A stretch of 51,960 nt of DNA from a phage. Of the stretch, positions 1 to 51,960 are shown in pieces (within the stretch, counting starts at the first letter, position 1; each line of letters begins with the position of its first letter). The notes beneath the pieces were generated by a model. The model was not told the DNA's origin. It searched no databases and saw nothing but the letters and a program-made list of their open reading frames with translations. The translations under genes and the position numbers were made by a program. The stretch lies in sequence record PZ000615.1. One strand, written 5' to 3'.

Positions 1-355
1 CGTTCGAGTCAAATCTCAGGTCAAATCGGCAATAGCTTGCGCGAAATCCTTTGCACTTATTCCGGACGTAATCGCGATGAATAGCCATGGCACCGGACAC
101 GGAAATCATACCACGCTTGCGCCATTCGTAAAGTGTGGCGTGAGAGATCTTAATGGCCTTGACAAGGGCGGCGGGTGAGCCGTAGTATTCAATCACCTTT
201 TCGAGGCGATGCGCTAATCCGGCCTTTACCTCATCCTTCAGGACGTAATAGCCAGTTGGTTTCTTGCGCTCTTTCTTATCAGCTCCGCGTGAAGTCCCGT
301 TATTACCGTTGAGAGAACGTTTGTCTACCGCGCCGGATTTTGTCAGTTTCGTCAT
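1..355 (-). CDS. Partial CDS (start codon in window, 3' end beyond window edge): putative helix-turn-helix transcriptional regulator
   Basis: Minus-strand open frame from ATG at 355-353 with GAGGA Shine-Dalgarno upstream, no stop before position 1 (hence absent from ORF track); translation contains HTH-like segment ISHATLYEWRKRGMISVSGAMAI; divergent from helicase operon. Confidence 0.4.
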   Translation of the reverse strand, partial: MTKLTKSGAVDKRSLNGNNGTSRGADKKERKKPTGYYVLKDEVKAGLAHRLEKVIEYYGSPAALVKAIKISHATLYEWRKRGMISVSGAMAIHRDYVRNKCKGFRASYCRFDLRFDSN

Positions 356-367
356 GATATTTTCCTC

Positions 368-412
368 AATAGCACTTTTTGTTAAACCAGTTGTCTTGTT
401 GAGTGTTATTAT
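368..412 (+). promoter_or_regulatory. Promoter-like cassette (palindromic element + -10-like hexamer)
   Basis: AATAGCACTTTTTGTTAAA 368-386; TATTAT 407-412, 22 nt after TTGTTA; upstream of helicase. Confidence 0.4.
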
Positions 413-450
413 ATCGGAATATTACTGTAAACGTAAGAGATAAATGCGCT

Positions 451-2484
451 ATGACTATGAGTATTCAAAAGCAAATTGCCGCTCTTGATCCTGAGTACAT
501 GAAGAGGGTTAAGAGTCGATTCACGTTTGGCGATCTGGTTCCTTATGACTACCAGGTTGTCATGTACGGCGAGACGGCAAAGAGGATCGCCAATTACGAA
601 CATCCTTTCTACATCAAGGCGTCAGTGTCAGCAGGTAAGACCGTAGGTTTTGCCATGGTTGCTGCTCAATGCCAGGTCATGAATCTGCCTATGCTCATTC
701 TTGCTCGTCAGGCTGAGATTGTTCAGCAGGACAGCGAGGAACTTTCAAACTTTGGCGTGAAGAACTCCGTTTACTGCGCAGGGCTTAACACCAAGTCTGC
801 ATACTTCCCGATAGTAGTCGGATCTGAGGGTTCTGTTGCTAATGGCTTGGACAAGGCTCTTGCTGACTTTTATCCTATGGTTGTCGGCATTGATGAATGC
901 CATCAGGTAGACTGGGAGGACTTAGCTGAGGCCATTGAGAACAATGAATCAAGGGATCAGATGTCACGAGCGAAAGACAAGCCTTATCGCGTCAACGAGC
1001 ATCACGTGGCGGAGGATTACAAATTTCATGACTTCGATGTCGTCGAATATGGTACAGGGCGAGCACAGTACACAATCATCATCATGGAATTAATGCGTCG
1101 TTGCCGTGAGCGGTACGGTCGAGAGCTGAGAGTTTTCGGAATGACTGGATCAGAGTTTCGCGGCGTGGTTCCTATCCTGGTTGAAGATAAAAAGCATCGT
1201 GGTTTCTGGCGTGAGCAGGTCACTGACATCAACACATCTTACCTTGTTGATTTCGGCTCTGTTGTTCCGACAATATTTGGTGGCACTGACGGACTCAAGT
1301 ATGACCTTGATGAGTTCAAGGCATCCAGTCAGGATGGAACTGCTGATTTCGGCGCGAAAGAAATGAAAGCCATGGAGAAGAAAATTCATGAGTCAGCCAG
1401 CTTAACCAAACAGATCATGACCAAGGTTGCAGAAATGGCACAGACCAGGAACGCCGTACTGATAACGTGCGCGGGTCAGCGTCATTGTAAGGAGGCGGCT
1501 GAAGCGTTGCCACCTGGTAGCACTTACGCAATCATCACCGAAAAGACTAACGCCAAGAAGCGACAGCAGATCTTGGATGACGTAAGGGCGGGTAAAATAA
1601 AATACACCTTCCAGGTTATGGCTTTGACAACTGGCGTCAACGTTCCAAACTGGGACTTTAGCGTCATACTCCGCAAGATAGGGAGCTTGACACTCCTGAT
1701 CCAGTTGCTTGGGCGCGGGATGCGATTACTCAAAAAGCAACAGATTGAAATGGGTATGGTCAAAGAGGATCATCTCGTCTGGGACTTTGCCGGAACAATG
1801 GATGAACTCGGACAGCTTTACTTTGATCCGATTCTGGAGCAGTACCAATATCAGAGAAAAGGAGACCGCATCAAAGACCAGGAAAAATGCCCTATCTGTG
1901 GGACAATGAACAGTGGATTTGCTCGTCGCTGTATGCACCGAGACGAACACGGAAACCGTTGTGAGTATTTCTGGAAGTCTCAGATCTGCTCTGACATTGT
2001 CGACAAGCGAACCAACGAGATCATAAAGAAAGGTTGCGGAACCGAAAATGATGTGGTAGCAAGGGTATGCCGTTGCTGTGACGCTTCTCTAATCGATCCC
2101 AACGAGAAGCTATCCGGCAAGATGTACACGAAAAATGATTGGTGTGACGTTCTTGACTTCAAGGTCGGCATGACCAAGAGCCAAACCGGAATACTTTATC
2201 ATTACCGACTCAGGGACGCCGTAGGGGTTGAGTTTGACGCCGTGGAGAAGTTCTTCCCTGAGAGCGATAACAAGATCTGTAAAACGCTCTGGCGGTCAAA
2301 GGGGGTTACTCCTCACGTAGTCGGAAAGGACAACCGCAATTTACTCGGTCTGACAAAAAACGCTGTCAAGATTTTTAGCATGAAACACCTCATACTCTCA
2401 CCAATCCGAGTTACTCACCGGAAAAATGGGAAGGGTGAGGACATTATTAGCCGCAAAGACTTTGGAGGGGAAATTGATAACTGA
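451..2484 (+). CDS. SF2 (DEAD/DEAH-type) ATP-dependent helicase with C-terminal Cys-rich zinc-ribbon region
   Basis: Track ORF 403..2484; first ATG at 451; Walker A SAGKT, Walker B/DEAH-like GIDECHQ, C-terminal CPICG...RRC...RCCD cysteine clusters. Confidence 0.75.
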   Translation: MTMSIQKQIAALDPEYMKRVKSRFTFGDLVPYDYQVVMYGETAKRIANYEHPFYIKASVSAGKTVGFAMVAAQCQVMNLPMLILARQAEIVQQDSEELSNFGVKNSVYCAGLNTKSAYFPIVVGSEGSVANGLDKALADFYPMVVGIDECHQVDWEDLAEAIENNESRDQMSRAKDKPYRVNEHHVAEDYKFHDFDVVEYGTGRAQYTIIIMELMRRCRERYGRELRVFGMTGSEFRGVVPILVEDKKHRGFWREQVTDINTSYLVDFGSVVPTIFGGTDGLKYDLDEFKASSQDGTADFGAKEMKAMEKKIHESASLTKQIMTKVAEMAQTRNAVLITCAGQRHCKEAAEALPPGSTYAIITEKTNAKKRQQILDDVRAGKIKYTFQVMALTTGVNVPNWDFSVILRKIGSLTLLIQLLGRGMRLLKKQQIEMGMVKEDHLVWDFAGTMDELGQLYFDPILEQYQYQRKGDRIKDQEKCPICGTMNSGFARRCMHRDEHGNRCEYFWKSQICSDIVDKRTNEIIKKGCGTENDVVARVCRCCDASLIDPNEKLSGKMYTKNDWCDVLDFKVGMTKSQTGILYHYRLRDAVGVEFDAVEKFFPESDNKICKTLWRSKGVTPHVVGKDNRNLLGLTKNAVKIFSMKHLILSPIRVTHRKNGKGEDIISRKDFGGEIDN

Positions 2485-2902
2485 TAAAGGCGATTACCTT
2501 GAATATTACGAGCGCGATCCAAGCGACACCAGAAAGGAGGAGGCGCACCAAAACGATAGCGCCTCTTGGGTTAAGTATCACTATCCGGAAATAATTTTCT
2601 GGCACACGGTCAACGAGGGTAAGAAAACAATCACCCAGGCAGACCGAGATCAGAGAGCTGGATTATTGAAGGGGGTGAGCGATAACGTATTCCTGAATGG
2701 AGTTTGTTACAAATTCCCGTTTGGAGCCATTGAGCTTAAGCGCGTCAATAAGAGCGGAAAGGGGGCAGCGTCACCAGTCAGCGATGAACAGAAAGCATAT
2801 CTCAAGCGCGTTCGTTCTGCTGGAGGTTTCGCCGCCGTCGCTTACGGGTTCGAACAGTTCAAGCTGGCTTTCCTTGATATGATAGGGAAACAGCACGAAT
2901 AG
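2426..2902 (+). CDS. VRR-NUC-like (PD-(D/E)xK) nuclease
   Basis: Track ORF; motif region FWHTVNEG...GVSDNVFL...GAIELKRVNKSGKG...EQKAYL resembles VRR-NUC; start uncertain (59-nt overlap with helicase). Confidence 0.5.
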   Translation: MGRVRTLLAAKTLEGKLITDKGDYLEYYERDPSDTRKEEAHQNDSASWVKYHYPEIIFWHTVNEGKKTITQADRDQRAGLLKGVSDNVFLNGVCYKFPFGAIELKRVNKSGKGAASPVSDEQKAYLKRVRSAGGFAAVAYGFEQFKLAFLDMIGKQHE

Positions 2903-2933
2903 CTAAAACAGCCGGAAGGGAATCCGGTATTAT
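2889..2933 (+). promoter_or_regulatory. Promoter-like cassette (variant element)
   Basis: CAGCACGAATAGCTAAA variant; hairpin CCGGAAGGGAATCCGG in spacer; TATTAT 2928-2933; upstream of dam. Confidence 0.35.
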
Positions 2934-2960
2934 CATCTCAACTTAAACAGGAGATTGATT

Positions 2961-3695
2961 ATGAAAGACGTTGCAGACAAAGATACTCACGACGCTTTTG
3001 TCTCATTTGAGCAGATTGAGCGCGAAAACTTCATTACCAACGCGCTTGTTCCTGGGTGCGGTCATTATTCAGCAGTCAAGCCGGATACTTACTACCAGGT
3101 AACTGGCAACCGCTACGCCGGAAGCAAGACACCTGACATCGTTCGTGACCTTTGGGCTACAGATCCAGAAGTGATTGAGTTCATGGAGAAGCGTTTCGGC
3201 AAGTATGATCTTGACGCGGCGGCAAGCGAACAAAACGCGGTCTGTGAAAAGTTCTACGACGAAAAGACCGACTGCCTGAAACGCTGGTGGGGCAAGAACA
3301 AACACGTTTGGCTTAACCCTCCGTACTCACATCCGGACGTCTTTGTCAAAAAGGCAATTGAGCAGATGGAGCATGGAAACCAGATTGACATGCTGCTGCC
3401 TGGTGACAACTCAACCGCATGGTTTGCCGAAGCGCGTCGGAATGCTGCTGAGATTATCTGGATCGAGGGAGATATTGAAACCGACATCGACGGAACTGAG
3501 TACGCCCGAACCGGACGACTTTCTTTCATCTCGGCTCTCACCGGAAAGCCAGTTGACGGAAACAACAAAGGCTCTGTGATCTTTATCATGCGAGAGCTGA
3601 AAGAAGGTGAGAAACAGAAAACTCACTACATCCCAATTACTGAAATTTGCCCAGGCGTGAGCCGCAAGCGTGCTAAAAAACGGAGCGTAAAATAA
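2961..3695 (+). CDS. dam: DNA N6-adenine methyltransferase (phage Dam type)
   Basis: Track ORF 2955..3695 starts at TTG; ATG at 2961 preceded by CAGGAG; catalytic motif WLNPPYSH (NPPY). Confidence 0.8.
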   Translation: MKDVADKDTHDAFVSFEQIERENFITNALVPGCGHYSAVKPDTYYQVTGNRYAGSKTPDIVRDLWATDPEVIEFMEKRFGKYDLDAAASEQNAVCEKFYDEKTDCLKRWWGKNKHVWLNPPYSHPDVFVKKAIEQMEHGNQIDMLLPGDNSTAWFAEARRNAAEIIWIEGDIETDIDGTEYARTGRLSFISALTGKPVDGNNKGSVIFIMRELKEGEKQKTHYIPITEICPGVSRKRAKKRSVK

Positions 3696-3928
3696 TGAGT
3701 AACTTCAACATTAAATACCTTACAAAGTCTGAAAAGTGGGCTTTATATCGCGCTCTGGTTGTTCTGGTTCTTATTGAGTCTGGATATAACAAAGACCATT
3801 TCGAGCTTGCTGATTCTCTTGATATGTCATTTGAGGAGATCGAAAGCATCCCTTATGACCAGTGGAAAGCCTTGATCATGAAAGACCTGCACGAGATGAT
3901 CGCAGATTGTCCGGAGGACTTTGGCTAA
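3695..3928 (+). CDS. Hypothetical protein
   Basis: Track ORF; TAATG start/stop overlap with dam. Confidence 0.5.
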   Translation: MSNFNIKYLTKSEKWALYRALVVLVLIESGYNKDHFELADSLDMSFEEIESIPYDQWKALIMKDLHEMIADCPEDFG

Positions 3929-4170
3929 TGGATATTCGCGAGGGTAGAGCGGCAGTATGGGAGCACGCAAAGGAATGCGGGATTGATGAAGATATAGCAC
4001 GAATTGCTAAACATTTCGACATCAAAGAGATTAATATCTTCACTCCTGGCGACGGCGGCAAGCTTACATATTTAAACGAACGCCCTCGCAAATTTCACAA
4101 GATAGCGGTTGCAGCGAAATCAGAAAAAACGCTTGACCAATACCTTAAAGAGGCAAGAGGCAAGAAATGA
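3928..4170 (+). CDS. Hypothetical protein (contains an internal copy of the promoter element)
   Basis: ATG at 3928 overlapping upstream stop (TAATG); track ORF 3862..4170 has an upstream non-ATG extension. Confidence 0.4.
   Translation: MDIREGRAAVWEHAKECGIDEDIARIAKHFDIKEINIFTPGDGGKLTYLNERPRKFHKIAVAAKSEKTLDQYLKEARGKK
3993..4037 (+). promoter_or_regulatory. Promoter-like cassette located inside a coding region
   Basis: TATAGCACGAATTGCTAAA then TAATAT at 4032-4037 with the same 22-nt spacing; inside ORF 3928..4170. Confidence 0.3.
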
Positions 4171-4421
4171 ATTTACCAGGCTTGAACTTTGACGAAACAG
4201 TTTACTCCCTTACGTGGAGAGGCAATATCAAGTTCCGTGAGATTCCATTCTCTGACTGGTTGCCTCCCGATCACAAGGATGTCATTTGTTACGGAAACGG
4301 TCAGGTATTTGAGGCTTATTTTTCTCCTCTATCTGGTTTCATGGTTCCGTCAGAAAACTCCACGGCTCATTGTGCTTTTGAGCCATGCGAGCTTGATTAC
4401 TGGTTGAAAGAGGTGGAGTAA
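4167..4421 (+). CDS. Hypothetical protein
   Basis: Track ORF; ATGA overlap with upstream gene. Confidence 0.5.
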   Translation: MNLPGLNFDETVYSLTWRGNIKFREIPFSDWLPPDHKDVICYGNGQVFEAYFSPLSGFMVPSENSTAHCAFEPCELDYWLKEVE

Positions 4422-4501
4422 TGCGATACGCTTTGATCCCGTTGGCGACACTAATTGCAGTTGTCGCACTCTTTCAAACCATCATGATTTACAACTAAGG
4501 A
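4421..4501 (+). CDS. Small hydrophobic peptide (26 aa), possible membrane protein
   Basis: ATG at 4421 overlapping upstream stop; translation MRYALIPLATLIAVVALFQTIMIYN; below track length cutoff. Confidence 0.3.
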
Positions 4502-4507
4502 ATCACC

Positions 4508-5644
4508 ATGCAACAGAAGATTACAGACGAACAATTGATCGCTGAGCGCGAATCCGGCAAAACTCAGCGTCAGATCGCTCAAGAGTACGGAATGAACATC
4601 CGAACCATCGAGCAACGTTGCGCACGCCTTGCAAAGAAAGGCCATGGTCACGGAAACAAGCACGTGTCTGTTCACGTTCCAGAAGGTTTCGCCGTAAAGG
4701 GAACCTCCACCATGATTCGCGGCAACGGCGAGGAGGTTGTTCGTTGGGTTAAGACCGACCAGGACAAAGAAAAAATGGCGGCAATGATGGACGCTGCTAT
4801 CGAGGCTTTCTGTGAGGAAATCCCACGAGCAACTCCACAAGAAAACAAGCTTGATGGAAAGTTTGTTGAGGGTCAGCTAGCTCTATATCCGGTATTTGAT
4901 CTGCACATTGGCGCTATGGCTCATAAGCACGAATGCGGTGAAAACTACTCAACCGACATCTCTGAGAAAGTCCTTAAGGACTTCTTTGAATACGCTGTTG
5001 AGATTTCACCTCATGCAGAAAAGGCCGTTCTTTTAATCGGCGGTGACTTCTTGCACTCTGACGGATTGGACGCGGTGACACCTGCTAGCGGTCACGTTCT
5101 GGATCAGGACTCGCGCTACGCTAAGCTTGTTCACGTAGCTATCCGATCTGTTCGTCGTGCTGTTTCGAAAATGCTGGATAAGCACAATGAAGTTGAGATC
5201 CAGATTATCGAAGGGAACCACGACCAGGCCGGAATGATCTGGCTGCGCGCTTCAATGGCGGCATTCTATGAAGATGAGCCGCGAGTGAATGTCGACGTTA
5301 GCCCTATGATCCTACACCGGACAAAGTGGGGTAAAACGCTATTGGGTTATACTCACGGTCACACCATGAAGAAAGCCGAAACCCGACTCTCAGCCATGGC
5401 GACAGATTTCCGTGAAGAGTTCGGAACAAGCAAGTACATTTACACGCACTCCGGACACTGGCACCATCAGACAATCACTGAGCACAGCTTAGGCATTGAC
5501 GAGGTTCACGGTCAGCTCGGAGCTAAGGACGCATACGCAGCTCGCGGCGGCTGGCGCTCATATCGTCAGGCGGCTGTCATTGTCTACTCCAAAGAGTTTG
5601 GCGAAATCGGGCGCTTTGTGTATCGCCCAGAAATGAGCAAGTAA
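4508..5644 (+). CDS. Calcineurin-like metallophosphoesterase with N-terminal HTH domain
   Basis: AAGGA SD before ATG 4508; motifs DLHIG (DxH), GGDFLHSDG (GDxxD), EGNHDQ (GNHD/E), HSGHWHH (GHxH); N-terminal QRQIAQEYGMNIRTIEQR HTH-like. Confidence 0.65.
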   Translation: MQQKITDEQLIAERESGKTQRQIAQEYGMNIRTIEQRCARLAKKGHGHGNKHVSVHVPEGFAVKGTSTMIRGNGEEVVRWVKTDQDKEKMAAMMDAAIEAFCEEIPRATPQENKLDGKFVEGQLALYPVFDLHIGAMAHKHECGENYSTDISEKVLKDFFEYAVEISPHAEKAVLLIGGDFLHSDGLDAVTPASGHVLDQDSRYAKLVHVAIRSVRRAVSKMLDKHNEVEIQIIEGNHDQAGMIWLRASMAAFYEDEPRVNVDVSPMILHRTKWGKTLLGYTHGHTMKKAETRLSAMATDFREEFGTSKYIYTHSGHWHHQTITEHSLGIDEVHGQLGAKDAYAARGGWRSYRQAAVIVYSKEFGEIGRFVYRPEMSK

Positions 5645-5691
5645 AACCAACAAGGGGCGGCTTTCGCCCCTAACCATAAGGAATCACACCG

Positions 5692-6207
5692 ATGATTTTT
5701 GAGCCTCACTATGAAGCGCCTCGCGTCGTTATTTTTGACTATGACGGAACGCTATCCGATGGAACTCACCGTTTGCACCTGCTGCCAACGAAAGACCAAC
5801 ACTTAACTGAAACATGGATTCCGTTTAATGCGGCCTGTGTTTATGATTCTCCAATCCGTGACACAATTGACGTGATGAATGCAATGTATGACGCAGGATT
5901 TTACGTCATCATTCTGACTGGTCGAAGTGATCACGTTTACGATGAGTCAGTAAAATGGCTGAAAGATAACGGCGCTCGTTACCATCATATGGAGATGCGA
6001 AAGCAGACCGACAATCGCAGAGACACAATCATCAAAGAGGAATACTTGCGCGGCATCGGCCTTGAAAACATCGTTGCAGCCTGGGACGACAGCCCGAACG
6101 TTATTGAGCATTTCCGCAACCTTGGGATTACCGTTTACCAGGTTTTCGATTACGGCGACAAGCTTCACAGTCGCACAGACTTAAAATCTCACGGAGTAGA
6201 AAAATAA
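5692..6207 (+). CDS. HAD-superfamily phosphatase (nucleotidase / polynucleotide 3'-phosphatase-like)
   Basis: N-terminal VVIFDYDGTLSDG (DxDGT motif); AAGGA SD. Confidence 0.6.
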   Translation: MIFEPHYEAPRVVIFDYDGTLSDGTHRLHLLPTKDQHLTETWIPFNAACVYDSPIRDTIDVMNAMYDAGFYVIILTGRSDHVYDESVKWLKDNGARYHHMEMRKQTDNRRDTIIKEEYLRGIGLENIVAAWDDSPNVIEHFRNLGITVYQVFDYGDKLHSRTDLKSHGVEK

Positions 6208-6788
6208 TGATTATCATTTTGAACGCACCAGCCGGAGCCGGAAAAGACACCATTCAGCAAGCAATTGCGGAGCTGCATGAGGTGTCACAGCTCAGCTTTA
6301 AAAAGCCTATGTTCGCTATGGCTAATGCCATGCTTGGCGATCTGGGGTTCATGGAATTCATGGACGCCTACAACAACCGCGAGCGAAAAGAAAAGCCACT
6401 TGAATTGCTTCACGGCTCAAGCCCTCGGCAGTTCATGATCTGGCTGAGTGAGAGCGTTATTAAACCTCACTTTGGCGACAAGCATTTTGGTAATCTGCTT
6501 TATGACGATTACATTATGCACGAGAATGACGGCTACTATGTCGGAGTTGTCAGCGACGGCGGGTTTGAGAGTGAGACGATTGCTCTGATCGATACTGGAG
6601 TTCCGGTTCGTCTTGTTCGACTTCATCGTGACGGCTACTCGTTTGCCGGAGACTCACGCGATTATGTCAGTCTGCCGCTCTACGCTAATAGCCCTACGTA
6701 TGACTACCAAGAGTTTGACGTTCAGTTAACTGAAGGTTTGCCAGTTGTGGCGGCGCTGGATATTCTCTCAATGGTCGGGTTGAAATAG
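6207..6788 (+). CDS. P-loop kinase, deoxynucleoside monophosphate kinase-like
   Basis: N-terminal IIILNAPAGAGKDT (GxxxxGKD/T P-loop as in phage dNMP kinases); TAATG coupling to upstream gene. Confidence 0.55.
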   Translation: MIIILNAPAGAGKDTIQQAIAELHEVSQLSFKKPMFAMANAMLGDLGFMEFMDAYNNRERKEKPLELLHGSSPRQFMIWLSESVIKPHFGDKHFGNLLYDDYIMHENDGYYVGVVSDGGFESETIALIDTGVPVRLVRLHRDGYSFAGDSRDYVSLPLYANSPTYDYQEFDVQLTEGLPVVAALDILSMVGLK

Positions 6789-6828
6789 CACGAATTGCTA
6801 AAACTTGCGCAACGGAATGCGCTATTAT
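6784..6828 (+). promoter_or_regulatory. Promoter-like cassette
   Basis: AATAGCACGAATTGCTAAA 6784-6802 (contains stop TAG of upstream gene); hairpin GCGCA-ACGGAA-TGCGC; TATTAT 6823-6828. Confidence 0.4.
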
Positions 6829-6867
6829 CTTTTCAACGAAACGAAACACCCAAACAGGAGAAACACC

Positions 6868-6972
6868 ATGAAAAACGCAATCAACTACATCTTATCTACT
6901 GCTGGCGGCGTCCTGGTTGTTGGCTTTATGATTTGGGTTGTAACCTTAGCATCTAACTTTAACGGGTTCTAA
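6868..6972 (+). CDS. Small membrane peptide (34 aa)
   Basis: GGAGAAACACC-ATG; translation MKNAINYILSTAGGVLVVGFMIWVVTLASNFNGF with one hydrophobic helix; below track cutoff. Confidence 0.35.
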   Translation: MKNAINYILSTAGGVLVVGFMIWVVTLASNFNGF

Positions 6973-6973
6973 A

Positions 6974-7174
6974 ATGTCAAAATCAATCGCTGTAAAATGC
7001 ATTCGCAACGATTCTAAAACACTGCCTTTCGCTGTTAATGGCGTATATAACGCGGAGGATATCGGCGGTCAGTATAAGATCAGCTATATGACAGGCGCTT
7101 ATACTTCTGACTTTATTCACGCGCCGTTAAATGGTCACTATCTGGAATTTATTCCGGTGGACATTCAGAAGTAA
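6974..7174 (+). CDS. Hypothetical protein
   Basis: Track ORF, followed by hairpin terminator. Confidence 0.45.
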   Translation: MSKSIAVKCIRNDSKTLPFAVNGVYNAEDIGGQYKISYMTGAYTSDFIHAPLNGHYLEFIPVDIQK

Positions 7175-7193
7175 AATCAACACTTTCCATTGC

Positions 7194-7217
7194 GGGAGCC
7201 TTTAGGCTCCCTTTTTG
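7194..7217 (+). terminator. Rho-independent terminator
   Basis: GGGAGCC-TTTA-GGCTCCC followed by TTTTT. Confidence 0.6.
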
Positions 7218-7286
7218 CGTTGTTTCATTCCTTCCTCCATTCGGTTATTATTGAACCAACTTTCCCAACTAACCAAGGCTAACGCT

Positions 7287-7502
7287 ATGAGAGACTTTAT
7301 TAACTCTATCGCTGGCACTGGCGGCGGCGTTACCCTTGGCGGCGCGGCGGCTGGTCAGCTTATCATTGCCGGAATAGGCTTAATCATCATGACAGCTTTC
7401 GGAGCCTGGGGTGCATATCTGCGCTGGAAGGACTCAAAAGCACTACACAAGGCACTAGCCAACGGCGACATCAAAGAGGCCGTCAGGATCAGGAGTCAGT
7501 GA
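7287..7502 (+). CDS. Putative holin/pinholin (71 aa)
   Basis: ATG at 7287 inside track ORF 7215..7502; Gly/Ala-rich hydrophobic segment [33 protein letters not shown] then charged C-tail; immediately upstream of endolysin. Confidence 0.5.
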
Positions 7503-7503
7503 T

Positions 7504-7986
7504 ATGAGCAACGTTTTAAAATCCACTCTGACGGGCGTTATGCTCGTCACTGCTGGTCTACTATCTCAGCTTGAGGGTACGCATTACACGCCTTACATCG
7601 ACATCGCTGGCGTCCCAACCGTCTGTGAAGGGATTACTGGTAAGGATGTAATCTGGGGCAAGAAGTACACGCGGCGCGAGTGCGATAAGCTGTTAGAGAA
7701 GCATATCGCTGTTGCTGCTAAGGCAGTTGACGGAGCCGTTAAGGCTGAAATCCCCGACACCATGAGAGCGGCTCTGTATAGCTTCACATTCAACGCTGGT
7801 CAAGGGGCTTTCCGTTCGTCCACCCTGTTACGTTTAACGAACCAGGGGCGCTTATGGGAGGCTTGCGGCGAGCTGAATAAGTGGGTTTACTTCTACAACC
7901 CAAAAACCGGAAAGAAAGAGGTTGCGAAAGGCCTGAAAAACCGACGCGCCGTTGAATATCAATATTGCGTTAAGGATCTGAAATGA
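7504..7986 (+). CDS. SAR-type endolysin (lysozyme, GH24-like)
   Basis: N-terminal weakly hydrophobic signal-anchor-release segment [15 protein letters not shown] followed by lysozyme motif [16 protein letters not shown]; AGGAG SD. Confidence 0.7.
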
Positions 7987-8390
7987 AAAAGACAATCATC
8001 GCTTGTTGCGTATCTCTGGCTTTAATCGTATCTGGTTGCTCGGCTACGTCTGCTCTGACTGGTCTAATCGGCAGCAAGCCGGATGTCACAGCACAGGCCG
8101 GAGCCGAAAACACAAAACAGACTCTCGGACTGAACAGCAAGGTTGACCAATCCAGCAAGTCGGACAACACGATTAAGGATTCAGCCGTCGGCTCTGTTGA
8201 TAGCTCCAACGGCAAACGAGTTAACGCCTCAAGCATCACGGCGGATATGATCAAGGCAGACAAGATTGAGATCAGGAATAATGAGGCTTACGTGTGGGAA
8301 ATGGAGGCAGGGATGTTTGTCGTTGGCCTAATGGCGGGCGCTCTCGCAGTTACCATCTACGCGACACGCAGAAAGAACAAAGGAGCCTAA
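7983..8390 (+). CDS. Unimolecular spanin (lipoprotein signal + C-terminal TMD)
   Basis: N-terminal lipobox LIVSGC, C-terminal [24 protein letters not shown] overlap with endolysin; followed by terminator. Confidence 0.65.
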
Positions 8391-8404
8391 CGGCTCCTTT
8401 TTTT
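8382..8404 (+). terminator. Rho-independent terminator after spanin gene
   Basis: GGAGCC-TAAC-GGCTCC followed by TTTTTTT. Confidence 0.6.
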
Positions 8405-8565
8405 ATTCGTACAACTTGACGTGAAGGATACAAACCCCATCCTCATCATTAAGACCATGCTCAAAGTGACCGCTAGCCCTCATGCTGGTCGTCAACATTG
8501 ACAGCAGGGCGCAATTCAAACCCTCCCCGCTTATCCGGTTCACAGCCACACACTCAACGATTGAG

Positions 8566-8952
8566 TCAATTACTGTTTGAGCTTCCACGTATGGATCTGG
8601 CTCTTTCAATTTCGTGCCTCCTGAATAGATATTCGTCATCAAGCTTTCCGATGTTCATCATCTCTTTCATGTAAAGGCTCTCGCTTGCTTCCAGTGAATG
8701 CAGCTCAAAGTCAAACGGCCTGCTCTCTTTGTTCTTTACCCAAGCCTTTCCGCCCGACATATCCAGGTAGCCAAGCGTGCAAAGGCGCGGAATGAACTCA
8801 CGACCGACACAGGCGGCGAACTGCTTAGGAGTAACTCCGGCGCTCCTGGCTAATCGCTCACACTCGCGATGACCGAACACAAATGTTGATAACTCCTGGC
8901 GGGTAAATTCCCGCCGTGACTCTGCGAACCGATACAGATCAAGAATGAACAT
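8566..8952 (-). CDS. Hypothetical protein
   Basis: Track ORF; adjacent to stop of 526-aa gene; overlapped at 3' end by alternative-frame ORF 8403..8642. Confidence 0.4.
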   Translation of the reverse strand: MFILDLYRFAESRREFTRQELSTFVFGHRECERLARSAGVTPKQFAACVGREFIPRLCTLGYLDMSGGKAWVKNKESRPFDFELHSLEASESLYMKEMMNIGKLDDEYLFRRHEIERARSIRGSSNSN

Positions 8953-8954
8953 GA

Positions 8955-10535
8955 TTACCCCAGTAAGCGCGGGTTAACGTAAACGTCATCACCAATCAGG
9001 CAGACGTAACCTAATTCCTCAAGCTTTGGCAGCAGGTGATCACGAATGCGCTTTGTGACTCCAGACTGACCAAAGAAAGGTTTGATCTTGCGTACACCCT
9101 CATAGATTGAGCGGAACTTGATCACGCCTTTAGCGTTCTTGCCACGCTTGACGATGAAGTCAACGAGAACCCTCATCTCAGCATCGTCACCAGCATGACC
9201 AGCAGAGTTAGCTGATGAGAGATAAGTTTTGCTCAGCTCATAGAACATCGCAACAGCCTCTTGCATCGTGTCAAGGTCAACCGTCTTTGACTTCTGAGGG
9301 TTTGAGTTCTCACTCGACCAATTCCGGATCACGTGGATAACCGACGCAAGGCGAATCGCCTGTTTGTCAAACTTACCCATCGCACCGCGCAGCATCGTGT
9401 GAGAATACTTCCCACCATCCGCCAAGTGTGGCTCCATCTCCTGGCGTGCTCGGTTGAGATACTTCATCGCAGCCGCTCCCACCTTGAGCTTAATATCGCT
9501 CTCACTCATGATTTCGTGGATCAGCTTGTAGTATTTGGCGACAAGCTCTGAATCAATCGGGGTGTAAGTGCTTTCGCCTTTCTCATCGACGAACTTACGA
9601 CGACCCAAGTAAGACTCCTCACGAACCAGCAAGAAACGCTCCGATACACCGATACCACGCGAACCAGCCGCCATGATACCTTCTATCGTTTCGTCCTGAG
9701 CGATAACCGCAATCGCCCCCATAGCTACAAAGCTCATGTTGTTGTCAGCATTCGCACGAGCGATGGATACGTGACCGCTATCCCAGGCTTTAAGCACAAG
9801 TTCACTGTTCGTCTTGCGGCTCGCGTCCTGGTATGTCATGCCGAGCAATGAGTTGATACTCGTTGCCTCATCCGATATCACCGAGAAGTTGCCTTGTCGG
9901 TTGTTGATTCGAGCCAAGCCCTCCGGCGTGGTGTCGGATACAGGAAACACGATGTCACACATCTTTTCGAGTTTCTCCTCCAGATCCTCAAGCTCCTCGT
10001 AGAGGGATGCCATATCAGCTTTAGACTTCTCCCCCTTGAGTTCGGTCTTACACGCTGAGATCTTAGCCATTAAGCGTTTGCGCTCTTTCTTGCGCAGCTC
10101 GTTAAGGCGGTCAACCTCTGCGATCATTGGTTTGATTGCCATTGAGTTAATGGCTGATTTACCTGTCGATGGTGGCTGACTGGTTACGACGTAAAGCGCC
10201 GTTGGCTGATCTGTCCCGTGGTAGTCTACAGTGAATCGACCAAGCATAGCAGCAGACACGCACGCAAGAAAATGCATGTAAGCCGATGACTCTGGGAACT
10301 GAACAGAACGCGCCGCGTTTGCCGAAAGCTTTCCGACGATATCCAGATCGTTACCGAGAGAGATCACAGGATATTTGTCATTGCCGCCGTCAACGTCTTT
10401 AACCTCCGTCCAAAACGAGGACGAATGACGATACCCGTTAGCCTTTATTGCAACGCGCAGAGGTGAGATCCCCTCATTTTCTGCGATCACAATAATCTGC
10501 TGTGGCGTCATGGTCTGTTGCATATGGTCAAACAT
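8955..10535 (-). CDS. Large hypothetical protein with P-loop-like motif and coiled-coil segment; possibly replication-associated (DUF3987-like by recollection only)
   Basis: ATG with AAGGAG SD; PSTGKSA P-loop-like, SVISDEAT Walker-B-like, Glu/Lys-rich coiled coil ELEDLEEKLEK. Confidence 0.55.
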   Translation of the reverse strand: MFDHMQQTMTPQQIIVIAENEGISPLRVAIKANGYRHSSSFWTEVKDVDGGNDKYPVISLGNDLDIVGKLSANAARSVQFPESSAYMHFLACVSAAMLGRFTVDYHGTDQPTALYVVTSQPPSTGKSAINSMAIKPMIAEVDRLNELRKKERKRLMAKISACKTELKGEKSKADMASLYEELEDLEEKLEKMCDIVFPVSDTTPEGLARINNRQGNFSVISDEATSINSLLGMTYQDASRKTNSELVLKAWDSGHVSIARANADNNMSFVAMGAIAVIAQDETIEGIMAAGSRGIGVSERFLLVREESYLGRRKFVDEKGESTYTPIDSELVAKYYKLIHEIMSESDIKLKVGAAAMKYLNRARQEMEPHLADGGKYSHTMLRGAMGKFDKQAIRLASVIHVIRNWSSENSNPQKSKTVDLDTMQEAVAMFYELSKTYLSSANSAGHAGDDAEMRVLVDFIVKRGKNAKGVIKFRSIYEGVRKIKPFFGQSGVTKRIRDHLLPKLEELGYVCLIGDDVYVNPRLLG

Positions 10536-10610
10536 CTTTTCTCCTTAGTGGCGGTGAATAGTACACCGCCGATCATAAAACACTATCAGTCAAAAAGCCA
10601 GTTGGGGCGA

Positions 10611-11027
10611 TTACAAATATTTCGCTTCAAAAGTTGTTCCGTCAGCAATGCTAAAACCTACATCCTCGCGGTACAGGTTCCAGGGGCAACCGTCCTCATC
10701 AAAGATCAGACCAGCCACACCGCCAAGCGCTCGACCGGAATCCACCTGGTAACGCTTGCCAACCTTAAATGATTTCTTCATTGGGTTTTTGTGATCAAGC
10801 GACATGCACTTGAGGGTTTTGGTTTTCAGCTCAACGAACGTTGCAGCAACGACGCCATTACTTGAGATGAAGATTTCACCACTCACGCCAACCGACAGGA
10901 CAATCTTTTCCTTGCCCTTGCCAACGGTCACATTACCCTCGTCATCAACCTTTGCCTTTACCATATGGTTAGCGTTAAAAGCTTTGGTCAGTGACATTGT
11001 GCATTTCAGTTTGATTGATTTAGACAT
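10611..11027 (-). CDS. Hypothetical protein
   Basis: Track ORF. Confidence 0.5.
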   Translation of the reverse strand: MSKSIKLKCTMSLTKAFNANHMVKAKVDDEGNVTVGKGKEKIVLSVGVSGEIFISSNGVVAATFVELKTKTLKCMSLDHKNPMKKSFKVGKRYQVDSGRALGGVAGLIFDEDGCPWNLYREDVGFSIADGTTFEAKYL

Positions 11028-11038
11028 TTCTATGTTCC

Positions 11039-11200
11039 TTATGCAAAGTTTTTGAATTTACGAGCGCGGCGCTCCGCTATGATTCGATCCGACACATAGT
11101 GATCAACTCGGCTATCATTGAACTTTGTCACGATATCATCAACCACAAAGATAGCAAGCGGGAGGATAACGGAGATTGCCATGATGATTAAGATGATCAT
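11039..11200 (-). CDS. Small membrane protein (53 aa)
   Basis: Minus-strand ATG at 11200; translation MIILIIMAISVILPLAIFVVDDIVTKFNDS... with N-terminal TM helix; below track cutoff. Confidence 0.35.
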   Translation of the reverse strand: MIILIIMAISVILPLAIFVVDDIVTKFNDSRVDHYVSDRIIAERRARKFKNFA

Positions 11201-11236
11201 TTGTCGTTCCTTTGTGCGTTTCGTTTCGATGGAGCT

Positions 11237-11281
11237 AATATAACAAAACCCGCCGGAGCGGGTTTATCAAAAAGTGCTATT
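11237..11281 (-). promoter_or_regulatory. Promoter-like cassette (minus orientation) overlapping terminator hairpin
   Basis: Minus strand AATAGCACTTTTTGATAAA, hairpin CCCGCTCCGGCGGG in spacer, TATATT 22 nt after TTGATA; upstream of small membrane ORF. Confidence 0.35.
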
Positions 11282-11960
11282 TTCGATTAGCCTGGAAAAC
11301 TGCACGAGCGAAACCGCGAGGTGTGAGTGACCGTAACTGCTTGGTCTTTGATGACTTGCCTCCGAGGAACTTCCATCCCCAGAAGAACCAGACACCCTCA
11401 TCTTTAGGCAGTTCCATCTTAACTGGCTCCTTGAACCCGTTACCGCACCAGATACAGGTTTTCTTTGTGTACCCATCTCGCAACGGCATTTTAGGATGCC
11501 AGGAACCCTCATCAGCTCCTACGTAATATCCGAAATCGCGAGGGTGGAAATAAAAGTTCGGCTTGCCTAACTTGTCCTCGTTCGACATCTTCCCTACAGG
11601 ATTCTCAATCATCCATGGAATATCAAGTTCCTGGCCTATGTTCTTAACCACTTTCGCACACTCAAGAGCGTAAGCCATTTCATCCTCCTCGCGGAAGTGC
11701 TTAGCGCCGGAATGAGCAAACAGCGTGCAATCAGGGAACCCAAAGATGATGTCAGGGCGCGGAATGCCAAGCAGATCACACTTGATAAGAAAATCCTTAT
11801 CGATCCACATATTGACGTAACGAACCAGAGGGTGATTCATCTTCACGGCGTACTCACCATGATTTCCAGAGTCGGCGTTGAAGCAATACACCGTGTGACC
11901 ATGCTCAGCCCAAGGCAACCCCATAATGCCGGATCCGTCAAAAAGCGACCATACAATCAT
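11277..11960 (-). CDS. Compact DNA cytosine-C5 methyltransferase-like protein
   Basis: Motif I SLFDGSG (FxGxG), motif IV GFPDCTLFAHSG (catalytic Cys), motif VI WMIENPVG (ENV); only 227 aa; stop codon TAG lies inside promoter element copy. Confidence 0.55.
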   Translation of the reverse strand: MIVWSLFDGSGIMGLPWAEHGHTVYCFNADSGNHGEYAVKMNHPLVRYVNMWIDKDFLIKCDLLGIPRPDIIFGFPDCTLFAHSGAKHFREEDEMAYALECAKVVKNIGQELDIPWMIENPVGKMSNEDKLGKPNFYFHPRDFGYYVGADEGSWHPKMPLRDGYTKKTCIWCGNGFKEPVKMELPKDEGVWFFWGWKFLGGKSSKTKQLRSLTPRGFARAVFQANRK

Positions 11961-11969
11961 CTCACCACC

Positions 11970-12206
11970 TCACCAAAAAGGAACACATTCTTTGCAAGCG
12001 CCCGTCAACCTGCACTCGTCGTTACAATACGTCATGCCGTCATCGGCAACCATCGTCGGAACTACAGCTCCGCTCTCTGCGATCACATCCATATCACCAA
12101 GAGCGTCATCAAGCGTGATCTCTTGCGTTGCTACCTTCTCAGCCCACTCCGGATCTAATCCAGCCTTGCGAGCTTCATAATAACGGAATCTCTCTGAACG
12201 GTTCAT
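11970..12206 (-). CDS. Hypothetical protein
   Basis: Track ORF. Confidence 0.45.
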   Translation of the reverse strand: MNRSERFRYYEARKAGLDPEWAEKVATQEITLDDALGDMDVIAESGAVVPTMVADDGMTYCNDECRLTGACKECVPFW

Positions 12207-12526
12207 TTTTTATTCGCCTCTCTTAATTTTGCCGCGCATGATTTGCAGCACGTCTTGCCCCATCCGCGAGCAAGGTCTGAATTCCTTACCGGATATACCT
12301 TATCGCAACCTGGAGCCTCGCATTTCTTAAGCTTTCCAGCAGTGCGCTTTTTAAACTCATCAACCTGATTTGATTGCTCGGCCTTGCGCCAAAACTGTTG
12401 GATTGTTGCGATTTGCTCCCCGTCCTCATTAACCAAAATAAGGACTGATTTTGATTCGCTGGCGATCACATCGCAATGATGGGAGTCGCCATTTATTTCA
12501 ATCAGAACGCGATCACCAGCTTTCAT
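12203..12526 (-). CDS. Hypothetical protein with C-terminal Cys cluster (zinc-ribbon-like)
   Basis: Track ORF; C-terminal CEAPGC...CCKSC. Confidence 0.45.
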   Translation of the reverse strand: MKAGDRVLIEINGDSHHCDVIASESKSVLILVNEDGEQIATIQQFWRKAEQSNQVDEFKKRTAGKLKKCEAPGCDKVYPVRNSDLARGWGKTCCKSCAAKLREANKK

Positions 12527-12756
12527 TATTTCACCTCGGAAATGATTGGGAGCATTTCATTAACCAAACGGATAGCTGACTCAATGCCAACGCGCTTAAT
12601 TCCCGTTTCGTTATTCTTGCACAAAATAACGCTACCGATAGTTGAGCGGGTAATTACCAGGCGCTTAACGTTGTGGCCTTTGCTCGTGCGAATATCAACG
12701 GAGCCGTTAACAGCCACTTTATTCATAATTTCGGTCACGCTAAATTTGTTGTTCAT
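12526..12756 (-). CDS. Hypothetical protein
   Basis: Track ORF. Confidence 0.45.
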   Translation of the reverse strand: MNNKFSVTEIMNKVAVNGSVDIRTSKGHNVKRLVITRSTIGSVILCKNNETGIKRVGIESAIRLVNEMLPIISEVK

Positions 12757-12789
12757 TTCATTACCTTACTGTTTTGTTGGATTGAGTAA

Positions 12790-12836
12790 AGCTTAACGCC
12801 TTTCTCGTTATTTGTCTTTAGCAATTTGTGCTATTT
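12790..12836 (-). promoter_or_regulatory. Promoter element copy (minus orientation), weak -10
   Basis: Minus strand AATAGCACAAATTGCTAAA; hexamer at the expected position is TTAAGC (poor -10). Confidence 0.25.
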
Positions 12837-13194
12837 AATCGCGGGTAGTCTTGCCGTCGAAAGCTCTGAATTTAAAGTTCACAGTCGAGTTATAATGCGC
12901 TCGTGAATATCCGTCTGGGAAGTTAAAACCAGGCTCAATCTCACCGACGAAACATATAAAGTCACCGTTGTGATTGCTCAGATTAATACCACCATCAGCC
13001 AGGCTTAATTTAATCAAGTTGGCATTGTCTGCTGCCTTATAACCCTGAGGAAAGAATCGATCACACGCCGCTATAATCTCAGCTTTCTGCAACTCCAATA
13101 TCTCAGAGGTTGCTCTCTTTACGGCGTCAGTTACAGATCTCACAGGTTCAACCGGAGCGTAATATCGGGAGATGCTTACGTTTACATTTTTCAT
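12835..13194 (-). CDS. Hypothetical protein
   Basis: Track ORF. Confidence 0.45.
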   Translation of the reverse strand: MKNVNVSISRYYAPVEPVRSVTDAVKRATSEILELQKAEIIAACDRFFPQGYKAADNANLIKLSLADGGINLSNHNGDFICFVGEIEPGFNFPDGYSRAHYNSTVNFKFRAFDGKTTRD

Positions 13195-13430
13195 TCAACC
13201 ACCTCAAATGTTGCAACGCCGAGAATTGCCAGGCCGCGAGGCCAGCGAGTTAGAGCTATCCATCCGGAGCCGTGTTTATGCTCGCGATCAGCTCCAGTGA
13301 TAACGAACTCATTCGGGACTGTTTTGCCGTTAATAACCAAATCGGCAGCTTCGTACACCGAACCCTTTTTGAATGGAGTCAAGACCTTTTTGTCAGACGA
13401 CTCAATTACGTTTGAGCATTTTACTTTCAC
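13191..13430 (-). CDS. Hypothetical protein
   Basis: Track ORF, overlaps neighbours by 4 nt. Confidence 0.45.
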   Translation of the reverse strand: MKVKCSNVIESSDKKVLTPFKKGSVYEAADLVINGKTVPNEFVITGADREHKHGSGWIALTRWPRGLAILGVATFEVVE

Positions 13431-13678
13431 AGTTTTCGCCCCTCGTCAATAAAGCATTCCAGAAATACGCTCTTATCTTCCAAGTCGAGCGATGAGTGAT
13501 TCAGCCACTCAATCACAGTGCCGAGCTGAACATTGTCAGCGTAAGCCTGACGCCCTTCATTGCAGAGGTCAACCGAGTTAACAACCGGAGCCTCGACGGT
13601 GATTGTGTCGGCGTGAACTTCCCAGGCTGATCCAAGGATGCAAGCTGTTGCGATGATGATTGCAGTGATGCGTTTCAT
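13427..13678 (-). CDS. Small secreted/periplasmic protein (signal peptide)
   Basis: N-terminal MKRITAIIIATACILGSAWEVHA signal-peptide-like; first gene after a promoter element copy. Confidence 0.5.
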   Translation of the reverse strand: MKRITAIIIATACILGSAWEVHADTITVEAPVVNSVDLCNEGRQAYADNVQLGTVIEWLNHSSLDLEDKSVFLECFIDEGRKL

Positions 13679-13707
13679 GATGCGTTCTCCTCTGTTTCGT
13701 TGAGATA

Positions 13708-13752
13708 ACTATACCAAAGCCAGCCCCAGGAGTTTTAGCAATTCGTGCTATC
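13708..13752 (-). promoter_or_regulatory. Promoter-like cassette (minus orientation)
   Basis: Minus strand GATAGCACGAATTGCTAAA then TATAGT after 22 nt; upstream of secreted-protein gene. Confidence 0.4.
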
Positions 13753-13810
13753 TGAAAAGGCGGCGCGGAACATCCGCCCTTAATGTTTTTGACCAGTCAG
13801 AGCGTCGACG

Positions 13811-13969
13811 TTACTTTGCGTCATGCTCCTGTACCTCTGCGTAATAGTTAATCTCGTGATCGATTTCATGCTCTCGCTTTCGGGCGTCTGCCTCATCAAG
13901 CCAAACGCTATCAATCCAAGAGTCACCGCCTGACCAATTCTCATTCTTTGTTACGATCCAGACTTTCAT
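13811..13969 (-). CDS. Small acidic protein (52 aa)
   Basis: ATGA start/stop overlap with upstream gene 13966..14382; translation MKVWIVTKNENWSGGDSWIDSVWLDEADARKREHEIDHEINYYAEVQEHDAK; below track cutoff. Confidence 0.3.
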   Translation of the reverse strand: MKVWIVTKNENWSGGDSWIDSVWLDEADARKREHEIDHEINYYAEVQEHDAK

Positions 13970-14382
13970 GACAGTTCCTCCGGATGATACATTTTCTCGC
14001 GACGAATCTTGACATCAGCAATTCGATCCATTGTCGATTCAATGTGATGAACGGATGAGATCGCACGTTGCCATAACTTAAGATGACGATCCCATACGAA
14101 CGACATCCCAGAAATGACAGCAAAAGGATAACCGCGCTCTGAATGGTACAGCACGCCAGGGTATTCAATTTTCATCATGCTCTCAATGCGCTTGATCGCG
14201 TAGTTGATGAAGCAAGCCTGGCCGTTAGCGTTTCCGGTCGTGTAGGTATTGCGCCACACGATTTCCCAGTCCCGATATGCAACAACAACCTCAGTACGCC
14301 CGATTGAGTTGTGGTTACGCTGCACGCTAAAGCCAGCCTCACGAGCGCGTTTCAGTGCATCCTCAAGGTGATAGTGTCTCAT
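13966..14382 (-). CDS. Hypothetical protein
   Basis: Track ORF. Confidence 0.5.
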   Translation of the reverse strand: MRHYHLEDALKRAREAGFSVQRNHNSIGRTEVVVAYRDWEIVWRNTYTTGNANGQACFINYAIKRIESMMKIEYPGVLYHSERGYPFAVISGMSFVWDRHLKLWQRAISSVHHIESTMDRIADVKIRREKMYHPEELS

Positions 14383-14386
14383 TATC

Positions 14387-14650
14387 TCAGTCCTCTACTG
14401 TGAATTTGATCGGCTCTTTGCCGTCTGCTTTACGCTGCTTGTTAACCAGTGATTCGAACTTACTCATGCACTCCTTCAGATCTGTAAAGGTTGACGCCGT
14501 ACCCATAACCCGATACGACTCAACGTTTTTGCCGCGAACATAGTTGATAACCTTTTTGCAGATCTTGAACTTGTCACCCTTTGCGCTTGACTCCTGAAAC
14601 ACTGCGATTGTGGTTGAGCCATGCTTGAATGCTTTAGTGATGAATGCCAT
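14387..14650 (-). CDS. Hypothetical protein (first gene of leftward early operon)
   Basis: Track ORF; AGGAGG SD; preceded by promoter element copy. Confidence 0.5.
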   Translation of the reverse strand: MAFITKAFKHGSTTIAVFQESSAKGDKFKICKKVINYVRGKNVESYRVMGTASTFTDLKECMSKFESLVNKQRKADGKEPIKFTVED

Positions 14651-14674
14651 GAGAGCCTCCTGTTTCGATGAGAT

Positions 14675-14721
14675 GATTATGACCGATTCGAGACTGATTG
14701 GTTTAGCAAAAAGTGCTATTT
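14675..14721 (-). promoter_or_regulatory. Promoter-like cassette (minus orientation), first of leftward operon
   Basis: Minus strand AATAGCACTTTTTGCTAAA; CATAAT-like hexamer ~23 nt downstream; then CATCGAAACAGGAGG-ATG. Confidence 0.4.
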
Positions 14722-14902
14722 CTTGCAGATTGTCATAATGACTATATTGTTGCTGTATTGTTCATGATCGCATAACGCCTTTGCTCATATAGCAATAGTG
14801 ATTGTTGCTGTGATAGCAAATGTGTGCGCTCATTATTGCTTGATATGCATTAAGTTGAGAGGGGTAGAGATGGTGATTCGCTGTTCGCCTGATGACTGTT
14901 GG

Positions 14903-15445
14903 AAATTTCACGGAGGATTTGGGGAGGATTACGGAGGATTTCTCGGACTCAATTAGACGAACCTTTCAGAGCTACAGCTCATCTTTCTCCATCCCTGACT
15001 TGTCTGATATGCTACGGAGGGTTGCGGAGGATTACGGAGGATTTGCAATTCGGCTCTAGCCCTTGGTGCGCGTGGCTTGCGAGAGATTTACGCCGGAAAA
15101 TGTCGATTTCTCTATGGGGGCTGGTATAGATATACATAGAGAATGATGAGAAAGTGATGTGTCCATACGCTCACAGAAAAAATCCGATAACCCAATAATC
15201 AACATAATCCTCCGTAAACTATGAAACGATACCAATATACCAATAGAGAGATATAGTAATAATATATATAAAAACCCTTATATTACATATATATATAGTA
15301 TTATTATATACTATCTATACTGATTAGCTTGGTCATAAAATGAGCTGATTTTACGGAGGATGGTTCCGGCGCAATCCTCCGCGATTTCGATAAGTGTATG
15401 ATTTGCAAGGCTGCATTTACGGAGGGTATTTTCCGCAAAACACGT
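14903..15445. repeat. Iteron/AT-rich non-coding region A (candidate origin or regulatory hub)
   Basis: Tandem CGGAGGATT-like 10-11-bp repeats at 14911-14940 and 15015-15043, inverted/extra copies at 15206-15214, 15351-15362, 15371-15384, 15415-15428; AT-rich core 15225-15330; blocks shared with region B. Confidence 0.6.
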
Positions 15446-15458
15446 AAAAACAACCCAA

Positions 15459-15503
15459 AATAGCACTTTTTGCTAAAACCGCACCCCTGGCTTTTGCTAT
15501 TAT
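15459..15503 (+). promoter_or_regulatory. Promoter-like cassette, first of rightward array
   Basis: AATAGCACTTTTTGCTAAA 15459-15477; TATTAT 15498-15503; then CAACGAAACGAAAGG. Confidence 0.4.
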
Positions 15504-15539
15504 TATCTCAACGAAACGAAAGGCACAAAGGAAAACGTC

Positions 15540-15830
15540 ATGAAACTGGTACGCGAATCTATCAAGCTTGGCACTGAGTACAACGGCAAATGGTGGTTCA
15601 CTATCGACGGCAACGACGCCGATGAGCTGGAAGCTGCTCAAGATCGCCTTTCATCAATGGAGACTGGATCTCACACTGTTAAGGCTGACGGCTCACTGAA
15701 AGCCGAGAGATGGAATGACTACTGTGACGGATGCCCTTGTTATGAAGATGGTCACTCTGCTGGATACTGGATTCCTGTCGACATGGTTCCAGCATTCAAG
15801 GCAGCATGGAAGATTGCAAAGAAAGCCTAA
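15540..15830 (+). CDS. Hypothetical protein (first gene of rightward early array)
   Basis: Track ORF; stop TAA abuts promoter element. Confidence 0.5.
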   Translation: MKLVRESIKLGTEYNGKWWFTIDGNDADELEAAQDRLSSMETGSHTVKADGSLKAERWNDYCDGCPCYEDGHSAGYWIPVDMVPAFKAAWKIAKKA

Positions 15831-15873
15831 TAGCACGAATTGCTAAACATGAGCCGGAGCAATCCGGCATAAT
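15829..15873 (+). promoter_or_regulatory. Promoter-like cassette
   Basis: AATAGCACGAATTGCTAAA; hairpin CCGGAGCAATCCGG; CATAAT 15868-15873. Confidence 0.4.
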
Positions 15874-15913
15874 AGCCCCATCGAAACGAAACAGTAGCTA
15901 CAAGGAAAAGAAA

Positions 15914-16069
15914 ATGGTACAGTTCAACATCATCGATACTGGCAACAAGGCACTCCTCGGGTTCTTCCGGTTCAAGTGTACTGGTGACGGTTTCACAGGT
16001 TACGGCAACATCGAGCTCGACGCATACCAGGAATGGGCTGAGGCTCGCTACATTGGAGATAAAGACTGA
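15914..16069 (+). CDS. Small hypothetical protein (51 aa)
   Basis: ATG at 15914 with AAGGAAAAG SD; track ORF 15806..16069 has an upstream extension that reads through the promoter element. Confidence 0.35.
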   Translation: MVQFNIIDTGNKALLGFFRFKCTGDGFTGYGNIELDAYQEWAEARYIGDKD

Positions 16070-16212
16070 TGATACATATCGGATGGTTGGTAAACGGGAC
16101 GTTCTACCCTGCTAGCGAGGCTAAGCGGGTAGACATGATCAGAGAGTTCAGGGGCGACAAGGTCGACATCGTCGAGGTTTATGCGGAGCGTTATCCATGC
16201 GTAAAATACTGA
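16069..16212 (+). CDS. Small hypothetical protein (47 aa), uncertain
   Basis: ATG overlapping upstream stop, GGAGA SD; overlaps start of next gene. Confidence 0.25.
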   Translation: MIHIGWLVNGTFYPASEAKRVDMIREFRGDKVDIVEVYAERYPCVKY

Positions 16213-16712
16213 TGGTGGCCTCATACGTGGGGCTGTTCACCCTGGCAAACGTGAACGTCGCTATGTTCGGAGTGTGGGTTACACCGTTCAACGCGCTATT
16301 CATTATTGCTGCTGATATGGTGATACGCGACAGAATCCAGTATGACGGCGGAGCGCTTGTTGCAATATTCGCCTCACTGCTTGCTGGTTCTGCAACAATA
16401 GCCATAGTTCCGGATGCAGGTCGAATAGCCATAGCGTCAAGCTTGTCCGTTGTCCTTGCTGGCCTTGCCTCTGCTGTTGCATTTAGGTTGAGGCGTGGGG
16501 ATTTCTACAGAAAGTCATATCAGGCAAATGTGATCGCTGCTGCTGTTGACTCAATCGCTTTCCCTGTGATAGCGTTCGGCTCGGTCATGATGTATGTGAC
16601 ACTCGCGCAGTTTGCAGCCAAAGTCATTGGCGCTTCTGTCATACTCTACTTAATGAAAAGGTGTTTCAATAATGACAGTTCACTTTCACGGCTCTCCAAT
16701 AACGGGCGGTAA
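16197..16712 (+). CDS. YhhQ/VUT-family-like integral membrane protein (putative queuosine-precursor transporter)
   Basis: Multi-pass hydrophobic protein; segments FNALFIIAADMVIRDRI, AFRLRRGDFYRKSYQANVIAAAVDSIAFPVIAF and QFAAKVIGASVILYLM align by eye with recalled E. coli YhhQ; alternative start 16212. Confidence 0.55.
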   Translation: MRKILMVASYVGLFTLANVNVAMFGVWVTPFNALFIIAADMVIRDRIQYDGGALVAIFASLLAGSATIAIVPDAGRIAIASSLSVVLAGLASAVAFRLRRGDFYRKSYQANVIAAAVDSIAFPVIAFGSVMMYVTLAQFAAKVIGASVILYLMKRCFNNDSSLSRLSNNGR

Positions 16713-16719
16713 GGGTGAT

Positions 16720-17493
16720 ATGATGGCTCGCGTTGCATATCGCGGCGCGGGTGCATTCGTATCTTACGCTCACCCAAAGCAGATCAACATGACCCTTGAG
16801 GTTGCTGACGCTGTATGCATAGACAACGGCGCATTCTCAAAGAAGAATACCGGACGCGAGACGGATTGGAACGGGTTTTACAACGACTTTCTCCCAAGGT
16901 TTATCGACCATCCGAAACTCAGATTCTTTGTTATTCCGGATGACATAAGCGGAGACGACCAGGAGAACGACAGGCTTATCCGTGAGCTACCAGCGCACCT
17001 TAAACACAAAGGCGCTCCGGTATGGCACTTGCACGAGAGCATAGATCGCCTTGTTCACCTGGCTAACGAGTGGGAGTATGTATGTCTTGGCTCATCAGGA
17101 GAATACTACTCAATCCGATCCCCTAAGTGGCGAGCAAGGATGGATGAGGCATTCAACGCTCTGATCTCTCGCGGGTATTCTGCTAAGCTTCACGGCCTGA
17201 GGATGCTGGATGGTCGAGTTCTTGGCAATTATCCACTTGACCAGGCCGACTCAACCAATATCGCCATTAATGCGCCAAAGTGGTTATGCAAGCACGTGCA
17301 GATGACTATAGAGGCTTGCCGGATGCAGACGCATTTCAGTAAGTGGATTGACACAACAGATCCGAAGGTAGCTCTTGATAACCTGATCTCTGCCGGAGGA
17401 ACTAAAGAGCAAATGCTATCTCAGAGGTGCGCAATCCTGAAATCGTGCATTGAGTCAGTCAAACCTCCGCATAAGTCTGACTGGTTAAAATAG
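16720..17493 (+). CDS. TGT-fold protein, putative DpdA-like DNA transglycosylase (tentative)
   Basis: Track ORF 16672..17493; probable ATG 16720 after AGGGTGA; CIDNGAF resembles TGT DSGGFQ catalytic-Asp motif, YVCLGSSGEY resembles TGT YAVGGLAVGE; no zinc CxCxxC..H motif; adjacent to YhhQ-like gene. Confidence 0.4.
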   Translation: MMARVAYRGAGAFVSYAHPKQINMTLEVADAVCIDNGAFSKKNTGRETDWNGFYNDFLPRFIDHPKLRFFVIPDDISGDDQENDRLIRELPAHLKHKGAPVWHLHESIDRLVHLANEWEYVCLGSSGEYYSIRSPKWRARMDEAFNALISRGYSAKLHGLRMLDGRVLGNYPLDQADSTNIAINAPKWLCKHVQMTIEACRMQTHFSKWIDTTDPKVALDNLISAGGTKEQMLSQRCAILKSCIESVKPPHKSDWLK

Positions 17494-17533
17494 CACTTTT
17501 TGCTAAACGCCGCCCGACGTAATCGGGCATAAT
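17489..17533 (+). promoter_or_regulatory. Promoter-like cassette
   Basis: AATAGCACTTTTTGCTAAA; hairpin GCCCGACGTAATCGGGC; CATAAT 17528-17533. Confidence 0.4.
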
Positions 17534-17562
17534 GCAGTTACACCAATCAAAGGAGCAATACC

Positions 17563-17856
17563 ATGAAAAAGAAAACCAACCTCGTTCGCGTTCGTCTGCT
17601 CACTGACGGCTATTTCCGCGACAGCGACAATCTGAAAGTATGGCTCAAGCCGCGCACCTTTCCCGTCATCGTCAACGCTGAGATCGTGAAGTCTGAAAGC
17701 GGGTTGCCAGTTTTCGCAAAAGTGCCAATGTCAGAATGCGTGGCTATCGGCATGAATCAGGAAATCTTCGGTAACGGCCTGGAAGGGTGCGGATTGTCCT
17801 GGGCGCTGCATGAGGTTGATGACTTATGCGGAAACCCTGAAGCTGAGATCCTGTAA
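17563..17856 (+). CDS. Hypothetical protein
   Basis: Track ORF; AAGGAG SD. Confidence 0.5.
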   Translation: MKKKTNLVRVRLLTDGYFRDSDNLKVWLKPRTFPVIVNAEIVKSESGLPVFAKVPMSECVAIGMNQEIFGNGLEGCGLSWALHEVDDLCGNPEAEIL

Positions 17857-18083
17857 TGGCTCGCCGTCAAGTGACCTGCAAGTGTGGGGCTTACAGTTTC
17901 CCGCATAGGTTCGGCGGCGGCAAATGTGACGGGCTTGTCATCGTGATATCGGCGGCGGGTTCGTCCCACTGCCAATATTGCCACCTGAATAATAACGGCT
18001 GTGAAGTAATAAAAGGTCAGGAGCATCCGCGAGAGTGTCCGGCTGTGATTGACTTCTGTGAATATAACGAGGTGAAATTGTGA
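17856..18083 (+). CDS. Small Cys-rich (putative zinc-binding) protein
   Basis: 10 Cys in 75 aa (CKCG...C..C...CQYC...C...C...C); TAATG coupling. Confidence 0.45.
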   Translation: MARRQVTCKCGAYSFPHRFGGGKCDGLVIVISAAGSSHCQYCHLNNNGCEVIKGQEHPRECPAVIDFCEYNEVKL

Positions 18084-18346
18084 ATCAGTTGCTGCTTGAC
18101 ATGATCATAAGCAATCTTGATGTTGAGTGCTTAGTCATTCCATCAACTATGGAGTTCGTATGTCTCGACCTCGACGGCGATGTTTACGCATACGAGGGGT
18201 CTGTTTATCGTGACGATGACGAATGGGTCAACGAACCGGATGGGGATCTACATTACATCGGAACCATCTCCGGATTCAACTGTAGCAGGGTTTGGCGTGA
18301 ATGCCTGTTCACTGCTGACCAATGGCGCGAGGCTATCAGCAAATGA
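18080..18346 (+). CDS. Hypothetical protein
   Basis: Track ORF with GTG start after GAGGTG. Confidence 0.4.
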   Translation: MNQLLLDMIISNLDVECLVIPSTMEFVCLDLDGDVYAYEGSVYRDDDEWVNEPDGDLHYIGTISGFNCSRVWRECLFTADQWREAISK

Positions 18347-18540
18347 AAACCTTCGAGAGCAAAGAGTACCACGATGAGGACGGCGACGGCTTAAGCGTTG
18401 ACTGTCATGACACTCACGTTGAGATTATGACCTGGAGCACTACAGGCTGCGGCGTATTCTCCGATCCGAAAGTCCTGCGTGAGATTGCTGCTCAACTGGT
18501 ACGCGGCGCGGAAGAACTAGAAAGGCAGGCTAATTCATGA
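18343..18540 (+). CDS. Hypothetical protein
   Basis: ATGA coupling to upstream gene; track ORF 18322..18540 has an upstream extension. Confidence 0.4.
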   Translation: MKTFESKEYHDEDGDGLSVDCHDTHVEIMTWSTTGCGVFSDPKVLREIAAQLVRGAEELERQANS

Positions 18541-18803
18541 AAAAGGTTGACAAGGGTTTATCTTTCTTTGCTGCGCTGGCTATAGTGGCGGCTATCATCG
18601 GCGGAGCTACAGTGTCCGAGGGCTACAGGATTCACAAGCTGATCAACAGTGTCGATGATGACGGGAAAGTTATCTGTGCTCTGACTGGTAACGAGCGAAC
18701 GCGAACCTATCCGGTGCTGGCTGGTAAGGTAACGGTAATGCAAACAACCCAGGAACAAGAGTATTATTGCGCTCCAGGTAAATTATACTGGGTTGCGAAA
18801 TAG
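18537..18803 (+). CDS. Small protein with N-terminal hydrophobic anchor/signal
   Basis: N-terminal LSFFAALAIVAAIIGGA; stop TAG inside promoter element. Confidence 0.45.
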   Translation: MKKVDKGLSFFAALAIVAAIIGGATVSEGYRIHKLINSVDDDGKVICALTGNERTRTYPVLAGKVTVMQTTQEQEYYCAPGKLYWVAK

Positions 18804-18843
18804 CACTTTTTGTTAAACATACCCGCCGTCGTGCGGGTATTAT
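18799..18843 (+). promoter_or_regulatory. Promoter-like cassette
   Basis: AATAGCACTTTTTGTTAAA; hairpin ACCCGCCGTCGTGCGGGT; TATTAT 18838-18843. Confidence 0.4.
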
Positions 18844-18871
18844 TGTTTTAACGAAACGAAAGGAGCAAATC

Positions 18872-19105
18872 ATGAGTCATGTAATCAACCAGAGAGCTAT
18901 CAACGAAACTCACCGCCAGGTATTGTGGGCTATCTTCATCACTCGCGACGGTCAGCGCTATGCGGTGCGCGATCACGGGTTTAAATGCAACACATACGCC
19001 GAGTTAGACGGGCGTTGGGTTCACACCTCAAACCTGTCAAGCTTCTTGGTCTGGAATGGCGAGTTCCAAGGTCACGACGATATCAGCAGTCTGATCGAAG
19101 AATAG
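18872..19105 (+). CDS. Hypothetical protein
   Basis: Track ORF; AAGGAG SD; stop abuts promoter element. Confidence 0.5.
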   Translation: MSHVINQRAINETHRQVLWAIFITRDGQRYAVRDHGFKCNTYAELDGRWVHTSNLSSFLVWNGEFQGHDDISSLIEE

Positions 19106-19145
19106 CACGAATTGCTAAAACTCAATATTGGTGTTGCGCTATAGT
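19101..19145 (+). promoter_or_regulatory. Promoter-like cassette
   Basis: AATAGCACGAATTGCTAAA; TATAGT 19140-19145. Confidence 0.4.
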
Positions 19146-19175
19146 AACCCCAACAACCAATCAGAGGAAATACCG

Positions 19176-19490
19176 ATGCAAGTATTCATTAAACTCGTTG
19201 ACACCTACTACATGGCGGCTCAGGGTATGGCTGGCGTTATCGTTAAGGGTGAAACCTTAAGCTCACATCCGGATTACGCAGCAAAGTCAGGCGATTCCGT
19301 TTTTGTGGATATCCGCGATATGAGGCCTTTCATGCGTCCTGAGCATCACCATTTGTGTGACGACTGGCTCGATAAGCCGACGCGATACCTGTACACCATC
19401 CCAGGCGTGTATGACACAATGGCAACGTGCGAGGTCGTCGATAACCCGTTTGCGCACTGGAACCGCATCAAGAGCGGCGAACTACACTAA
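19176..19490 (+). CDS. Hypothetical protein
   Basis: ATG 19176 with GAGGAAA SD; track ORF 19128..19490 has an upstream extension. Confidence 0.45.
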   Translation: MQVFIKLVDTYYMAAQGMAGVIVKGETLSSHPDYAAKSGDSVFVDIRDMRPFMRPEHHHLCDDWLDKPTRYLYTIPGVYDTMATCEVVDNPFAHWNRIKSGELH

Positions 19491-19548
19491 GACGATAAAC
19501 CACCAGGGGAGAATTTACTCCCCTCACAACGCGATAGAGGGCGTTTAA

Positions 19549-19860
19549 ATGGCATCAAAAAACAACGAAATTCGACACATCCACGATCTGAAGATTTCCC
19601 CTGAGCATTTCCGAAATGTGTGCCTCGGACTTAAGACGGCAGAATACCGACGCAACGACCGGAATTTTGAGCAGTTCGATACAATCCGGCTGCGCGAGTA
19701 TGACAACGGGCATACTGGAAATGAGATCTCGGCAATTATCACCCACGTTCTGGATCTGGATGAGTTCCATGACTTCCCAGACAATGCGCCATTTGCTGGT
19801 TACGTCATGCTGTCAATCCAGTTAATCAAGGGGAGCCGGAAATGCGCAAGTATCGAATAG
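19549..19860 (+). CDS. ASCH/PUA-like (DUF3850-like) domain protein
   Basis: HDLKISPEHFRNVCLGLKTAEYRRNDRNFEQFDTIRLREYD matches recalled DUF3850 N-terminal pattern. Confidence 0.5.
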   Translation: MASKNNEIRHIHDLKISPEHFRNVCLGLKTAEYRRNDRNFEQFDTIRLREYDNGHTGNEISAIITHVLDLDEFHDFPDNAPFAGYVMLSIQLIKGSRKCASIE

Positions 19861-20054
19861 CTCTAATCGAAACAACATCCGCATTTGGCGATCCAATTAA
19901 GTGCTACGCCGTTCAGGTTCGTGTTGCTCTGTTCTGGTGGGTGACGGTTGAAACGTGCGGTCATCTCTGCCAGGCTCGCTATTGGATCAACAAGAGCGGC
20001 GCTCCACATCGCAAAGAGCATATCATTAAAATCGTGAATAGCACGAAAAGCTAA
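19842..20054 (+). CDS. Hypothetical protein
   Basis: Track ORF; GGGGAG SD; 3' end reads into promoter element. Confidence 0.4.
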   Translation: MRKYRIALIETTSAFGDPIKCYAVQVRVALFWWVTVETCGHLCQARYWINKSGAPHRKEHIIKIVNSTKS

Positions 20055-20081
20055 AACATCCAGGTGTGGTCTTGCTATAGT
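20037..20081 (+). promoter_or_regulatory. Promoter-like cassette (variant element)
   Basis: AATAGCACGAAAAGCTAAA; TATAGT 20076-20081. Confidence 0.35.
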
Positions 20082-20110
20082 GAGATCACACCAAACGAGA
20101 TGATTCGAAC

Positions 20111-20341
20111 ATGATCGTAAAGAATAAGTTGGGCGAATACCACGCGAGCGACAAGACCGTTGAGCATGGTTTCGGATGGGGCGGTGGGTTGTACTTTCGA
20201 ACCAAAACAGGAAAATGGAAGTTCAATGGCATCGGGCAACCAGTAGCGAATGCGCTGGAAGTCGAGAAGTCAGACATCAATCCGGAAACTAAACTCCCGT
20301 GGGGGTTAGATCCGTCAACTCATACAAAGGTGGAATCATGA
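20111..20341 (+). CDS. Hypothetical protein
   Basis: Track ORF. Confidence 0.45.
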   Translation: MIVKNKLGEYHASDKTVEHGFGWGGGLYFRTKTGKWKFNGIGQPVANALEVEKSDINPETKLPWGLDPSTHTKVES

Positions 20342-20655
20342 AACTCCTGTGTCTCAACTCACCAGTGAAAGGCCTCATCAAAGAGGGTAAGCGTTACGAC
20401 ATCGTTAACGAAAGCAGCAAGGCGACAACCAAGGTCATCTTTGACGAGTTCGGGGTTGCGTTCTACCTGACTCGGGTTCCTGGCTCGGCTGGTCTGTATC
20501 AAACACGAATCGGTAGCGGCGTATTCCTGTTCCGCATGGTTGACGACAGTTTTGAGAAGCATCAAAAGAAACTGCGCAACGAGCGCCGAATCGAGCTTGC
20601 GATCCTGTTTGTTGGGGTGCTTCTGGTAACTGGATACATGATGATGCAGGGGTAA
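20338..20655 (+). CDS. Hypothetical protein with C-terminal TM helix
   Basis: ATGA coupling; C-terminal LAILFVGVLLVTGYMMM. Confidence 0.45.
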   Translation: MKLLCLNSPVKGLIKEGKRYDIVNESSKATTKVIFDEFGVAFYLTRVPGSAGLYQTRIGSGVFLFRMVDDSFEKHQKKLRNERRIELAILFVGVLLVTGYMMMQG

Positions 20656-20657
20656 CA

Positions 20658-20948
20658 GTGGACGGCGAAAACATGCGCTTTTACCCTTCCCAGGCGGGAG
20701 GGGTTAAAACTCACTACATGCACGACTTGCCACCTGGCTTGACGATGAAACGCATTCGCGAGGTCGGAAAAGAGTACGCCAAGAACGCTGGCCTTGAGTT
20801 TAAGGCCAAAAAGATACGAGGACGCAACCTACTCGTGATCCGCATGAGCTTTGTTCCATGGTTGATGGATGACTTCTCGTTTGCAGATGGTGTCAAGGGT
20901 TGTCAGTGTGACGCTTGCGAGCGTTGGTATAAGGAATCAGGAAAATGA
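20658..20948 (+). CDS. Hypothetical protein
   Basis: Track ORF (GTG start after AGGGG). Confidence 0.4.
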   Translation: MDGENMRFYPSQAGGVKTHYMHDLPPGLTMKRIREVGKEYAKNAGLEFKAKKIRGRNLLVIRMSFVPWLMDDFSFADGVKGCQCDACERWYKESGK

Positions 20949-21154
20949 TTAAGCGTTTAAAGCCGATTGATATCAGGCCTGGCGATCTGGTTTATTGTGG
21001 ATGGACTGGTAAAAAGAAATGGCGTCGGGTTATCGGCGTGGAGTGTAAATCCGCCTATCGCTACAATCTGTATATGGGTGATCAATGGGCGATTAGCGCC
21101 GGATCTGCTTGCGAGTTCCTGGTGAAGTCAAATCGCAAGCCGCATGGTTTCTAA
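20945..21154 (+). CDS. Hypothetical protein
   Basis: ATGA coupling; stop abuts promoter element. Confidence 0.45.
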   Translation: MIKRLKPIDIRPGDLVYCGWTGKKKWRRVIGVECKSAYRYNLYMGDQWAISAGSACEFLVKSNRKPHGF

Positions 21155-21198
21155 ATAGCACGAATTGCTAAAACGGGATGTTCGCTGACTGGTATATT
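21154..21198 (+). promoter_or_regulatory. Promoter-like cassette
   Basis: AATAGCACGAATTGCTAAA; TATATT 21193-21198. Confidence 0.4.
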
Positions 21199-21230
21199 GT
21201 GTTCATCCCAACACGAAAGAGGAAATGAAG

Positions 21231-21467
21231 ATGGAACTAGTTAAAGTCATTGCAGCAATCATGGAAGCGATCCACAGAGATTCAGAGGCGGTTGTTGTTT
21301 TCGAAGAGTCTGAATCCAAAGGCATCAAGTCAATCACTTTTTACAGTGACAGCGAGGACGGGTTGACCGCGCACCTGATCGCATCGGCAGGGACTGGGAA
21401 GCGTGATTTTAAAAACGCTATCGGGCTTGTTGTTTATCACTCACGCGCTATCAAAGAGGTTATCTAA
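21231..21467 (+). CDS. Hypothetical protein
   Basis: ATG 21231 at better spacing from AAGAGGA than track start 21225. Confidence 0.45.
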   Translation: MELVKVIAAIMEAIHRDSEAVVVFEESESKGIKSITFYSDSEDGLTAHLIASAGTGKRDFKNAIGLVVYHSRAIKEVI

Positions 21468-21468
21468 C

Positions 21469-21981
21469 ATGAAAGAAAAATACATGCGTGCAACAGCAGT
21501 TTCATTCGTCGCGCCGTTCACAATGAACGGGTTCACAGCAGGGCGACGCTACTTTTCCAACAAGGGCGCTTATATCTTCCAGCATCGAAACGGAGATGTT
21601 TATGGCATCACGAGAACCGGAGTAACTGATGATGATGGGCAGGATCGTGTTGTCTGCCTGGTTGAGACAAGCCTTTTCAACGGTGAAACCCTGGTTGCTC
21701 GAATCGAACACGAATACGACGAAATCGCGGTGGCTCGAAAAATCAAGAGATACCGTCGCATGGCGATTAACGCCTTTGCAATGTACGCCCGTCGATGGTG
21801 GAACATGAGCAAGAAACAGGCTCGCGCCTGGGGTCGAATGCAAGCTGAGCCGTTCTTCTACAATGACGGCGACGTTGTCCCAGGAACTGTGATTCACGAC
21901 TTCATTGAGCAGTGCGATATTTGGGAAGTTGACCAGGAGCTTTTCAACGACGCTGTTTATGAAGAGATTTCATGCTGGTAA
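21469..21981 (+). CDS. Hypothetical protein
   Basis: ATG 21469 directly after upstream stop; track ORF 21403..21981 has an upstream extension. Confidence 0.45.
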   Translation: MKEKYMRATAVSFVAPFTMNGFTAGRRYFSNKGAYIFQHRNGDVYGITRTGVTDDDGQDRVVCLVETSLFNGETLVARIEHEYDEIAVARKIKRYRRMAINAFAMYARRWWNMSKKQARAWGRMQAEPFFYNDGDVVPGTVIHDFIEQCDIWEVDQELFNDAVYEEISCW

Positions 21982-22025
21982 ATAGCACTAATTGCTAATC
22001 TTGCGCGAGGTCATTTTGATATAGT
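21981..22025 (+). promoter_or_regulatory. Promoter-like cassette
   Basis: AATAGCACTAATTGCTAAT; hairpin GAGGTCA...TGACCTC spanning TATAGT 22020-22025. Confidence 0.4.
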
Positions 22026-22066
22026 GACCTCATTCAAGCAAAGCAACCAATCAGAGGAATGAACTC

Positions 22067-22795
22067 ATGAAATTATCACTCAAAGCCATCGCAACCAATC
22101 GCATCAACGGATCTGTAACCGCGTTCAAGGTGTACCCAGTGTTAAATGACATGCTGGCAAGCCTGACGGATTCCGGATACTGGTTCATCAACGATAATGG
22201 TGAGAAGCAGTTCGCACACAAAGGAATCGTTCGCGACGGTTTTAGCGATCCGAAAAAGCAATACAGTTTTGACCTTTGTTTGCAGGTCAAAACGCTGGAG
22301 GAAACTATAAAGAGTCAGATTGACAAGTCTATCCGGTATTCTTTAAAGCCAGGTGGTGATTTATACGGGGCTTTGCGTGGAGGATTCCAAGGCGGCGGAT
22401 ATGTTCGGGATTTTTCATTCAGCAATGCATCTAACGCGGCGGCAAGTGCAGTCAAGGAAATGCAATCTGTTTGCGGAATCATTGGTGACGGCACTATCAA
22501 AGTCAAGATCGGTGACTTGCGCAGCGATGAGAAAAAGGAGCGTGACGCGGCTGTTGCTGAACTTGATAAGCATCTTCCAGCATACCGACGTTCTGATAAA
22601 GGGTTTGGTCTGGTTGAAAGCATTGAGTGGATCGGCAAGCTTAACGCGGCTCACAGTTCAGACTGTCAGAAATATGAGGGTATACTTGAAGATCTTATGG
22701 AGGCGTTCGACATTCGCACCATTGACGGACTCAAGCATTTTGCCTCGAACCTGAAGCGCTCGTCTGAAATTATCGACGCTGTTCGCAAGAAATAG
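22067..22795 (+). CDS. Hypothetical protein (242 aa)
   Basis: Track ORF; GAGGAATGAAC SD; stop TAG inside promoter element. Confidence 0.5.
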   Translation: MKLSLKAIATNRINGSVTAFKVYPVLNDMLASLTDSGYWFINDNGEKQFAHKGIVRDGFSDPKKQYSFDLCLQVKTLEETIKSQIDKSIRYSLKPGGDLYGALRGGFQGGGYVRDFSFSNASNAAASAVKEMQSVCGIIGDGTIKVKIGDLRSDEKKERDAAVAELDKHLPAYRRSDKGFGLVESIEWIGKLNAAHSSDCQKYEGILEDLMEAFDIRTIDGLKHFASNLKRSSEIIDAVRKK

Positions 22796-22835
22796 CACTA
22801 ATTGCTAAAACAATGCCGGAGCAATCCGGCATAAT
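22791..22835 (+). promoter_or_regulatory. Promoter-like cassette
   Basis: AATAGCACTAATTGCTAAA; hairpin CCGGAGCAATCCGG; CATAAT 22830-22835. Confidence 0.4.
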
Positions 22836-22865
22836 GAACTCATCGAAACAAACGGAGCTATAGAG

Positions 22866-23099
22866 ATGAGCAAGGCACAATACAAACTGATTCAGATCGT
22901 AAACGTTAGTGATCGACATGATGATGACAGCTTAACACTCAAGGAGTGCGGGGTTGTTCAAGGTGAGAAGTTTTACGCCGATGTTTACGGTGGCGGCACA
23001 GCCTGGATTCGAGCCAAGCGTGACAATGCTGATAAGAGCATTCTTGCAGGTGACAACCTTTCGGTTGACTTTGGCGATTATATCGAGGTGGCAAAGTGA
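22866..23099 (+). CDS. Hypothetical protein
   Basis: Track ORF. Confidence 0.45.
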   Translation: MSKAQYKLIQIVNVSDRHDDDSLTLKECGVVQGEKFYADVYGGGTAWIRAKRDNADKSILAGDNLSVDFGDYIEVAK

Positions 23100-23389
23100 A
23101 ACTCATCTGGATTCACACCTATGAAACAGGAACGGCAACCAATCGGAAAACTGTTGAGAGCGTTCATCACGTATACAACGAGGCGCTTGAGCAGCAAACA
23201 CTGCTTGGAGGCACTGTTGAGGAGTTCCGCCAAATGCCAACGATCGCATGGTTCCGCGAGCAGTACCTACAGCAGCCAAAGCCGGAGCCGGAGTTAATCC
23301 AGGTTATGGGGCGCGGGTTGCGCGGTACAATGGCGAAATGTATCATGGTCGACTTTCACGACGGAGAGAAAAATGAAACTGACAAGTAA
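23096..23389 (+). CDS. Hypothetical protein
   Basis: Track ORF, ATGA coupling. Confidence 0.45.
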   Translation: MKLIWIHTYETGTATNRKTVESVHHVYNEALEQQTLLGGTVEEFRQMPTIAWFREQYLQQPKPEPELIQVMGRGLRGTMAKCIMVDFHDGEKNETDK

Positions 23390-23741
23390 TATGCCAAAGA
23401 ATGCTATCTACATGGTTCACACTGCTCCAAGCGTGAAAGTTGCTGGTTGCGTCCTGGTTCACTTTGACCGATACGGCGTTCCTCGCGGTCTTGTTTCCGG
23501 AACTGGTGATTCTAAGTTCTGGTTCTATCCTGATGAGATTTGGGTAAATCAAGATCTACATTGCCATATGGTGGCGAGCCATGAGCCTGATTTCCGCAAC
23601 ATCTCTCGCGGTCGAATCAAGCGGATCATTAAGCACTGGAATCGAAACGCTGACATCTGCAACAATGCAGAAGATGCGGGAGATTACACTCCAGTGATGT
23701 CCTGGTACGGCGGTTTCGTGCCAAGCCCACAAAACAAGTAA
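23373..23741 (+). CDS. Hypothetical protein
   Basis: Track ORF, GGAGAG SD. Confidence 0.45.
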   Translation: MKLTSNMPKNAIYMVHTAPSVKVAGCVLVHFDRYGVPRGLVSGTGDSKFWFYPDEIWVNQDLHCHMVASHEPDFRNISRGRIKRIIKHWNRNADICNNAEDAGDYTPVMSWYGGFVPSPQNK

Positions 23742-23807
23742 TTTTAACCATCATTTAAAGCGCCTCAATCGCATTGTGAGAGGCGCAAATTTAAGAGGTA
23801 TGATTTT

Positions 23808-24038
23808 ATGTTTGGACTGTCAGAGGCTCACTGGAACATCGTTAAACGTGCGGCTCGTGGGCTTAATGATGCAATCGGTGAGCTACCCAAAGCAGACCGA
23901 AAGAAAGAGGCTGTAGTTATCAAGGTGATCAGCAAACATCACGCTCCGGTTGAAACGTTGATTGACCGCTATAAATTTGTGTGGACGGCTGGATACCTGG
24001 CCGGACGCGTTGGTAATAAGGAGAGTGATTATGAGTAA
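23808..24038 (+). CDS. Hypothetical protein
   Basis: Track ORF. Confidence 0.45.
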   Translation: MFGLSEAHWNIVKRAARGLNDAIGELPKADRKKEAVVIKVISKHHAPVETLIDRYKFVWTAGYLAGRVGNKESDYE

Positions 24039-24228
24039 GGTCAAAGCTGGAGATCGAATCAAGTGCGTAACATCCATCATGCAAGGCTGTTTTACTGTTG
24101 GTTGTGAGTATGCGGCGGAGAAGGTTCTAAGTGGCGGGTTCGTTACGGTTTACAATGACAATGGCGATCCTACAATTCTGGATTACCCTCACGATCCGGA
24201 TTACGGAAAGTTTGAAAAAGTAGATTGA
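24031..24228 (+). CDS. Hypothetical protein
   Basis: ATG 24031 after AAGGAGAG; track ORF 23962..24228 has an upstream extension. Confidence 0.4.
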   Translation: MSKVKAGDRIKCVTSIMQGCFTVGCEYAAEKVLSGGFVTVYNDNGDPTILDYPHDPDYGKFEKVD

Positions 24229-24386
24229 CGGCATCTGCTCTGACTGGTACATTTAGAACCGTAGACGAAAGAGGCGCTTACATGCGCAACTTGCCGAGAA
24301 AGGCGACATAAAATAAATCGGGCATCCGTGAACGCGTAGACGCCAGGGGGAGTCGTAACCCCCAACCATTCAGAGGAGATTGACGA

Positions 24387-24572
24387 ATGCTCTATGACGT
24401 CAAAATCACAATTCGCAAGCTAGGCCGAGCGTGCGCCACTTGCAAGCAAGATCTTGTTGGTCAGTTTGAAGCTGACTCAGCAGAGGGAGCGGTTAAGGCC
24501 GCGAAAGATAGCGTGAGCGTCGATTGGGATACTCACCAGGCGTTAATTAACTATGTAAGGAAATCATCATGA
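24387..24572 (+). CDS. Hypothetical protein
   Basis: Track ORF, GAGGAG SD. Confidence 0.45.
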   Translation: MLYDVKITIRKLGRACATCKQDLVGQFEADSAEGAVKAAKDSVSVDWDTHQALINYVRKSS

Positions 24573-24934
24573 TCACAACTATCATCATGTGTTTAATCTT
24601 CTTTGTTTTGGGTGGCGGCTTTACGTTCGTCGTAATTGCGGCTGGTGTTACTGAGTGCGCCAAGGATGGAATCCTTGCGGCGGCTTTCTACTCAGAGAAG
24701 CGCAAGCGTTGGGAGGTGATCGGCAATTATATGACCGTCTCCGGCAAGATCGGCAATATCCTAAAATCAGAAAATGCAGCCGAAAAGCTACACTACGTTG
24801 ACCTTGATCCTAAACCCAAGGAAAACAAAGAGCCGCTTAGCAAGCGATTCAAGGTGAAGTTAGGCATCAAGCGATCTGGCAAGGGCTGGCGACTCGATAA
24901 AAATAAGTCTGCCAACTTCAAACAAAGTGAATAA
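24569..24934 (+). CDS. Membrane-anchored hypothetical protein
   Basis: N-terminal TM IIMCLIFFVLGGGFTFVVIAAGV; followed by terminator. Confidence 0.45.
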   Translation: MITTIIMCLIFFVLGGGFTFVVIAAGVTECAKDGILAAAFYSEKRKRWEVIGNYMTVSGKIGNILKSENAAEKLHYVDLDPKPKENKEPLSKRFKVKLGIKRSGKGWRLDKNKSANFKQSE

Positions 24935-24940
24935 AAACTA

Positions 24941-24963
24941 ACCCGCTACGGCGGGTTTTTTTT
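24941..24963 (+). terminator. Rho-independent terminator closing the early array
   Basis: CCCGC-TACG-GCGGG followed by T8. Confidence 0.6.
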
Positions 24964-24974
24964 CGTCTGTAATC

Positions 24975-24983
24975 TGGTATAAT
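24975..24983 (+). promoter_or_regulatory. Extended -10 promoter element (TGgTATAAT) upstream of terminase genes
   Basis: TGGTATAAT immediately after terminator T-tract, ~25 nt upstream of terminase small subunit start; no palindromic element. Confidence 0.35.
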
Positions 24984-25008
24984 CAGGCGACCAACAGAGG
25001 AGCGTAAA

Positions 25009-25539
25009 ATGAAAGACCAACGCAGCGCGAACGAGCGCATTACAGAGCGCGGCAACTTCAAAGAGTTGTACCGCAAAAAGTACGGTGACGTGATCTCCCG
25101 AACCAAGATCTTAACTCCTGAGCAGCTTTTTGATATGGGTGTCGCCTATTTCGAGTGGGCTGAGGCGAACCACATCAAGGCGGCTGAAACTGCATCCTTC
25201 CAGGGTGAGGTTAGCGAGAGCCTGGTTCACAAGGTGCGAGTGTTCACCCTCAACGGGTTTGCCCTGTATGCCGGATGCACGCTCAACACTCTCAACCGAT
25301 ACAGATCCGAACCAGCATACGCTGAGGTGATGGAGTTCATTGACTCGGTCGTGTATGAGCAGAAATTCCAGCTAGCGGCTAACGGCATCGTTAACCCTGG
25401 CTTTATTGGCAAAGATCTTGGCATCGACAAACCAGCAAACATCACCGTCGAAACCATTTCCAGCTCTCAGAGCAGCGCTATCGGAACGGTTGAGCAGCAA
25501 ATGGAACAGGCAGTTTCTAACGTTCTTGACAGCCTGTAA
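25009..25539 (+). CDS. Putative terminase small subunit
   Basis: Position immediately upstream of terminase large subunit, size 176 aa, follows terminator plus extended -10 promoter. Confidence 0.5.
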   Translation: MKDQRSANERITERGNFKELYRKKYGDVISRTKILTPEQLFDMGVAYFEWAEANHIKAAETASFQGEVSESLVHKVRVFTLNGFALYAGCTLNTLNRYRSEPAYAEVMEFIDSVVYEQKFQLAANGIVNPGFIGKDLGIDKPANITVETISSSQSSAIGTVEQQMEQAVSNVLDSL

Positions 25540-25548
25540 GGAGTTCTT

Positions 25549-27111
25549 ATGTTGCTATGGGAAGAGATGACCGCACAGGAAAAACTGGCGGTCAAGATGA
25601 TGAGCAAGCACTCATTTGAGAAGATGATCCGGATCTGGTTCCAGCTACAGCAAGCGCAGAAATTCCTGCCAAACTGGCATCACCTTTGGCTTTGTCATGA
25701 GGTAGAGGAAATTATTGCTGGTCGACGGGGTAACACGATCTTTAACGTCACCCCTGGCTCAGGTAAAACAGAGGTGTTTTCTATCCACCTTCCTGTTTAC
25801 TCAATGATAAACCTAAAGAAGATCCGAAACCTCAACATCTCGTTTGCTGACAGTCTTGTGAAACGTAACTCTAAGCGCGTGCGGGAAATCATCGCATCGA
25901 AAGAGTTCCAAGAGCTATGGCCTTGCAAGTTCGCAACATCCAAGGACGACGAAATCCAGATCCTAAACGGCGATGACAAGGTTTGGTTTGAGCTAATATC
26001 AAAGGCGGCTGGCGGTCAGATCACTGGCTCTCGTGGCGGCTACATGACGGATGGTTTTTCCGGCATGGTTATGCTTGACGATATCGACAAGCCTGATGAC
26101 ATGTTCTCAAAGGTGAAGCGCGAGCGAACGCACACGCTACTGAAAAACACCATTCGATCACGACGAATGAAGGACTCCACGCCAATCATTGCTATTCAGC
26201 AGCGATTGCACGCGCAGGATTCGACATGGTTCATGATGAATGGGGGGATGGGTATAGAGTTCGATCAGATCTCCATTCCGGCGCTGGTTACTGAGGAATA
26301 CGGCGAGTCGTTGCCTGACTGGTTAAAACCACACTTCCGAAAGGATGTGTTGGGATCTGAATCGGTAGAGATTGACGGAGTGAAGCATTACTCTTTCTGG
26401 CCTGAAAAGGAAAGCGTACATGACCTCTTGGCACTACGAGAAGCTGACCTTTACACTTTTGAATCTCAGTACCAGCAGCGACCAATCGCTCTCGGCGGCT
26501 CGGTTTTCAATGCCGAATGGTGGACTTATTACGGACACTCACTTGAGGCTCATGAGCCGTATCCTGAGAAATGGGAGTACAGATTCATCACGGCTGATAC
26601 CGCTCAGAAGAAAGGGGAGTTGAACGACTATTCCGTGTTTATCCTCTGGGGTCGCAAAGGTGATAAGGTCTACTTCATCGACGGCGTAAGGGGCAAGTTT
26701 GACGCTCCTGAGCTGAGGACTGAGTTTGAGGCGTTTGTTAAAAAGTGCTGGCGCGACAACAAAGCTCAAGGCGTGCTGAGAAAAATTTACGTGGAAGATA
26801 AAGCGAGCGGTACGGGTTTGATTCAGGATATGGAGAAGAAACTCCCGATCAAGATCACGCCGCTACAGCGAGACAAGGACAAGGTTACACGAGCGATGGA
26901 TGCTCAGCCAGTTATCAAGGCTGGTCGTGTCGTACTGCCGGAATCTCACCCTATGCTTGCCGAGTTCGTTGCGGAGCATAGCGCTTTCACGTATGATGAT
27001 ACTCATCCGCACGATGACATTGTAGATAACACGATGGATGCAGTGAATGAGGAATTGAACATTGCAAGCGATCCGGTTGCGCGAATGAAGCGTTTAGCGG
27101 GTATGAAATAA
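25549..27111 (+). CDS. Terminase large subunit
   Basis: Walker A TPGSGKT, Walker B MLDDIDKPDD, C-terminal nuclease-like acidic region; 520 aa. Confidence 0.8.
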   Translation: MLLWEEMTAQEKLAVKMMSKHSFEKMIRIWFQLQQAQKFLPNWHHLWLCHEVEEIIAGRRGNTIFNVTPGSGKTEVFSIHLPVYSMINLKKIRNLNISFADSLVKRNSKRVREIIASKEFQELWPCKFATSKDDEIQILNGDDKVWFELISKAAGGQITGSRGGYMTDGFSGMVMLDDIDKPDDMFSKVKRERTHTLLKNTIRSRRMKDSTPIIAIQQRLHAQDSTWFMMNGGMGIEFDQISIPALVTEEYGESLPDWLKPHFRKDVLGSESVEIDGVKHYSFWPEKESVHDLLALREADLYTFESQYQQRPIALGGSVFNAEWWTYYGHSLEAHEPYPEKWEYRFITADTAQKKGELNDYSVFILWGRKGDKVYFIDGVRGKFDAPELRTEFEAFVKKCWRDNKAQGVLRKIYVEDKASGTGLIQDMEKKLPIKITPLQRDKDKVTRAMDAQPVIKAGRVVLPESHPMLAEFVAEHSAFTYDDTHPHDDIVDNTMDAVNEELNIASDPVARMKRLAGMK

Positions 27112-27149
27112 ACCGAGGGGCGAAAGCCCCTCTTTAACGAGGGCTTAAT

Positions 27150-28436
27150 ATGAAGCACGTAAAATCAGACGGTTACAACCAGACGTTCGGGAATGATGAC
27201 GGCTCCGAGGGAGTTGGCATTGTTTCATTTCTTGGTACTGGTGGAGCCATTCAAGATCCGTTAGTCCAATTCTATTATGAAAACAACATTGCACGACGAA
27301 TTGTTGACGTCATCCCTGAGGAGATGGTTTCACCTGGGTTTAAGGTTAATGGCGTTAGCGATAACGACGCGTTCCAGTCGGAATGGACAGCCAAAAAGCT
27401 TGACGCTCAGATCGTAGATGCTCTCTGCTGGTCTCGCCTGTTCGGTGGCTCCGCTATCCTGGCTATGGTCAATGACCGTCGAAACCTGAAATCACCAGTT
27501 GGAGAGGGTACTCTCGAATCGGTTCGCGTTTACGACAAGACTCAGATTGAGATCTCAGAGAAGGAAACTAACCCTCGAAACGTTCGGTTTGGTCTGCCTA
27601 AGCTGTACACAATCAAGCCGGATGACGGCCTTGAATTTGACGTTCACTACAGCCGCCTACATATCCTTGACGGCGACAGAATCCCGAACAAGCTACGCAA
27701 GGAGCTTAAAGGGTGGGGTGTCAGCGTCCTATCTCCGGATCTCATCAAGGCTATTAAAGACTATTCGAACTGCCATTTCCTGGCGACTGAGTTACTGAAG
27801 CGCAAGCAACAGACCGTGTGGAAAGCAAAGGACTTGGCAGCGCTGTGTGATGATAATGAGGGCATGTACGCCGCACGTCTGCGACTGGCTCAGGTTTCTG
27901 AAAACTCCGGCGTAGGCAAGCCAGTTGGCATTGATGCAGACGATGAAGAGTACGACATCCTGAACAGCGACATCACTGGTGTGCCTGAGTTCATGACGAT
28001 GAAAATGGATCGCATTGTTGAGCTTTGCGGAATCCACGAAATCATCATTAAGAATAAGAACACTGGCGGCGTGAGCGCGAGTCAGAACACTGCATTGCAG
28101 ACGTTCTATAAGCTGATCGAGCGAAAACGAAAGGATGACTTACAACCAATCCTTGAGTTTCTCTTGGGTTTCATGCTTAATGCTGAGGAGTGGTCGGTTG
28201 AGTTTGAACCTCTGTCAATTCCGTCCGATACCGAAAAGGCGAAAATCCTCAAGGATAACGCTGACTCTGTAGAGAAGCTGGTAAATGGTCAGGTGATGGA
28301 TACGGATGAGGCTCGCGAAACCCTCGACAACATGAACCTCGGACTCAAGTTTAAGGCTGGATCTCCAAAGCTACCAACGCGAGAAGAGGTGAAGAAACAA
28401 CAGGCGCAGGAGAAAGAGAATGAGGTTGATTCCTAA
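27150..28436 (+). CDS. Portal protein
   Basis: 428-aa ORF between terminase and head morphogenesis genes; typical position and size. Confidence 0.7.
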   Translation: MKHVKSDGYNQTFGNDDGSEGVGIVSFLGTGGAIQDPLVQFYYENNIARRIVDVIPEEMVSPGFKVNGVSDNDAFQSEWTAKKLDAQIVDALCWSRLFGGSAILAMVNDRRNLKSPVGEGTLESVRVYDKTQIEISEKETNPRNVRFGLPKLYTIKPDDGLEFDVHYSRLHILDGDRIPNKLRKELKGWGVSVLSPDLIKAIKDYSNCHFLATELLKRKQQTVWKAKDLAALCDDNEGMYAARLRLAQVSENSGVGKPVGIDADDEEYDILNSDITGVPEFMTMKMDRIVELCGIHEIIIKNKNTGGVSASQNTALQTFYKLIERKRKDDLQPILEFLLGFMLNAEEWSVEFEPLSIPSDTEKAKILKDNADSVEKLVNGQVMDTDEARETLDNMNLGLKFKAGSPKLPTREEVKKQQAQEKENEVDS

Positions 28437-29172
28437 CTGGCGCTTTCCTGAATCAAGCGAGCGGCAATTAAGCCGCTCCTTACAGGAGGCAACAAGAGAC
28501 TCAGTAATCCTGATGCGTGATCGCCTTGGGTCGTTGAAGTTTGACGCCGATGAGAACGAGATCGCACAGGCCGAGGAGGATTTGGAGGCGGAAGTTTTAG
28601 CCATATTCCTTTCGGTGGCTTTCGGTCTGTACGCTATAGGCCGGACGGTTTACCGATTCAACTCCCAACAGTGGCTTGCAATTGCTATCACCTCAGGCGG
28701 CAAGGATAACGCGGCTGTTATGACTCTCGACAAGTTCGGGGCTAATGAGCAGGAGACATGGTTCAGACAGAAAATTGAATTATGGGAAGGTACGGCAAGG
28801 AACAGCGTAACGAAACTCGCAAAGGACATCGTCGCTGACTGGTCATCAAACGTCAGGGTTTCAGCGATGAAGGGCGCGAGCCGAAAAGAGGTTGACGCAA
28901 CTATAGAAAAGCGATACGCAATCTATGGGAGCTGGTCAAAGAATCGCGCTAGTGGTATCATTGGCACGTTCAACTCTATGCTGATGAAGCAAAGGCTTTA
29001 TGACGCTGGAGTCGCATTCTACATCTGGCGCGGCAAAATGGATGATCGCGAAAGGGCATCCCATATTCTACTTGAGGGCGTGAAGCGCTCAGTATTTGGA
29101 GAGGGGATTTTCCCAGGCGAGGAGTACAATTGTCGTTGTTGGGCTGTTCCATACTGGGGAGATAAAAAGTGA
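28420..29172 (+). CDS. Head morphogenesis protein (Mu F / SPP1 gp7-like)
   Basis: Position after portal; C-terminal FYIWRGKMDDRERASH...NCRCWAVPY. Confidence 0.55.
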   Translation: MRLIPNWRFPESSERQLSRSLQEATRDSVILMRDRLGSLKFDADENEIAQAEEDLEAEVLAIFLSVAFGLYAIGRTVYRFNSQQWLAIAITSGGKDNAAVMTLDKFGANEQETWFRQKIELWEGTARNSVTKLAKDIVADWSSNVRVSAMKGASRKEVDATIEKRYAIYGSWSKNRASGIIGTFNSMLMKQRLYDAGVAFYIWRGKMDDRERASHILLEGVKRSVFGEGIFPGEEYNCRCWAVPYWGDKK

Positions 29173-30302
29173 AAAAGCAACGTTATGATAGCGTAAGGGT
29201 AAAGGCTCGTTTCGATGAGAATGGTTTTCTTGTTGATACGCCTATCGTTGCGCGAATTGGTGCGCAGACCTACTACAAGGCCGACGGCACTCCGAGAGTC
29301 GAATTCCGTCCGGCATCCGAAGTTTTCAAGCCTGAGTCACTGGCTACCTATCAGGGCAAGCCGATCACTCTCGGTCACGTGACCGTAAACAGCAAGAACG
29401 CAAAGCAGGTCGTTGTTGGCTCCTGTTCCGGCGTTGGCGTTCGAGCTGATAATGGCGTTGAGGTTCCGGTAACTGTTTATGACAGTGAAGCAATCGGAAA
29501 GGCAAAGCAAAAGATCGCGGCGGAGTTGTCGGTAGGTTACACGTCTGTAGATATTGAAGAGCCTGGTTGGGGCTGTAACGAAACTGGTGAGTACATTCTC
29601 GACAAGGATAAGAATGACTCAGATCACATTCCCGCCTCATGGGTTCGATTTGATGCTCTGCAAACTGAAATCACAGTTAACCATGTTGCGATGGTTTTTC
29701 GTGGCAGGGCTGGAATTGCGAAATTAAACCTTGATAGCGAGCAAGAGTTCCCGTATGATGAACTCGTTCCTAACAAAACTGATGAGGGTTTAGAAATGAA
29801 GAAAATCAAAATTGACGGCGTTGAATATGAAGTTCCGGTTCAGGTTGCGATTGCTCTTGAGAAAGCTGACGCTGCTGTTTCCGGCATCTCTGTAAAAGTT
29901 GACGCTGCCGTTGACGCTGCTGTTGCAGTAATCACCGCCGAGCGCGATCAGTTAAAAGTGAAGGTTGACTCAATCCCTGAACTGATCAAGGCCGCTCTCG
30001 ACAAGGCGAAAACTGACGAGGCCGCACTCGTTGCCCTGGTAGCTACAGCCGCCGATTTCGGTGTTAAAGCTGACGGTATGGACGCGAAAGCGATCAAGCT
30101 GGCAGTAATCAAAGAGGCTTCAGGTATCGACGCGAGCGCAAAAGATGACGCTTATATTGATGCATCGTTTGATTTTGCTGTAAACTCTGATAAAATGGCG
30201 CAACAGCGTCTTACTGTAAACGGCAAAGAGAAAGGCGACGAGAAAGGCAAGAAGAACGACGCCGATGAGATTCCAAACCCTCAGAACCGTTTCCGTAAGT
30301 AA
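29169..30302 (+). CDS. Putative head scaffolding / prohead core protein
   Basis: GTG start overlapping upstream stop; C-terminal Ala/Lys/Asp-rich helical region; position between morphogenesis and capsid genes. Confidence 0.5.
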   Translation: MKKQRYDSVRVKARFDENGFLVDTPIVARIGAQTYYKADGTPRVEFRPASEVFKPESLATYQGKPITLGHVTVNSKNAKQVVVGSCSGVGVRADNGVEVPVTVYDSEAIGKAKQKIAAELSVGYTSVDIEEPGWGCNETGEYILDKDKNDSDHIPASWVRFDALQTEITVNHVAMVFRGRAGIAKLNLDSEQEFPYDELVPNKTDEGLEMKKIKIDGVEYEVPVQVAIALEKADAAVSGISVKVDAAVDAAVAVITAERDQLKVKVDSIPELIKAALDKAKTDEAALVALVATAADFGVKADGMDAKAIKLAVIKEASGIDASAKDDAYIDASFDFAVNSDKMAQQRLTVNGKEKGDEKGKKNDADEIPNPQNRFRK

Positions 30303-30354
30303 TACCGATCAGGGAGGTTAGCTCCTCCCTAAACTTTCCATTAAGGAGATTATC

Positions 30355-30882
30355 ATGGCTCTAATTCGTGCATCATATACAGTTCATCGTGGTCAGGCTT
30401 ACGTTGGTCAGATCGCGGATACCTCACTTTACAACATCGACGGCGCTTGCGCTGCTGACGGAGTAGTCCCGATTGGCATCCCTGTTGCAGTTCAAGAAGT
30501 TCAGCCGATTGAAGGTCACAAGGTAGTCAAGCTGGCAACTGACAACTCCCTGCCAATCCTGGGTGTAACAATTATGTCTCACTCAAACTCTCCTGCTGGT
30601 CAGTACGAGGATGGTTTGGCGGTAAACGTAATGACTCATGGCCGAGTGTGGGTTAAGGCGTCAAACGATCTGACTGAAGCTCAAGCGTCATTTGACAAGG
30701 TTGTTTCATTCGACGCTAACGGCGTTGTTACTGACGGCGGCGCGGTTAAGACTGGCTACAAATTCACTGGTGAGATCCTACAGGGTCAGCAGGAGCCAGG
30801 CGGTCAGCCGTTCAAGCTGGTTAAAATTCAGGTGCTGCAATCAGCCGCAATTCCTTCATCTGGCGGCGTGACTGGTGAGTAA
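30355..30882 (+). CDS. Putative head decoration/accessory protein
   Basis: AAGGAG SD; position directly upstream of major capsid gene; Gly/Val-rich. Confidence 0.4.
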   Translation: MALIRASYTVHRGQAYVGQIADTSLYNIDGACAADGVVPIGIPVAVQEVQPIEGHKVVKLATDNSLPILGVTIMSHSNSPAGQYEDGLAVNVMTHGRVWVKASNDLTEAQASFDKVVSFDANGVVTDGGAVKTGYKFTGEILQGQQEPGGQPFKLVKIQVLQSAAIPSSGGVTGE

Positions 30883-30888
30883 TTAATA

Positions 30889-30909
30889 GGGGGCGAAAGC
30901 CCCCTTTCT
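30889..30909 (+). terminator. Terminator/attenuator hairpin
   Basis: GGGGGC-GAAA-GCCCCC then TTTCT. Confidence 0.45.
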
Positions 30910-30926
30910 AATACCACAAATAATTG

Positions 30927-30954
30927 TTGACCGTTTAACAAAAAGTGCTATTAT
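30927..30954 (+). promoter_or_regulatory. Sigma70-like promoter (TTGACC-N16-TATTAT) with inverted palindromic element in spacer; upstream of capsid gene
   Basis: TTGACC 30927-30932, TATTAT 30949-30954; spacer contains TTTAACAAAAAGTGCTATT, the reverse complement of the early element. Confidence 0.45.
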
Positions 30955-31004
30955 GGAGCCGTGTTCAGCCAAAAGGCTCTATCAACCTAAAGAGGATAAT
31001 CATC

Positions 31005-31958
31005 ATGACGATGAAACTTGATTCATTCGAACAGAACGACATTGTAAACGGCCTCCGCAAGATGGGCGTTGAAGCAGATAAATGTGACCAGTTAGGAATT
31101 TGGACTGTTAACCAGCTCAAGCAGACGCTGAAGCGTCAATATGAGGCGATGTATCCTGAAACTTCAGCTCTCAAGCTGTTCCCAGTAACAACCGAGCTGG
31201 CTCCGACAACTACCAACTTTGAATACCTGAAGTTTGACGGCGTGGCAATGGCAAAAATCATCGCTGACTACACCGACGACCTTCCAACCGTTGAAGCGAT
31301 GTCAAGTGTCGAAACTGGTCGAGTTCACCGACTGGGTAACGCGTGGTTAATCTCCATTGATGAGATCAAAACTGGCGCGGCAATGGGTAACAGCCTGTCA
31401 GACCGTAAAGCGACTCTGGCTCGTGAAGCTCATGAAACCCTGGTTAACAAGCTGGTGTTTAAAGGCTCTCGTCCTCACAAAATCGTAAGCGTGTTCGACC
31501 ATCCGAACATTACCCGAATCACCTCCGCGCCTGGCGCTTGGGCTGATCCGGAACTGGCAAGCGAAGAGCTGACCGACCTGATCGAGAAAATCGAAACTGT
31601 TACTAACGGTCTGCACCGTGTAACCGATATCGTTATTCCTCCGTCTCAGCGTCGACTGCTGGCTAAGCGTATGCCGGAAACGACCATGACATATCTGGAC
31701 TGGTTCAAGTCTCAGAACAACGGCATCGAGATCACCTCTATTGCCGAGCTGGAAGATATCGACGGCGCTGGCACTAAGGCGGTTCTCGCTTACGAGAAAT
31801 CTCCGATGAATATGTCCATCGAGATTCCTGAGGCGTTTAACATGCTGCCTATGCAGCCGAAAGACCTGCACTTCAAAGTACCTTGCACCTCCAAAGCCAC
31901 TGGCTTGATCGTGTATCGTCCTCTGACCATGGCAATGCTCATCGGCGTAGGTAAGTAA
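31005..31958 (+). CDS. Major capsid protein (lambda gpE-like)
   Basis: ATG 31005 after AAGAGGA (track ORF 30945..31958 has an upstream extension); size, position, strong promoter upstream and strong terminator downstream. Confidence 0.7.
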   Translation: MTMKLDSFEQNDIVNGLRKMGVEADKCDQLGIWTVNQLKQTLKRQYEAMYPETSALKLFPVTTELAPTTTNFEYLKFDGVAMAKIIADYTDDLPTVEAMSSVETGRVHRLGNAWLISIDEIKTGAAMGNSLSDRKATLAREAHETLVNKLVFKGSRPHKIVSVFDHPNITRITSAPGAWADPELASEELTDLIEKIETVTNGLHRVTDIVIPPSQRRLLAKRMPETTMTYLDWFKSQNNGIEITSIAELEDIDGAGTKAVLAYEKSPMNMSIEIPEAFNMLPMQPKDLHFKVPCTSKATGLIVYRPLTMAMLIGVGK

Positions 31959-31963
31959 TCGAA

Positions 31964-31993
31964 AGCCCCTGATTAATTTCAGGGGCTTTTTTG
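31964..31993 (+). terminator. Rho-independent terminator after major capsid gene
   Basis: AGCCCCTGA-TTAAT-TTCAGGGGCT followed by TTTTTT. Confidence 0.7.
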
Positions 31994-32058
31994 TTGACTA
32001 ATCAATCCGCATAATGGTAATCTACAGACCTCAACAACAATTGACTAAGGAGTCAAAA

Positions 32059-32421
32059 ATGGCTGGTTTAACTAAAGAAGAAAAAGCAGCACGCGCAGCA
32101 GCAGCAGCGGCGGCAGCAGCAGAAACTGTAACTATCCCTGAGAATGAACTCCCTCGCGAGAATCATAAGATTGTCGTACTGGTTCACGGGCTGGTTCGCA
32201 TCGGTAAGCAGGACTTTGTTACTGACGACGTGGTTGAAATCACCGACGAGCAATTGCAATCTCAGGCGATCAAATATCTGTTCGTTAAGGGGTTCGTTGA
32301 GTTCCTGGACGCTCGCGATAAGACTCGCGAATTCGTGAAAGAAATCCGCTCCGGCAATCGAATCAAAGAGCAGCCCGAAAAGACGGTTGAAGAACTCGAA
32401 AAGGGCGCTGAGATTAAGTAA
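32059..32421 (+). CDS. Hypothetical structural-module protein with poly-Ala N-terminus
   Basis: ATG 32059 after AAGGAG; KAARAAAAAAAAE run; flanked by terminators. Confidence 0.45.
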   Translation: MAGLTKEEKAARAAAAAAAAAETVTIPENELPRENHKIVVLVHGLVRIGKQDFVTDDVVEITDEQLQSQAIKYLFVKGFVEFLDARDKTREFVKEIRSGNRIKEQPEKTVEELEKGAEIK

Positions 32422-32426
32422 CCGAA

Positions 32427-32455
32427 TGGGGCGCTACGGCGTCCCTTTTTTTTTA
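32427..32455 (+). terminator. Rho-independent terminator
   Basis: GGGGCGC-TACG-GCGTCCC followed by T9. Confidence 0.6.
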
Positions 32456-32471
32456 ACTGGAGAAAACCACA

Positions 32472-32876
32472 ATGAACGATTACCAGGAAATATTAGTTAT
32501 CATGCGCAGACTTGCTCCGCCTCTTGGTCAGGTTCCAGATGAGTTGTTGGTTGCCTGGGTTGAGCTAGCTAGCATGTTTGTATGCGGTCACAGGTTCAAA
32601 GACAAGCACGCTCACGCTTTGGCTCTGTACACGATGCACCTGATGTTTTTGGATGGTGCGATGAAAACTGAGGATGAGGACGTTGAGAGCTACTCGCGCC
32701 GAGTAACTGAATTCTCCCTGAACGGTGAATTTACTCAGCGATTCGCAAGCATCTCAAGCGAGAACCAGTCAGGGAAGGTTATACGCTCAACTCCGTGGGG
32801 TAAGATGTACGAGATCCTTAATAAAAAGATGGGCGGCGGGTTTGGTCTGATCACTGGGTTTAAGAGAGGTTGCTGA
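32472..32876 (+). CDS. Putative head-tail connector/adaptor
   Basis: Position after capsid; ~130 aa. Confidence 0.45.
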
Positions 32877-33250
32877 TGAACTACAAGCAGATTCAGAAAA
32901 TGGCTAGCGCTGGGATCAGAAACTTTTCTGACGATAACGGATGGTTTGATATCATCATTAGCGGCGGCGGGAAGAAAGTCGTTGGCGGGAAAGAGGTCAT
33001 TATTCCGGAGGAGAGAGGTATTCTCAAGGGTGCTGTTCGAGACGTTAATGATCGTGACGTAAACGGAGACTCCATCCGAGCTGGAGACAAACGCGGGTTT
33101 TTCACTTGCGATCAGGAAATAAAGCAGGGTATGCGCGTCATCATTGACGGCGAGATGTACACCGTAGTGAACGCGAGAGCCATAAAGCCAACTGGCACAG
33201 TGGTTGCTTACCGCCCTATACTCCGGCGCGTGGCGGTAGCAAATGGCTAA
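32876..33250 (+). CDS. Putative head closure / head-tail joining protein
   Basis: ATGA coupling; position. Confidence 0.4.
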   Translation: MNYKQIQKMASAGIRNFSDDNGWFDIIISGGGKKVVGGKEVIIPEERGILKGAVRDVNDRDVNGDSIRAGDKRGFFTCDQEIKQGMRVIIDGEMYTVVNARAIKPTGTVVAYRPILRRVAVANG

Positions 33251-33671
33251 CTACACCATAAAGCAGTTTCACAGCACTGTTGATGAGTGGATTAAAGCGG
33301 CTGAGAACAACCTATTCGAGGTCGTGAAAATAGCTTGCTCTGACATCCACCGCGACTTAGTTATGAACTCTCCGGTTGATACAGGGCGCTTTCGTGGCAA
33401 CTGGCAGATAACCTTTAACCGGATGCCACTGTACGCTCTAAATCAATATGACAAGGAGGGTGCTAAAACAATTGCGGAGGGTCAGCGAGCGCTTAGCCTT
33501 TTCGGTAAAGGCTCTGGCATAACGACCATCTATTTCTCCAATATGCTCATCTACGCTAACGCGCTTGAGTACGGTCATTCAAAACAGGCTCCGGCTGGCG
33601 TTCTTGGTATCGTAGCTGTCAGGCTGAGATCGTACTTTGCTAAAGCGGTGAGAGAGGCGAGGGCAAAATAA
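33243..33671 (+). CDS. HK97 gp10-like tail component
   Basis: SPVDTGRFRGNW resembles HK97 gp10 family VDTGxLRxS motif. Confidence 0.5.
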   Translation: MANYTIKQFHSTVDEWIKAAENNLFEVVKIACSDIHRDLVMNSPVDTGRFRGNWQITFNRMPLYALNQYDKEGAKTIAEGQRALSLFGKGSGITTIYFSNMLIYANALEYGHSKQAPAGVLGIVAVRLRSYFAKAVREARAK

Positions 33672-34075
33672 TGCATTACGAACTATATGAGGCTAGCGCT
33701 GAGTTTGTGGCGTCAATCATCCAGGATAGTGACAACCTTGTTGCCTGGGAGAATATCTCTTTCACTCCACCTGTAGACGGATCGGAATACTACCGATTCA
33801 ACTACAAAGAGGCTGACACGGTAACGGTATCACTTGATCGCAAGTGTGCTTACTTTGTCGGAATGGTTCAGGTCGATGTTGTGTTTGCGCCTGGCTCCGG
33901 CATTAGTGTAGCAAGAAAGTTAGCCGCCGATGTTGCAAAAAGTGCTGTCGATGGTACAATGCTTGCGACAGGTTATATTTTATCTCGTGGTGAGGTTCAC
34001 CCCGTTCAGAAATCAGACACGGGCTGGTTCATTCCGGTTCGGTTCTATGTTAGATGTGAAACAAAAGGAGCATAA
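33671..34075 (+). CDS. Putative tail terminator/completion protein
   Basis: TAATG coupling; position upstream of major tail gene. Confidence 0.4.
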   Translation: MHYELYEASAEFVASIIQDSDNLVAWENISFTPPVDGSEYYRFNYKEADTVTVSLDRKCAYFVGMVQVDVVFAPGSGISVARKLAADVAKSAVDGTMLATGYILSRGEVHPVQKSDTGWFIPVRFYVRCETKGA

Positions 34076-34076
34076 C

Positions 34077-34733
34077 ATGCACTTACCAAACGGTTCTCAA
34101 ATCTTTGTTGAAAACACTCGTGACGTTGAAGTCGCAGTGACCGAGCTAACCAACGCCAAAAACCCAGTCGCAACTGTTGCAGACGGGACAAAGTTCAAAG
34201 CTGGTGATTACGCGCTCGTGACCTTCTCCAGTTGGGCGGCTCTCACTAACCGCGTGGTTCGTATCAAGTCAGTGGCAACAAACGATCTGACTATTGAGGG
34301 TTTCGACTCCTCAGACACGAACAAATATCCGGCTGGTGCCACTGCGTCAATCGTCAAAATTCTGACCTGGGTTGAAATCCCTTGCGTTCAGGATCTGGCG
34401 CAGGAGGGTGGCGAGCAGCAGTTTTACAACTATCAGTGTCTTGCTGATGACCGTGAGCAGCAGTTGCCAACGTTCAAGTCAGCCGTGTCTCTGACGTATA
34501 CTTTTGCGCACGAATACGACAACCCGATCTATCCGGTTCTGTCGAAAGCGGAGGAGTCCGGCGAGGTAAAAGCTCTCCGCATGTTCATCCCTAAAGCGAA
34601 AGAGATGCGTATGTACTCCGGCGTTCTGTCGTTCAACGACATCCCACAGACGACCATGAACGAAATGGAAACCGTTTCGTTAGCCGTTGCTCTGAAAGGT
34701 AAATTCGAATCCGTTCCTGCTGAGGCGGTATAA
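34077..34733 (+). CDS. Major tail (tube) protein
   Basis: ATG 34077 after AAAAGGAG; position upstream of G/T chaperone pair; followed by terminator. Confidence 0.6.
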   Translation: MHLPNGSQIFVENTRDVEVAVTELTNAKNPVATVADGTKFKAGDYALVTFSSWAALTNRVVRIKSVATNDLTIEGFDSSDTNKYPAGATASIVKILTWVEIPCVQDLAQEGGEQQFYNYQCLADDREQQLPTFKSAVSLTYTFAHEYDNPIYPVLSKAEESGEVKALRMFIPKAKEMRMYSGVLSFNDIPQTTMNEMETVSLAVALKGKFESVPAEAV

Positions 34734-34738
34734 AATTA

Positions 34739-34768
34739 AGGGAGGGCGCTTGCTCTCCCTTTTCTTTT
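34739..34768 (+). terminator. Rho-independent terminator after major tail gene
   Basis: GGGAGGGCGC-TT-GCTCTCCC followed by TTTTCTTTT. Confidence 0.55.
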
Positions 34769-34814
34769 GTGTATAATCAACGCAACGAAACAACAAACCA
34801 CTGGAGTAAAACAA

Positions 34815-35141
34815 ATGGCTAAGATGAAACTCACTATCAAAAAACGTCCCGATTTCAAACTCAAGCTTGAGCTGCAAATGCCTGACACTGATGACGTTGC
34901 GGTTGTAGTCCTTGACGTTGAGCACCGCAAAGCCAAGGAGCTTGCAGATCTGTTCAATGCTCCGGATGAAAAGCGTCCTGATGATGTAACTTTCTTCAAG
35001 GAGTTCGTGAAGGGGTGGGATCTGGAGGAGGAGTTCAACGACGAGAACATTAAGGAAGTCATTGAATGGTTCCCGAACATCATGGTTACGTTCACCTATG
35101 AGTACATGAAAGCTCTCACGGGTCAGCGAGTAAAAAACTAA
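34815..35141 (+). CDS. Tail assembly chaperone (lambda gpG-like)
   Basis: Acidic ~108-aa protein upstream of tape measure; slippery heptamer A AAA AAC at its 3' end. Confidence 0.6.
   Translation: MAKMKLTIKKRPDFKLKLELQMPDTDDVAVVVLDVEHRKAKELADLFNAPDEKRPDDVTFFKEFVKGWDLEEEFNDENIKEVIEWFPNIMVTFTYEYMKALTGQRVKN
35132..35138 (+). other. Programmed -1 ribosomal frameshift slippery site (A AAA AAC)
   Basis: Heptamer X XXY YYZ in G frame, 1 nt before G stop; -1 frame reads KKLKRAVFLLHQKPPTDAEL into T ORF. Confidence 0.55.
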
Positions 35142-35158
35142 AAAGGGCTGTTTTCTTA

Positions 35159-35461
35159 TTGCACCAAAAGCCGCCAACAGATGCAGAACTTGAAGCAGCC
35201 GGATTCACCAGGGCTGACTATGAGGAAGATGAGGATAATCTCGAAGAGGTGATCTTCTCTGAAGAAATGGCGGCATCATGGGAGGTGTTTACGGCAATGT
35301 CAACGCAATGGAGATACGCTCCGAACGGAGTTATTACAGGGCTTGATTATAATACCTTTCCAATGGTGGCAAAACTCTATAAAATAGAGGACGAGGAAAT
35401 AGCCTTTGAAGATTTACGAGTTCTTGAGCGTGCCACGCTCGAAATAGCTCACAAACAATAG
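35159..35461 (+). CDS. Tail assembly chaperone T-like extension, probably expressed as G-T fusion by -1 frameshift
   Basis: Open frame in -1 relative to G with no convincing own start; continuous with G after shift at 35132-35138. Confidence 0.5.
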   Translation: MHQKPPTDAELEAAGFTRADYEEDEDNLEEVIFSEEMAASWEVFTAMSTQWRYAPNGVITGLDYNTFPMVAKLYKIEDEEIAFEDLRVLERATLEIAHKQ

Positions 35462-35499
35462 CGCTCCTCGTGGGCGCTTTTTTTATACCTGGAGGTTTT

Positions 35500-38448
35500 A
35501 TGTCTGAAAATCAAATCGCTGGCTTGAGTATGTCAGTCGACGTCTCCCAGGTGAATGAGGCGACTAAATCACTTGCCAATTTTAAACAGGCCAACAACGA
35601 GACAAAGCGAAGCGTTGAAGATCTGGCGGCGGCTGAGGCAATGGCGCGAGCCAAGGCAAAAGCCCTTAAAGAGGAGCAGGAAAATTTAGCGGCTGAAACA
35701 CTGGCGTTGAAGCGCGGCCTTGACGGTATCGTTAAGTCTATTGATCCCACGGCTGGGAAGATGCAAAAGCTCGCTGAGGCGGCAAAGCAATTAGACCGAG
35801 CCTGGGAGAAAGGGATTGTTCCTGATAAGGAGTTTTTCCGCCTTGGTGAGGTGATTGATAACCAGTCAGCGAAGTTACGCAATGCACAGCTCGCACTGAC
35901 TGAGGAAGGTCGTGCGGCGATTGAAAACTCTAAGGCCAAGCAGCGAGCAACAAGCGCGAGCAAGTCATTCCTTGATAGCTTGAGAGAGCAAGCCGAAACG
36001 ACTGGAATGAGCAAGATCGAGTTGCTCGAATACAAAGCCGCGCAGATGGGCGTAACGGCTCAAGCCGCTCCAATGATTGCAAAGCTTAACCAGCAGAACA
36101 AAGCAATGAACGTTGCAGGGTTGAGCGCCGGACGTTATCGCATGGCAATGCAGCAATTGCCAATGCAGATCACAGATGTGGTGACTTCACTTGCCTCTGG
36201 TATGCCTGTTTGGTTGGTGGCTATTCAGCAGGGCGGTCAAATTAAGGACAGCTTTGGCGGCGTAGGCAATACGTTCAAGTTACTGTTACAGCAGATCACG
36301 CCGTTACGTGTGGCGATGGTTGGACTCGTTGGGGCGATGGCTGGGATTGGGCTGTCAGCATACGACGCATACAAGGCGAACCGTCAGTTCGAAACATCTC
36401 TCATTCTGACTGGTAATTACGCAGCTACGTCAGCGGGTCAGTTATCAGAGTTGACGTCTGAGCTGAACAAGAACAGCCTTTCAACAATCGGATCTCTTGA
36501 TAAGATTGCTGGCACTCTGGCAAGCTCAGGGAAATACACTCTGAACCAGATCAAGGAGATCACGGCAGTAACGGCGGATTGGTCAGAGGTGACTGGAGAG
36601 TCAACAGATAAGATCATTGACTACTTCGACGACATCGCAAAAGATCCGGTTAAAGGTCTGGCGAAACTTAACGAGCAGTTTAACTTTTTGGATAAGGGTC
36701 AACTGACCTATATCTCGAACCTTGAGAAGACCAAAGGGAAAACGGCGGCTGTTACCGAAGCGACGAAACTGTTTGCTGATGTAATGGAAAACCGAATCGC
36801 CAAGATCGCAGACACCGCGACACCTCTTGAAAAGATGTGGACTGACATTAAGAAGTGGTCGGCTGATGCGTGGCGTTGGGTTGGAGATCATACGATTGGC
36901 GCTCTCAACCTGATAACTGACGTTGTGGCTGGTACGATTGAGCAGATCAGATACCTGATTAACTCAGGCGACATGATGATCAGTCAATTCGTGGTTGACA
37001 CTGCGAACGTCATGAGCAAGATTCCAGGAACAAGCAACTTCTTTAAGGGGATCGCAAAAGAACAGCAGCAGTTTGTTGACGATACCAAGCAGAAGAACGC
37101 AGACCTGCTAAAGAGCATTGCTGAGCGTGACGCTCGAATCCGTAAGGGTGAGATGGGGTACATTGAAGCAGCCAAGAAGCGCGGAGAAGCTGACAAGCAG
37201 TACGCCGAAACCACAAAGGACGCGGTACGGAAAGAGGCTGAGCAGTTAGCCAAAAAGAACGCGGTTCGTAAGCAAGGAGTCGCAGACGGAATCAAAGTTT
37301 CGGAACAGTACCAGGCTGAGCTACTTGCTCTTGAAGCTCAACTGAAAGTTTTGCAGGATCACAAGGCGCTTGACGATAAGATTTCACAGCAGCGTAAAAC
37401 ATACTGGAACGATGTCGCCAAATTCCAGATTCTTGAGCAAGCAGCAAAGACCAGAGCACTGACGGCGGATGAGAAATCATTGTTAGCCAACAAGTCAATC
37501 ATCCTTGCATACTCTGAGCAGAAAGCTTTGCTCGGTGATAAGATCGTAGGCCAGGAGAGAATGAACGCCTTACTTGATAAGAGCGCGAAAACAATCCTTG
37601 AGCTGGATCAGAAAATGGCATCAATGGACGCCACTAAAGGCATGGGTGACATGGCTAAGCGCCGAGCTGATGAGATTGCCAAGATGAAAGCCGACTGGGA
37701 GAAAGGCGGGGGAAGTCTTGACGACAAGGCTTATCAGGATATGGAGAAAAAGCAAGTAGAGTATTATGAGCGAGAGGATTCATTGCGCTCTGACTGGTTG
37801 GCTGGCGCTGCGAATGGATTTGCGACTTGGGCGGAGAATGCTGGTAATATGTACGCTCAGACGGGAGCTGTTGCTCAGGCGACTATGTCGGGCATGACGG
37901 ATGAGATCACGAACTTTGTTACAACTGGCAAGGCTGACTTTGCAGACTTCACGGCTAACATCCTCAAGATGATCGCCAAGATGCTTGTCCAAATGGCTTT
38001 GCTTAACGCAATGAAAGCCGCGTTTGGTGGCACTGCTTTTGGTAACATGATGGGGATGTCATCTCATGCAAACGGCGGCGTTGTTGGTAACGGGTTCGCT
38101 CGTGGCGGTTATACCGGAAACGGCGGTAAGTATGAACCAGCCGGAATTGTTCACCGTGGTGAGTTCGTTTTCACCAAGGAGGCAACAAAAAGGATTGGTG
38201 TCGCAAACCTTCACAGAATGATGCGTGGTTACGCGAGCGGCGGAGTTGTTGGTGGCTCATCCTCTGGCGGTGGCTCTGGCGGCGGTGGTGTTGTGATCGG
38301 AGTTGGCGATATCAATATCAACGGGATGGGTGGAGTCGACCAGTCAGCAGCGAAAGGAATGGAACAGGGTGTTCGTCAGGTCGTCATGGATGTGCTTAAC
38401 AGAGAGTGCAGCCAGGGCGGTAGAATTTACCAGCTTGTGAGGGGCTAA
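35500..38448 (+). CDS. Tail tape measure protein
   Basis: ATG 35500 after GGAGG; ~980 aa, helical N-terminal two-thirds, Gly-rich C-terminal region, position after G/T. Confidence 0.8.
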   Translation: MSENQIAGLSMSVDVSQVNEATKSLANFKQANNETKRSVEDLAAAEAMARAKAKALKEEQENLAAETLALKRGLDGIVKSIDPTAGKMQKLAEAAKQLDRAWEKGIVPDKEFFRLGEVIDNQSAKLRNAQLALTEEGRAAIENSKAKQRATSASKSFLDSLREQAETTGMSKIELLEYKAAQMGVTAQAAPMIAKLNQQNKAMNVAGLSAGRYRMAMQQLPMQITDVVTSLASGMPVWLVAIQQGGQIKDSFGGVGNTFKLLLQQITPLRVAMVGLVGAMAGIGLSAYDAYKANRQFETSLILTGNYAATSAGQLSELTSELNKNSLSTIGSLDKIAGTLASSGKYTLNQIKEITAVTADWSEVTGESTDKIIDYFDDIAKDPVKGLAKLNEQFNFLDKGQLTYISNLEKTKGKTAAVTEATKLFADVMENRIAKIADTATPLEKMWTDIKKWSADAWRWVGDHTIGALNLITDVVAGTIEQIRYLINSGDMMISQFVVDTANVMSKIPGTSNFFKGIAKEQQQFVDDTKQKNADLLKSIAERDARIRKGEMGYIEAAKKRGEADKQYAETTKDAVRKEAEQLAKKNAVRKQGVADGIKVSEQYQAELLALEAQLKVLQDHKALDDKISQQRKTYWNDVAKFQILEQAAKTRALTADEKSLLANKSIILAYSEQKALLGDKIVGQERMNALLDKSAKTILELDQKMASMDATKGMGDMAKRRADEIAKMKADWEKGGGSLDDKAYQDMEKKQVEYYEREDSLRSDWLAGAANGFATWAENAGNMYAQTGAVAQATMSGMTDEITNFVTTGKADFADFTANILKMIAKMLVQMALLNAMKAAFGGTAFGNMMGMSSHANGGVVGNGFARGGYTGNGGKYEPAGIVHRGEFVFTKEATKRIGVANLHRMMRGYASGGVVGGSSSGGGSGGGGVVIGVGDININGMGGVDQSAAKGMEQGVRQVVMDVLNRECSQGGRIYQLVRG

Positions 38449-38450
38449 GA

Positions 38451-38801
38451 ATGGCGTTAGAGACTTTTACCTGGTGTACGCAGGTTCAAAATAACGGAGG
38501 CGCTGGAAGCGTCTCCGACAACGTGAGAGGCATTCAATTTGGAAATGGTTTTAGACAACTGGCAACGGCTGGTCTAAATACCATCCGAAGAGAGTTCAAT
38601 ATCGTTTACGGCGGCAAGAGCTGGGAGGACGTTTACAACTTTCTAACTCGCCATACCTACAAGCCGTTTATCTGGAAAGCTCCAGATGGTAAGCTTGGCG
38701 TGTTCACGGTTAAGAGCGGCAGCATTGCAACAAGGCCGATCAAAAACGGAATGCTTGAGGTGACTTGCCAGGTCAGCGAGGAATTCACGAGCGCACGATA
38801 A
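38451..38801 (+). CDS. Minor tail protein (lambda gpM-like)
   Basis: Pattern FTW...IQFGNGFRQLATAGLN...VYGG...FL..H.YKPFIWKAPDG matches recalled lambda gpM. Confidence 0.6.
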   Translation: MALETFTWCTQVQNNGGAGSVSDNVRGIQFGNGFRQLATAGLNTIRREFNIVYGGKSWEDVYNFLTRHTYKPFIWKAPDGKLGVFTVKSGSIATRPIKNGMLEVTCQVSEEFTSAR

Positions 38802-38873
38802 GTCAAAAGGCTACCTTTCGAGGTGGCCTTTTTTATTGTACAATGTTCGAACCATTTAACAGGAGGTCTTGAC

Positions 38874-39629
38874 ATGACGCCAAATATTAGCGAAAAGTTT
38901 GTTAACTGCTTGCAGAAGCTATACCCTGGAGAGATTCTCACACTGGTGGAGGTTGACGGGACGCGGTTCGGTGCGCAGGTTTACCGATTCCACAACGAGA
39001 ACATCCAGTTCACACAGGAGGAGTTACTCCTCGCAACCTCAACCGGAACCCTGCCGGACAAGGTTATCCGGTTTAACGGTAATGAGTTCGGAGGTCGTCC
39101 GTTCGGACTTTCCGGTTTCACTATGTCGAGCGATGGAACTCCCGACAAGCCTCAGCTAACCCTGTCAAATATTGACTCTCAGGTTTCAGCCCTAATCCGA
39201 TCCTACAACGGCATGATGCAAGCCAAGGTCACTATCTGGATTATCGTTCGGGACTTGCTGAAAGACGACTGGACTGTTGACGAGGGAGATTTCCGCAAGC
39301 TGGTTTACTACGTAGAGCGGCCTAACTACTGCGATCACACACGTGCAACATTCGATCTGACATCTCCATACGATATGGATGGGATTATGATCCCAGGTCG
39401 ACTATCTCAAAGTGTTTGCTACTGGGCGCAACGCGGATGGTACAAGAGCGGAAAGGGTTGCATGTACAACGGTCAGAACGGATACTTTGACAAGGACGGG
39501 AATCAGGTATCAGATCCGTCACAGGATTATTGCCCTGGCACAGTGAACGCCTGTAAGCTCAGATACAAAGAGGGTGAGCTTGATTTCGGCGGGTGCGCGG
39601 CAGCTTCATTAGTTCGGAGGAGATCATAA
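38874..39629 (+). CDS. Minor tail protein (lambda gpL-like)
   Basis: ATG 38874 after AGGAGG; C-terminal Cys cluster CPGTVNAC...GGC as in gpL. Confidence 0.6.
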   Translation: MTPNISEKFVNCLQKLYPGEILTLVEVDGTRFGAQVYRFHNENIQFTQEELLLATSTGTLPDKVIRFNGNEFGGRPFGLSGFTMSSDGTPDKPQLTLSNIDSQVSALIRSYNGMMQAKVTIWIIVRDLLKDDWTVDEGDFRKLVYYVERPNYCDHTRATFDLTSPYDMDGIMIPGRLSQSVCYWAQRGWYKSGKGCMYNGQNGYFDKDGNQVSDPSQDYCPGTVNACKLRYKEGELDFGGCAAASLVRRRS

Positions 39630-40375
39630 TGCTACAGCCAAAAATTAACCTTCACATCTTTCAGCACGCCAATGAGGTTTACCCTAACGAGTGCGCTGGA
39701 TTGATTACGCAGAAGTCACGGGTACAGAAGTATCACAGGATCGACAACGTGAGCAAAACTCCAGAGGAGCACTGCGAACCAGATCCGCAACAGTACGGTG
39801 ATGTTGTTGTTTGGGCTGAGGGGAACGGTCACGAGATTATCGGGTTTGTTCACTCGCACACCGGAGACGGCGCAACAACTCTACCAAGCGCACACGATCT
39901 GTGTATGTGCAACGAGTTCAAAATCCCGTTCGTCATCGTCAGCATTCCGGAGGGTGACTTACGAATCGTTGAGCCAACGGACATGCCTCTGACTGGTCGG
40001 CCTTGGGCGCTTGGCTCTTATGACTGTTGGGGCTTGATCATGGCATTTCATGAACTTCACGGCGTAAAGCTGAATGACTTCAGAAAGCCATACGAATGGT
40101 GGAAAGAGGGCGAAAACCTTTACCAGGATAACTATCTTGAAGAGGGTTTTATTCCTGTTGATGGTCGTGAACCTGTGTTCGGTGATATGATCATATTTCA
40201 GCTACAATCTGAGGTGTGGAACCACGCAGGGATTTACGTCGGTGATAACCAAATCCTTCATCATGGGTTTGGGAAGTTATCGCGTCGTGATATTTACTCA
40301 GGCTGGTATCAGCAACACAACGTTATGATTTGCAGACATAAGGATCTAAAATATGACATCTCTCAAACGTATTAA
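39629..40375 (+). CDS. Tail assembly protein (lambda gpK-like; MPN/JAB + NlpC/P60-like)
   Basis: TAATG coupling; HSHTGDGATTLPSAHD JAB-like motif and downstream Cys/His region. Confidence 0.65.
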   Translation: MLQPKINLHIFQHANEVYPNECAGLITQKSRVQKYHRIDNVSKTPEEHCEPDPQQYGDVVVWAEGNGHEIIGFVHSHTGDGATTLPSAHDLCMCNEFKIPFVIVSIPEGDLRIVEPTDMPLTGRPWALGSYDCWGLIMAFHELHGVKLNDFRKPYEWWKEGENLYQDNYLEEGFIPVDGREPVFGDMIIFQLQSEVWNHAGIYVGDNQILHHGFGKLSRRDIYSGWYQQHNVMICRHKDLKYDISQTY

Positions 40376-40952
40376 GCTCACAGGGTCGTTAGGCAAACGG
40401 TTCGGTGTTTTCCATGAGCTTGCTGTTGATTCCTTCACGGAGGGCGTTCGCGCTCTGTCGTCTCAGGTTGATGGGTTCAGGGAGTTCATGAATAGCGAGG
40501 TCGGGCAACGAATGAGATTCGCCCTTTTCGTTGATGGAAAGAACATTGGACTCGCAGACGATAGCGCGTTCAAGTGTGCTCGTGAGATCAGAATCATTCC
40601 AATCCCGACAGCATCAAAGAGCGGCGGGTTGCTGAACATCGTTATCGGAGCGGCGATTATGGTTGCGGCGTTCTATACTGGCGGCGCTTCACTTGCTGCG
40701 ATGGGCGCTCTTTCCTCTGCGGCGTTTATGGCTGGCGGAGCCATGGTTCTTGGAGGTGTAACTCAGATGTTATCTCCTCAGCCTGGCGGTATGGATATGT
40801 CTCCAAAGTCAGCGTCAAACACTCCATCATACGCTTTCGGCGGGGCTATCAATACCACGGCGGCGGGTTATCCTCTCGCCCTTCCATACGGAGAGAGAAC
40901 GAACGGCGGGGCGGTTTGGTCTGCCGGATCTTACGCCGAGGACATCGCTTAA
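40353..40952 (+). CDS. Tail assembly protein (lambda gpI-like)
   Basis: Position after K-like gene; Gly/Ala-rich hydrophobic C-terminal half. Confidence 0.6.
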   Translation: MTSLKRIKLTGSLGKRFGVFHELAVDSFTEGVRALSSQVDGFREFMNSEVGQRMRFALFVDGKNIGLADDSAFKCAREIRIIPIPTASKSGGLLNIVIGAAIMVAAFYTGGASLAAMGALSSAAFMAGGAMVLGGVTQMLSPQPGGMDMSPKSASNTPSYAFGGAINTTAAGYPLALPYGERTNGGAVWSAGSYAEDIA

Positions 40953-40962
40953 TTAAGTCAAC

Positions 40963-40990
40963 GCCTCCTATGGTATAGGGGGCTTTTTTT
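40963..40990 (+). terminator. Rho-independent terminator
   Basis: GCCTCCTAT-GGT-ATAGGGGGC followed by T7; TATAAT follows at 40994-40999. Confidence 0.5.
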
Positions 40991-41026
40991 GTTTATAATG
41001 GGCGCTCTATTAACGGAGGGTCAGTT

Positions 41027-44000
41027 ATGGCTAAAATCATTTCCGCCCGTAAGGGTGGCGGCAGTAAGCCGCATCAACCTCGCGAGATGGACGACAACCT
41101 AATCTCACGCGACAAAATCAAAATATTGCTAGCGCTCTCTGATGGTGAAGTGGATGAGGGATTCACCCTGAAAGATCTGCTTTTCGATGACGTTCCGGTT
41201 GTTGCAGCCGATGGGACAGAGAACTATCAGAATGTTAGAGCTGAGTTCCGCTACGGTACGCAAGAACAATCTTACATTCCAGGGTTCACCGAGTCGAACA
41301 ACGAAATCACCGTTCAGCGTGACGTATCGACTGAAACGCCATACGTAATCAGCGTTACTAACCAAGTATTGAGCGCTATCCGAATTCGAATGATGACGGA
41401 TCGAATTGCTCACACCAAGGATAACGGCGACACCGTAGGCGCAAAAGTTGAGTATAGATTCGACATGGCTATCAACGGCGGCGCGTATGAGGAAGTGACG
41501 CGAACTGTGTTTGACGGTAAGAATACAAGCGGGTATGACCGTTCGATCAGGATCAACTTGCCGGAGAGTTACCAGCAGGTATTGATTCGAGTTGTGCGAC
41601 TTACTCCGGACGACTCAAGCGACAGGACTCAAAGCAAGTTCAGGGTTCAGAGCTACAGCGAAGTGATTGACGCTAAGTTTCGCTATCCTCTGACGGCTTT
41701 ACTGTTCGTTGAGTTTGATTCTGACCTGTTCCCGAACCAGTTGCCGACAATCTCAGTCAAGAAGAAATGGAAAAAGATTCAGGTTCCAGTGAACTACGAT
41801 CCGGTTTCCCGAACTTACTCCGGCACTTGGAACGGCATGTTCAAAACCGCATGGTCTAACAACCCTGCATGGGTTCTGTATGACCTGATCATGAATCAGC
41901 GTTACGGGCTTGATCAGAAGGAACTCGGAATTGACGTGGATAAGTGGAGCCTCTACGAGGTTGCTCAATACTGCGATCAGATGGTTCCAGATGGTCACGG
42001 TGGACAGGAGCCGCGCTACCTTTGCGATATGGTTGTTCAATCTCAGGTTGAGGCTTACCGACTGATTCGTGACGTTTGCTCTATTTTCCGTGGGATGTCG
42101 TTCTACAACGGTGAGAGCTTGTCAATCGTAATCGACAAGCCGCGAGATCCGGTTTACCTGTTCACGAATGACAACGTTGTCGACGGCGCGTTTGCCAGGG
42201 TGTTCGCTTCAGAGAAAAGCATGTACACGAGCGTTAACGTGATGTTTGATGACCGAGAGAACATGTTTAACCAGGACGTCGAGCCAGTGTTTGATAATGA
42301 GGCATCTCGCCGTTTTGGTAACAACCCGACAGACATCACGGCAATCGGATGCACGCGACGCAGTGAGGCTAACCGCCGAGGTCGCTGGATTATCAAAACG
42401 AACCTCCGGAGCACGACGGTAAACTTTGCGACTGGGCTTGAGGGCATGATTCCGATGATTGGCGATGTTATCGCAGTTTCCGATAACCATTGGCAACACA
42501 ACATCATGTATAACCTTTCCGGTCGACTGATGGAGGTTTCAGGAGTGCAGGTGTTCACGTCGTTCCGTGTCGATGCAAGGCCAGGTGATTTCATTATCGT
42601 TAACAGACCTGACGGCAAGCCACAGAAGAGAACAATCTCCCGCGTATCGTCAGACGGAAAAACGATAACGCTGAACGTAGGTTTCGGGTTTGCTGTTCAG
42701 CCTGACGCTGTTTTCGCGATTGAGCGCTCCGATCTGACGTTTGAACAATACGTTGTTACCAAGATCGAGAAGGGAGACGGCGACGAGGAATTTGTTCACC
42801 GCATCACGGCGATTGAATACGATCCGACCAAATATGACGCCATTGACTACGGTGTCGTGATTGACCAGCGACCAACAAGCATTGTTGATCCTGATCACCT
42901 GAAAGCGCCTGAAGGAATCAAGATTTCCTCTTTCTCTCGCGTAGTTCAGGGGATGAGCATTGAAACGATGGTTGTGAACTGGAATAAGGTTCAGTATGCA
43001 AACCGATACGAAATGCAGTGGCGCAAGGATAATGGCAACTGGAACAACACTCCACAAACAGCAGCAACCGAGATTGACGTTGAGGGGATTTACGCTGGTG
43101 TTTATGAGGTTCGAGTTCGCGCAGTGTCGGCAGCGGGTAACGTGTCGCCATGGTCAGAGATTGAGGTTAAATCCCTGACTGGTAAAACTGGCAAGCCGAA
43201 CAAGCCGATTAACCTCACAGCTACAGACGGTGAAGTTTTCGGTATTCGTGTCAAGTGGGGTATGCCTGAAGGATCTGGTGATACTGCTTACGTAGAGTTA
43301 CAGCAAGCTCCTGACGACAACGCCGGAGGTTATTTACCTGAGGCGGCGACTCTGGTTAGCATGGTTCCTTACCCTCAGCATGAATACTGGCACAGCGTAC
43401 TACCGAGCGGCTTCATCAACTGGTATCGCGTTCGCTCAGTGGACAAGATCGGAAACGTGTCGGACTGGACTGATTTCGTTCGCGGAATGGCTACGGATGA
43501 CGTAGACAAAATTGGCGAGGTTGTCAAGATTGAGTTTGAAGAGACGGAAGGTTTCAAGGAATTGAAAAAAACCGTTGAGGAGTTGGTTGGTCAGCTTGAC
43601 GAGCAAAGCGAAGAACTCAAAGAGACAGGCGATACCATGAAGGACTACGGAGCCAAACTCAGAGCACAGGCTGAGGCTGATATTGAGAACGCGCTAGCGA
43701 ACAACACGGATGTGATCCGGATGACCAAGGAGAACGGAAAGCGTAAGGCTGAGTTCAGATTTGCGGTTAACCTGGTTGCTACGGAGAGTGAGGCGAGAGC
43801 GGAGGCTATCACCAAGCTATCAGCACAGTTTGACGAGGATATCGGGGCGGCGGTCACTCGCATGGATCAGGCAATCGCGAAAGAAGGTGAGGCGCGAGCG
43901 AAAGCAATCGCAGATCTGAAAGCGCAGATTGACGATGAGGTAGTGGCTCAGATTACAACCGTTCAGGAGGCGCTGGCGAAGGAAACGGAAACTCGCGTCA

Positions 44001-44929
44001 CTCAGTACCAGGAAATGAGCGCCAGACTTGGTAAAGCCGAGGGTAGCATTACCAATAACGCAACGGCTATCGTGACGGAGAGAGAGGCAAGGGTTCAGCA
44101 GTACAACCAGCTCAACTCTAAGATCGACGGCAACCAGACATCAACAAATGCAAGCATCGGCAGACTTGACCAGGCAATCACGACGGAAACAAACGCTCGT
44201 GTTAGCCAGTACAACGAGCTTAACGCAAGCATCAAGGGAGTAGATACTAAGGTTGACGGGCAGGTCAAACGACTTGATCAGGCTATTGTTGATGAGCGTA
44301 ACGCGCGAGTGACTTCAATCACTCAAGTTACGGCAACGGCAAACGCGGCGCAGTCTACCGCAAACACTGCAAACGGAAAGGCAGACCAGGCTAACACTAA
44401 AGCAGGACAGGCGCAGACGACAGCTAACCAGGCACAGGCGACGGCAAGCACTAAGCTTGATGCCAACGCAAGCACTAGCGGAGCGGTAAACGCGTCTTAC
44501 ACTGTGAACCTTGGCGTTAAGATGGTTGATGGTAAGCAGGTAAACGCAGGTATGATGATCGACATTACAGGGACTACGGCGGCACCTAAGGGAAGGGTTT
44601 TCTTTAACGTTGATCAGTTTGGTGTTGGTAAAATTGCTGGCGGTAAGATTATCGCAATGCCGTTCTTTATGGAAGGTAACGCGGTATACATGCAAGCTGC
44701 ATTTATCAAGAACGGTACAATCGACAACGCCAAGATCGGGAGCTTTATCCAGTCAAACAACTACGTAGCAAACTCTGCTGGTTGGCGGCTTGATAAGAAC
44801 GGGACGTTTGTTAACTTTGGCTCTACTGCTAACGAAGGGTCAATGAAGCAGGATAACCAAACGATCACCGTAAGGGACAGGAACGCAAGGGTAAGAGTTC
44901 AGATTGGACGCATTACCGGAGTGTGGTAA
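41027..44929 (+). CDS. Central tail fibre / host specificity protein (lambda gpJ-like)
   Basis: 1300-aa ORF after I-like gene; C-terminal region with repeated coiled-coil units. Confidence 0.8.
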   Translation: MAKIISARKGGGSKPHQPREMDDNLISRDKIKILLALSDGEVDEGFTLKDLLFDDVPVVAADGTENYQNVRAEFRYGTQEQSYIPGFTESNNEITVQRDVSTETPYVISVTNQVLSAIRIRMMTDRIAHTKDNGDTVGAKVEYRFDMAINGGAYEEVTRTVFDGKNTSGYDRSIRINLPESYQQVLIRVVRLTPDDSSDRTQSKFRVQSYSEVIDAKFRYPLTALLFVEFDSDLFPNQLPTISVKKKWKKIQVPVNYDPVSRTYSGTWNGMFKTAWSNNPAWVLYDLIMNQRYGLDQKELGIDVDKWSLYEVAQYCDQMVPDGHGGQEPRYLCDMVVQSQVEAYRLIRDVCSIFRGMSFYNGESLSIVIDKPRDPVYLFTNDNVVDGAFARVFASEKSMYTSVNVMFDDRENMFNQDVEPVFDNEASRRFGNNPTDITAIGCTRRSEANRRGRWIIKTNLRSTTVNFATGLEGMIPMIGDVIAVSDNHWQHNIMYNLSGRLMEVSGVQVFTSFRVDARPGDFIIVNRPDGKPQKRTISRVSSDGKTITLNVGFGFAVQPDAVFAIERSDLTFEQYVVTKIEKGDGDEEFVHRITAIEYDPTKYDAIDYGVVIDQRPTSIVDPDHLKAPEGIKISSFSRVVQGMSIETMVVNWNKVQYANRYEMQWRKDNGNWNNTPQTAATEIDVEGIYAGVYEVRVRAVSAAGNVSPWSEIEVKSLTGKTGKPNKPINLTATDGEVFGIRVKWGMPEGSGDTAYVELQQAPDDNAGGYLPEAATLVSMVPYPQHEYWHSVLPSGFINWYRVRSVDKIGNVSDWTDFVRGMATDDVDKIGEVVKIEFEETEGFKELKKTVEELVGQLDEQSEELKETGDTMKDYGAKLRAQAEADIENALANNTDVIRMTKENGKRKAEFRFAVNLVATESEARAEAITKLSAQFDEDIGAAVTRMDQAIAKEGEARAKAIADLKAQIDDEVVAQITTVQEALAKETETRVTQYQEMSARLGKAEGSITNNATAIVTEREARVQQYNQLNSKIDGNQTSTNASIGRLDQAITTETNARVSQYNELNASIKGVDTKVDGQVKRLDQAIVDERNARVTSITQVTATANAAQSTANTANGKADQANTKAGQAQTTANQAQATASTKLDANASTSGAVNASYTVNLGVKMVDGKQVNAGMMIDITGTTAAPKGRVFFNVDQFGVGKIAGGKIIAMPFFMEGNAVYMQAAFIKNGTIDNAKIGSFIQSNNYVANSAGWRLDKNGTFVNFGSTANEGSMKQDNQTITVRDRNARVRVQIGRITGVW

Positions 44930-44935
44930 AGTATT

Positions 44936-44964
44936 GGGACTGCTAAGGCAGTCCCTTTTTTTTT
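44936..44964 (+). terminator. Rho-independent terminator after J-like gene
   Basis: GGGACTGC-TAAG-GCAGTCCC followed by T9. Confidence 0.7.
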
Positions 44965-44982
44965 ATTAGAGAGGTTTTAACA

Positions 44983-45297
44983 ATGGCTGAATATGGTGTA
45001 GCAACGTGGGACGGGAACGGGAGGCCGAACAACTATGGCATAAAGCCTGTAAGCGTAAGTGGAACTTTGCAGTTATCAAGGGGGCAGAAGTCAGGATCTT
45101 ATTCTGTAGCTGTTCCACCTGGCTGCAAGCTAACATACTTCCAAGTGTCAAATGACGCAAACTACACAACTCAGAGGAGGAAGATAAACATAAATGGTGG
45201 AAATGTGTCTATTACCGGAGTTTCAGATACTGATTATTCCGCAAACACAGAGCCAGCAATAGCGGCTTTTCTTATATTTCAGATAGAGGCTTCTTAA
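44983..45297 (+). CDS. Hypothetical protein (paralogue of next gene)
   Basis: Starts MAEYGV; low-GC segment downstream of J. Confidence 0.45.
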   Translation: MAEYGVATWDGNGRPNNYGIKPVSVSGTLQLSRGQKSGSYSVAVPPGCKLTYFQVSNDANYTTQRRKININGGNVSITGVSDTDYSANTEPAIAAFLIFQIEAS

Positions 45298-45963
45298 ATG
45301 GCTGATTATGGTGTTTTACTATCAACAACAAGCGGCGGAGTGTGGGTTACTCCAGAAAGCACACCCATAGCATTACAGGCGAAGAAAACCGCCAATTTAC
45401 AGGCAACTTCAGGATTTAACGTAAAAATATCCCACACCTTTCCAGCGGGGAAACCAGTAATACCTTTCGTTCATGTTACTGCTGAGTGCGAGATAACTTC
45501 ATCAATAAGTGGCAATGTTATAACAATTGATTTCCTTAGACCTACAGCAAATGGTGTTGCTGAGGTTTACTTCTTTAGTATATTCCCCCAAACCAAACCT
45601 CAATACGGTTTAGCTGTTTGGGATGCGGCTGGTGTTTTGGTTCTAACAAATGAAACCAAAACGCTTACAGACGTTGAGCGGATTGGCGCGCCAGGATCGG
45701 AAAGTTCAGGTTACAACATAAATGTGACAAGATCCGGAAAGTGGGCTTGCATACCTGGAATGCTTGGATTGATAACAGGAGTAATATCAACTGGTATGCC
45801 AAGGCCTTACCAGGCAATATACAAAACAATAGCCTTAAGGGAGGGGGCTAACACAAGGATAAAAGCGAGACCCCAATCAGCCCCAGGAGGTCCGATCCAA
45901 AACGTCATGTACAGCAACATGAGAAATTCCATAATGGCAATAAATGTTGCTAACTATGATTAA
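45298..45963 (+). CDS. Hypothetical protein (paralogue of previous gene)
   Basis: Starts MADYGV; low-GC; followed by terminator. Confidence 0.45.
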   Translation: MADYGVLLSTTSGGVWVTPESTPIALQAKKTANLQATSGFNVKISHTFPAGKPVIPFVHVTAECEITSSISGNVITIDFLRPTANGVAEVYFFSIFPQTKPQYGLAVWDAAGVLVLTNETKTLTDVERIGAPGSESSGYNINVTRSGKWACIPGMLGLITGVISTGMPRPYQAIYKTIALREGANTRIKARPQSAPGGPIQNVMYSNMRNSIMAINVANYD

Positions 45964-45985
45964 GCGCCTGCGGGCGCTTTTTTTG
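45964..45985 (+). terminator. Rho-independent terminator
   Basis: GCGCC-TGC-GGGCGC followed by T7. Confidence 0.55.
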
Positions 45986-46010
45986 TTTCTTACTCAATGG
46001 TACAATAGCG

Positions 46011-46029
46011 TTTAGCAAAAAGTGCTATT
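46011..46029 (+). promoter_or_regulatory. Inverted copy of palindromic element upstream of tail fibre gene
   Basis: TTTAGCAAAAAGTGCTATT (reverse complement of AATAGCACTTTTTGCTAAA) embedded in larger inverted repeat AATAGCG...GCTATT; between terminator 45964-45985 and tail fibre start. Confidence 0.3.
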
Positions 46030-46049
46030 CATAACATGAGGGCTTGACA

Positions 46050-48029
46050 ATGGCAATTTATAGAAAAGGTGAGGCATCACTCGCGGCAGACGGTACTGTT
46101 ACCGGATACGGTACGAACTGGAAAGATCAGCTTGCTCTGGTTCGAATCGGCGCGACCGTCGTATTCCTGACTGGTAACGCAATTAGCGCTATCGGGACGG
46201 TATCGGCTATCGTGTCTGAAACTCAACTTCAAACCATTCAGACTGACGGCGCTGTCGTTGCCCGTGGTAAGTATTTCATCCTACTGCATGACTCGCTGAC
46301 GGTTGACGGCCTGGCGCAAAACGTTGCTGAGACACTCCGTTATTATCAGTCACAAGAAACTGAGATTGCTGACGCGGTTGATTATTTCAGAACTTTCGAC
46401 TGGGAGAAGTTTGAGAAGATCGCGACATCGGTTAAGACCAGCGCGGCGGCTGCTAAGGTTTCAGAAACCAACGCCAAAACATCAGAGACGAACGCCAAGG
46501 CTAGCGAGAATGCGTCACTGCAAAGCAAGAACTCGGCGGCAGGTTCAGCTACGGCAGCAAAAACCAGTGAGACTAACGCAAAGACGTCTGAGACTCGCTC
46601 AAAGACTTCAGAGACTAACTCTGCTGCATCGGCTGTAACGGCAACCAACGAGGCAGACCGAGCCAAGCGTGAAGCTGATCGCGCTGCGGCGGCTAACCCT
46701 GACAACGCGTTACTGAAAGCGAATAACCTGAGTGACGTTCCGGATAAGGCGGCTGCAAGGGCTAACCTTCAAATCGATAGATTTAACCAAGACTCAACAA
46801 CTGAGACAAGGATTCTGTCTGGTGATAAGTCTCAGGCTATGATTGTGTCAACTGGTTCCACGTGGGGAGTGTACAGGTTTGGATCTGGTTGGGTTCCTCT
46901 AGAGATTGCTCAGGGCGGAACCGGAGCAAGCAATGCAGAAGGGGCAAGGAAGAGCTTGCAGTTAAGTGGTGATGACTACGTCAACTTTAATGGATTATCT
47001 TTGAAAAACCAGTTAACGATGAGTAGCAACGGGCAGCCAATTTCACCAACGCTGCTTACAAGGGTGTTTGATGCAAGTGGAAGCAACCTTCTCGGTTCTG
47101 CTGAATTGAGAGCTAACTCAAATGGTAACGTAGAACTCGTTAATAGGATTTCTGGATCGCCAAGGGCGCTGGCGCTATTCCCTGATGGTTCTGTTGCTTT
47201 TTCATCGTTTAATGGCAGATTCATAAGTCAAGGCATGGGTCTTGGGGTCGGTCGAGATATTTCTACTGGTTACGTACTCAATGCAATGAAGGATGTCATC
47301 AACAACGGAGAAACTCAGGCGTTCAGGGTTACTGGGACTGGTGGCATGGTTATTGGTGGAGTTAACTTCCAATATGCACCTTCAATGTCATTCCATTCTG
47401 GAGATGTAGTAGGGGCTTTGTGGGTTGACTACAGGACTGGTAACGCAATGACTGTTTCCGGAACAAGGTCATCTATACTTGGTAACACGACTCCAAATCA
47501 GAACGTGTTATGGGGTACTGCTAACACAACTGTTGACGCTAACGGATTTTTGAAAAGGGCATCACCAATAGTCAAGATTATGAGTAATTCATTTGAGACT
47601 AATGAAGAGTCCGAGGGCGTTTTAGTAACAAGGGTTGGAGTTGGTGAATATCTTGTTTCGGGATGTCTTGGGCTTCATTCAGATCTTGCGTGGGGTGGCG
47701 TAGATGGAGGATTTGAAGTTCCAAAAGACAGGAATGGACAGAACAAGATATGGGTTGACTATGACATGAAAGAGGATGGTTCAATTCTGGTTAAAACCTA
47801 CCACAGGGAGTATAAAGACGTTCCTGAGTTCGCCAAAAACAAGAAGGATGGTTTTGAGGATGGTCAGCCTATTGATATCCCATATGACTCATTCTTAAGC
47901 ATTCGAGTTGAAATGCCGGAGGACAGCGCATACAACAAGAGAATTAGGGAGGCCGAATCAGATGTAAGAAGCAACGCAAACAGGGAATGGTGGAGTAAAA
48001 TACACGAAACTGGTTGCGAGGAGGAATAA
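46050..48029 (+). CDS. Tail fibre protein
   Basis: ATG 46050; N-terminal repeated KTSETNAK / Ala-Ser-Thr-rich collar motif typical of phage tail fibres; divergent C-terminal domain. Confidence 0.7.
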
Positions 48030-48059
48030 AAAAAGGAGCCGTAAGGCTCCTTTTCTTTT
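48027..48059. terminator. Bidirectional terminator between convergent tail fibre and ssb genes
   Basis: A-run, GGAGCC-GTAA-GGCTCC, T-run; same stem sequence as terminator at 8382. Confidence 0.6.
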
Positions 48060-48061
48060 GC

Positions 48062-48502
48062 TTAGAATGGAATATCGTCGTCGAAATCCATCGGTGGGCT
48101 GTTTTGTGGTTTATTGCTTTGCTGCTGTTGTTGTCGTGGCTGTTGATTTCCTTTTGGCTGCTGAGGCTCACCCCATGCGCCTTGTTGCTGCTGCTGAGAT
48201 CGCTGGCTGTAGATTAGTTGAGCAAATCCGGCTGGCTGCAACGTTACGTAGGTTGTTCCGTTGTGCTCGCGAATGACTGGCTTGAGCTGATCGCACTGCA
48301 CAGAGATTGTTTTTCCTAGCTGGAACGCATCGCGATACCAGTTCATCAGGCCGTCTGTTTTCGCGTTGAAAAAGAACGTGTAGTTAGTATACTCTCGCGT
48401 CCCTTCACGGTTCTTGTACGACTCGCTAAGCTCAATGATGAATGTCGTTTCGTTGTGGATGCGCGGCTCTTTGCGGATCTCTCCGGTGATAATATGAGGC
48501 AT
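48062..48502 (-). CDS. ssb: Single-stranded DNA-binding protein
   Basis: OB-fold-sized N-terminus, Gln/Pro-rich linker, acidic C-terminal tail DFDDDIPF. Confidence 0.8.
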   Translation of the reverse strand: MPHIITGEIRKEPRIHNETTFIIELSESYKNREGTREYTNYTFFFNAKTDGLMNWYRDAFQLGKTISVQCDQLKPVIREHNGTTYVTLQPAGFAQLIYSQRSQQQQQGAWGEPQQPKGNQQPRQQQQQSNKPQNSPPMDFDDDIPF

Positions 48503-48546
48503 GGTTAACTCCTGATTGGTTGGCGGGTTTCCCCGCCTGTTTTGAT

Positions 48547-49218
48547 TTAGTCGAAGCTCTCAATATCTTGAGGCTCTGGCTGTTTTTTTGATTCAGGTTC
48601 GGATTTTACAGCATCCTTAACCTTGTTTACAGCTTTCTTTTGAACGGCTGTAAATCCACCTGCTGATCCGACAGTTAGAGCTGCCTTGCGTTTCTCATAG
48701 CGTTCCTGGATGATTGGCTTATCAACAGGGCTTGAAGCGCTCCAGGCTTTACCAAACTGCTCAGTCAACTCATCCATACTCTCACACTTGTCGAGTCGCT
48801 TGTTCCAGTCCTTGGCGCTCATCACTGCAATTTGCGCGTCATCGTCTGCCTGAGATAAACCAAGCGCAGCAACCAGGCCGTAACGACGGGCGTATGTGAA
48901 AGCAGATCCCATTCCCTGAGGGTCAGCCTTTACTACAGGGAGAACAGCCAAGTAAGAGATGAACTGACCTGATACGTGTCGTATGGTGGTTATTACGCGA
49001 ATCTCTTTGCTGTTGCTCTCTTCAGACATTGACTGCTCAATCATCAGCATCTCGCTTTCAAGCGGAGGAGTCACAGTGTCAAGAACGCTGTCAAGAGTAG
49101 CATATTTACCCTTACCAGCTCCGCCGTTAACCTTGTCTTTCAGAACCTTTACGAACTTCTGTCGCGCTCGAAAGATCGCAGGGAAAAGTTCAGTTGTAAC
49201 GTTTGATTGCATTTTCAT
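48547..49218 (-). CDS. erf: Erf-family single-strand annealing protein
   Basis: Segment GMGSAFTYARRYGLVAALGL typical of Erf family; adjacent to SSB and exonuclease. Confidence 0.6.
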   Translation of the reverse strand: MKMQSNVTTELFPAIFRARQKFVKVLKDKVNGGAGKGKYATLDSVLDTVTPPLESEMLMIEQSMSEESNSKEIRVITTIRHVSGQFISYLAVLPVVKADPQGMGSAFTYARRYGLVAALGLSQADDDAQIAVMSAKDWNKRLDKCESMDELTEQFGKAWSASSPVDKPIIQERYEKRKAALTVGSAGGFTAVQKKAVNKVKDAVKSEPESKKQPEPQDIESFD

Positions 49219-49275
49219 TATTCATGCCTTTTGTGTTTTGTAGGGTGGCAGTATATCACCGCCACCGATTAAATG

Positions 49276-50325
49276 CTATTGGTTATCTTGAGAGAAAAGC
49301 TCTTTGAATTGGTACTTCACAAACTCCGGAGTAGGGAGTTCAACTTCATCGGCGTTATTCTCATAACTAGGCCAAACGTCATTTTTTACGCACTCAGCAA
49401 ACACGTGAATGACGCTGGTGTACTGCTGACGACCAATCGTTAACTGAGCGTGGTTCATAGTGAAACCGAGTGGCAGGAAAGGCATTTTCTTTTCCTGAGC
49501 CAGGAACCGGATAACGATAGGTCGAGTCTCCTCAAACGCCGCCTTGAACAGATCCCGTTGCAATGCCATTTTCAGGTAATAGCCAAGGTTAAACGCATGG
49601 CGAGCAAATTCAGAAGGCTTAACACTCTGAGTGGTCTTGTAGTCAGTAATAACCACAATCTCCGGATGAATCTCAGGATCGTAACCGTATCGACGGATTA
49701 TGTCTGGGTCTGTGATCGTGTCGACGTGATCGAGTCTAACCTTAACCTTAACCCCGAAAATGGTTCCGAAGATTGAAATCTCACGCAATGCTGTTTTGCT
49801 GTTGATGGTTGCAGCGTGGCGCGGGATGTTCAGTAACGTCTGACGCATGTATTTGCAAGAGTCATAATCCTCAGCCTTAACGAGTTCCTTACCCTCACTT
49901 TTCGCGTTCCACTCCGCGAGCATATCCTCAAGCCACAGAACGTTTACATCAATTTCGTTCTTTGCCGCCATAACCAGCAACTCAGGATATCCCTTACCGC
50001 TAGTACCAATCAGGCCACACGCCTTTAGCTTTGACGCCAGGGCTGTTTGACTCGTGATGCAGTCTTTCAGCTCTCCAGCCATAACACCGCGAGCGTACAA
50101 GCTTTCAAACTTCTCGACCTCAAGCATCATCGTATGTGACTGAGTACCGAAAGCCAAAGCTTGAGTTTCAACTCGCTCCTTGAATTTCCAACTCGCTGGT
50201 GACTTCTCGTGAATCTCTGCGAGAGATGATCCTGATACATACTCAGAAACCCAAGTATCCTCAGCGTGATACTCATCGTTTGACATCTCCTCGTTGAGGA
50301 AATACTGAAAGCGTGGCTGTTCCAT
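49276..50325 (-). CDS. PD-(D/E)xK-type exonuclease (recombination exonuclease)
   Basis: Track ORF 49276..50388 starts at TTG; ATG at 50325 after CAGGAG; motifs RLDHVD and VITDYKT (D...D/ExK). Confidence 0.55.
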   Translation of the reverse strand: MEQPRFQYFLNEEMSNDEYHAEDTWVSEYVSGSSLAEIHEKSPASWKFKERVETQALAFGTQSHTMMLEVEKFESLYARGVMAGELKDCITSQTALASKLKACGLIGTSGKGYPELLVMAAKNEIDVNVLWLEDMLAEWNAKSEGKELVKAEDYDSCKYMRQTLLNIPRHAATINSKTALREISIFGTIFGVKVKVRLDHVDTITDPDIIRRYGYDPEIHPEIVVITDYKTTQSVKPSEFARHAFNLGYYLKMALQRDLFKAAFEETRPIVIRFLAQEKKMPFLPLGFTMNHAQLTIGRQQYTSVIHVFAECVKNDVWPSYENNADEVELPTPEFVKYQFKELFSQDNQ

Positions 50326-50355
50326 ATCTGACTCCTGTTCGTTTGTGTGTTGTGG

Positions 50356-50399
50356 AGTATACCCGATCTCATTCGTTGCGTTTAGCAAAAAGTGCTAAT
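50356..50399 (-). promoter_or_regulatory. Promoter-like cassette (minus orientation) upstream of exonuclease-erf-ssb operon
   Basis: Minus strand AATTAGCACTTTTTGCTAAA then TATACT ~21 nt downstream, then CAGGAG SD and ATG 50325. Confidence 0.4.
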
Positions 50400-50407
50400 T
50401 TTCACTC

Positions 50408-50860
50408 AACGGAGGATTGCGGAAATTTACGGAGGATTTGAAATCTGGCTCTAAGCCTTGCCACTACTGGATTTGTCGACAATCTACGCCGGAAAATGTC
50501 GATTTTCTCGCTCTATAGACACCAAAAACGCAGAAAACAGGCACAAAAAAAGATCCAATAACCCAATAATCAACATAATCCTCCGTAAATAAATAATATA
50601 CATCACATAGATAATGATAATATCTATATATATTAGACACTTACGTATATCTAAAGGTTGAAAATAGCTCATTATTTGAACGAAATTCGCGGAGGATTGA
50701 TCCGGCGTAAATTCCGCAAATTCTGTAAGTAACTGATTTTGTTGAATGCAATTGCGGAGGATTTTTTCGTGAATCTCCCGTAAATCGGCCTTGTTTAAGT
50801 TTGTTAAATCTTTTTCCGGAGGATTGCGGAGGATTGCGGAGGGTTTGCGGAGGATTTTTC
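50408..50860. repeat. Iteron/AT-rich non-coding region B, paralogous to region A
   Basis: CGGAGGATT copies at 50410-50440, 50575-50588 (inverted), 50688-50700, 50750-50765, four tandem copies 50816-50856; AT-rich core 50580-50660; shares TACGCCGGAAAATGTCGATTT and ATAACCCAATAATCAACATAATCCTCCGTAAA with region A. Confidence 0.6.
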
Positions 50861-50887
50861 CGGCGTAAAAAAACCCGCCGAAGCGGG

Positions 50888-51829
50888 TTAGTTTTTGCGG
50901 TTGATTAGGACTATCGGATCGTAAAGTGCTCGCTTGCAACCGGATTTGAATCCTGAGCGGTCATCATTTGGAATGATAACTTTCAACTCCCTGTCATCTG
51001 CCATGTATAGAGTATCAAGATCGCCTGACGCACAAGCCACTCTAAGCTCACGCTCTCCGGTATACCTGTATGCGACAATCTCAAGGTTGCTAGGCTCAAT
51101 GCACGCCCAACACTCTTGGCCTGTAGCCTCATGAACTCGGACGGCATCAAACCACGAATTAACAAGGTATATGGCTTTGTCTGTCGATCCTACCTTTATG
51201 ACTGCTCCTCTCGTGTAGTCTCTGGCATAGAACCGCTCATCGCCAAGCTCATCTATAAATAGAAGGTTGCAGTATTCATCATCAAGATCATCTCCCTGCA
51301 CGAGCTGCATCGGGAGTACGTGAAAAACGCTCTCAGCTCCATTCTCAAGGGTTTTCACGCCTACATCGAATGATTCACCTATTAGCCCCTCAAACATCGT
51401 CAGAGGCGTCTGCGCTCGCTTCTCAGTCCTATCCAGAACCGCCTGGCATTTGTCATGCTCGGCAGTAGCTCCAAAGCTGTAGCCTGGGTCTTTCGCGGCT
51501 CTCTTGTTCTGCTTGATTACATATTCCTGAGGAACCTTGCCGAGGAATCTACCGAGGATGTTAATGCATTCACTGTAAGGCTCGCCGGACAACTTCATAA
51601 GCCAGCCAATCCCTTTGTCAGCTCCGCAATTGTTGCAATAAGCCCAACCGTCACCGACCTTGTTGTCCTTTTTGTTTGTCCAACGAAATCTATCCTTACC
51701 GCCACAGTGAGGGCAGTCCTGATGCTTGCCGTTGAAGTATTTCGAGTTCAGGCCGCAAATGCTTTGGAGCGCGTCTTGCCACATGTTAGCCATGTATGGG
51801 ATCACGTCCTCCTCCTGGTACATCATCAT
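50888..51829 (-). CDS. DNA primase (zinc-ribbon + TOPRIM-like)
   Basis: N-terminal CPHCGG...RFRW...CNNCG zinc ribbon; C-terminal acidic motifs GDLDTLY and IIPNDDRSG. Confidence 0.55.
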   Translation of the reverse strand: MMMYQEEDVIPYMANMWQDALQSICGLNSKYFNGKHQDCPHCGGKDRFRWTNKKDNKVGDGWAYCNNCGADKGIGWLMKLSGEPYSECINILGRFLGKVPQEYVIKQNKRAAKDPGYSFGATAEHDKCQAVLDRTEKRAQTPLTMFEGLIGESFDVGVKTLENGAESVFHVLPMQLVQGDDLDDEYCNLLFIDELGDERFYARDYTRGAVIKVGSTDKAIYLVNSWFDAVRVHEATGQECWACIEPSNLEIVAYRYTGERELRVACASGDLDTLYMADDRELKVIIPNDDRSGFKSGCKRALYDPIVLINRKN

Positions 51830-51854
51830 TTTTCAATTCTCCAAAATAGAAACG

Positions 51855-51900
51855 GGCGCGATCATAATAACCGCGCCCGTGTGGGATTGTTTAGCTTTTA
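51855..51900 (-). promoter_or_regulatory. Promoter-like cassette (minus orientation, variant) upstream of primase
   Basis: Minus strand AATAAGCACTAAAAGCTAAA; hairpin GGGCGCGG...CGCGCCC in spacer; TATTAT; GGAGA SD. Confidence 0.35.
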
Positions 51901-51960
51901 GTGCTTATTTTACTACTCGGAGCATTTCTCGACGGTCACAGCGAGTGGTTAGAGCCTTGC

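Follow-up and report, generated by a model that had tools for sequence, protein, structure and literature searches.

In the SaPI origin, to which a self-loading helicase binds, 6–12 short iterons flank a central AT-rich region on either side (PMC9371898). Origins that combine iterons with an unwinding element are not new, and neither are phages with two of them; both are established. P4 has two separated non-coding regions, ori and crr, that contain the same short word (type I iteron TGTTCACC). Its alpha protein unites primase, SF3 helicase and iteron-binding domain in a single polypeptide, and crr has no origin activity of its own. SPP1, a siphovirus of the pac type that forms concatemers, has the paralogous regions oriL and oriR, which are bound by G38P and in which initiator boxes lie beside an AT-rich segment.

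For the T1-like phages, the origin of replication has been reported as not found (PMC7718038, PMC11447400). In the case of TLS, the authors sought a lambda-type ori and reported none, and they report no iterons anywhere in the genome (PMC11447400). The literature accessible to us does not link Drexlerviridae to iterons or to an AT-rich origin, and an earlier mention is possible, for instance in the genome papers on T1 (2004) and Rtp (2006) or in the older work on T1 replication. What appears to be new here is a duplicate element as a conserved feature of the family, together with a concrete hypothesis for its initiator and helicase. T1 itself belongs to the classical T phages, and among the Drexlerviridae are hundreds of sequenced therapeutic candidates as well as notorious laboratory contaminants.

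The window analysed here, all 51,960 bp of record PZ000615.1, is a complete, circularly permuted Eclunavirus genome (Drexlerviridae, T1-like). The Enterobacter phages Ec_L1 and Phc are 83–88% identical to it, its linearization point is also that of Ec_L1, and a gene encoding a 136-aa protein runs seamlessly over its ends on the minus strand, with 51905–51960 as the leading part and 1–355 as the continuation across the junction. The replication module encodes a primase with a zinc ribbon of the primase-helicase type (50888–51829, minus strand), an SF2 helicase, a VRR-NUC nuclease, RecE (49276–50325, minus strand), Erf, SSB, the 136-aa helix–turn–helix (HTH) protein and a 526-aa DUF3987 protein (8955–10535, minus strand). 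The terminase genes lie at 25030–27105.

Two paralogous modules in one genome

Region B (50405–50867) and region A (about 14905–15445) are colinear paralogues in the same orientation, and are not identical. Aligned on the same strand, they share 70.5% identity over 207 nt (E = 2e-20), with further high-scoring pairs. The aligned blocks include G+C-containing ones, and the similarity is therefore not only one of low-complexity AT sequence. This agrees with a first-pass annotation of the same DNA, which had described B as repeating the architecture of A in the same orientation and had proposed the pairwise alignment as a check. It had further held the two copies to be true paralogues and not an assembly artefact, which is borne out by the occurrence of A and B in genomes obtained independently (Ec_L1, Phc and two IMG/VR contigs). 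The distance of about 35 kb that it gave between the copies is correct in one direction (35.4 kb), but the genome is circular and the copies are 16.6 kb apart in the other.

The modules are built around a 9-nt iteron, CGGAGGATT, the extended unit of which (ATTTACGGAGGATT) is 14 nt long; a second word that recurs, TCCGGCGTAAAT, corresponds to ATTTACGGAGGATT in inverted and degenerate form. There are 15 exact copies of CGGAGGATT in the window, six in A, eight in B and one elsewhere (at 1010), which places 14 of the 15 within the roughly 1 kb that A and B make up together. Allowing up to one mismatch gives 35 matches, compared with 11.1 ± 3.2 in shuffled sequences, and none of 100 shuffles reaches 35. 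The 8-mer CGGAGGAT is similarly confined, with 15 occurrences in A and B compared with two in the rest of the genome. About 16 iterons and variant sites occupy 460 bp, in phased arrays with a spacing of 10–11 bp on either side of an AT-rich core. In both modules, an inverted iteron abuts this core (50577–50585 in B and 15206–15214 in A).

Module B, read on the plus strand, begins with an iteron triplet (50410–50438), in which CGGAGGATT, the degenerate CGGAAATTT and CGGAGGATT again start at 50410, 50420 and 50430, a 10-bp spacing; this triplet is invariant in Ec_L1 and Phc. It is followed by the conserved block TACGCCGGAAAATGTCGATTT (50487–50507), which contains the variant iteron ACGCCGGAA and is identical at 21 of 21 positions to 15090–15110 of module A. 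Rtp has a related word, CCGCGGAAAATG, at the same relative place. Next comes a 42-nt block (50548–50589) that is 95% identical to 15177–15218 and ends in the inverted iteron AATCCTCCG; inside it, ATAACCCAATAATCAACATAATCCTCCGTAAA is the same in A (15187–15218) and B (50558–50589). The AT-rich core of B (50585–50667), a putative DNA unwinding element, contains the family-wide word TATCTATATAT. Beyond the core, an iteron at 50690–50698, an adjoining inverted variant, ATCCGGCGTAAAT, and AATTCCGC (together 50686–50724) form the counterpart of a palindromic iteron pair in A, and a further iteron (50755–50763) is accompanied by the inverted variant AATCTCCCGTAAAT (50772–50785). The right end (50817–50867) is made up of four tandem iterons at 50817, 50827, 50837 (CGGAGGGTT, one mismatch) and 50848, spaced by 10, 10 and 11 bp, and then the inverted variant TTCCGGCGTA. 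The tandem array had been noted at first pass and is found as described; in the window, only module B has such a four-copy array. A bidirectional intrinsic terminator at the end of the primase gene (50872–50889) insulates module B from primase transcription.

Module A, also on the plus strand, starts with two phased iteron triplets (14911–15043), at 14911, 14922 and 14932 and at 15015, 15025 and 15035. The conserved blocks of 21 and 42 nt, the latter with the inverted iteron, occupy 15090–15218 in this module. The AT-rich core (15215–15344), again a putative unwinding element, is followed by a right arm (15354–15428) that consists of the palindromic iteron pair CGGAGGAT-N12-ATCCTCCG (15354–15381) and of CGGAGGGTA (15420–15428).

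The two cores are the most AT-rich and the least stable stretches of the genome, which upholds the AT-rich core of the first-pass annotation and extends it to a genome-wide extreme. In the whole 51.96 kb, at least 80% AT in 80-bp windows is reached only at 15215–15344 and 50585–50667. The core of A is the most AT-rich of all (85%, z = 6.2) and that of B follows (z = 5.5). Likewise, the two least stable 100-bp duplexes of the genome are those of the A and B cores, in that order, at −99.0 and −105.9 kcal/mol compared with a genome mean of −140.0 ± 5.9 kcal/mol.

Iteron positions are kept site for site in the three Eclunavirus genomes (the window, Ec_L1 and Phc), and the iterons are conserved more strongly than their surroundings. 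In module B, 95% of the iteron columns are invariant compared with 76% of the other columns (p = 2e-7); the corresponding values for module A are 93% and 67% (p = 1.5e-8). At the site of the tandem array (50817–50867), Ec_L1 has five copies and the window four.

Both modules lie in untranscribed space: B is bounded by the terminator and by a promoter repeat that faces outward, A by divergent promoter repeats. The repeat next to B (TTAGCACTTTTTGCTAAA, 50381–50398, minus strand) faces recE and is outside module B proper. It is one of 20 matches to the promoter-associated direct repeat (DR) ATAGCACNNNTTGNTAAA in the genome, where 0.41 would be expected. This repeat, 21 nt long, has already been described in TLS and other T1-like phages, where it precedes genes (PMC11447400). 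The left-edge block GTTTAGCAAAAAGTGCTA, which A and B share, is one of these 20 genome-wide copies, and we therefore rejected it as a part of the module. Of the shared blocks, then, TACGCCGGAAAATGTCGATTT and ATAACCCAATAATCAACATAATCCTCCGTAAA stand as features of the pair, and the first-pass annotation is to be corrected for GTTTAGCAAAAAGTGCTA.

Region A also differs from B in what precedes it. The segment 14720–14900, with TTGC and ATTGTTGC repeats and GAGAGGGG..GTTCGCCTG, is absent from B and is homologous to what surrounds coordinate 1 in the T1 and Rtp records, the pac-proximal genome end. It is pac-like and lies outside the duplicated module, so that region A is made up of the pac-like segment and then the module. 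The first-pass view of region A as the counterpart of B is accordingly right for the module but not for 14720–14900. Coordinate 1 of T1 and Rtp aligns to about 14815–14835 of the window, and the first iteron of A begins roughly 80–95 bp to the right of it. From coordinate 1 to the start of the module A core is about 180 nt in the records of T1 and TLS, and the T1 record has a repeat_region annotated at 1–2800 (a 2.8-kb terminal repeat).

The module pair across Drexlerviridae

Both modules are found at the same map positions in Ec_L1, Phc, T1, TLS, Rtp, KP36 and phiEB49. One lies in non-coding DNA where the two clusters of small early genes diverge, beside the genome end or pac-like segment; the other lies in the non-coding DNA that precedes the recE-erf-ssb operon, about 350 nt upstream of recE. 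The presence of both regions in related genomes had been put forward at first pass as a check, and the pair is there in all seven. Two origin-like regions had also been called unusual, which is fair for phages generally, but within Drexlerviridae the pair occurs in every genome examined. The two highest AT peaks of the genome are A and B in the window, T1, TLS, Rtp and KP36, and they rank second and third in phiEB49. The two cores of T1 are at about 0.25 kb and 30.0 kb. Within each genome, the similarity between A and B is significant: 83% over 123 nt in Rtp, 85% over 130 nt in KP36, 75% over 91 nt in T1, 68% over 123 nt in TLS and 77% over 90 nt in phiEB49.

To these genomes we added 80 IMG/VR loci recovered by means of the HTH protein, 65 of which could be analysed for an AT peak upstream of recE. 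A peak of at least 75% AT was found upstream of recE in 62 of the 65, at a median distance of 354 nt from the recE start (interquartile range (IQR) 337–371 nt). The peak is found both where recE is on the strand of the regulator (35 loci) and where it is on the opposite strand (30 loci). Loci L018 and L019, which are without module A, were left out of the work.

The repeats that flank the cores are lineage specific: within a genome they are common to A and B, and between genera they differ. The Webervirus repeat, GGTAAGATT, occupies colinear positions and is identical to CGGAGGATT at six of nine bases. T1 has the repeats TGTAACA and CGATTAAC, Rtp has GTTAC and GATATACAC, and many other Drexlerviridae have repeats of the type TGTTnnC. 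KP36 has GTAAGAT, with ten copies in B and three in A. The term iteron is less compelling for T1, TLS and several further genera, whose repeats are few and short (3–4 copies of a 7-mer).

Two rearrangements bear on what the module is. Module A of KP36 has the opposite orientation to B, but in the window A and B are direct repeats; the module therefore appears to be an orientation-independent, double-stranded-DNA element. In T1, TLS and Rtp, a tail-fibre gene and an inverted recE block lie between the primase gene and the module. The module thus travels with the upstream side of recE-erf-ssb, and its position next to the primase gene, which the first-pass annotation had noted, is incidental, a by-product of the gene order in Eclunavirus and Webervirus.

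Candidate replication origins and competing readings

We interpret A and B as two copies of a cis-acting, double-stranded-DNA protein-binding module, which would serve as two origins or as an origin and an auxiliary site. We lean towards the view that the module is a replication origin of the iteron and unwinding-element type, a view that includes the sub-case in which one copy fires and the other is auxiliary. Phased repeats around the least stable DNA of the genome, inverted copies at the core, a position in insulated DNA, selection on repeats that are lineage specific and common to both copies, and a predicted MCM-like helicase and a primase encoded by the same phage together make up the anatomy of such an origin. 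As the pair is found across the whole family, the two modules are the best candidates yet for the replication origins of Drexlerviridae. The firing of replication at these sites, the identity of the binding protein and the activity of both copies are what we infer from the features described above.

In the mechanism that we propose, a sequence-specific phage protein, for which the 136-aa Cro-like HTH protein is the most likely candidate, would bind the phased 9-bp iterons that flank the AT core of roughly 80–130 bp. Cooperative binding on one face of the helix would bend or wrap the DNA and melt the core. The MCM-like helicase (the DUF3987 protein, with its C-terminal winged helix) would then be loaded onto the melted core, the phage primase would prime, and host DNA polymerase III would extend, T1-like phages being without a polymerase of their own.

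The binder is probably the Cro-like HTH protein, and the modules would serve the MCM-like helicase and the primase. The gene for the HTH protein is located between the primase and SF2-helicase genes, and its product matches phrog_2856 and the HTH of P22 Cro. Its recognition-helix residues vary between genera, with invariant N- and C-terminal parts. The helix SHAxLxEW is common to the window and a metagenomic relative, both of which have CGGAGG-type repeats and the helicases of which are only 76% identical; it was seen in no other examined locus. Across the 80 loci, each HTH helix class is paired with its own repeat class, a pattern that phylogeny confounds. In addition, K29PH164C1 (TYQALQNW) and KP36 (SIQVVQQW) form a discordant pair, both having GTAAGAT. 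Because of this confounding and this discordance, the association between HTH helix and iteron is suggestive only. Whole-protein identity between genera was uninformative for picking the iteron binder, all candidates being 43–70% identical.

The DUF3987 protein is a predicted MCM-like AAA+ helicase and a candidate for loading at the AT cores. Its AlphaFold model is confident (pLDDT 88.5, pTM 0.84), and a winged helix is predicted at residues 450–520. Sequence searches with this protein against the PDB gave no matches, and the MCM-like fold came from a fold search. The putative recognition helix of the winged helix hardly changes between phages whose repeats differ, which disfavours the winged helix as the determinant of specificity. 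Since it is rather conserved across iteron types, specificity more likely resides in the separate Cro-like HTH protein. Of the two modules, A is the nearer to the helicase gene, at 4.4 kb; B is far from it.

Signals of a host-type origin were also sought. With up to one mismatch allowed, there is no DnaA box in A or B, nor is there a match to the IHF consensus, and GATC is not enriched (none in A and two in B, compared with about 2.8 expected per 500 bp). With no DnaA box and no clustering of GATC, the modules do not have the make-up of a DnaA-dependent, oriC-like origin. Mapping of the origin by GC skew was uninformative, as the skew tracks the direction of transcription.

The candidate binder is a Cro-type HTH protein that is annotated as a transcriptional regulator, each module is directly upstream of a DR promoter repeat, and the distance between AT core and recE is constant (the interquartile range given above). 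These observations would fit modules that serve transcriptional control only, as operator or enhancer arrays from which the Cro-like regulator would switch recE-erf-ssb and the two divergent early clusters, with the core as an UP-like or bending element. We consider this unlikely. The core is about 150–250 nt beyond the promoter repeat, which is far for an UP element, and 16 sites spread over 460 bp around the least stable DNA of the genome are unlike an operator. Moreover, module A can be inverted relative to the flanking genes, the promoter of the regulator itself (355–451) has no iteron nearby, and an A/B-type module is present at only 2 of about 20 DR promoters.

It is rather improbable, as a reading of its own, that just one module is an origin, with the other acting as an auxiliary cis site in the manner of P4 ori and crr or as a dormant or secondary origin in the manner of SPP1 oriL and oriR, one protein binding both and possibly looping the DNA. 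P4 and SPP1 provide precedents, and in every genome A and B have their iterons in common but are unlike in their arms, as seen in the unequal GTAAGAT counts of KP36 and in the four-copy array that is confined to B in the window. Against this, the AT core is equally extreme in both copies in all genera, which argues that both are melted and not merely bound.

A third possibility is that the modules are pac sites, in which the repeats would bind the small terminase around a bendable AT region, as in the pac of SPP1 or P1, and B would be a second pac. Module A does abut the pac-like end, with coordinate 1 of T1 and Rtp aligning close to its first iteron, and the pac site of TLS has been mapped experimentally to that end (PMC11447400). 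However, the homology to the T1 and Rtp ends is confined to the A-only segment, which has TTGC-type repeats of its own and has no equivalent in B, and we therefore rejected pac as the main reading of the duplicated part. The restriction data for TLS have been read as indicating one pac site (PMC11447400), and module B is tied to recE and not to the terminase genes. The identity of TerS between genera (43–56%) shows nothing specific. We regard this reading as very improbable.

Two further readings were rejected. A structured non-coding RNA is not indicated, with only sub-threshold Rfam matches, insulation by the terminator, an invertible module and no promoter signal above chance (sigma-70-like matches inside A and B are at chance level). 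A protein-coding reading of B fails because the 151-aa minus-strand open reading frame varies in length and, in relatives, is interrupted by indels; this frame (50484–50939), which the first-pass annotation had already taken to be spurious, starts with TTG, overlaps the 3′ end of the primase gene and is stop-free for 154 aa compared with 94 in Ec_L1 and 103 in Phc, with an 11-nt indel in the tandem array.

The reading of A and B as iteron and unwinding-element origins can be carried further, if tentatively. It is possible, although we think it less than probable, that all Drexlerviridae replicate from two conserved origins, the first next to pac and the second upstream of recE. At these, a small Cro-like HTH protein would be a dedicated initiator: it would read the iterons of its lineage and bring in an MCM-like helicase whose winged helix is ORC/Cdc6-like. 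If so, initiation in these bacterial viruses would split ‘ORC-like’ recognition and MCM-like unwinding between separate proteins, and the two origins might communicate by looping, as P4 ori and crr do. With two delimited candidate origins across the family and named trans-acting proteins, the question becomes directly testable. For phage engineering, it may be lethal to delete or move these seemingly ‘empty’ intergenic stretches of roughly 500 bp, and a cloned module could serve as an anti-phage decoy by titrating the initiator.

Comparison with described origins

Lambda ori resembles A and B in having direct repeats for a phage initiator beside an AT-rich unwinding region, and in its use of the host polymerase. 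It is, however, a single origin within gene O, with four iterons of roughly 18 bp on one side only. SPP1 is similar in its two paralogous regions and in encoding a RecT/Erf-type recombinase, an exonuclease and an SSB nearby. Unlike the modules described here, SPP1 oriL is located inside the initiator gene, and the SPP1 initiator and helicase (the DnaB-type G40P, with its loader G39P) are unrelated to the proteins of this phage.

P4 shares with the window the presence of two separated non-coding regions that contain multiple copies of one short word, and the TGTTnnC-like repeats of many Drexlerviridae add to the likeness. In the T1 record, the primase is annotated as similar to the prophage CP-933 alpha replication protein and the phi-R73 primase, both of which we take to be P4-alpha-like. 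The functions that P4 alpha combines in a single polypeptide are distributed here over a separate primase, MCM-like helicase and HTH protein, and whereas crr is without origin activity, both modules here have a full AT core.

The nearest described example would, by analogy, be the SaPI origin. Its iterons are shorter, at 5–6 nt compared with 9 nt (14 nt extended) here, and it is a single origin immediately downstream of rep, whereas here there are two modules, the nearer of them at about 4.4 kb from the helicase gene. No sequence-level relationship was detected between the phage helicase and SaPI Rep. Nevertheless, each element encodes, besides a primase, an MCM-like/AAA+ helicase (a predicted one in the phage) that has a winged helix at its C terminus, and both have many short repeats on both sides of an AT region with copies in opposite orientation beside it. 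In the window, iterons lie on both sides of each core and at least two are opposed, as seen in the inverted iterons that abut the two cores and in the palindromic pair of module A.

Iteron arrangement and the segment specific to module A

The right arm of module A, the first of the two paralogous iteron regions, carries a palindromic iteron pair, CGGAGGAT-N12-ATCCTCCG (15354–15381), that is perfect over 8 nt. One side of its counterpart in module B is degenerate (CGGAGGAT..AATTCCGC). The two modules are in direct orientation in the window, whereas in the Webervirus KP36 A is inverted relative to B (1–480 versus 34514–35008). Two inverted iterons (GGTAAGATT...AGTCTTACC) also make up the terminator hairpin of the KP36 primase gene. 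In the window, the primase terminator (50857–50896) and the terminator just 5' of the small-terminase gene (24933–24972) are 88% complementary copies of each other (AAAAACTAACCCGC..GCGGGTTTTTTT).

The segment at 14720–14900 is found in A only and contains the repeated words TTGC, ATTGTTGCTGT and TAGCAA, together with GAGAGGGG..GTTCGCCTG. Its aligned counterpart in the GenBank records of T1 and Rtp lies around coordinate 1, and the left part of the segment is strongly diverged in the Eclunavirus relative Phc. This segment is probably the pac region of the window phage. The record itself is a whole, circularly permuted genome with an arbitrary opening point, the same as that of another Eclunavirus relative, Ec_L1; the gene for the Cro-like HTH protein is split by the window ends (51905–51960 plus 1–355, minus strand).

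A dyad-containing repeat upstream of genes

The dyad-containing repeat ATAGCAC-N3-TTGnTAAA occurs 20 times in the window, against 0.41 copies expected by chance, with every copy oriented in the same way as the genes downstream of it. Copies lie at 369, 2890, 3994, 6785, 15460, 15830, 17490, 18800, 19102, 20038, 21155, 21982 and 22792 and, on the minus strand, at 11263, 12817, 13734, 14702, 30934, 46011 and 50381. A simple sigma-70 scan called no promoter at these sites. The repeat is the same as the 21-nt direct repeat reported for TLS (PMC11447400).

Replication proteins and words of the AT cores

For the DUF3987 'DNA helicase' of T1-like phages (8955–10535, minus strand), a high-confidence prediction gives an MCM-like AAA+ helicase that has an ORC/Cdc6-like winged helix at its C-terminus. 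A sequence search with this protein detected no solved structure. Elsewhere, a 273-aa protein (16672–17493, plus strand) matches phrog_887, a queuine tRNA-ribosyltransferase.

The window, T1, Rtp and KP36 differ in their flanking repeats, yet their AT cores contain the recurrent word TATCTATATAT or its complement ATATATAGATA. This word may be conserved as a site of recognition or priming. Repeats of the TGTTnnC type (variants TGTTACA, TGTTCAC, TGTTTCC and TGTTCTC) flank the AT cores in most Drexlerviridae genera (IMG/VR relatives L020–L099; T1, L005; TLS, L006). In the T1 record, the primase annotation notes similarity to two proteins, the phi-R73 primase and the alpha replication protein of prophage CP-933. 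The type I iteron of P4 is TGTTCACC, and the TGTTnnC-type repeats of Drexlerviridae resemble it.

Follow-up and report, generated by a model that had tools for sequence, protein, structure and literature searches.

The closest described counterparts of the gene analyzed here are gp24 of phage T1 (ST24, YP_003921) and the other orthologues of PHROG 510, closest among them those of the phages Ec_L1 and Phc, which share with it the length, the zinc ribbon and the non-canonical TOPRIM residues. In T1 as in the window, by which we mean the whole stretch of phage DNA that was analyzed (51,960 nucleotides, PZ000615.1), an HTH regulator gene, a terminator and the primase gene follow one another and face a divergent SF2 helicase gene. 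The two genomes differ in what comes after the primase gene, which is a tail-fibre gene in T1, whereas in the window it is a module of repeats and AT-rich DNA together with the exoVIII-erf-ssb operon. Primases of the P4 alpha and plasmid TraC-Sog type, which combine PF08273 with PF13362 (Toprim_3)/PF23639, are homologous to the window protein over the zinc ribbon, the N-subdomain and the TOPRIM domain. However, the window protein possesses neither the fused SF3 helicase nor the winged-helix origin-binding domain of the P4 alpha type, and the EGYATA motif of these primases reads V-N-S-W-F-D-A in the window protein (Glu to Asn, Gly to Ser, Thr to Asp), with S-G-D in the place of DxD. The T7 gp4 primase fragment (1nui) and the RNA-polymerase domains of DnaG (1dd9, 5guj, 2au3) show 7–9% identity to the window protein, which lacks the catalytic Glu, the helicase-binding C-terminal domain of DnaG and the fused SF4 helicase of gp4.

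Two further systems bear on the comparison. Metazoan Twinkle has retained primase motifs, but its Mg2+ ligands are absent, it shows no primase activity and the zinc finger is lost as well (PMC2241861). While the Twinkle N-terminal domain (7t8b) is thus devoid of the zinc finger and fused to a helicase, the window protein has a strictly conserved zinc ribbon and stands alone. RepA of N15 and PY54 unites a DnaG-type primase with an SF2 helicase in a phage that relies on the host polymerase (PMC4889955). We propose the same pairing for the window phage, in which, however, both functions are encoded by separate, divergently transcribed genes rather than by a fused primase-helicase; the likeness is one of domain types.

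Megablast of positions 50300–51960 returned the Enterobacter phages Phc (MZ669808) and Ec_L1 (NC_042122), both of the genus Eclunavirus in the family Drexlerviridae, at 84% identity over the whole query, followed by weaker matches to about 125 Klebsiella T1-like phages. The record of Ec_L1 (51,894 bp) and the window end at the same place, from which it follows that the window is a complete T1-like genome in circular permutation and, by sequence comparison, a Drexlerviridae genome of ~52 kb related to Eclunavirus. In Phc, which is recorded in another permutation, the minus-strand genes ssb, erf and exoVIII precede a non-coding gap, after which come the primase and HTH regulator genes, likewise on the minus strand, and the helicase gene on the plus strand. 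The corresponding genes at the junction of the window are:

50888..51829, minus strand: coding sequence of the primase homologue, 313 aa, orthologue of T1 gp24/ST24 (open reading frame list, PHROG 510, identities to Phc, Ec_L1 and T1)
51905..51960, continuing at 1–355 over the circular junction, minus strand: 3′ end of the HTH gene, Cro-like, 136 aa (junction reading frame; annotated as 'transcriptional regulator' in Phc and T1)
451..2484, plus strand: SF2 helicase (ResIII and Helicase_C, RadD-like match), divergent from the HTH-primase pair

The 136-aa HTH gene, whose product gives a weak P22_Cro match, is split by the record ends and separates the helicase gene (451–2484) from the primase gene on the opposite strand. 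The order of HTH regulator, terminator and primase, divergent from an SF2 helicase-VRR_NUC-Dam cluster, is found at the window junction, in Phc, in T1 and in two further phages, L004 and L005. A sequence-only reading of this DNA had placed the helicase about 1 kb from the primase across the window boundary, provided that the genome is circularly permuted. It does lie across the junction, as the contiguous primase, HTH and helicase genes of Phc illustrate, but the gap is only ~0.58 kb.

The same reading had called the frame at 50888–51829 a primase gene. The gene is real: encoded on the minus strand, it starts with ATG-ATG-ATG, 9 nt after GGAG, and residues 1–302 of its 313-aa product match PHROG 510 'DNA primase' with an E of 1.8e-102. 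The protein is 93–94% identical to its counterparts in Phc and Ec_L1 (94% for Ec_L1) and 59.5% identical to that of T1, which is among the 1,356 phage records with homologues found by tblastn. Nearly all of these homologues comprise ~300–320 aa and are labelled 'DNA primase' or 'DNA primase/helicase'. The latter label, which GenBank carries for Phc and Ec_L1, is an over-annotation, as the polypeptide contains no helicase domain; no NTPase domain was matched and the chain ends ~13 residues past the TOPRIM fold. Homologues of the PHROG 510 group measure 286–344 aa. From 5.8 billion proteins, a word-indexed search retrieved 115 sequences, 113 of them family members of ~230–340 aa, in most of which PF08273 is the sole precomputed Pfam domain and in none of which a Toprim domain is recorded. 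The remaining two (P0114 and P0115) are distant proteins with Toprim_3 and PF23639 whose likeness is limited to the N-terminal ~90 residues (41% identity). The gene is hence an ordinary, already annotated, stand-alone T1-type 'DNA primase' homologue.

The domains of the protein map to the gene as follows:

51608..51730, minus strand: Cys4 zinc ribbon, residues 34–74 with C39, C42, C65 and C68 (PF08273)
51185..51532, minus strand: N-terminal subdomain of the primase RNA-polymerase domain, residues ~100–215
50930..51184, minus strand: TOPRIM-fold domain, residues ~216–300, with the non-canonical acidic set N224, S225, D228, S268, D270, D272 and D278 (pattern of the structural model; motif alignment to relatives with EGYATA and DxD)

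Residues 34–74 match the Pfam family PF08273 (Zn_Ribbon_Prim, the zinc-binding domain of primase-helicases) with an E of 1.9e-8 and 34.9 bits, above the cut-off of 23 bits. The zinc ribbon that had been read from CPHCGG (39–44) and CNNCG (65–69) is thereby confirmed, and its four cysteines are kept in 100% of 28 family and 30 canonical relatives. Further Pfam and NCBIfam matches to Lar, Ogr and IS91 zinc fingers stayed below threshold and are due to the zinc ribbon alone. The N-terminal 100 residues are far more conserved than the catalytic half, with 61% against 17–26% identity to a group of 296-aa Klebsiella proteins.

An AlphaFold2 model built from a 32-sequence alignment (mean pLDDT 87) consists, from the N- to the C-terminus, of helices, a three-stranded zinc ribbon, further helices, a middle domain rich in beta strands and a beta-alpha-beta-alpha-beta-alpha-beta domain. 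Searching 1.8 billion cluster representatives exhaustively with an HMM yielded 3,490 relatives; beyond ~40 full-length clusters of the family, many of these have ~300–350 aa or ~750–960 aa and align through profile position ~270. When 28 family representatives were compared with 30 canonical relatives by hhalign, the match had a probability of 100% and an E of 5.6e-55 over 274 columns, corresponding to window residues 3–289. Hence, the window protein is homologous over its full length to zinc-ribbon/TOPRIM primases of the P4 alpha type, and the earlier description of a stand-alone zinc-ribbon protein of the primase superfamily is borne out, there being no fused helicase. Both the zinc-binding domain and the RNA-polymerase domain fold (N-subdomain and TOPRIM beta-alpha core) that characterize the DnaG-type superfamily are present; the protein combines an N-terminal Cys4 zinc ribbon with a complete RNA-polymerase domain of the DnaG/T7 gp4/P4 alpha type. 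The profile search suggested for zinc-ribbon and TOPRIM families was thus positive for the former, whereas the Pfam Toprim models PF13362, PF13662 and PF01751 gave no match to the window protein at E ≤ 1. PDB searches with the single sequence matched nothing and those with the family profile found no primase, their hits to a designed TIM barrel and others being spurious; a Foldseek comparison of the model with the PDB gave nothing significant.

Acidic TOPRIM-like motifs had also been claimed from the sequence. The TOPRIM fold is indeed present, but in the alignments the position of the canonical Glu is occupied by N224 and that of the first Asp of DxD by S268. Two acidic stretches that could be taken for TOPRIM motifs do not correspond to them and are not conserved across the wider family: DDLDDE (180–185) sits in the loop of a beta-hairpin of the N-subdomain, and NDD (288–290) is largely an insertion specific to the window protein. 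In canonical relatives, x-E-G-[YF]-A-T-A ends strand 1 and A-x-D-x-D follows strand 3, and MAFFT and hhalign agree on the placement of these motifs onto the window protein:

Position 224 (the TOPRIM Glu): N in the window protein; E in 29 of 30 canonical relatives; V in 9, S in 5, E in 3, A in 3, I in 2, N in 1 and D in 1 of 28 family representatives
Position 225: S in the window protein; G in all 30 canonical relatives; D in 13, S in 9 and N in 3 of 28 family representatives
Position 228: D in the window protein; T in all 30 canonical relatives; D in 22 of 28 family representatives
Position 268 (first Asp of DxD): S in the window protein; D in 28 of 30 canonical relatives; N in 12, P in 3, A in 2 and E in 2 of 28 family representatives, among other residues
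Position 270 (second Asp of DxD): D in the window protein; D in 28 of 30 canonical relatives; D in 16, E in 4 and N in 4 of 28 family representatives

The conserved Glu of E-G-x-x-[DT] at the end of strand 1 is therefore missing from the window protein and, as judged from the alignment, from the T1-type primase family as a whole, in which three of 28 representatives keep it as opposed to 29 of 30 canonical relatives. In both alignments DxD falls on S268-G269-D270, of which the second Asp alone is retained, and the canonical N-subdomain residues Y143, L144, K147, Q190 and K198 are lost. The T1 protein carries L224, N225, D228, P268, D270 and D272. Other acids are kept in the vicinity. D228 falls on the Asp position of the DnaG E-G-x-x-D motif (D269 in E. 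coli). D270 is invariant in 21 T1-like sequences, and a pair D270-L-D272, two residues downstream, is conserved in T1-like sequences. Among the 28 family representatives, position 272 is D or E in 21 and position 278 in 25; in the 32-sequence alignment of the Drexlerviridae type, all members carry an acidic residue at 225 or at 228 and either D or E at 278. In the wider family, each of these substitute acids varies.

We consider that the protein, a T1-family stand-alone primase homologue, is probably, if by no means certainly, an active primase with a remodelled metal site. Its zinc ribbon would bind the template DNA and the protein would make, or at least position, primers for host Pol III, partnered by the divergently encoded SF2 helicase and/or a DUF3987 helicase encoded at 8955–10535. 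The metal site would be an acidic cluster of D228, D270, D/E272 and D/E278 in place of the canonical Glu…DxD triad. In favor of this reading, all 32 Drexlerviridae-type sequences keep an acid at 225 or 228 and at 278, the zinc ribbon is strictly kept, position 270 is D or E in 20 of the 28 wider representatives, and an HTH-primase pair opposite a divergent SF2 helicase gene is maintained from T1 to the window phage. Moreover, a DnaG-type primase acting with an SF2 or DUF3987 helicase has precedents in N15/PY54 RepA and in DUF3987 proteins (PMC4889955). Against it stand the replacement of the TOPRIM Glu, the first DxD Asp and the canonical N-subdomain residues as well as the lack of a Toprim model match, and a literature search on the biochemistry of T1-family primases found no evidence of primase activity for any T1-family protein.

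These same substitutions would also fit a protein in which catalysis had been lost while fold and zinc ribbon were kept, similar to the primase-like N-terminal domain of metazoan Twinkle. Such a pseudo-primase would serve as a DNA-binding or adaptor subunit that loads or stimulates the phage helicase(s) or recruits host DnaG or Pol III. The rarity of the Glu (3/28), the first DxD Asp that is essentially never kept, the lost K198 and YL..K motif, residues L224, N225 and P268 in T1 itself and the much lower conservation of the catalytic half (17–26% identity against 61%) all speak for it. Nevertheless, we regard a loss of catalysis as possible but less likely: the replacement acids at 225/228, 270, 272 and 278 are under clear constraint within the Drexlerviridae, the zinc ribbon that Twinkle has lost is strictly kept in the T1-type family, the phage encodes no other primase, and recruitment of host DnaG in the manner of DnaB would be unexpected for a helicase of the SF2 or DUF3987 type. 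That the protein has no part in replication and is instead a Lar-like anti-restriction protein with a zinc ribbon or a nuclease of the TOPRIM type is highly improbable. The Lar matches that could suggest it stay below the cut-offs and do not extend beyond the zinc ribbon. Fold and profile alignment over the full length point specifically to a primase and include an N-subdomain absent from nucleases, and the catalytic Glu of the nuclease type is missing too.

Expression of the primase homologue was predicted from the following elements:

51864..51908, minus strand: T1-type promoter cassette consisting of a 21-nt element (51889–51908), a 20-nt spacer and the −10 box TATTAT (51864–51869), a geometry shared with ~20 cassettes
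51842..51880, minus strand: intrinsic terminator belonging to the HTH gene upstream, with a 13-bp stem and then UUUCUAUUUU (terminator scan; fold −22.9 kcal/mol, z −4.1)
51839..51842, minus strand: ribosome-binding site GGAG (read from the sequence; kept in Phc and Ec_L1)
50865..50889, both strands: bidirectional intrinsic terminator, CCCGC-UUCG-GCGGG and U7, starting at the primase stop codon (two-strand terminator scan and fold)

In T1-like phages, the 21-nt element aaATAGCACnnnTTGnTAAAA is found ~76 nt upstream of start codons, and the authors of the TLS study call its function unknown (PMC11447400). The window holds ~20 copies where 4.2 are expected. Consensus cassettes read ATAGCACnnnTTGnTAAA, 20 nt and TATTAT, and behind nearly every copy there are exactly 20 nt, in which a GC hairpin is often present, and then TAT(T/A)(A/G)T, followed by a leader that is conserved and by a ribosome-binding site. 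The copy upstream of the primase gene, TAAGCACTAAAAGCTAAA, is degenerate with four mismatches and keeps the 20-nt spacing to TATTAT, which lies in the loop of the terminator. In Phc and Ec_L1 this cassette is almost unchanged, the T1 primase gene has the same layout with T1's own degenerate element, and a promoter scan picked TAAACA-18-TATTAT within the terminator stretch. By analogy with the other cassettes, a promoter of the gene's own, which had been proposed for 51855–51900, is hence plausible, and it overlaps the strong terminator hairpin; what counts against it is that the promoter reading derives from a repeated pattern.

Downstream of the HTH stop codon, ACGGGCGCGGTTATTATGATCGCGCCCGT and TTCTATTTT at 51880–51842 form the hairpin and U-run of the terminator, which is annotated at the same place in T1 and would block read-through from the HTH gene into the primase gene. 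Since the −10 box lies in the loop, transcripts starting from the cassette would be missing the 5′ arm of the hairpin and would therefore run past the terminator. The terminator at the other end (50865–50889) is invariant in Phc and Ec_L1. Placed between two intrinsic terminators, the primase gene has the pattern of a single-gene unit and would presumably function as one.

Beyond the primase stop codon lie:

50399..50864, no strand assigned: region B, with ~10 copies of (G/A)CGGAGGATT, TTTACGCCGGA repeats and an AT-rich core at 50590–50680 (18–25% GC) (repeat and GC analysis)
50381..50398, minus strand: T1-type promoter element of the exoVIII-erf-ssb operon, bordering region B on the left (21-nt element scan)

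The primase gene does end at the edge of region B, as had been noted before, with 31 nt to the first copy of GCGGAGGATT. Allowing at most one mismatch, GCGGAGGATT has 25 matches in the window compared to 3.2 expected (reached in 0 of 100 shuffles), and the copies cluster at 14910–15382 (region A) and 50409–50856. Regions A and B are paralogous over ~430 bp and 36 kb apart, and no replication gene lies beside region A. In Phc and Ec_L1 region B is 89% conserved, Ec_L1 having one additional 11-bp unit. A blastn search of phages with region B matched Eclunavirus records only, and its sequence is thus genus-specific. A search of 50300–51960 against Rfam produced only sub-threshold chance matches.

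The sequence-only reading had held that the linkage of primase and iterons strengthens the case for an origin in region B. In its full form, such a proposal would make the primase gene and region B an origin-plus-initiator cassette, with the primase or the neighboring helicase acting in cis on the iterons. Several properties of region B would suit an origin: its ~10 short repeats occur in both orientations, with tandem copies spaced 10–11 bp apart, and flank an AT-rich core of 18–25% GC, its conservation exceeds that of the coding DNA on its flanks (89% compared to 84%), and it is shielded from transcription by a terminator at one end and, at the other, by a promoter that fires outward. In phage P4, whose alpha protein has a related type of primase, the short repeats in use likewise form two distinct clusters, ori and crr. 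The proposed tie to the primase gene, however, does not hold up when other genomes are compared. Adjacency of primase and module is present in the window, Phc, Ec_L1 and L004 and absent from T1 and L005 (primase 66% identical), where a tail-fibre gene directly follows the primase gene. In T1, the equivalent module is the 527-bp cor-exoVIII gap at 29851–30377, with a core of 14–21% GC and the only three exact copies of CTGTTACAC in that genome; a second AT-rich module with repeats at the left end of T1 is equivalent in position to region A. The comparison with T1 and L005 therefore indicates that the module stays upstream of the exoVIII-erf-ssb operon and does not travel with the primase gene. 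Together with the terminator that separates the primase gene from region B and the paralogous region A, which has no replication gene alongside, this shows, at the level of compared gene orders, that adjacency of primase and region B is a consequence of the gene order of the genus and adds nothing to the origin hypothesis.

L004, whose primase is 71% identical, has a module of the same layout at the same position but a different repeat, CGGARGAAAAAACAGGRTT. Identities between the window and L004 amount to 71% for the primase, 76% for the HTH protein, 68% for exoVIII, 63% for ERF, 67% for SSB and 86% for the helicase, and no single candidate for an iteron reader stands out from this co-variation. 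P0002, a close relative of the L004 primase, is like the latter 71% identical overall to the window protein, yet it hardly differs over the N-terminal ~120 residues, in which the zinc ribbon is contained. This speaks against a zinc ribbon that reads the iterons. Furthermore, region B contains no DnaA boxes, whose genome-wide count equals chance, and the GC skew tracks gene orientation with its minimum at region A, where transcription diverges, and is thus uninformative on the origin. Region B may just as well serve the exoVIII promoter as a regulatory array. We consider a primase-region B origin cassette improbable; region B in itself may be either an origin or a regulatory array.

Among the helicases of the phage, the DUF3987 protein (8955–10535, minus strand) corresponds in position to T1 ST9, which is annotated as 'DNA helicase'. 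DUF3987 proteins, which have a winged helix at the C-terminus, have been proposed as phage replicative helicases associated with primases of the DnaG type or the AEP type (PMC4889955). The DUF3987 protein is hence a better candidate for the replicative helicase than the neighboring SF2 helicase, would suit the primase homologue as a partner no less well and is a candidate for binding the repeats of region B. A literature search on the T1 origin and on the host dnaG/dnaB requirement of T1 gave nothing usable. T1 DNA synthesis reportedly needs the host 'elongation' dna genes, a result ascribed to Bourque and Christensen in 1980.

In each T1-like genome examined (the window, Phc, Ec_L1 and T1), two modules of short repeats with an AT-rich core occupy equivalent positions. 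No origin has been reported for T1-like phages, so a role as origin or as master regulatory site is a concrete possibility for these modules, which are worth testing independently of the primase gene. The one point of the gene itself that merits experiment is the non-canonical TOPRIM site common to the T1-type family. We put forward tentatively, as a serious possibility, that the annotated 'DNA primase' of T1-like phages is not a canonical TOPRIM enzyme and represents either a pseudo-primase or the first clade of DnaG-type primases to work without the TOPRIM Glu, with acids relocated to D228, D270, D/E272 and D/E278. Such a 'DNA primase' is annotated in well over a thousand genomes of T1-like and related siphophages. 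If it were a pseudo-primase, it would retain only zinc-ribbon and DNA-handling functions, and these phages would depend on another priming route. T1-like phages, including the window phage, have no DNA polymerase of their own.

The window contains two non-coding modules that are paralogous to each other over about 430 bp, one of which, region B, adjoins the gene of the T1 gp24-like primase:

14890-15440, region A
50399-50864, region B

Both modules share arrays of CGGAGGATT, repeats of TTTACGCCGGA, a conserved block AAYCCAATAATCAACATAATCCTCCGTAAA and an AT-rich core. In T1, modules of AT-rich sequence and repeats are found at equivalent positions (T1 1-539 and 29851-30377), but their repeat sequences differ from those of the window. 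Regions A and B and their T1 counterparts are candidates for either of two roles, origin or master regulatory site. For T1-like phages, no origin has been reported.

Between region A's first CGGAGGATT array and a leftward promoter element (14702-14719) lies a pair of 15-bp palindromes, TTGCT-N5-AGCAA, spaced 24 bp apart, which look like operators for a dimeric regulator:

14781-14795, first palindrome
14805-14819, second palindrome

This promoter element is a copy of the 21-nt T1/TLS element ATAGCACnnnTTGnTAAA, which occurs at about 20 sites in the window, for example:

369-386, plus strand
6785-6802, plus strand
14702-14719, minus strand
15460-15477, plus strand
46011-46028, minus strand

In almost all copies, a spacer of exactly 20 nt separates the element from a TATTAT-like -10 box, and a conserved leader (ctcaACGAAACGAAA) and a ribosome-binding site come next. 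The spacer often contains a GC-rich hairpin or terminator. The whole cassette looks like a phage-specific promoter class without a good -35 box; in print (PMC11447400), the function of the 21-nt element is given as 'unknown'.

Upstream of the primase gene lies the gene of a potential regulator, split by the window ends:

51905-51960 and 1-355, minus strand, Cro-like HTH gene (136 aa)

Its place upstream of the primase is conserved in T1, Phc and L004 (76-98% identity in the latter two), and its product may regulate either the divergent promoters of the helicase and the HTH gene or the repeat arrays.

In some GenBank records (MZ669808, MG732930 and others), this roughly 310-aa primase is labeled 'DNA primase/helicase'. 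It contains no helicase domain and the label is an over-annotation, which appears to have been taken over from the name of Pfam PF08273. The likelier predicted replicative helicase of this phage is encoded far from the primase gene, and its positional counterpart in T1, ST9, is annotated 'DNA helicase':

8955-10535, minus strand, DUF3987 protein (526 aa, Pfam E 2.5e-41)

The repeats also vary among relatives. The tandem array beside the primase terminator is longer in Ec_L1 by one 11-bp unit, CGGAGGGTTTA (L002 ~4529-4570 versus window 50816-50856), and copy number therefore differs among close relatives. In L004, whose primase is 71% identical to that of the window, a module of identical layout lies between primase and exoVIII (4940-5517), but its repeat, CGGARGAAAAAACAGGRTT, is longer. 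The pair of window and L004 would be of use in finding the repeat-binding protein via co-variation.
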